DNA from: an uncultured Victivallales bacterium
GTDB taxonomy: Bacteria > Verrucomicrobiota > Lentisphaeria > Victivallales > CAZIVM01
Assembly (NCBI GenBank): GCA_964542845.1
Contig: CAZIVM010000040.1
Location: forward strand, 1 to 17,068
Length of the DNA: 17,068 nucleotides
Direction: 5' to 3'
The notes under the pieces are model-generated. The model made no database searches. It was not told where the DNA came from and saw only the letters and a list, made by a program, of their open reading frames with translations. Shown piece by piece: positions 1-17,068 of the stretch. The translations under genes were made by a program, and so were the position numbers. Position 1 is the first letter of the stretch. The number at the start of each line of letters is the position of its first letter.

Positions 1-100
1 GTTACTGATTCAAATGATAATAACGGCACATTCACATATTAAGCGTGAAGTGTGCTAAATCAACAACTAAGGATTCAACTTAGTTCTGATAAAACAACAA

Positions 101-131
101 AGCCTCGGAAGTGTTCAACACCTCCGAGGCT
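101..131. terminator. Near-perfect long hairpin (agcctcgga-a-gtgtt-c-aacac-c-tccgaggct) flanked by A-run on the left and T-rich tract on the right; candidate bidirectional rho-independent terminator
   Basis: Read directly: 9-bp GC-rich outer stem plus 5-bp inner stem, followed by ctttcctttt on + strand and preceded by aaaacaacaa (U-run for the opposite strand). Confidence 0.4.
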
Positions 132-345
132 CTTTCCTTTTAAAATGATTGATTAAGGGGTTGGGAGCAAATACTTAGGCAACCATTCCTAAATTCAATA
201 TCACATTTAAAAAGCGTATTTGATAATGTCTCAATATCATGAATTAGATATATAACACGAATATATTCCAAACCATTATGAGAGTTCTTCTTTGCTTGTA
301 ATCCAAAGACCTCATCAAAACAAAGCTAACAAACTCTTAAAATAC

Positions 346-382
346 AAATAAAAAAGCTGGACTTGTTTACACAAATCCAGCT
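346..382 (-). terminator. Rho-independent terminator for the minus-strand lipoprotein gene ending at 410
   Basis: Hairpin agctgga-c-ttgt-[ttac]-acaa-a-tccagct (355-382); on the minus strand it is followed by a T7 run (plus-strand aaaaaaa at 348-354). Confidence 0.5.
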
Positions 383-409
383 TTAATCTTTTTGAAAAGA
401 GGAGGTTAA

Positions 410-793
410 TTATTTAACCACGTTTCCAGAGATGTTCACACTGCGAATGCAGAAAATGAATGACCATTCAGATACTTGTGATGTCATATCCAAAACTTTT
501 TTACCACCGAGTTCTTTAGACTTACGAGTCATAATAGGCGCGGTGCTTTGGAGGTTAACAGTATCTTTTAAGAAAGCCAAAGTCCCTGGATTATCAGTAT
601 CACCACTTAATAATGGGAACCAAAGGAAATAGAGACCAGAGTTTTGAACGTTAACGTGAGCGATTTTAGCGCTACCATCGTTAGCAAGTTGTAAATTGTT
701 GATGTAAGGATCTTTCACAACTGTAACAGAAGCACAAGCACTCAACATCGCAGCTGAAGCAACAGCAACTGCCATTAAAAAGAATTTTTTCAT
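410..793 (-). CDS. Small predicted lipoprotein (127 aa), paralog 1 of a tandem pair; family not recognised
   Basis: Six-frame ORF 410..850 trimmed to internal Met (MKKFFLMAVAVASAAMLSAC...) with AGGA RBS 8 nt upstream; signal peptide plus lipobox LSAC; ~40% identical over the core (AHVNVQNSGLYFLWFPLLSGDTDNPGTLAF) to the downstream-adjacent ORF 811..1206. Confidence 0.75.
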   Translation of the reverse strand: MKKFFLMAVAVASAAMLSACASVTVVKDPYINNLQLANDGSAKIAHVNVQNSGLYFLWFPLLSGDTDNPGTLAFLKDTVNLQSTAPIMTRKSKELGGKKVLDMTSQVSEWSFIFCIRSVNISGNVVK

Positions 794-810
794 GATATGC
801 GTCCTTTCCA

Positions 811-1206
811 TTACTTGATTGCGTTTGCGGAAACTTTGTAAGATTTCCATGAGAAGAGGAACGGAATTGGAACCAACAACATCATGCTATTAGGAATAGA
901 AACCATGTCCGTAGCTTGGGTTGCGCCCATCGATTTTGCTTTAGAAGAAACCATGTTTACGGTGCTTTCTAAATCTGTTTTTTCACAGAATGCAATAGAA
1001 CCTGGAGAGGTGCTAGAACCCGTGATTAAAGGGAACCATAAGAAGAACAAACCTTCGTTGGTTGCACTAACGTGAGCAACAGGAGTTCCGCGAGAGGTCA
1101 AAGCTTGTTGGGTCAAGCGTGGAGCATCCACAACCTGAACCGCAGAGCAACCCATCATGCAGCAAACCACTGCAGCCATACCTAAGCTGAGCATTACTTT
1201 TTTCAT
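811..1206 (-). CDS. Small predicted lipoprotein (131 aa), paralog 2 of tandem pair
   Basis: ORF with MKKVMLSLGMAAVVCCMMGCS signal/lipobox, RBS aaaggac upstream; core AHVSATNEGLFFLWFPLITGSSTSPGSIAF aligns with paralog 1. Confidence 0.75.
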   Translation of the reverse strand: MKKVMLSLGMAAVVCCMMGCSAVQVVDAPRLTQQALTSRGTPVAHVSATNEGLFFLWFPLITGSSTSPGSIAFCEKTDLESTVNMVSSKAKSMGATQATDMVSIPNSMMLLVPIPFLFSWKSYKVSANAIK

Positions 1207-1341
1207 TGTAGTCCTTTGGGTTTGAGGTTATCAAGGCAAAAAAACCGTTATTGCCTTCTATTGGTTTACTATACACTTGCTTAGCACAAATGCAAACTTT
1301 TTTATTAGATTTCAGTCAATATTTTATCTTTTTTATCATTT

Positions 1342-2358
1342 TTATAGTTTTTTCGAAGGAATAACCTCAGAAAAACGATATAATTCTTTTATCCCTAATT
1401 TATAATAAGGTTTTTCATCCCAAATATTGCGTTTACCGCGTTCGGAGAAAAATATATCTAATGCGGTGTTCGGATTTTGTTTAGAACGTATTAAAAGACC
1501 GCGCATGTACATTTGCGTGTAAGGCATTGTCCCTTTATCTGTACTACTCACTTCGTATTCCAAAACAGAAAATCCATTGTGTTGACGCTGTTTTGATTTA
1601 ATTTTTTGAACCGTATTACGCGCATTTGAAACAAATCCTTTTTCCATAAAAAACTTAAAAAACTCACTATCACTCTTTTTCGACCACTTTGAATCAAACA
1701 TCATGGGCGCCATTCTTAATATCACGGAGTGATCATTCAACATCGTGTCTGGAATATCAAGACGATATGTCATGTCATAAGCAGCAAACGACATTGGATT
1801 CAACATCAAGTTCCATCGCGAATCTTGCGGTGTAAGCACACGAATCCCTAGTTCCTCATAAGACGATGGACATGAACGCACCTTGAGTTTTCCTCCCACA
1901 CAATCTTCAAAAACTGCGGGAGTATCACGCGTAGCAATCCCCCCCAAATCATGCATCTCTTTCCACAAGTCGCCCCAGTTAAATATGATTGAACGCTCAC
2001 CTTCCTCTGTATAACAAAAATACGAAACATTCATCGGATCTTTGCGTGAAACAGCAAAACCCCCTTTCTCATACACTGCACGTTTATAATTTAACGCATT
2101 GAATGTAATTGGAATATTTAAGGGTTTCACAACCGGCTCGTAATAATAATAGCGTTGATCAGCCGCAACCAAGTTCATCACGCTCGGCATAAACTGCATG
2201 CGTTTGACAACCAAATCGTATCCCATATAAATGCGCGTTTCGTAAACACGCGGAACATCATTACTTATTTCGTCCAGAGGAATTTCCAGACGCCATTCAG
2301 GTGAACTTTGACATCCCATTAACAAAGCCAATGCAACGCCTAACATCCAATTTTTCAT
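1342..2358 (-). CDS. Predicted lipoprotein, 338 aa, unknown function (no recognisable catalytic motif)
   Basis: Long clean ORF, RBS aaggagag upstream of ATG at 2358, N-terminus MKNWMLGVALALLMGC = signal peptide + lipobox; Tyr/Trp/Met-rich soluble domain; co-directional with the two small lipoprotein genes. Confidence 0.8.
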   Translation of the reverse strand: MKNWMLGVALALLMGCQSSPEWRLEIPLDEISNDVPRVYETRIYMGYDLVVKRMQFMPSVMNLVAADQRYYYYEPVVKPLNIPITFNALNYKRAVYEKGGFAVSRKDPMNVSYFCYTEEGERSIIFNWGDLWKEMHDLGGIATRDTPAVFEDCVGGKLKVRSCPSSYEELGIRVLTPQDSRWNLMLNPMSFAAYDMTYRLDIPDTMLNDHSVILRMAPMMFDSKWSKKSDSEFFKFFMEKGFVSNARNTVQKIKSKQRQHNGFSVLEYEVSSTDKGTMPYTQMYMRGLLIRSKQNPNTALDIFFSERGKRNIWDEKPYYKLGIKELYRFSEVIPSKKL

Positions 2359-2554
2359 TCTTAACTCTCCTTTATGTAGGTTTTAGATATGACCAAATTT
2401 TTTACTAATATATCCCTATTCAACACAAAATTCAAGCAAAAACACCACATTAAATTAATTAAATTCACGCACCGCCCTAACACAATCCTTACAAACCAGA
2501 ATTATATTAATGTTATCAAATTCACATCTCATCAATATACATTGGAGAAAATTA
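2359..2554. promoter_or_regulatory. Divergent promoter region between the lipoprotein cluster (-) and pstC (+); contains three AAATTCA(A/C)(G/A) direct repeats and a weak Pho-box-like 18-mer
   Basis: Repeats aaattcaagc (2428-2437), aaattcacgc (2461-2470; 33 bp = 3 helical turns later), aaattcacat (2518-2527); atgttatcaaattcacat (2509-2526) matches E. coli Pho box consensus CTGTCATAAAACTGTCAT at about 12/18 positions. AT-rich, no ORF. Confidence 0.3.
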
Positions 2555-4126
2555 ATGCAAAAATCACGAAATTCACGTCACTCAACGGATCGCTATTTTA
2601 AATGGATTGCGACTGCTGGAGCCCTTACGCTCGTTGCCATCATGGCGGGTTTATTTATTCAGCTGGTCTTAAACGCCCTTCCCGCATTTGAAATTTTTGG
2701 ATTCGAGTTTTTCACATCGACCGAATGGAATCCCGCGCAAGAACAATTCGGTGCGCTCCCTGCCATTCGTGGAACACTATTAACCACGTTTATTGCGATT
2801 CTTATCGGCGTCCCCTCTTCGTTCTTCATTGCTTTTTTGTTAACCGAACTGCTCCCCAGTTGCATTGCAAAACCGATTGGACACGCGGTTGATTTACTTG
2901 CCGCTATCCCATCCATTATTTTCGGTATGTGGGCATTTATGGTATTAATTCCGCTCATGCAACAGTACGTGCAACCTGCATTGCAAACCTCAATCCCAAT
3001 TCATTTAGGCGAAAAACCTTGTTATCATCAAACCGAAAAGGGAGTTCATTTATCAGGCAACAAAGGTTACATGCAAACGCCTCATATTTATTATCTCGAT
3101 TTTGAACAAACCATGACTCTTGCCTTACGTTTTACCCCACAAATTACATCGTCTGCACAGTCAATATATTATAAAGGAGAAGCGGGAATTCAACTCTCGA
3201 TTACACCTTCAGGTCATCTCAATTTTAATGGGGCGATTAGTGAAACAAAAATTGAACATAATGTAACACAAACTTTGATTGCGTCCATCGAAAACAACAC
3301 GCCTCGTCTGTGGATTAACACGCAAGAGACCCTACTTAACACCGCGTTATTTCAAATGCCACAAAATACAACATCGCCTCTCTGGATTGGAAAAAATAAA
3401 GATGGAAATTATCTTAAAGGCAATCTAGAATGGTTGCGATTCTACAATTCAAGTCTTACCCCCAATGAAATTGACGACACATTATTTCAAACCACAGAAG
3501 CGGCAGAAGATGCTATCGATGAACACCGTCTAGAAGTTGCGTGGGAGTTTAGTGGCGAAAACCAAGATAACTGCATCGATCTCGCCTCCTCTCTCCCGCT
3601 CTCTTTTAACACAAAAAAAATCGAACTCAATTTTCTAAAAGAGTCTCTTTTTGCAGGTGATCTCACAGGAAGTGGTACCCTTTCTGCAGGACTGATTCTT
3701 GCCTTCATGATTCTCCCTTTCATCACCTCCGTGATGCGCGATATTTTTATCATGACTCCGCCCGTGATTAAGGAATCCGCCTACGGAATGGGGGCAACCC
3801 CATGGGAAACCACCCTTCATATTACACTCCCGTATGGGATGCAAGGTTTTTTAGGTGCAATATTTTTAGGATTAGGTCGGGCACTCGGCGAGACGATGGC
3901 TGTTCTTTTTATCATTGGGAATGCGCCCTACGCTGGGAGTTCATTATTTGCCCCAGCCACAACCATTGCGTCCACTTTAGCCAATAGCTTTGGTGAAGCA
4001 GATGGTATTTTCAAAAATGTATTATTTGCGTTAGGTCTCATTCTCTTATTCCTCTCGTTTGGGATACAAATCATTGCACAACGTTGGTTAAATAATGTAA
4101 AGAAACAAAATGGAGGTGGTTTATGA
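2555..4126 (+). CDS. pstC: Phosphate ABC transporter permease PstC with a ~220-aa insertion (LamG/ConA-like) in the second periplasmic loop; 523 aa
   Basis: ORF 2510..4126 trimmed to Met at 2555 (GGAGA RBS 8 nt upstream). N-terminal 146 aa and C-terminal 157 aa align with E. coli PstC (TM1-3 ... LAAIPSIIFGMW ... and TM4-6 with EAA loop SVMRDIF..ESAYGMGATPWE..GRALGETMAV). Residues ~147-366 have no PstC counterpart and contain LWIGKNKDGNYLKGNLEWLRFYNSSLTPNEIDD, typical of Laminin_G_3/ConA-like lectin fold. Confidence 0.9.
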   Translation: MQKSRNSRHSTDRYFKWIATAGALTLVAIMAGLFIQLVLNALPAFEIFGFEFFTSTEWNPAQEQFGALPAIRGTLLTTFIAILIGVPSSFFIAFLLTELLPSCIAKPIGHAVDLLAAIPSIIFGMWAFMVLIPLMQQYVQPALQTSIPIHLGEKPCYHQTEKGVHLSGNKGYMQTPHIYYLDFEQTMTLALRFTPQITSSAQSIYYKGEAGIQLSITPSGHLNFNGAISETKIEHNVTQTLIASIENNTPRLWINTQETLLNTALFQMPQNTTSPLWIGKNKDGNYLKGNLEWLRFYNSSLTPNEIDDTLFQTTEAAEDAIDEHRLEVAWEFSGENQDNCIDLASSLPLSFNTKKIELNFLKESLFAGDLTGSGTLSAGLILAFMILPFITSVMRDIFIMTPPVIKESAYGMGATPWETTLHITLPYGMQGFLGAIFLGLGRALGETMAVLFIIGNAPYAGSSLFAPATTIASTLANSFGEADGIFKNVLFALGLILLFLSFGIQIIAQRWLNNVKKQNGGGL

Positions 4127-4989
4127 TTCAAGCACCCATGCGATCTATTTTTCGACGTCAATTCAAAAACTATATCATGATTCTTATCAGTGGAATTGCT
4201 ACGTTGATTGCCGTCGGGATCTTATTCTGGATTATCGCCACCATTATCTATAAAGGATTCCCTGCCATTCATTGGAATTTTTTAACCCAAGTTACCGCAC
4301 CGAGCACGGACCCTGAAGGCGGCATCGCCAACGCCATTTTAGGGACCCTTATGATTATTTGTGTCGGATCATTTATTGCGCTTCCTTGCGGTTTACTCGG
4401 CGGGATATGGCTTTCTGAATTCGGTCGAAGCAGTCATATAGGACACTGGGTCCGTTTTACAGCGAACGTTATGATGGGGATCCCCTCCATTGTGATAGGA
4501 CTTTTTGTTTATGCCATTTTAGTCGTGCCCATGGGATGCGCATCGGGGTTTGCGGGTTCGGTAGCGATTGCGATTTTGATGATTCCCATCGTGATGCGAG
4601 TTACCGAAGATATGTTATCATTAGTCCCTAACACCTTACGCGAATCAGCCTTAGCGTTAGGAATGACGCGATGTCGAACCACATTTGTGATTTTATTTCG
4701 TTCGGCAAAGAGCGGGTTAATCACAGGAATACTCCTTTCAATTGCCCGTGTAGCAGGTGAAACAGCGCCGTTACTTTTTACCGCACAATGTTCTCAATAT
4801 TGGCCTTCAATAAGTTCATTTTTCAGAAGTCCAACAGCGAATATCACGGTCACAATCAACGAATACTTTGGCAATGACCCTAGTCCAATCATGACTGAGC
4901 GTGCATGGGGCGCTGCCCTTGTCATCCTCATCATTATTCTCACCACCAATCTTTCTCTACGTTTTTGCTTCAAAAATAAAACTAACTAA
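4123..4989 (+). CDS. pstA: Phosphate ABC transporter permease PstA
   Basis: 288-aa ORF, start ATGA overlapping pstC stop, GGAGG RBS; 6-TM permease with EAA-type loop ([13 protein letters not shown]..). Confidence 0.9.
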
Positions 4990-4999
4990 GGATTCTATT

Positions 5000-5821
5000 A
5001 TGTCAGAACTTCCGCCACTGAAAAGTCTTACACTCGAACAAATGCCACCGCCACCCACCCTCTCAACTCAACCTAAAATTATCGCTAAAGATCTCAATTT
5101 TTACTACGGTGATCATCAAGCATTAATGAATAATAATCTCACCATCTATGATAAAACCGTAACAGCGGTAATTGGACCTTCAGGTTGTGGGAAGTCGACC
5201 CACCTGAGAACCTACAATCGTATTTTTGAGCTCTACAAGGATTTTCGTGCGGATGGCGAAATTCTTATTGATCACGACAATATTCTCTCGCCTGAGATTA
5301 ATCTTTTGGAATTACGACGTAATGTGGGAATGATTTTTCAAAAACCAACCCCTTTTCCTATGTCGGTATTTGACAATGTCGCTTACGGACTCAATCTTCA
5401 CTACAAAATGGGGAAAAGTGAACTCCAAGATCGTGTCGAACACGCCTTGCGCGGTGCCGCTTTATGGGACGAAGTCAAAGACAAACTGAAAAAACCCGGA
5501 ATGGCTCTCTCAGGCGGTCAACAACAACGCCTTTGTATCGCGCGCGCTATCGCTGTGGAACCCGAAATTCTCCTCATGGATGAACCCACATCGGCAATTG
5601 ACCCTGTCGGCACAGGAAAAATTGAGGACTTAATTTCCGAACTTGCAGAAAAGTTCACCATCGTCATTGTCACGCATAACATGCAACAAGCCGCCCGCAT
5701 CTCCGATTACACTGCATTCTTCTATCAAGGATACATTGTAGAGTACGATAAAACCGACATCATCTTTACCCATCCCAAAAATCTTCGCACAGAATCGTAT
5801 ATTCGCGGTCATTTTGGTTGA
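5000..5821 (+). CDS. pstB: Phosphate ABC transporter ATP-binding protein PstB
   Basis: ORF 4901..5821 trimmed to MSELPP (AAGGA RBS at 4988-4992). Walker [10 protein letters not shown], signature LSGGQQQRL, Walker [13 protein letters not shown]; strong identity to E. coli PstB throughout; extra Pro-rich ~15-aa N-terminal extension ([14 protein letters not shown]). Confidence 0.92.
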
Positions 5822-5877
5822 TTTTCTCAAAAAATGTAGTATGTTAATGATAACCCCCTTAATTGAAGGAATAATTT

Positions 5878-6537
5878 ATGAGCGCACATCTCATTAAAGA
5901 AATCGAAAAATTACAAAAACAACTTGCCGAACTTGCAACATGCGTTGAAGAAAGTTTACGTCAAGCCCTGCATTCGCTAACCACAGGAGATGAAAATCTC
6001 GCGAACATTGTCATCGAAAATGATGATTACATTGATCGTAAAGAGATTGCATTGGAAGAGGAATGTCTAAAAATATTGGCACTCTATCAACCTGTGGCTT
6101 CCGATTTACGCTATGTTATTACTTGTCTTAAACTCAATACAGAACTCGAACGTATCGGCGATCTTGCCGTTAATATCGCCAAACGCGCAAGTGCCATGCA
6201 TAGTTTAAATCAAGAAAATATCAATATCGATTTTTCAACCATGGGGCGACGGACACAAGAATTATTACAGGAAACCCTTGATGCATTGTTCAAAATTAAC
6301 AAAGAAACAGCCGAAAAAGTCATCGCCAAAGACGACGAAATCGATGAAATGCATCATCAAAATACCCTCAAAATTGCTAATCTCGCACAACAATACCCTA
6401 AACAGACTTTTCCGCTTACCTATATTTTAGGCGTCAGTCGCAGTCTTGAACGCATCGCGGATTCATGCACGAACATCGCCGAAGACGTCATTTATATGCT
6501 CAATGGCGCCATTGTCAGACACCAAAACAAGGAGTAA
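5878..6537 (+). CDS. phoU: Phosphate signalling negative regulator PhoU
   Basis: 219-aa ORF with two PhoU repeats (ELERIGDLAVNIAKRA / SLERIADSCTNIAEDV), AAGGA RBS. Confidence 0.9.
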   Translation: MSAHLIKEIEKLQKQLAELATCVEESLRQALHSLTTGDENLANIVIENDDYIDRKEIALEEECLKILALYQPVASDLRYVITCLKLNTELERIGDLAVNIAKRASAMHSLNQENINIDFSTMGRRTQELLQETLDALFKINKETAEKVIAKDDEIDEMHHQNTLKIANLAQQYPKQTFPLTYILGVSRSLERIADSCTNIAEDVIYMLNGAIVRHQNKE

Positions 6538-6543
6538 CACTTT

Positions 6544-7224
6544 ATGAAAGCCCACATTCTCTGCATCGATGATGAACAAGATATTTTAACGGGTCTACGA
6601 TTTACCCTTGAAAAAGAGGGTTATCATGTCGCCACCGCAACTTCAGGTGAAGAAGGTCTTGTCAAAATGCGCGAAAACATGCCCGATTTAATTGTGTTGG
6701 ATCTCATGTTGCCGGGCAAAGATGGTCTTACTATTTGCAAAGAAATTCGTGCCGACTCCAAATTATCTCATATTCCTATTATTATGCTTACCGCAAAGTC
6801 AACCGAAATTGATGTGGTCTTAGGGCTTGAGATGGGAGCAGATGACTATCTCCCTAAACCCTTCTCTAATCGTGTCTTAGTGGCACGCATCAAATCACTT
6901 TTACGCCGTCAATCCACCACTGAATCACAAGAAAACACCATCACACGAGGACCTCTTGTCATTAACCCTGGTCGACGCGAAGTGTTTTATAAAGGCGAAT
7001 CTATCGAATTAACTTACACAGAGTTTGAACTCCTTGCCATGCTTGCAAAGCGCCCAGGGTGGGTTTTCTCGCGCGCCCAAATTGTGAACAACATTAAAGG
7101 GGGCGATTATCCCGTTACCGAGCGATCTGTCGATGTTCAAGTTGTCGGACTCCGCAAGCGTTTAGGTGAAGCAGGCGATTGTATCGAAACCGTTCGCGGT
7201 GTTGGCTACAAATTCAAAGGCTAA
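6544..7224 (+). CDS. phoB: Phosphate regulon response regulator PhoB (OmpR family)
   Basis: 226 aa; receiver domain (DDEQDIL...LIVLDLMLPGKDG..MLTAK) plus winged-helix (LTYTEFELLAMLAKRPG...RGVGYKF); AAGGAG RBS inside phoU end. No phoR downstream. Confidence 0.9.
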   Translation: MKAHILCIDDEQDILTGLRFTLEKEGYHVATATSGEEGLVKMRENMPDLIVLDLMLPGKDGLTICKEIRADSKLSHIPIIMLTAKSTEIDVVLGLEMGADDYLPKPFSNRVLVARIKSLLRRQSTTESQENTITRGPLVINPGRREVFYKGESIELTYTEFELLAMLAKRPGWVFSRAQIVNNIKGGDYPVTERSVDVQVVGLRKRLGEAGDCIETVRGVGYKFKG

Positions 7225-7225
7225 C

Positions 7226-7273
7226 GCACACACTTCGTGTGTTGAGCTGTGCGCTGTCGCGCACTCACTAAGT
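7226..7273 (+). repeat. Copy A of a ~45-bp double-hairpin repeat (cacac-ttc-gtgtg ... gtgcgc-tgtc-gcgcac ... tcactaagt), immediately 3' of phoB
   Basis: Read directly; near-identical inverted copy at 7525-7570 and diverged direct copy at 7322-7369. Confidence 0.7.
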
Positions 7274-7274
7274 A

Positions 7275-7306
7275 AATTAGACTTCTTCTAATTATTTATA
7301 TCTTTT
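7275..7306 (+). terminator. Weak AT-rich hairpin (aattaga-cttct-tctaatt) followed by atttatatctttt; possible phoB terminator
   Basis: 7-bp stem with only one G:C pair followed by a T-rich tract; weak on its own, may act with the GC-rich hairpins of repeat copy A. Confidence 0.25.
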
Positions 7307-7321
7307 CGCTATTTCATATCT

Positions 7322-7369
7322 CGCACTTCGTGTGTTGAACTGCATGTTATCGCATGCTCGCTGGGTAAA
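7322..7369 (+). repeat. Copy B of the repeat (diverged): first hairpin conserved, second hairpin replaced by gcatg-ttatcg-catgc (compensatory, structure kept)
   Basis: cacttcgtgtgttgaactg identical to copies A/C; second stem has different sequence but retains palindromic stem-loop; tail tcgctgggtaa vs tcactaagtaa. Confidence 0.6.
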
Positions 7370-7524
7370 CCGTGGTTGCTACTTTGTATAGGCGTATACT
7401 TAAAATTTGTATCATAAAATTGACATAATATGATTATTATGTTTAGTTTTTACTTCTTTATGTGGGTGAACGGAAAAAAATATTTAAGTGATTTAAGTAT
7501 AATAATCACAAAAAGCACAATATG

Positions 7525-7570
7525 CTTAGTGAGTGCGTGACAGCGCACAGTTCAACACACGAAGTGTGCA
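7525..7570 (-). repeat. Copy C of the repeat, inverted orientation, immediately 3' of the tRNA-Tyr terminator
   Basis: Reverse complement tgcacacttcgtgtgttgaactgtgcgctgtcacgcactcactaag matches copy A at ~42/44 positions. Confidence 0.7.
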
Positions 7571-7605
7571 TAAAAAAACTCAGAAATGCAAAAGCAAATC
7601 TGAGT
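7571..7605 (-). terminator. Rho-independent terminator of tRNA-Tyr
   Basis: On the minus strand: actcaga-[13 nt loop]-tctgagt followed by TTTTTTTAT, starting ~12 nt after the tRNA CCA end. Confidence 0.6.
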
Positions 7606-7616
7606 GTATTTATTAA

Positions 7617-7701
7617 TGGTGGTGGGAGGTGGATTCGAACCACCGAAATCGTAGATAGCAGATTTACAGTCTGCCCCCTTTGGCCGCTCGGGAATCCCAC
7701 C
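7617..7701 (-). tRNA. tyrT: tRNA-Tyr (anticodon GTA), 85 nt with long variable arm and encoded CCA
   Basis: Reverse complement reads GGTGGGATTCCCGAGCGGCCAAAGGGGGCAGACTGTAAATCTGCTATCTACGATTTCGGTGGTTCGAATCCACCTCCCACCACCA; near-identical to E. coli tRNA-Tyr in acceptor, D-arm, anticodon loop CUGUAAA and T-loop GGTTCGAATCC. Confidence 0.93.
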
Positions 7702-7745
7702 AGCTTGCGCAATCTTTAAGGGATATTGCAAATTAATGTATCTTT

Positions 7746-7773
7746 AATATATCATCCTATTTAAAAAAATCAA
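7746..7773 (-). promoter_or_regulatory. Candidate sigma70 promoter of tRNA-Tyr (-35 TTGATT, 16-nt spacer, -10 TATATT) with AT-rich UP-like region upstream
   Basis: Read on minus strand ~45 nt upstream of the mature tRNA 5' end; spacing and hexamers acceptable; no experimental support. Confidence 0.3.
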
Positions 7774-7812
7774 ATTATTTATGAAAAAAAAGTTGTTTTT
7801 TTTCTAAATGAC

Positions 7813-7841
7813 TTGTATTTTCTCATATGCGCGTGTACATT
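7813..7841 (+). promoter_or_regulatory. Possible promoter for the NfeD/flotillin operon (-35 TTGTAT, 17 nt, -10 TACATT)
   Basis: Hexamers by eye in the divergent region between tRNA-Tyr and the yqiJ-like gene; weak match. Confidence 0.2.
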
Positions 7842-7905
7842 TAATAATAGAATTTGAGGTTGTGCTTCAAAATTACAAACAACTTTCCATACACAAGGAG
7901 GATGC

Positions 7906-8487
7906 ATGTTAGATCAACTTAATCAATTTTTTGCTGGCGATACCATGGAAGTCGCTTATAAATCCATGGCAATCATCGGAACAGCATTATTCCTCTTATC
8001 CACGTTAATGACTTTTATTGGGAGCTCAACTGATGTCGATGTAGATATCGATAATGATGGCGCCATTGATATTCATCACGATACAGGTTTTGCAGATCTT
8101 AAAATTTTCTCTGCAAAAACCATTATCGCCTTTGTTATGTTTGTGGGATGGGGGGGTATCGTCTTCGGAAACACTGTCTACGGCTTTATTGGCGCTTTTG
8201 CACTCGGAATCTTCATGATGTTCGTGACCGCCTACTTAATTGTCCTAATCTTAAAACTTCAAGAATCTGGCAATATCAACGATGAAGCTTTCGTGGGACT
8301 TACAGGGATTGTTTACATGACCATTCCTGGCGATCGCGCTCATGAAGGAAAAGTACAAGTCACAACAAAATCAGGCATTCGCGAAGTTGCAGCGCTTGCA
8401 GATAAAAAAATAGAAACAGGGACACCTGTCAAAATCAAGTCCAAACACGCCGAGGGCTGTTTTATCGTCGACACCATCGATTCATAA
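7906..8487 (+). CDS. yqiJ: NfeD-like inner-membrane protein (YqiJ family), partner of the downstream flotillin
   Basis: 193 aa; AAGGAGGA RBS; Asp/His-rich N-terminal segment (DVDVDIDNDGAIDIHHDTGF) as in E. coli YqiJ, hydrophobic TM core, C-terminal beta-rich OB-like tail; located directly upstream of an SPFH/flotillin gene as in yqiJK. Confidence 0.78.
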   Translation: MLDQLNQFFAGDTMEVAYKSMAIIGTALFLLSTLMTFIGSSTDVDVDIDNDGAIDIHHDTGFADLKIFSAKTIIAFVMFVGWGGIVFGNTVYGFIGAFALGIFMMFVTAYLIVLILKLQESGNINDEAFVGLTGIVYMTIPGDRAHEGKVQVTTKSGIREVAALADKKIETGTPVKIKSKHAEGCFIVDTIDS

Positions 8488-8533
8488 CTCAATATTTTAA
8501 TACTAAAACTAACTAAACTAAAGGATTTTAATT

Positions 8534-10135
8534 ATGGAGAATTACATGATCTACTTAGGAATTGGAATTGTGGTTTTTATTTTCATTACCACGCTCGTTA
8601 TTGCAAGCCGTTATCGCAAATGTCCTGCCGACCGCATTCTTGTGGTTTATGGTAAAACAGGGCAAGGTTCAGCGAAATGTATCCACGGGGGTGCAACTTT
8701 CGTTTGGCCCGTCATTCAAGACTACGGATTTTTATCATTGCGCCCATTACAAATTGAGGTCAATCTCAACAATGCGTTGTGTAAACAAAATATTCGTATC
8801 AGTGTCCCTTCAATCTTTACTGTAGCGGTTTCCACAAATCCAGCAACCATGCGTAATGCTGCGGAACGTCTTTTCGGAACAACACCTGAATATATGGCAG
8901 GGCTTGTCAAAGATATTGCTTTTGGTCAATTACGTCTTGTCATTGCCTCACTCACAATTGAAGAGATCAACAGTGACCGCGAAAACTTCCTCCGCGAAAT
9001 TGAAAAAAATGTCGCGACCGAATTAAATAAGATTGGTTTACAACTCCTCAACGTGAATATCACTGATATTATGGATGAATCGGGTTATATTGACGCGATT
9101 GGTAAACGCGCTGCAGCCGAAGCGATCAATAAAGCTAAAGTTGAGGTTGCTGAAGAGACTCGTAAAGGGGGAATCGGTGAAGCGGAAGCACGTTCTGCAC
9201 AACGTATTCGCGTTGCTCAACTTGAAACCGATGCCCAAACAGGGGAAGCGATTACTGAGCGCGACCGTCACGTGGCGATTAAACAAGCCGAAGCAACCGC
9301 GCAAGTGGGTGAAGCTGAAGCGGATAAAGGACGTCGTATTGCCATGATGCAAGCGGATGCAGCGGCTCAAACAGGAGAAGCTCAAGCTGACCGTGACCGT
9401 CGTATTGCCATTAAAGAGGCAGATTCAACAGCTGTTCAAGGGGAAAATGCAGCGGCTATTGAAATTGCTAAGTCCAATGCACTTCGTCAAGAAGCCGAAG
9501 CAGAAGCGTATCGTCGTTCTGAAGCCGCTAAAAAAGTTGCACTTGCGATGATTGAAAAAGCACAATTTGAAGCGGATGAACAAGCACAAATTTCACGTCA
9601 AAAACTCGAAACAGCCAAACAACGTGCTGAAATCGTTGTCTCTGCTGAAATTGATAAACAAAAAGTTGAAATCAAAGCCGAAGCCGAAGCTGAAAAACGC
9701 CGTCGTGAAGCCCGCGGGGAAGCGGACGCCATCTTTGCGCGTTATGATGCCGAAGCGCGCGGTAATTTAGCCATCTTGAATGCAAAAGCGGAAGGTTTCA
9801 ACCGCATTATCCAAGCGTGTGCAGGGAGTTCTGACGCTGCATCAAAAATGTTGATGATTGAAAAACTCGAAGAGTTGGTCAAACTCCAAGCCGAAGCAAT
9901 CAAAAATATCAAAATCGACAAAGTTACAGTTTGGGATTCAGGCGCATCAACACCTGACGGCAAAGGTTCAACCGCTAATTTCTTATCTGGCATGGTCAAG
10001 AGCTTACCTGCGCTTCACGATGTTGCAGGAATGGCCGGGCTTGAACTTCCTAAGTTCTTAGGCGAAGTGAAAGAAGGAGACATTGCCAATGCCTCCACCG
10101 CTAAACCCGACGAACCCGTTATTTCAACCAAATAA
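8534..10135 (+). CDS. yqiK: Flotillin/SPFH (band-7) family protein, YqiK-like, with long Ala/Glu-rich repetitive coiled-coil
   Basis: 533 aa; N-terminal TM, SPFH core (RILVVYGKTG...IEEINSDRENF), then ~300 aa of EA-rich heptad repeats (EAEAEAYRR, AEAEAEKRRREARGEADAIFARYDAEARGN); AAGGA RBS. Confidence 0.85.
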   Translation: MENYMIYLGIGIVVFIFITTLVIASRYRKCPADRILVVYGKTGQGSAKCIHGGATFVWPVIQDYGFLSLRPLQIEVNLNNALCKQNIRISVPSIFTVAVSTNPATMRNAAERLFGTTPEYMAGLVKDIAFGQLRLVIASLTIEEINSDRENFLREIEKNVATELNKIGLQLLNVNITDIMDESGYIDAIGKRAAAEAINKAKVEVAEETRKGGIGEAEARSAQRIRVAQLETDAQTGEAITERDRHVAIKQAEATAQVGEAEADKGRRIAMMQADAAAQTGEAQADRDRRIAIKEADSTAVQGENAAAIEIAKSNALRQEAEAEAYRRSEAAKKVALAMIEKAQFEADEQAQISRQKLETAKQRAEIVVSAEIDKQKVEIKAEAEAEKRRREARGEADAIFARYDAEARGNLAILNAKAEGFNRIIQACAGSSDAASKMLMIEKLEELVKLQAEAIKNIKIDKVTVWDSGASTPDGKGSTANFLSGMVKSLPALHDVAGMAGLELPKFLGEVKEGDIANASTAKPDEPVISTK

Positions 10136-10158
10136 ATAACTACTTAACATTTTCATCA

Positions 10159-10190
10159 AGCGCCAAGCCACAAACTTGGCGCTTTTTTTA
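10159..10190 (+). terminator. Rho-independent terminator after the flotillin gene
   Basis: aagcgccaag-[ccacaaa]-cttggcgctt followed by TTTTTTTA. Confidence 0.7.
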
Positions 10191-10329
10191 TTTAAGACCT
10201 TCTCGTTTTTCCCTTAAAAACAGGGTTTTAAAATCGATATTAAAATAACGATTGATTCAATAGAAAAATATCCATTTTTGCTCGTATTTTAAAAGATGAA
10301 TTTTTTCGTTAAAACTCAACTTAAAATGG

Positions 10330-10357
10330 TTGAAATTTTCACGATGTGTATTATATT
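10330..10357 (+). promoter_or_regulatory. Candidate sigma70 promoter for the rnf operon (-35 TTGAAA, 16 nt, -10 TATATT)
   Basis: Hexamers read by eye ~50 nt upstream of rnfA start in an AT-rich 270-bp intergenic region. Confidence 0.35.
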
Positions 10358-10408
10358 ATTAATGTATTTTTTTCATCTACATACCAAACACAAAAACCCG
10401 AGGTGCTT

Positions 10409-11014
10409 ATGGAGTACTACTTAACGATGATGGTGGGCGCGATTCTCGTGAACAACTTTGTCTTATCCAAGTTCTTAGGAATCTGCCCTTTTCTTGGCGT
10501 ATCCAAACGAACTGAAACCGCATTAGGCATGGGAGGTGCTGTCATTTTTGTGATGACCATCGCTTCATGTGTCACATCCCTAATTTATCACTACCTACTC
10601 TCGTATGAGTTTACCGTAGGCGAAAACAAGATGAACTTAGTTTTTTTACAACTTCTAATTTTCATCTTAGTGATTGCTGCACTGGTACAAATGGTTGAAA
10701 TCATTTTACAAAAGGTAAGCCCCAAACTCTATGATGCGTTAGGAATTTTTCTTCCGCTCATCACCACAAACTGCGCCGTTCTAGGCGCCGCCCAACTCAG
10801 CGTAAAATCGGGTTACAGTGTCTTGGACTCAACCCTCTTTGGCTTCTTTTCTGCTATCGGATTTGCATTGGCATTAGTCCTCTTTTCCAGTATCCGTGAA
10901 CGACTCGCCTTTGCTAAAGTCCCACGCGCGATGGAAGGTACCCCTGTTGCTTTAATTACAGCAGGGATTTTAGCGATGGGTTTTATGGCATTTAGTGGTT
11001 TAGTGAAAGTTTAA
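10409..11014 (+). CDS. rnfA: Ion-translocating oxidoreductase complex subunit A (RnfA/RsxA)
   Basis: ORF 10346..11014 trimmed to MEYYLTMMVGAILVNNFVLSKFLGICPF (GAGG RBS), which aligns with E. coli RsxA [28 protein letters not shown]; conserved LPLITTNCAVLG and IRERLA motifs. Confidence 0.9.
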   Translation: MEYYLTMMVGAILVNNFVLSKFLGICPFLGVSKRTETALGMGGAVIFVMTIASCVTSLIYHYLLSYEFTVGENKMNLVFLQLLIFILVIAALVQMVEIILQKVSPKLYDALGIFLPLITTNCAVLGAAQLSVKSGYSVLDSTLFGFFSAIGFALALVLFSSIRERLAFAKVPRAMEGTPVALITAGILAMGFMAFSGLVKV

Positions 11015-11023
11015 GGAGTTGAT

Positions 11024-11893
11024 ATGGAAAACTTACTTATATTTGCAGGGGTTGCACTTCTTGCAGCTGCCGTCACGGGGGCAATTCTCGGAGGTGCAAT
11101 TGCAATCATTGCCCAAAAATTTGCTGTCGAAAAAGATCCACGCATTGATGAAGTGATCGATTTATTACCTGGGGCTAATTGTGGCGGATGTGGTTTTGCT
11201 GGGTGTGGCGATATGGCCAAAGCACTTATACTGGGTAAAATCAATGATCCAGCGAAATGCCCTGCCGCCTCTAACGACGCTGTAGAGAAAATCTCAGAAG
11301 TGTTAGGGTTAATTTCAGAACCCGGCATTAAAAAAGTTGCGGTAGTGGCATGTGGAGGAAACCATGATATGGCGAAAGAGTCAGTGCGTTATAATGGCGT
11401 GGCTGACTGTAAATCGGCTCTCATTGTTCAAGGGGGAACGAAAGGATGTCGATATGGGTGTTTAGGTTACGGCACTTGTGCGCATGCGTGTCCATTCAAT
11501 GCCATTGAGATTAAAAACGGACTCGCCATTGTGCACCCCGACTTATGTGTAGGATGTGGAAAGTGTGTTGAGACATGCCCGCGTAAACTCATTGCGTTAC
11601 GTCATGCGGATGCAGAAGTCCATATTTATTGTAGTTCCCCCGCCAAAGGTGCCGACAAACGCAAAGTATGTAAAGTTGCCTGCATTGGATGTCGCAAATG
11701 TGTCAAAGCTGCTGAAGAAGGTCAAATTGAAATCAAAGGAACCTTAGCCGTGGTGAATTACGCCAACGCACCGAAAGCTGAAATTGTTGAAAAATCAGCA
11801 TGCCCCATGCACTGCATTGGTTTGGCACAAGACTACAAAGCAATTGGTGTTATCCCTGAGAAAAACGAAGCAAACAACGAGGTATCCGCATGA
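11024..11893 (+). CDS. rnfB: Rnf complex subunit B (RnfB/RsxB), long form with additional ferredoxin-type 4Fe-4S domains
   Basis: 289 aa; N-terminal TM helix, CGGCGFAGC cluster motif, then at least three CxxCxxCxxxCP-type motifs (CVGCGKCVETCP, CIGCRKCV, CPMHC). Confidence 0.9.
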   Translation: MENLLIFAGVALLAAAVTGAILGGAIAIIAQKFAVEKDPRIDEVIDLLPGANCGGCGFAGCGDMAKALILGKINDPAKCPAASNDAVEKISEVLGLISEPGIKKVAVVACGGNHDMAKESVRYNGVADCKSALIVQGGTKGCRYGCLGYGTCAHACPFNAIEIKNGLAIVHPDLCVGCGKCVETCPRKLIALRHADAEVHIYCSSPAKGADKRKVCKVACIGCRKCVKAAEEGQIEIKGTLAVVNYANAPKAEIVEKSACPMHCIGLAQDYKAIGVIPEKNEANNEVSA

Positions 11894-13251
11894 AAAAAAT
11901 AGCGCTCCCTAACATTATAGGTAAATTTCCTGGTGGACGCAGCATTCATCAAGGCGAAGAACTCTCTAATCAATTCCCTGTACGTACGCCCCCCCTTTAT
12001 GATAAATACATTGTGGCAGTGCCCCAAAATATTGGGAAACCCCCTCAAATGATTATCGCTAAAGGCGATAAAGTTTTACGGGGTCAACTCATTGCAAAAG
12101 CAGATGGTTTTGTCTCTGCAAACCTACACGCACCCACCAGTGGCACGATCGAAGATATTATCGAGATTCCAAGTGCAACAGGCCCACAAGTTCCAGCGAT
12201 GGTGATTGTTGCCGATGGTGAAGATACGCCCGCGCAACTTCTTGAGCCTATTGAAAACTGGTTAGAATGCGATCCCAAAGTCATTTTAACACGCGTTCAA
12301 GAAGCAGGACTCGTTGGAATGGGTGGCGCGTCATTCCCGACCCATGTCAAACTCTCACCTCCACCAGAAAAACCCATCGACATATTGATTATTAATGCGG
12401 CGGAATGTGAACCTTATTTAACAGCAGATGAACGCGTGATGCTTGAAAATGCAGAGATGGTTGCAAAAGGAATTGCAATGTTTGCCCGTATTTTAGGTGT
12501 TCGTAATGTTTTAGTGGGTGTTGAAGATAACAAGATGTCGGCTATTCTCAAACTGAAAGAGTCATGCGCGATGTACGGCACGACAGTTGTCGAACTCCCC
12601 GTGCGTTATCCTCAAGGTTCTGAAAAACAACTTATCTATGCACTCACCCATCGAAAAGTTCCTGCGGGCGGACTCCCCATGGATGTCGGTGTTGTGGTGC
12701 AAAATGTGGGGACTGCATTTGCATTGGCCGAAGCGGTGATTTTAGGGAAACCGCTTTATGAACGCATCGTAACCGTTACAGGTGAACAAGTGGTGAATCC
12801 AGGAAATTGGAAACATCGTATTGGCACCCCTATCTCAGAAGTCCTTAAACTTGCAAGAGGCGTTAAAAACCCTGTATGCAAAGTTATTTTAGGGGGGCCT
12901 ATGATGGGCTTTGCGCAACGCTCTCTAGATGCAACAATCTGTAAAAACACCAGTGGCGTTCTTGTCTTAGACGAAACCATTGCCAAACAATACACCTCCG
13001 AACCCTGTATTCGATGTGGGCGTTGCGTTGATGGATGCGTGATGAATCTCTTGTGCTGTACGATTAGTGCGGCGGTCGATAGCAACGATTTTGAAATGGC
13101 GGAACAACTTCATGTCATGGACTGCGTCGAATGTGGATGCTGCGCTTACATGTGCCCTTCATTCCGTCCATTAGTTCAACACATGCGTCGCGCAAAAGGC
13201 GAAATTCTCGCACAACGTCGCAAAGCAGCAGAAAATAAAGAAGGAAAATAA
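11890..13251 (+). CDS. rnfC: Rnf complex subunit C (RnfC/RsxC), NADH/FMN-binding with two 4Fe-4S motifs
   Basis: 453 aa; GMGGASFPTHVK, IINAAECEPYLTADERVM, MQNVGTAFA and CIRCGRCVDGC / CVECGCCAYMCP align closely with E. coli RsxC; start overlaps rnfB stop (ATGA). Confidence 0.9.
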   Translation: MKKIALPNIIGKFPGGRSIHQGEELSNQFPVRTPPLYDKYIVAVPQNIGKPPQMIIAKGDKVLRGQLIAKADGFVSANLHAPTSGTIEDIIEIPSATGPQVPAMVIVADGEDTPAQLLEPIENWLECDPKVILTRVQEAGLVGMGGASFPTHVKLSPPPEKPIDILIINAAECEPYLTADERVMLENAEMVAKGIAMFARILGVRNVLVGVEDNKMSAILKLKESCAMYGTTVVELPVRYPQGSEKQLIYALTHRKVPAGGLPMDVGVVVQNVGTAFALAEAVILGKPLYERIVTVTGEQVVNPGNWKHRIGTPISEVLKLARGVKNPVCKVILGGPMMGFAQRSLDATICKNTSGVLVLDETIAKQYTSEPCIRCGRCVDGCVMNLLCCTISAAVDSNDFEMAEQLHVMDCVECGCCAYMCPSFRPLVQHMRRAKGEILAQRRKAAENKEGK

Positions 13252-13252
13252 T

Positions 13253-14353
13253 ATGTCAGATCAACCCTCAATCATTTTACCCAACCCCGAACACTTAATA
13301 GCGAGTAGTTCGCCTCATATTCACGACGATGGCAAAGCACAAAGCGTTCAACGCATTATGCTTTGTGTGATTCTCGCACTTCTTCCTGCTTGCGGTGCGG
13401 GGATTTACTATTTCGGTATTCAAGCACTTTATACCCTTCTTCTTAGTGTAGCAGGGTGTGTATTTTTTGAATGGATTTGGGCGTATGTAACCAAACAAAA
13501 GAAGCAAACCATTAACGACTTCTCTTGCATTGTGTCAGGAATCCTCCTCGGAATGAACCTCTCGGCAAACGTTCCATGGTGGATTGCACTCGTCGGGGCA
13601 TTTGTTACGATTTGGATTGGAAAGATGCTCTATGGCGGCATCGGTTATAACCCATTCAATCCAGCGATTGTCGGACGCGTCTTTATCCTTCTCTCGTTTC
13701 CAAGTCAAATGACCACTTGGTTTTGGCCACGAACCTACACTACTCAGATGATTAATAATATGATTACATCCCCTACGCCAGTTGTCGTGAGCGAAACCAT
13801 GCCTGCTGAACTCATTGTCGGGGCAACCCCACTTGGCTTAGTTCATAAAGCCGACTTAGCCTCCCTTCAACCCGGTGTCCTTTCTGATTCTGCGTATTGG
13901 GACTACTTTCTAGGGAATATGCCCGGATGTTTAGGCGAAACCAGTGCCATCGCTATTTTGATTGGCGGACTCTTCCTCATCATGCTTCAAATCATTAAAT
14001 GGCAAGTCCCTGTTGCCTTTTTAGGGACCATCGCAATCTTTACGGGTATCATTCACTTTTGCGACCCCACCATGACGCCAGATCCTTTATTTCATATTCT
14101 CACGGGAGGCGCAATGTTAGCGGCCTTCTTTATGATTACAGATATGGTCACAACGCCCGTTACAACCTCAGGCGCCATTATTTTTGCTGTCGGCTCGGCC
14201 ATTTTGACCGTAGTCATTCGTGTTTGGGGCGGTTTCCCCGAAGGTGTAAGTTTCTCAATCCTCTTAATGAATGCATTAACCCCATTGATTGACCGTTACA
14301 CCAGACGTCGCCCCTTTGGATATCGTAAACCTGTTAAAGGAGGTGCCAAATGA
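13253..14353 (+). CDS. rnfD: Rnf complex subunit D (RnfD/RsxD)
   Basis: 366-aa polytopic membrane protein, position and size match RnfD; conserved GG..NPFNPA, TPLG motifs. Confidence 0.88.
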   Translation: MSDQPSIILPNPEHLIASSSPHIHDDGKAQSVQRIMLCVILALLPACGAGIYYFGIQALYTLLLSVAGCVFFEWIWAYVTKQKKQTINDFSCIVSGILLGMNLSANVPWWIALVGAFVTIWIGKMLYGGIGYNPFNPAIVGRVFILLSFPSQMTTWFWPRTYTTQMINNMITSPTPVVVSETMPAELIVGATPLGLVHKADLASLQPGVLSDSAYWDYFLGNMPGCLGETSAIAILIGGLFLIMLQIIKWQVPVAFLGTIAIFTGIIHFCDPTMTPDPLFHILTGGAMLAAFFMITDMVTTPVTTSGAIIFAVGSAILTVVIRVWGGFPEGVSFSILLMNALTPLIDRYTRRRPFGYRKPVKGGAK

Positions 14354-15060
14354 GCGCCAATAAACCCTCTTTAGTTAACTTAGCGATTCGACTCGCTCTT
14401 TTTGCGGCTATTGCGGCCATTGTACTTGCGGTCACCGATCGCCTCACCTTGCCTGCACGCATTGCCACTCAAGAAGGTGTCGAAAACAACGCCATCAAGT
14501 TGGTTTTGCCCGACTTCGAAAGAACCTCTTCTACTTTCTATATTAATGAAAAGGGAGAACCCTGTTTTGAAAAACCTTTCGACAACGCATGTGCTTTCAC
14601 CCCGGCATGGAATCAAAATAAACTCGTAGGCTTTGCATGCAAAGGAACGAGTAATAAAGCGTATGCAGGGAACCTTACAGTGATGTTTGGTTTAGAAATT
14701 GATGGGACAGTAGGGGTTGTTTCTGTCATTGCACATAATGAAACCCCCGGACTTGGGACCATTGAAACCAATCGTCAAAAACAAAAAACAATCTACAATC
14801 TTTTAGATACCGATACAGAAAAAGTGGTTCCCAACGCATATCTCGATCAGTTTAATGGTAAAAAAATTACCTCGATCGAAGAATCTTTTGCATGGAAAAT
14901 TAAAAAAGATGGTGGTAGTTTTGAATTCAAAGGAGGCGCTACAATGAGTATGCGCGCCATCACAGATGCTGTTTATGAAACGGCACGCACGTTCATTGCA
15001 AATAAAGAATCCATTATCCAGTTTATTCAAAAAGAAAACCCTAATATGGAGATACAATAA
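14350..15060 (+). CDS. rnfG: Rnf complex subunit G (RnfG/RsxG), FMN-binding
   Basis: 236 aa; N-terminal TM anchor; FMN-attachment motif GGATMSMRA (S/T-GAT); ATGA overlap with rnfD. Confidence 0.88.
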
Positions 15061-15746
15061 TGAGTCAACTTACTAACTTTACCAAAGGATTATGGCGCGA
15101 AAATCCCGTGCTTGTTCTTTTATTAGGGATGTGCCCAGCACTTGCAACAACATCAAGCGCATTAAATGGTTTGGGAATGGGTATTGCAACACTATGCGTA
15201 CTGGTTGGCTCAAATACTGTGATTTCGTTAATCAAACCTTGGGTTCCTGCACAAATACGTATCCCCTGTTATATTGTTGTGATTGCCACTTTTGTGACAG
15301 TTATCGACTTATTAATGCAAGCTTATGCCCCTGTTGAAATCTATAATGCGTTGGGTATCTTTATTCAACTTATTGTTGTCAACTGTGTTGTTTTAGGTCG
15401 CGCAGAAGCCTTTGCAAGCAAAAACACCGTGTTTTCATCCATTATCGATGGGATAGGCATGGGCGTAGGTTTTACATTTGCACTCGTGCTTTTAGGCGGA
15501 CTCCGCGAGTTTACCTGTGCAGGAACGATTTTTGAGATTAAAATCATCACAGAATGGTCTCCAGATGCAGCGAATAGCTTAATGACACAAGCCCCAGGTG
15601 GCTTTATCATGTTAGGGCTTATTCTTGCAGCAATCAACTGGCATAATCATCGTAAAGCGGCCAAAGAAGGTCGAATTTATACCCCCCCTGCTGAACTTAG
15701 TTGTCGCAATTGCAGAATCTGTAATCTCGACGACATCAACTCTTAA
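15060..15746 (+). CDS. rnfE: Rnf complex subunit E (RnfE/RsxE) with unusual Cys-rich C-terminal tail
   Basis: 228 aa; [31 protein letters not shown] align with E. coli RsxE; last 20 aa end in ...[19 protein letters not shown] (CxxCxxC), absent from E. coli RsxE. Confidence 0.88.
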
Positions 15747-15764
15747 ATATAAGGATTTACTACC

Positions 15765-16529
15765 ATGCGTCCACTTGTTATTGCCGACAAAACCTTCTCT
15801 AATCGACTCTTCCTCGGAACAGGCAAATTCGCATCTCGCGAACAACTCGCTCAAGCAATCCAAGCTTCAGAAACTCAACTGGTCACTGTCGCGCTTCGTC
15901 GTGTCGATCTCCAAAAAGGGATGGACGACGATATTATGGGCGCAATCGATCGCTCAAAAACCGAAGTCATGCTCAATACCAGTGGCGCGCGTAACGCCAA
16001 AGAAGCCATTCAAATTGCAAAAGTGGGTTTAGCCTCAGGGTTCAAGTGGCTTAAGCTCGAAATACACCCCGATCCCCACTACTTACTTCCAGACCCGATT
16101 GAGACCCTCATTGCGGCCGAAGAAATTGTCAAAATGGGTTTAATTGTTCTCCCTTATATGAATGCAGATCCCGTCTTAGCAAAACGTCTCGAAGATGTAG
16201 GTGTCCATGCCGTTATGCCCCTTGGCGCACCCATTGGGAGTAATCAAGGACTCCAAACACAAGCGATGTTGCGTATCATTATCGAAAAATCATGCGTCCC
16301 TGTTGTTGTAGATGCGGGTCTCGGACTCCCCTCTCATGCGGCAGCAGCTCTCGAAATGGGTGCAGATGCTGTCTTGGTAAACACCGCGATTGCAGCGGCC
16401 AAGCATCCCGCAGAAATGGCGCGCGCATTTCATTTGGCGCTTCAAGGTGCCGAACTGGCAATGAAAGCGGGTCCTGCAGGCACTTCTATAGGCGCAAATG
16501 CGTCATCACCCATGGATATTTTCATCTAA
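15765..16529 (+). CDS. thiG: Thiazole synthase ThiG
   Basis: 254 aa; [74 protein letters not shown] all match E. coli ThiG; AAGGA RBS. Confidence 0.92.
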
Positions 16530-17018
16530 ATGGAAATTCCGCTCTCTATTCAAACACATTTAAGTTTAGAACCCATTAAAGAGAAACAACAAGCATTGTA
16601 TTTCTCTTTGAGTCATTTATATGAAGCGGAATTTGCACCTTTAACAGGGGTTCAATCCGATTCAAAAGATGATTTCCCTATATCTACCCCCTGCCCCGCA
16701 CCCCGCACATGGGGGTGGATACTTTACGCCAAAGAAACCCCATGCGGGTTTGTTGTGATACAACAAATTCAAGAGGTATGGGATGTGGCGGAATTTTTTA
16801 TACATCCAGATTATCGTGCTCAACAATATGGATTCATCCTTGCACGACACCTCTTTTTATCCTTAAAAGGAAAATGGCAAGTGCGTCAACTTATTTCCGC
16901 AACTTATGCCACGAAATTTTGGCGTAAAGTTCTACAAAATATGAAGATTGATTTCATTGAACTACAAGAAGTTGATCCACATTGGGGAAGTATCATTAAA
17001 CAAACTTTTTCTACATAA
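16530..17018 (+). CDS. Small GNAT-like acetyltransferase-fold protein (putative), translationally coupled to thiG
   Basis: 162 aa; ATG immediately after thiG TAA; segment VVIQQIQEVWDVAEFFIHPDYRAQQYGFILARHLF resembles GNAT motif A/B region, though the Q/R-x-x-G-x-G/A signature is imperfect. Confidence 0.5.
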   Translation: MEIPLSIQTHLSLEPIKEKQQALYFSLSHLYEAEFAPLTGVQSDSKDDFPISTPCPAPRTWGWILYAKETPCGFVVIQQIQEVWDVAEFFIHPDYRAQQYGFILARHLFLSLKGKWQVRQLISATYATKFWRKVLQNMKIDFIELQEVDPHWGSIIKQTFST

Positions 17019-17022
17019 ATGA

Positions 17023-17053
17023 TAGCTCCAAATGATTTGGGGCTATTTTTTTA
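17023..17053 (+). terminator. Rho-independent terminator ending the rnf-thiG-GNAT transcription unit
   Basis: tagctccaaa-[tga]-tttggggcta (one G:U wobble) followed by TTTTTTTAT, 5 nt after stop codon. Confidence 0.7.
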
Positions 17054-17068
17054 TGTAGAAAAAGTTTG

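Follow-up and report, generated by a model that had tools for sequence, protein, structure and literature searches.

Two small genes on the minus strand of the window (the whole 17,068-nucleotide stretch of DNA analyzed here, from an uncultured Victivallales bacterium) encode members of a protein family that is new, unnamed, and specific to the Lentisphaerota, a family that lies inside a known fold group and outside every existing Pfam family. Taking the results jointly, we hold with somewhat better than even confidence that these genes, LP131 and LP127, constitute a two-gene operon occurring only in Lentisphaerota, that their products would be lipid-anchored paralogs with a YbjQ/RcsF fold, assembling as a hetero-oligomer in the cell envelope, that the neighboring gene LP338 is an unrelated orphan, and that the adjacency of this trio to a pst operon is not conserved. 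To our knowledge, almost no envelope proteins of the Lentisphaerota, the gut Victivallales included, have been characterized experimentally. The features of the region are these:

Positions 1342..2358, minus strand: LP338, 338 aa, lipobox LMGC with Cys17, called as an open reading frame with a ribosome-binding site.
Positions 811..1206, minus strand: LP131, the upstream gene of the pair and of A type; 131 aa, with Cys20 in the lipobox MMGC.
Positions 410..793, minus strand: LP127, the downstream gene of the pair and of B type; 127 aa, with Cys20 in the lipobox LSAC.
Positions 353..384, minus strand: strong terminator-like hairpin, with a stem of 14 bp and then a run of T, placed 26 nt past the LP127 stop codon.
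Positions 1207..1341, minus strand: spacer of 135 nt between LP338 and LP131, with a sigma-70-like site, TTTGCA-17-TATAGT, at 1296..1268.
Positions 2359..2554: divergent region of 196 bp between LP338 and pstC, with an imperfect 20-nt direct repeat (2449-2468 and 2506-2525).

A preliminary description of this DNA had reported three minus-strand reading frames, each with a signal peptide, a lipobox, and a ribosome-binding site, and all three were found where it had placed them. The predicted N-termini, MKNWMLGVALALLMGC for LP338, MKKVMLSLGMAAVVCCMMGC for LP131, and MKKFFLMAVAVASAAMLSAC for LP127, each comprise a signal peptide with the basic n-region, hydrophobic h-region, and lipobox of a bacterial lipoprotein, ending in LLMGC, CMMGC, and MLSAC, respectively. 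For the pair family, conservation adds to pattern: the lipobox cysteine is invariant across 48 diverse homologs, far beyond chance, and the residue preceding it is glycine in at least 90% of them. By pattern and conservation, then, all three proteins look like lipoproteins. A GGAG or AAGGA motif lies 6 to 10 nt 5' of each of the three start codons. The start of LP127 is set at position 793, since all homologs in the alignment begin at the corresponding MKK; the mechanical reading frame and P0002, the 146-aa gene call in the database, both start at 850 and are over-extended. The likely start of pstC is the ATG at 2555, likewise preceded by GGAG. The spacings in the preliminary description, 17 bp between the small genes and 196 bp from LP338 to pstC, are as measured.

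The hairpin at 353..384 is likely the end of the pair's transcript. The promoter-like site at 1296..1268, called purely by its match to consensus, may give LP131 and LP127 a promoter of their own, and read-through from LP338 may also occur, since a terminator-like hairpin was looked for in the spacer at 1207..1341 and none was found. Rfam scans of the region returned nothing credible.

LP131 and LP127 are paralogs, aligning over their full length with 34% identity by BLASTP (E 6e-25) and sharing the motif AHV..N.GL(F/Y)FLWFPL..G. The paralogy proposed in the preliminary description thus stands, and only its estimate of about 40% identity was slightly high, MAFFT giving 36%. That description could name no family for any of the three proteins, and profile searches bear it out: in Pfam, NCBIfam, PHROG, and PADLOC, no family scored above threshold for LP338, LP131, or LP127, and the few matches covered signal peptides only. 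A profile of LP131 plus LP127 retrieved 24 proteins, and a 20-sequence profile, at E <= 1e-3, extended this to at least 219 family clusters, all of them unnamed and without a Pfam domain. Source names among these 219 were few, and consisted only of "hypothetical protein" entries from Victivallis, Victivallales, or Lentisphaeria. With the family now defined, annotators have something to name.

The taxonomic range was established by a species-level scan, taking one genome per species and a nine-sequence alignment of B-type proteins as query. All 35 loci recovered belong to Lentisphaerota, and they are spread over Victivallales, Victivallaceae, Lentisphaeria, Oligosphaeraceae, and Lentisphaeraceae. 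On this range alone, the window would very probably be assigned to a Lentisphaerota genome. LP127 is 44-52% identical to B-type proteins from Victivallales genomes. The pair is present also in a metagenome-assembled genome of Victivallis vadensis (locus L031), a cultured species, which makes it a small and tractable target for experiment.

Copy number was read from six-frame translations of every locus retrieved, whose ORFs were scanned with the family HMM. At 23 of the 35 species loci, and in four further contig groups, two family genes follow one another on one strand, separated by about 17 to 70 nt. A single copy was seen at eleven of the 35: ten loci that are more divergent (L036-L045), and L030, whose contig stops 363 nt upstream of the gene. 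L008 likewise has one copy. A neighbor-joining tree of mature sequences resolves three clades, consisting of upstream genes (A), downstream genes (B), and single-copy genes, with LP131 inside clade A and LP127 inside clade B. The upstream genes of clade A share a C-terminal loop, ...IPxPxPFLFYWK, and the downstream genes of clade B are shorter, with ...SQYSEFGxIF. Pairwise A-A and B-B identities are closely correlated (r = 0.93 across 27 paired loci), and both average 64%; A and B from within one genome are only 27-48% identical. The one exception is L009, where the two copies share 66% identity and pair with each other in the tree, pointing to an independent recent duplication.

The separate A and B clades and the tight correlation of their identities mark the LP131/LP127-type pair, as judged by sequence, as a conserved two-gene unit of Lentisphaerota. 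The tandem duplication suggested in the preliminary description is therefore right in kind, but it was ancient rather than a local event, because the upstream and downstream genes of some 27 genomes fall into separate clades. Common descent is enough to explain the constant gene order and the correlated distances, which are no proof of physical interaction. In the single-copy proteins, N-terminal motifs of B type (AHINAQNWG) occur with an aromatic loop like that of A, a mixture suggesting that the ancestor resembled the single-copy form and that the B lineage lost the aromatic loop.

What surrounds the pair differs by lineage. Its neighbors include UvrA, a thioredoxin-reductase-like flavoprotein, a class-III aminotransferase, and a family-5 solute-binding protein, and those that recur are unrelated housekeeping genes. 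Clustering of all neighboring ORFs found no gene family tied to the pair outside close relatives. Among 39 non-redundant related loci, none has pstC, pstA, phoU, or an LP338-like gene adjoining the pair. A few pstB-type matches at related loci proved to be the ABC ATPase domains of the UvrA-like neighbor, and at L025 a gene for a phoB-like regulator lies about 5 kb from the pair, with no pst genes at that locus. A metagenome scan using the window's unusual PstC recovered no close relatives of the window's locus, and an exact look-up of LP338 in assemblies matched no record. Neither the trio nor its adjacency to pst is conserved, and the "cluster of three" in the preliminary description does not survive as a conserved unit: LP338 has no homolog, is unrelated to the pair, and is absent beside the pair in all 39 loci. 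Because related loci lack pst or LP338-like genes beside the pair, we regard the pair, from this comparison of loci, as an autonomous unit, and its nearness to pst as a peculiarity of the present lineage.

An AlphaFold2 model of LP131, built from a 20-sequence alignment, reached pLDDT 81.8 and pTM 0.71. In this model the signal helix is followed by a first strand that begins one residue past the lipid cysteine, then by a long hairpin (42-55 and 58-63) with the conserved aromatic run FFLWFPL at its tip, a short strand, a helix (79-92), and another long hairpin (97-109 and 118-130), whose loop is, in A-type proteins, a segment rich in proline and aromatic residues. The A-specific loop MMLLVPIPFLFSWK occurs in LP131 along with the aromatic hairpin GLFFLWFPL; LP127 is without that loop. 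Across the 48 homologs, Cys20, His45, Gly52, Gly63, and Ser126 are invariant, and Tyr54, Pro59, Asp76, and Asn128 nearly so.

Fold comparison with the LP131 model gave scores of 7.6 for FvfA (5evg), 7.5 for DUF74 (3qkb), 7.5 and 6.3 for UPF0145/YbjQ (2gtc and 1y2i), 6.6 for RcsF (2y1b), 4.5-6.0 for DUF1471 domains (2m2j, 4evu, 2ma8, 2jna, 2ma4, and 2noc), 5.2 for the flagellar-ring lipoprotein YecR (7bgl), and 4.5 for an archaeal Se-binding protein (2jz7). Foldseek searches of PDB and BFVD returned no match to the LP131 model at E <= 0.001, and family profiles found only chance-level matches among PDB sequences. Sub-threshold Pfam matches were seen for single members of the 48, one to YbjQ_1 (PF01906) at E 0.026 and one to DUF4156 (PF13698) at E 0.022; none of the 48 reaches the Pfam gathering score of either. 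Alignment of the family to YbjQ by hhalign, with a YbjQ query sequence checked against PDB 1y2i, gave a probability of 55% with one sequence and 35% with a profile of two sequences, and covered no more than 42 C-terminal columns. The aligned segment is the C-terminal helix-strand-strand, which reads ...LGATxTxDL...VSGNAVK in the family and ...LGADAVVGID...VSGTAVK in YbjQ. As modeled, the pair family matches the YbjQ_1/UPF0145 fold and that of the folded domain of RcsF. We conclude that it has a YbjQ/RcsF-type fold, and it is possibly a remote homolog of YbjQ.

Several members of this fold group invite comparison. YbjQ/UPF0145 and DUF74 proteins (2gtc, 1y2i, 3qkb) have long strands, as the pair family does, but the YbjQ sequences compared here lack both signal peptide and lipobox, whereas members of the pair family are predicted to be exported and lipidated, bear aromatic loops, and come as an A/B pair. 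RcsF (2y1b), an outer-membrane lipoprotein and the sensor of the Rcs phosphorelay, has no sequence match to the pair family; it has a long, flexible N-terminal linker, whereas the first strand of the pair family begins, in the model, directly after the lipid cysteine. RcsF relies on redox-active disulfide bonds (PMC4092069). In the pair family, by contrast, the lipobox cysteine is the sole invariant cysteine, and others are sporadic. FvfA (5evg), a Francisella virulence factor, shows only 8% identity to the pair family, has a poorly defined function, and, unlike the A/B proteins, is not known as a paired system; a search of the literature library used here found no usable paper on FvfA. The DUF1471/YhcN proteins (BhsA, McbA, SrfN, YdgH, and YahO) share the fold; they are small, periplasmic, and often encoded by several paralogs per genome, and they have been linked to stress and biofilm responses (PMC4092069). 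They are secreted, mostly not lipidated, about 60-70 residues long, and confined to Enterobacteriaceae, and they differ from the pair family in having no sequence similarity to it and no aromatic hairpin. Because these fold members differ in role (stress sensing for RcsF, stress and biofilm for DUF1471, virulence for FvfA), the fold by itself gives no function.

The history and structure that we propose for the pair are as follows. An ancestral single gene would have been duplicated before the sampled Victivallales-like lineages split, and the A and B copies would have been inherited jointly ever since, with their order fixed. Both products would be exported, lipid-modified on the invariant cysteine, and anchored to the membrane, with a folded domain that starts right after that cysteine. 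This domain of about 105 residues would be of the alpha+beta type seen in YbjQ/UPF0145, DUF74, RcsF, DUF1471, and FvfA, with long strands, and one of its hairpins (G-L-Y-F-L-W-x-P-L) would be strongly aromatic. A second aromatic loop, rich in proline (I-P-x-P-x-P-F-L-F-Y-W), would be present in A-type and single-copy proteins.

Solved YbjQ/UPF0145 and DUF74 structures are listed as pentamers (PMC4092069). With homo-pentamers as the closest soluble relatives, and with a single-copy ancestor giving rise to two co-inherited paralogs, the most economical reading is that A and B would form a hetero-oligomer derived from a homo-oligomeric ancestor; the pair may illustrate how a homo-oligomer turns into a hetero-oligomer after duplication. 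Since no linker follows the lipid cysteine and the loops are expected to be strongly membrane-partitioning, the domain is probably held at the membrane surface. The complex would then lie flat on the periplasmic face of a membrane, with the aromatic loops immersed in lipid or inserted in a partner protein, and its role in the envelope would be structural or sensing rather than metabolic. Loops such as LFFLWFPLI, whose partitioning to the membrane interface we take to be about -6 to -7 kcal/mol on the Wimley-White scale, probably sit in the bilayer or are hidden in a protein interface. A more specific version, which is speculative and which we think improbable in its full form, has A and B building a ring, with the aromatic loops either inserted in the outer membrane or plugging one of its proteins; the ring would be particular to Lentisphaerota and would serve as an envelope sensor or as a factor in outer-membrane biogenesis. 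If it were true, the A/B ring would be a functional analogue of RcsF, independently evolved in the PVC group.

The setting of these genes beside pst raises a competing explanation, that all three encode phosphate-starvation lipoproteins, driven from the divergent pst promoter region by a PhoB-like regulator and acting in phosphate scavenging or envelope remodeling. LP338 and pstC do share the 196-bp divergent region, the window's pst operon has phoU and a phoB-like regulator downstream, nothing resembling a terminator separates LP338 from the pair, and the divergent region holds clustered AAATTCAC motifs beside its imperfect 20-nt direct repeat, a region that we note as a candidate operator. 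However, AAATTCAC occurs three times window-wide against 1.55 expected, a count reached by 37 of 200 shuffles and thus not above chance, and the TTAAATT half-sites inside the repeat are spaced 9 bp apart, whereas OmpR/PhoB-type regulators usually have half-sites 10-11 bp apart; moreover, there is no established Pho box consensus for Lentisphaerota. The pair has a separate upstream region, the 135-nt spacer with its promoter-like site, and in none of the 39 related loci does it adjoin pst genes, so the phosphate co-regulation thought plausible in the preliminary description is unsupported for the pair. We judge the explanation unlikely as a whole, and the tempting connection between the pair and phosphate uptake is removed. 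Still less credible is an origin of the small lipoproteins as surface-exclusion lipoproteins of phage or mobile elements, of the Bor or Cor type, for which the one indication is a weak PHROG match of LP127 to a Cor superinfection-exclusion protein (E 0.026). That match spans residues 1-29 only, which is the signal peptide; the BFVD fold search gave nothing significant, no mobile-element genes are conserved near the pair, and the agreement between the A and B trees points to vertical inheritance. With a match limited to the signal peptide and no fold match in BFVD, this origin is effectively refuted, and we assign it next to no probability. The reading of the pair as an autonomous, vertically inherited lipoprotein operon of Lentisphaerota is the one we retain.

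LP338 is a different matter. A word-indexed search of 5.8 billion clusters and an exhaustive phmmer search of 1.84 billion representative proteins each returned only LP338 itself, matches among PDB sequences were negligible and none was meaningful, and hhalign against the pair aligned the signal peptide alone. Its single-sequence AlphaFold model, at pLDDT 33, is unusable. One could suppose that LP338 is a highly diverged stand-in for a missing PstS: no pstS occurs in the window, where the operon begins at pstC, LP338 adjoins pstC directly, and its size and lipoprotein nature are like those of some PstS proteins, which often are lipoproteins of about 300-350 aa. Yet LP338 matches no periplasmic-binding-protein family in Pfam or NCBIfam even at E <= 1, nor anything relevant among PDB sequences, and PstS families are so large and well conserved that the failure of exhaustive phmmer to find a relative tells against membership. 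The low-confidence model, weak evidence at best, appears to be mostly beta strand, in contrast to the alpha/beta structure of binding proteins, and pstS may sit elsewhere in the genome; we consider the substitution very improbable. Somewhat less so, though still doubtful in the extreme, is the suggestion that LP338 is a chance or decaying reading frame rather than a functional gene. Its lack of a homolog among 1.84 billion proteins and the unconfident structure prediction would fit, as would a codon score of +0.07, well under the 0.25-0.59 of core genes. Against this, LP338 is better described as a real but orphan, lineage-restricted predicted lipoprotein gene, unrelated to the pair, and we flag it as a true orphan. 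An open frame of 338 codons is very unlikely to arise by chance in DNA of 39% GC, and LP338 is preceded by a GGAG site and opens with a canonical signal peptide and lipobox. Its codon score is positive in frame only, the other two frames scoring -0.78 and -0.83, and the two conserved small genes themselves score low, at 0.11 and 0.14.

The pst operon encodes a PstC of 523 residues, as against the usual length of about 300. Within this protein lies a Laminin_G_3/concanavalin-A-like lectin domain of about 140 residues (PF13385, E 2.2e-11), present as an insertion that splits the permease match into two halves; ABC permeases do not usually have such an architecture. With PstC as the query, a metagenome scan returned no close relatives. 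Neither pstS, for the binding protein, nor phoR, for the kinase, is present in the window.

2449-2525: imperfect 20-nt direct repeat just upstream of pstC, copies ATTAAATTAATTAAATTCAC and ATTAATGTTATCAAATTCAC, 57 nt apart
2510-7224: pst operon, in the order pstC-pstA-pstB-phoU-phoB-like regulator
2555-4126, plus strand: pstC

The direct repeat is a candidate operator; AAATTCAC is found again at 2569, inside pstC.

For LP127, one of the tandem pair of small lipoproteins, the database gene call (P0002, 146 residues) starts 19 codons too early (794-850, minus strand), and in this over-extended form overlaps the end of its paralog, LP131. Homologues show that LP127 begins with the MKK at 793 instead. 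On the 3' side of the pair, about 220 nt downstream of its own terminator-like hairpin, is a second one:

99-133, minus strand: strong terminator-like hairpin, with a T run after its 16-bp stem

The stretch between the two hairpins, which has no ORF longer than 43 residues and no credible Rfam match, may produce a small transcript or contain the gene for a small protein.

In one lineage, represented by two related loci from other genomes (L009, at 5749-6585, and L010), the two tandem copies of this family share 66% identity and cluster with each other in the tree. They stem from an independent and more recent duplication within the family.

The window also carries the following features.

7617-7701, minus strand: tRNA-Tyr
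7906-8487, plus strand: membrane protein occupying the position of NfeD and lacking any Pfam match at threshold
After the preceding gene, within 7906-10135, plus strand: SPFH/flotillin protein, 533 residues (PF01145, E 1.3e-28)
10346-15746, after the SPFH/flotillin gene: predicted full rnfABCDGE cluster, named from gene order and sequence
After the rnf cluster: thiG

Strong matches to thiG occur in three related loci.

Follow-up and report, generated by a model that had tools for sequence, protein, structure and literature searches.

The locus described here raises the question of what a folded domain is doing inside a loop of the phosphate permease PstC, where it came from and whether the importer that carries it still receives its phosphate from the binding protein PstS. 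PstSCAB is the universal high-affinity phosphate scavenger of bacteria and a sensor for the Pho regulon, and the structure of the full complex was reportedly not solved until 2026. It is unusual for the permease of a type I ABC importer to have a folded domain inserted in one of its loops. The P2 domain of MalF is such a case, and the maltose system is described as the only one to possess it (PMC6906923). In this study, we analysed a stretch of 17,068 nucleotides (the window), probably of an uncultured Lentisphaerota bacterium, encoding such a PstC, together with its insert-bearing and canonical relatives, and we consider the identity, age, constraint and probable role of the inserted domain.

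Architecture of the permease and its insert

The longest open reading frame of pstC spans positions 2510–4126 of the forward strand (538 amino acids). The ATG at 2555 is preceded 6 nt upstream by a GGAGA Shine–Dalgarno sequence and is the likely start, giving the 523-residue PstC that corresponds to database protein P0001 (Table 1). This protein scores 270.1 bits against the NCBIfam PstC model TIGR02138 (cutoff 196.45), in two stretches divided by the insert, and is missed by the narrower enterobacterial model NF008435 (274.6 versus 502). In a phmmer comparison with Escherichia coli PstC (PDB 9k3s_B), residues 13–143 align with E. coli residues 17–147 and residues 364–511 with E. coli residues 159–308, the insert taking the place of a P2 loop of approximately 11 residues (E. 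coli PstC 148–158) between TM3 and TM4. Six hydrophobic segments are found in the window PstC, the N-terminal ones at residues 15–48, about 66–104 and 111–139; the insert contributes none and lacks any TM-like segment (maximum KD19 0.46). The AF2 model of the PstC core has a pLDDT above 90, and superposition of the PstC model on its E. coli counterpart (9k3x_B) gives a TM-score of 0.86, normalised to the target. In E. coli PstC the coupling helix lies between TM4 and TM5 and Arg237 provides phosphate selectivity (PMC12976172). Since the insert is located between TM3 and TM4, it faces the periplasm by the topology of PstC.

The insert is a LamG_3 (concanavalin A-like) jelly roll. Pfam Laminin_G_3 (PF13385) matches residues 168–306 of P0001 over nearly the whole model (positions 2–150 of 151; E = 2.2e-11; 44.6 bits versus a gathering threshold of 27.6), and alignment pairs the motif LWIGKNKDGNYLKGNLEWLRFYNSSLTPNEI with the C-terminal strands found in ordinary LamG_3 repeats. 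A HMMER scan with an insert profile gave 5371 protein matches, mostly giant multi-LamG proteins. The Pfam search of the insert returned no PBP_like_2 or SBP_bac match, only LamG/jelly-roll families. Foldseek retrieved the LamG domain of PAPP-A, pentraxins, CBM40 and the LG domains of neurexin and agrin, and jelly rolls of the LamG, pentraxin, lectin or CBM type account for all 36 matches at E ≤ 0.001 that were listed by description. The insert models as β-rich, with pLDDT values of 70–87 in the core strands, 30–85 over the insert and a mean of 54 for the whole domain; the model is poor because it was built on a two-sequence alignment. Taken together, it is practically certain that this protein is a PstC with a LamG domain inserted in the TM3–TM4 loop. 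An earlier sequence-only reading of this DNA had proposed a 523-residue PstC composed of two E. coli-like blocks, separated by residues 147–366 without a PstC counterpart and forming a periplasmic LamG/ConA-like domain between TM3 and TM4. Each of these points is borne out by the profile, phmmer, hydrophobicity and fold comparisons above, and the boundaries (positions 2993–3652) agree exactly.

Table 1. Features of the pst operon in the window.
Feature	Positions	Strand	Evidence or remarks
pstC, 523 aa, phosphate ABC importer permease with domain insertion	2555..4126	+	TIGR02138; Shine–Dalgarno; superposition on 9k3x_B
N-terminal half of PstC: TM1, P1 loop, TM2, TM3	2555..2992	+	phmmer, residues 13–143; pLDDT above 90
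220-residue insert in periplasmic loop P2, residues 147–366	2993..3652	+	No counterpart in E. coli PstC or 57 canonical relatives
LamG_3 jelly-roll core, residues 168–306	3056..3472	+	Pfam PF13385; profile search; Foldseek
Insert tail, residues 307–366: helix, LamG_3-linker/first-strand-like segment, conserved I-x-L-N...LF return into PstC loop	3473..3652	+	BLASTP to P0172; repeat-junction register; structure of low confidence
C-terminal half of PstC: TM4, EAA/coupling helix, TM5, P3 loop, TM6	3653..4126	+	phmmer, residues 364–511 versus E. coli 159–308
pstA, 288 aa, canonical length, without insert	4123..4989	+	TIGR00974, 265 bits
pstB ATPase, 273 aa from ATG at 5000 (ORF opens at 4901, GTG)	5000..5821	+	TIGR00972, 373 bits
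phoU	5878..6537	+	Pfam PhoU, E 2.5e-46
OmpR/PhoB-type response regulator, operon end	6544..7224	+	Pfam Response_reg and Trans_reg_C

Carriers, constraint and origin of the insert

The insert occurs at the same site, with a length of 216–221 residues, in three divergent PstC proteins: P0001 itself, P0002 (524 residues, 56% identical to the window PstC), which was assembled identically in three independent samples, and P0169 from locus L009 (522 residues), which comes from a fourth sample and is the most divergent of the three. PF13385 is also annotated on P0002, and the insert of P0169 lies below Pfam detection. An exact look-up found P0001 on no other contig, and the fact that the window protein forms a singleton cluster on a single 17-kb MAG contig might point to an assembly chimera or a decaying pseudogene. 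This explanation is effectively refuted and the insert is not an artefact: PstC proteins of this architecture are encoded in four further independent assemblies (48–56% full-length identity), the reading frame is uninterrupted, no operon gene is broken off and the catalytic residues are retained. In addition, the flanks of the insert contain neither direct nor inverted DNA repeats and show no compositional break, so that no vestige of the capture mechanism is left.

In a neighbour-joining tree of the core columns the three carriers group together, with mutual identities of 60–72% versus at most 58.9% to canonical PstC proteins. Their monophyly indicates one old acquisition, before the members of this small clade diverged, and the insert has remained in frame since. 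No further carrier is present among the best 150 of the 5371 insert-profile matches (HMMER scan of about 15 billion proteins), and scans of GTDB species genomes and JGI metagenomes yielded no relative. When a word index was queried for homologues of the insert by itself, it retrieved nothing, the parent protein included, and a profile of the three full-length carriers did not recover P0169 from that index; the word index has gaps and the census therefore rests mainly on the HMMER scan and its best 150 matches. We found no description of a LamG-bearing PstC in the literature examined. With three divergent carriers and none elsewhere among the matches listed in these searches, the architecture is very rare and, as had been supposed from the window sequence, undescribed.

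Synonymous sites are saturated among the three carriers (pS 0.72–0.80). A proper dN/dS is uninterpretable because dS is saturated, and we relied on pN versus pS and on frame retention. In the insert pN is 0.49–0.52 versus 0.21–0.27 in the core, and dN is 0.79–0.89 versus 0.25–0.33, i.e. about three times faster in the insert. The residues that are invariant across the three inserts belong mostly to the fold core (KGE, FNGA, PL..G), and their alignment reveals no conserved pocket or ligand-site residues. These observations would suit a tolerated passenger, that is, a LamG-repeat fragment captured in frame into the loop least important for PstS docking, harmless and without a role in transport. 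The degeneration of the LamG motifs in P0169, where decay below Pfam detection suggests relaxed constraint, points in the same direction, as do the absence of P2 from the named PstS contacts (see below) and the tiny size of the clade, which gives no sign of a selective sweep. A neutral stretch of 660 nt should, however, gain stop codons or indels, whereas the insert contains no stop codon and no frameshift in three lineages with saturated synonymous sites, can be aligned from end to end and has kept its length within 5 residues; moreover, 220 extra residues are costly to export and fold. We therefore regard a passenger as rather unlikely. If the domain is one, its value is limited to protein evolution.

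As for its origin, the insert may represent one period of a tandem LamG_3 repeat that was excised out of phase. The BLASTP alignment of the insert with P0172 crosses a repeat junction of the latter, and 15 of the 28 weak matches of a tail profile fall in register at LamG repeat junctions (1.6 expected; none of 5000 randomisations as high), the tail-only profile being not significant by itself (best E 0.43). The usual first strand appears to be missing at the N-terminus of the insert, and the register suggests that its equivalent is the first-strand-like segment RLEVAWEF at the C-terminal end. The insert may thus fold as a circularly permuted jelly roll, its ends meeting at the PstC loop, with a tail whose structure is of low confidence. 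Its identity to any LamG_3 repeat is only 24–27%, and therefore no donor can be named. The locus would provide a clean example of how a gene of tandem repeats can donate a domain in shifted phase, and loop P2, which tolerates a domain of 220 residues, may be useful for engineering or tagging.

Probable dependence on PstS and possible roles of the domain

In the phmmer alignment, R442, E446, T447, M448, F452, A476, N477 and E481 of the window PstC are equivalent to R237, E241, T242, M243, F247, A272, N273 and E277 of E. coli PstC. The window PstA aligns with E. coli PstA 20–294 and conserves R220, Q236 and W238. Most residues that contact PstS (PstC N273 and E277; PstA Q236 and W238) and the arginines of phosphate selectivity (PstC R237 and PstA R220; E. 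coli numbering throughout) are therefore kept. In the E. coli PstSCAB structures PstS contacts P1 and P3, and P2 does not figure among the named contacts (PMC12976172); P1 and P3 likewise matter for docking in MalG (PMC6906923). The window importer is probably still dependent on PstS. A working importer encoded by pstC-pstA-pstB-phoU would receive phosphate from a separate PstS docking on P1 and P3.

The genomic context of pstS is less regular. As the sequence-only reading had stated, the operon lacks pstS: tblastn and Pfam detect none in any frame of the window. None is present on L001–L003 either (contigs, not whole genomes), where L001 has the same gene order as the window, response regulator included. 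The order in L009 is pstC(insert)-pstA-pstB-phoU-pstS-ppx-ppk; its PstS is standard, with a signal peptide and canonical motifs, and its PstB also has 273 residues. We also observed that GH2 glycosidases adjoin the L009 operon and that ppx-ppk lie downstream, and that a 192-residue ORF upstream of pstC in L001 is unrelated to the 187-residue ORF between pstS and pstC in L004. In each of the three types of canonical relative examined (L004/5, L006/7 and L008), pstS lies immediately upstream of pstC. None of the three loci with an insert has it at this usual position, and two lack it altogether, each locus being represented by contigs only. This displacement could mean an altered relation to PstS.

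In its strongest form, such a relation would be a lectin module that replaces PstS or itself receives phosphate, polyphosphate or a phosphorylated glycan, making the importer independent of a binding protein. This suggestion, which had been raised from the window sequence, draws on the loss of pstS from the window and L001–L003 and its constant upstream place in the canonical types, yet it does not hold up well. A normal pstS stands in the same operon as the insert-bearing pstC of L009, the residues for gating and phosphate selectivity and most of those for PstS contact are conserved in PstC and PstA, the fold of the insert is that of LamG and not of a binding protein, and its net acidic composition (26 D+E versus 15 K+R) poorly suits an anion receptor. 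Furthermore, bacterial pstS genes commonly lie apart from the operon. We consider replacement of PstS highly unlikely.

Another reading would make the LamG domain a functional receptor element, serving either as a permanent tether for PstS (a quasi-fused scavenger of high efficiency) or to capture a phosphorylated polymer or glycan at the mouth of the transporter. This we judge unlikely. If true, it would constitute a second, lectin-based means by which a type I ABC importer is linked with substrate capture, separate from the MalF P2 solution, and the loss of pstS from its upstream position in all three carriers would be connected with it. It is similarly improbable that the domain binds another partner in the envelope, such as a periplasmic phosphatase or a glycan of the cell wall or outer membrane, thereby positioning the importer or coupling it to the release of phosphate from organic substrates. 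Foldseek does place carbohydrate-binding modules among the structural neighbours of the insert (NanA CBM40, AbnA domain 4 and trans-sialidase lectin domains), at the sequence level the insert is related to giant multi-LamG surface proteins, and the glycosidases and ppx-ppk of L009 would fit; nevertheless, ligand-site residues are not conserved, no neighbouring phosphatase or glycan gene is common to the three loci and LamG_3 domains are functionally heterogeneous.

On balance, the best reading overall is that the importer depends on PstS and bears an accessory domain in the periplasm. The LamG domain, probably a module for protein or glycan contacts, would stand beside the PstS docking site on the PstC side; the insert is modelled with low to moderate confidence. 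Its likeliest role would be to assist in catching PstS or keeping it at the transporter, in the manner of MalF P2 with the maltose-binding protein; MalF P2 binds MalE throughout the transport cycle (PMC6906923). For the LamG domain, a specific function as a docking or retention aid for PstS, akin to the recruitment that the sequence-only reading had offered as an alternative to replacement, is a tentative proposal made by analogy. A natural PstC with a lectin-fold domain, conserved over deep divergence, offers an independent test of whether periplasmic add-ons tune the capture of binding proteins.

Relation to known systems

The window PstC resembles E. coli PstC (PDB 9k3s, 9k3x and 9k3y; PMC12976172) in being a six-TM type I permease with a coupling helix between TM4 and TM5, and in retaining Arg237, Glu241, the gate residues and the P3-loop contacts N273/E277; pstA, pstB and phoU are shared by the two operons. 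It differs in the 220-residue LamG domain that occupies the place of the approximately 11-residue P2 loop, and in that pstS is not adjacent. With the PF13385 repeats of giant bacterial surface proteins the insert shares significant similarity over about 150 residues, the jelly-roll fold and the C-terminal motif ...G.N..F.G.ID.(V/I)R(I/F)YN..L...E(I/V), but it is a single copy in a membrane-protein loop and its boundaries are shifted by about one strand.

Extracytoplasmic domains covalently joined to permeases are also known from OpuA/GlnPQ-type fusions and from the MalE–MalF fusion of Bdellovibrio, in which the binding protein is fused to the permease (cited in PMC6906923). In these fusions the added domain is the binding protein and is terminal, whereas the window PstC has a lectin fold embedded in a loop, and L009 encodes a separate PstS alongside its LamG-bearing PstC. 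Closer in family is a rare Pst variant (PstC proteins P0075/P0095 and the 425-residue PstA of L010) from the same PstC neighbourhood, with periplasmic-loop inserts of about 126–130 residues and with pstS kept upstream. Unlike the insert of the window, these lie in loop P1, are found in both PstC and PstA and have a different sequence without a Pfam match.

The closest functional parallel is the P2 domain of MalF in MalFGK2, likewise a folded domain of about 180–220 residues in a periplasmic permease loop (PMC6906923). The two have no sequence relationship. MalF P2 is Ig-like and belongs to the MalF TM3–TM4 loop, whereas the insert of the window is a LamG domain in core loop P2. As MalF has two extra N-terminal helices, we take its TM3–TM4 loop to be equivalent to core P1. 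MalF P2 projects beside the docking site of its binding protein, and it is this arrangement that we propose as the functional model for the LamG insert of PstC.

A jelly-roll domain within PstC

The longest open reading frame of pstC, the first gene of the pst operon in the window, starts at 2510; the ATG at 2555, with GGAGA 6 nt upstream, agrees with the starts of its homologues. The product (P0001) scores 270 bits against the NCBIfam PstC equivalog (cutoff 196), with the match split into two stretches. In a phmmer comparison with E. coli PstC (the sequence from the 2026 cryo-EM structures), residues 13-143 correspond to E. coli residues 17-147 and residues 364-511 to 159-308. Residues 147-366 (window 2993-3652) are unmatched between the two blocks and therefore replace an 11-residue E. 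coli loop; the boundaries given by the sequence-only reading are exact. Three copies of the motif AAATTCAC(G), starting at 2461, 2518 and 2569, lie within 2452-2577, in the region of the promoter and start of pstC, and could serve as binding sites of the PhoB-type regulator whose gene closes the operon. The Rnf-type cluster, thiG and the GNAT acetyltransferase gene are ordinary housekeeping context.

Features of the window and of locus L010, which encodes a different, likewise rare Pst variant with P1-loop inserts
Feature	Location	Strand	Remarks
Two tandem paralogous small lipoproteins	410-850, 811-1206	-	common motif GL(Y/F)FLWFPL(L/I)(S/T)G; no Pfam or NCBIfam match
338-aa lipoprotein	1342-2358	-	divergent from pstC; no Pfam or NCBIfam match
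pstC	2555-4126	+	523 aa (P0001)
pstA	4123-4989	+	
pstB	5000-5821	+	
phoU	5878-6537	+	
OmpR/PhoB-type response regulator	6544-7224	+	
tRNA-Tyr (anticodon GTA)	7617-7701	-	in 680-bp gap past response regulator
Candidate NfeD-like membrane protein	7906-8487	+	from position and sequence; no Pfam match
SPFH/flotillin protein	8534-10135	+	533 aa; long Ala/Glu/Gln-rich repetitive middle
Six-gene Rnf-type cluster, then thiG and GNAT acetyltransferase	10346-17018	+	rnfA-B-C-D-G-E assigned from Pfam domains
P1-insert variant PstC (P0075, P0095)	L010 3615-4952		441-445 aa; P1 insert of ~126 residues, no Pfam match
P1-insert variant PstA	L010 4949-6226		425 aa; adjacent to pstC; ~130-residue insert at equivalent P1 position, no Pfam match

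The LamG/ConA-like identity proposed for the insert was borne out by HMM search and structure prediction. Pfam Laminin_G_3 matches residues 168-306 over nearly the entire model, with E = 2.2e-11 and 44.6 bits against a gathering score of 27.6. When 1.84 billion representative proteins were scanned by HMMER with an insert profile, 5371 matched at E <= 0.001; nearly all of the best 150 are 1000-7800 aa long with several matching stretches each, and Pfam scans of two of them gave 5 and 10 Laminin_G_3 stretches. The motif previously taken as the hallmark C-terminal LamG strand does align with the C-terminal strands of ordinary LamG_3 repeats. AlphaFold models of the insert are of low to moderate confidence (pLDDT 70-87 in the central strands, <50 at both ends) because the alignment there comprised two sequences. 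All 36 significant Foldseek matches in the PDB are ConA-like jelly rolls, including PAPP-A LamG, pentraxins, NanA CBM40, trans-sialidase lectin domains and the LG domains of neurexin, agrin and perlecan.

Hydropathy analysis of P0001 gives six TM segments, all of them outside the insert, where the 19-residue Kyte-Doolittle value peaks at 0.46; both termini of the protein are K/R-rich and the insert is net acidic. The full-length model aligns to E. coli PstC with a TM-score of 0.86 (target-normalised) and a gap of ~207 columns. In E. coli PstC, the PstB-contacting coupling helix lies between TM4 and TM5 (PMC12976172), so the segment ahead of TM4 must be periplasmic. This confirms the predicted placement of the insert in the periplasmic TM3-TM4 loop, P2.

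Distribution, origin and evolution of the insert

The rarity and novelty claimed for this architecture held in a survey of orthologues and of the literature. Among 5.8 billion cluster representatives, the sole other top match combining PF13385 and PF00528 is P0002 (524 aa, 56% identical), which was assembled identically in three independent samples. An exhaustive profile scan added P0169 from a fourth sample (522 aa), whose insert is 30% identical and falls below Pfam significance. The insert-bearing PstC is not an assembly artefact. Other close PstC relatives are all 300-335 aa, the named ones belonging to Lentisphaeria, Victivallales and Victivallaceae MAGs; judged by these, the window is probably lentisphaerotal. 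No relative was found in GTDB species genomes or JGI metagenomes, and a literature search found no paper combining PstC and LamG.

The insert starts past the segment of LVAYWxFDE type that usually forms the first LamG_3 strand, and its C-terminal end, RLEVAWEFSGENQD..., aligns in BLASTP to the opening strand of the following repeat in a tandem LamG_3 protein, continuously across the repeat junction; a second alignment is similar. A profile of the insert tail alone gave no significant match. Among its weak matches, 15 of 28 are in register (14-22 residues past a LamG core, or 5-30 residues ahead of one) against 1.6 expected at random, a count reached in none of 5000 randomisations. The repeat period of tandem LamG_3 proteins, ~203-216 residues, is near the insert length. 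We infer that the insert was captured from a tandem LamG_3 gene as a single period, out of phase with the repeats, and it may form a circularly permuted fold with its two ends meeting at the P2 loop. No donor was identifiable among LamG_3 repeats, which are 24-27% identical to the insert, and neither DNA scars of insertion nor mobile elements near pstC were found in the window.

On columns common to all PstC, the three insert-bearing proteins are 71.5, 63.1 and 59.5% identical in pairs and at most 58.9% identical to any canonical, insert-free PstC. They are mutual closest relatives and form a single clade in an NJ tree, which means that the insert was gained by one acquisition. Despite saturated synonymous sites (pS 0.72-0.80), the insert has kept its frame intact and its length at 216-221 aa in the three carriers, with a pN of 0.49-0.52 against 0.21-0.27 in the TM core; by these measures it is under purifying, though relaxed, selection.

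Dependence on PstS and the role of the insert

As the sequence-only reading had it, the operon lacks pstS: tblastn found none in the window, nor in the P0002 loci (L001-L003). pstS lies directly upstream of pstC in all three canonical relative types examined and in none of the three insert-bearing loci. The P0169 locus (L009) has the order pstC(insert)-pstA-pstB-phoU-pstS-ppx-ppk. Its PstS shares 44-45% identity with canonical PstS proteins of Lentisphaeria and carries a signal peptide and the motifs GAGASFPAP, SMGSS and RADGSGTT, which we take to be the usual phosphate-binding motifs. In L009 (14077-18923), the most divergent insert-bearing locus, pstS, ppx and ppk come in this order downstream of phoU, in one transcription direction, which links the importer to polyphosphate metabolism. 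In a canonical Lentisphaeria pst operon, an uncharacterised ORF of 187-195 aa separates pstS and pstC (L004 5401-5964; L005 5377-5964); L001 also has an ORF ahead of pstC, of 192 aa, but the two are unrelated.

In E. coli PstSCAB, PstS docks via loops P1 and P3 of both permeases, PstA and PstC, with P2 not mentioned (PMC12976172). In the window PstC the residues of these contacts and of the gate are retained (E. coli N273, E277, A272 and R237 correspond to N477, E481, A476 and R442); PstA retains R220, Q236 and W238, with F237 replaced by Y and N235 by S. The P1-insert variant keeps pstS upstream (L010). Its inserts occupy the two P1 loops, which are pseudo-symmetric and in E. coli make contact with PstS. 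The pstS gene of L009, the conserved residues, docking via P1 and P3 and the pstS of the P1-insert variant together argue that the insert-bearing transporter very probably still uses PstS; the first three tell against the earlier suggestion that the insert replaces it, which is unsupported and unlikely.

The system would then be an ordinary Pi importer working by alternating access, to which a periplasmic jelly roll has been added. That domain would rise on the PstC side, from the loop with the smallest part in docking, at the place occupied by the PstS C-lobe in E. coli (PMC12976172). Comparison of the three inserts revealed no apparent conserved pocket, and the insert has diverged rapidly, both of which count against a precise binding function. 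That the insert is a harmless passenger is a lesser possibility, which we rank second to help in PstS capture or retention; an interaction with a glycan of the envelope, or with some other partner, ranks lower still and appears improbable. The findings favour an accessory feature over a new transport principle; PstC with a domain insertion is a well-supported and very rare architecture, and the hypothesis on its role can be tested. The nearest functional precedent, analogous and not homologous, is MalF P2, an Ig-like domain in a periplasmic loop of MalF that binds MalE during the entire cycle, at micromolar affinity (PMC6906923), and on this precedent we tentatively favour an insert that helps to capture or retain PstS.

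Follow-up and report, generated by a model that had tools for sequence, protein, structure and literature searches.

The phoB–tRNA-Tyr region

The window, that is, the whole stretch of DNA that was analysed, is a complete contig of 17,068 bp of the MAG of an uncultured PVC (Lentisphaerota-like) bacterium. The lineage is poorly sampled: the closest PhoB is 69% identical and the closest RnfC is 76% identical, and the named neighbours in the protein searches are Victivallales, Lentisphaeria and Kiritimatiellales MAGs. The region of interest lies between the end of a pst operon, on the + strand, and a convergent tRNA-Tyr gene; rightward of the latter there are an orphan ORF and an SPFH gene, followed by rnfABCDGE, thiG and a GNAT gene. 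The features discussed below are the following.

2510-7224, + strand: pstC, pstA, pstB, phoU and phoB, in operon order
6544-7224, + strand: phoB (OmpR-family response regulator), end of the pstCAB-phoU-phoB operon, with the native stop TAA at 7222-7224
7225-7570, no strand assigned: whole repeat-bearing non-coding segment (proposed insertion), ~346 bp, bounded by TAA 7222-7224 and TAA 7571-7573
7226-7300, + strand: copy A, beginning 2 nt past the phoB stop; 94.2 bits
7319-7393, + strand: copy B, the diverged copy; 87.9 bits; 74% identity to A over 46 nt
7394-7496, no strand assigned: AT-rich core with short AT palindromes; ~20% GC
7497-7570, - strand: copy C, inverted, placed by the three-way alignment and the fold; 91.1 bits
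7572-7616, no strand assigned: bidirectional intrinsic terminator, consisting of A7 (7572-7578), a stem (7578-7584 / 7599-7605) and then TGTATTTATTAA
7617-7701, - strand: tRNA-Tyr (GTA), from ARAGORN; Rfam tRNA score 52.5 bits

The product of 6544-7224 matches Pfam Response_reg and Trans_reg_C, the C-terminal domain being complete, and its best NCBIfam match is PhoB, with a score under the PhoB cut-off. The protein ends in ...GYKFKG, directly before the stop codon; the position of this end is identical in the relative L010 (...GYRFKG), and the C-terminus is intact. The phoB and tRNA-Tyr genes are convergent, and the repeats are found at the 3' ends of both transcription units, with each copy co-oriented with its upstream gene, in agreement with the sequence-only reading from which this analysis started. 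The segment 7225-7570 has only short ORFs, and none of these has a ribosome-binding site. When the window is compared with Rfam, the tRNA alone reaches its gathering score; the other matches have E-values of at least 0.07 and are far under the thresholds.

Three copies of one repeat unit

The 19-mer core of the repeat, CACTTCGTGTGTTGARCTG, occurs three times in the window (7231-7249 on the + strand, 7324-7342 on the + strand and 7548-7566 on the - strand), compared with 0.00 expected occurrences in 200 shuffles of the window. With a covariance model trained on A, B and C, the scores listed above are obtained and the rest of the window reaches at most 7 bits; the scan of the 17-kb contig with this model finds no further copy. 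The three copies proposed in the sequence-only reading are thus recovered at their places by the core matches as well as by the covariance scores (88-94 bits).

Each homologous unit has a length of 46-70 nt and contains two or three distinct hairpins. In the three-way alignment the stretch CAC TTC GTGTG TTGA.CTG is nearly invariant, the palindrome that comes second is variable and the tail is partly conserved. A conserved tail had been proposed for each unit, and this is found in part (TCACTAAGTAA), whereas copy B reads TCGCTGGGTAA. Past ~70 nt the similarity of the copy tails is no greater than that of shuffles.

The inverted arms formed by copies A and C are longer than the 45 bp described earlier and their spacer is shorter than ~250 bp: the arms measure 68 nt (7229-7296 / 7501-7568), are 85% complementary and lie 204 nt apart. 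An identity of ~95% between A and C, as previously given, is seen for the first ~45 nt only, and over the complete 68-nt arms the value is 85%. The two arms differ at several positions, which rules out an assembly fold-back artefact. The description of the intervening DNA as an AT-rich spacer applies to 7394-7496 but not to copy B, which had been included in that spacer and has 49% GC. There is no fourth, degenerate copy in the AT-rich core, as none of the copies aligns locally to 7394-7496 better than shuffles do, and no similarity is found between the repeat and the tRNA-Tyr gene of the kind expected for an att site or for tyrT-like repeats.

Conserved hairpins and compensatory changes

In copy A, hairpin H1 pairs 7229-7233 with 7237-7241 (CACAC-TTC-GTGTG, 5 bp, loop TTC) and hairpin H2 pairs 7249-7254 with 7259-7264 (GTGCGC-TGTC-GCGCAC, 6 bp, 4-nt loop). 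A possible H3 pairs 7268-7271 with 7277-7280, and in addition there is an AT-rich hairpin of low stability (7275-7293, about -5 kcal/mol), with a T-rich run after it. In copy B, H1 is formed by 7322-7326 and 7330-7334; it reads CGCAC-TTC-GTGTG, with one A-U pair changed into G.U, and is not the exact match to copy A that had been assumed. H2 of copy B is formed by 7342-7347 and 7352-7357, and the possible H3 by 7362-7364 and 7370-7372. That both arms of H2 have changed in copy B with the stem being preserved is confirmed, but the register differs from the one first described, the better one being GCATGT-TATC-GCATGC, in which one pair is U.G. In copy C, H1 is at 7556-7568 and H2 at 7533-7548; the closing pair of this H2 is C.A on the - strand (the A-like sense, in which the pair is lost) and U.G on the + strand.

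When H2 of copies A and C is compared with H2 of copy B, three double-sided changes (U-A to C-G, G-C to A-U and C-G to U-A) and one change from C-G to U.G are found. RNAalifold adds a third helix of 3 bp, which lies in the tail (CTAA..TTAG in copy A and CTGG..CCG in copy B) and accounts for two further double changes; an alternative third helix, proposed by us, pairs too, so that the placement of this helix is tentative. In our own three-helix structure 96% of the cells are paired, as compared with 14-58% when the partners are slid by 1-3 columns. In simulations, copy A received 17 random substitutions at the observed transition bias; 123 of 1e6 runs retained every one of the 14 pairs (H1, H2 and the RNAalifold helix) and had at least five double changes. 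For the pre-specified H2 alone the p value is 0.004 at the observed bias and 0.0006 at a transition:transversion ratio of 2:1.

The differences between A and B are transitions at 16 of 17 positions, in both directions, which is the pattern that would be shown by stems evolving through G.U or G.T intermediates. The transition bias also holds at the unpaired positions (3/4), and it exceeds a 2:1 ratio with p about 0.01 (binomial estimate).

The predicted folding energies of the single copies do not differ significantly from those of dinucleotide shuffles (z from -0.7 to -1.7), so that the support for a structure is provided by covariation and not by stability. Both H1 and H2 are present in the predicted folds of each copy. 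Four positions distinguish the strands: three of these are G.U on the strand that is co-oriented with the upstream gene, and the fourth, in H2 of copy C, favours the opposite strand (-7.9 kcal/mol on the + strand versus -5.8 kcal/mol on the - strand). By total minimum free energy, each of the three copies folds better on the co-oriented strand, and the difference is clearest for B (sense -15.4 versus antisense -8.1 kcal/mol). When the whole segment is folded as one RNA, a long A:C stem is predicted (-137 kcal/mol, z -10).

The alignment thus shows two conserved, predicted stem-loops in each of the three homologous units, and the diverged unit has compensatory changes. That selection acts on RNA or DNA structure, as suggested previously, is likely, but the covariation comes from a single diverged copy, B. 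The covariation is significant but thin, and hairpin-templated repair at the DNA level could mimic selection.

Terminators and boundaries of the segment

The hairpin at 7578-7605, just past copy C, lies between A7, to the left, and TGTATTTATT, to the right, and folds on both strands, with -16.7 kcal/mol (z -5.8) on the - strand and -13.8 kcal/mol (z -4.4) on the + strand; a simple terminator scan missed it because its stem has few G-C pairs. On the - strand, where it has a U7 tail, it is predicted to be the terminator of tRNA-Tyr, and a plausible ancestral terminator of phoB on the + strand. At the ends of other operons in the window there are canonical terminators consisting of a hairpin and a T-run (for example 10158-10184 and 17021-17047), the stems being 10-16 bp long. 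No canonical terminator is found between the phoB stop and copy A, or anywhere in 7225-7570, and there is no U-tract downstream of H1 or H2.

A TAA borders the segment at either end (7222-7224 and 7571-7573). This 3-bp match occurs in an AT-rich context and its boundary was chosen after inspection, so that it is weak evidence of a target duplication. Deleting 7225-7570 together with one TAA brings the native phoB stop directly next to the terminator (GGCTAAAAAAAACTCAGA...). A similar layout is seen in L010, the sole relative with pst-phoU-phoB synteny, in which the phoB stop is directly followed by an A-run, a hairpin and a U-run, without a repeat, but which is too distant to be counted as an empty site.

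Searches for related sequences

Searches with the 19-mer core in 185,579 species genomes, in the JGI metagenomes and in IMG/VR, which are collections that may not hold the rest of this MAG, give chance matches only; the matching genome and metagenome contigs have no similarity beyond the exact 19-mer pattern. The viral, plasmid and phage searches also give only chance or low-complexity matches. An exact look-up of the PhoB of the window, for orthologous spacers, has no match. The closest PhoB (68-69%) and RnfC (72-76%) relatives have other neighbours and are without the repeat, both by BLAST and by covariance-model search, and REP-like families are not seen at the loci of these relatives. The comparison of orthologous phoB–tRNA-Tyr spacers that had been envisaged is not provided by these genomes, since the nearest relatives differ in their neighbours; the repeat is absent from them, as it is from the syntenic but distant L010. 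In the window itself there is no transposase gene and no recombinase or invertase gene, and no RAYT or TIRYT gene is nearby.

A possible insertion of the mobile-repeat class

The segment 7225-7570 may have arisen by insertion of a small non-coding element of the mobile-repeat class, either MITE-like or a REP/TIR-like cluster, and is a candidate for a new family of structured repeats; we give this interpretation an even chance. As one option, the segment would be a single MITE-like element whose terminal inverted repeats are structured and, at ~68 nt, unusually long, with the third copy lying inside it. Alternatively, it could be a cluster (trimer) of three units of a REP/TIR-like multi-hairpin repeat. 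In either case the insertion would have occurred at the phoB stop codon, between this stop and a bidirectional terminator once shared with the convergent tRNA-Tyr, and the empty-site allele would read GGCTAA joined to AAAAAACTCAGA. REP/ERIC-like elements, a miniature inverted-repeat element and protein-binding sites had all been considered in the sequence-only reading. The mobile-element options fit the anatomy best, because of the TAA/TAA flanks and the position between the native stop and the bidirectional terminator, and the protein-site option fits less well.

The use of canonical terminators elsewhere in the window and the lack of one before copy A, the terminator past copy C, the layout in L010 and the intact PhoB together suggest an insertion. 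What counts against the mobile reading is that within the contig the copies are found at this locus only, that the window has no transposase and that the copies have no GTAG/CGTC tag.

If inserted in this way, the segment would be co-transcribed with phoB as its 3'-UTR and would fold into hairpins. Acting single-stranded, either these hairpins or the long A:C duplex might stop 3'-5' exonucleases or cause transcription to pause or terminate. H1 begins 4 nt past the phoB stop and H2 is GC-rich, so that hairpins would lie within the footprint of a ribosome at the stop codon and could dampen the termination of phoB translation; from the 4-nt distance alone, we infer that a ribosome-stalling effect is plausible here. 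The stems may have been kept because they are needed by a hairpin-recognising transposase or for an RNA function.

Comparison with MITEs, REPs and intrinsic terminators

Both MITEs and REPs adjoin coding regions, mostly downstream of these, and are transcribed (PMC3733652). Like MITEs such as Correia/NEMIS, ERIC, RUP and Nezha, the segment is non-coding, is a few hundred bp long, has terminal inverted repeats and is predicted to fold into a long hairpin. It likewise lies beside the 3' end of a gene, where co-transcription is expected, and the short flanking TAA is a possible target duplication. MITEs are quoted as being 70-300 bp long without coding capacity, and with 346 bp the non-coding segment is slightly above this range. 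The differences are that the terminal inverted repeats of MITEs are quoted as 15-30 bp (PMC3733652), whereas the A/C arms have ~68 nt and are themselves made of two or three local hairpins, that the segment has an extra internal direct copy, B, and that nothing in the searched collections resembles it in sequence.

REPs occur as head-head, tail-tail and head-tail dimers and as trimers, with spacers of 20-100 bp, and the stems of the partners may differ; double-palindromic TIR repeats, which are linked to HUH tyrosine transposases (TIRYT), are also described (PMC3733652). As in REP clusters (BIMEs and TIR repeats), the copies studied here are extragenic and palindromic, are found past a coding region and are arranged in direct and inverted orientation. 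The unit of ~50-70 nt with two or three hairpins is, however, larger than the REP unit, quoted as 20-40 nt (about 14-40 nt for a single palindrome). In the REP super-families, one end is marked by a tetranucleotide, GTAG or CGTC (PMC3733652). As read from the alignment, copies A and C are without GTAG, CTAC, CGTC and GACG, and the CTAC of copy B (7379-7382) is not adjacent to H1 or H2. REPs are also expected in many copies per genome that share a consensus; three clustered copies are seen in this 17-kb contig.

With respect to function, REP hairpins are reported to stabilise the upstream mRNA and, when near a stop codon, to stall ribosomes, and a role in translational control is discussed for the E. 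coli REPs that lie no more than 15 nt from a stop codon (PMC12306157). Intrinsic (Rho-independent) terminators and stabiliser hairpins of 3'-UTRs share with H2 a GC-rich stem-loop on the transcribed strand, placed directly past the gene that ends an operon. H1 and H2 differ from intrinsic terminators in having no U-tract, whereas the terminators of this contig have 10-16-bp stems and T-runs, and a canonical one is found at 7578-7605.

Alternative interpretations

Rather than an insertion, the segment could be a non-mobile structure specific to this locus, made by local direct and inverted duplication, in which A and B would be signals for processing, termination or stability of the 3' end of the phoB operon and C a backstop of the tRNA-Tyr terminator. 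This is in agreement with the lack of other copies in the contig and in the searched collections, with the orientation of each unit with its upstream gene, with the covariation in the conserved hairpins and with phoB having no canonical terminator of its own. We nevertheless consider it rather unlikely: given the canonical bidirectional terminator just past copy C, extra 3'-end signals are not obviously needed; little transcript should arrive at copy C, which is behind the tRNA terminator; H1 and H2 have no U-tract; and an insertion would better match the sharp outer boundaries with their flanking TAA. The palindromic nature of H1 and H2 in duplex DNA could also point to operator sites for a dimeric protein, or the segment could include a small-RNA gene running from the AT-rich core through copy C antisense into the bidirectional terminator, for which there are a promoter-like site at 7400-7429 (with TTGACA at 7420-7425), the better fold of H2 of copy C on the + strand and the precedent of REP-containing sRNAs reported in E. 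coli (PMC12306157). Both are improbable in our judgement, as a protein site would conserve bases, yet copy B has changed six stem bases with the pairing kept, the promoter-like matches are at chance level (5 found versus 3.5 expected), Rfam gives no match and the spacer has no gene to regulate.

The 68-nt inverted repeats around a short AT-rich segment with a promoter-like match are also reminiscent of an inverton, in which these repeats would be the recombination sites for flipping the 204-bp core. Typical inverton repeats are much shorter than these arms, which are just 85% identical, and the internal direct copy B would be without a role. Both flanking genes point inward, so that a flipped promoter could drive antisense RNA only; the window has no invertase gene, and with the promoter matches at chance level the inverton/promoter proposal was rejected as very improbable. 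We give still less credence to a small protein-coding repeat. Copy C starts with ATG (the complement of 7571-7569) and reads MHTSCVELCAVTHSLSILCFL up to a stop codon, and copy A has the same frame with a stop at the same aligned position (TAA in A, TGA in C); five of the ten A/C differences are at third codon positions, which is not significant. Against this, the ATG abuts the T-run of the terminator, copy A has no start codon, the A-B differences are spread evenly over the codon positions (6/5/6) and the changes in the hairpins are non-conservative (C to H and H to C). The coding mini-ORF was rejected, there being neither a Shine-Dalgarno sequence nor a codon-position pattern. A Pho box, the consensus of which has CTGT motifs at a spacing of 11, was also rejected, the CTGT motifs here being 7 nt apart (by eye), not 11.

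A more far-reaching version of the repeat-family interpretation would be that the copies represent the first member of an untagged family of multi-hairpin repeats restricted to an uncultured PVC/Lentisphaerota-like lineage, with stems selected on the transcribed strand, and that they form a modular 3'-UTR device that couples the termination of PhoB translation to the stability of the mRNA 3' end, not merely selfish DNA. Selection on the transcribed strand is proposed in this version because almost all changes are transitions that pass through G.U intermediates. Taken as a whole, this version is a long shot.

Implications

If the insertion interpretation is true, the segment would be a natural example of an element that has put ~350 bp between the stop codon of an operon and its terminator, which might alter the dosage of PhoB, the regulator of the phosphate regulon. 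If the family is dispersed, it would be a new family of small structured repeats in a barely sampled PVC lineage, a useful strain marker and an instance in which repeat subtypes show stem covariation. A repeat confined to this locus would be a minor local curiosity, and in either case the repeat segment opens no long-standing question.

Other genes in the window

Several features of the neighbouring genes were noted in the course of this analysis. To the right of the tRNA-Tyr gene, a 193-aa ORF (7906-8487, + strand) with hydrophobic stretches has no Pfam or NCBIfam match, and a search of 5.8 billion proteins returns only the ORF itself; it lies directly 5' of the SPFH/Band-7 gene, which is an NfeD-like position. 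On the other side, a 338-aa ORF without a Pfam/NCBIfam match (1342-2358, - strand) is divergent from pstC, at the place where the phosphate-binding PstS might be expected. The listed pstB ORF (4901-5821, + strand) has a GTG start 89 nt inside pstA; its ABC_tran domain begins at residue 76, and the true start of pstB is therefore probably further downstream. The PstC permease (2510-4126, + strand) is unusually long, with 538 aa, and has a Laminin_G_3 / ConA-like lectin domain (residues 183-321) inserted N-terminal to the BPD_transp_1 core.
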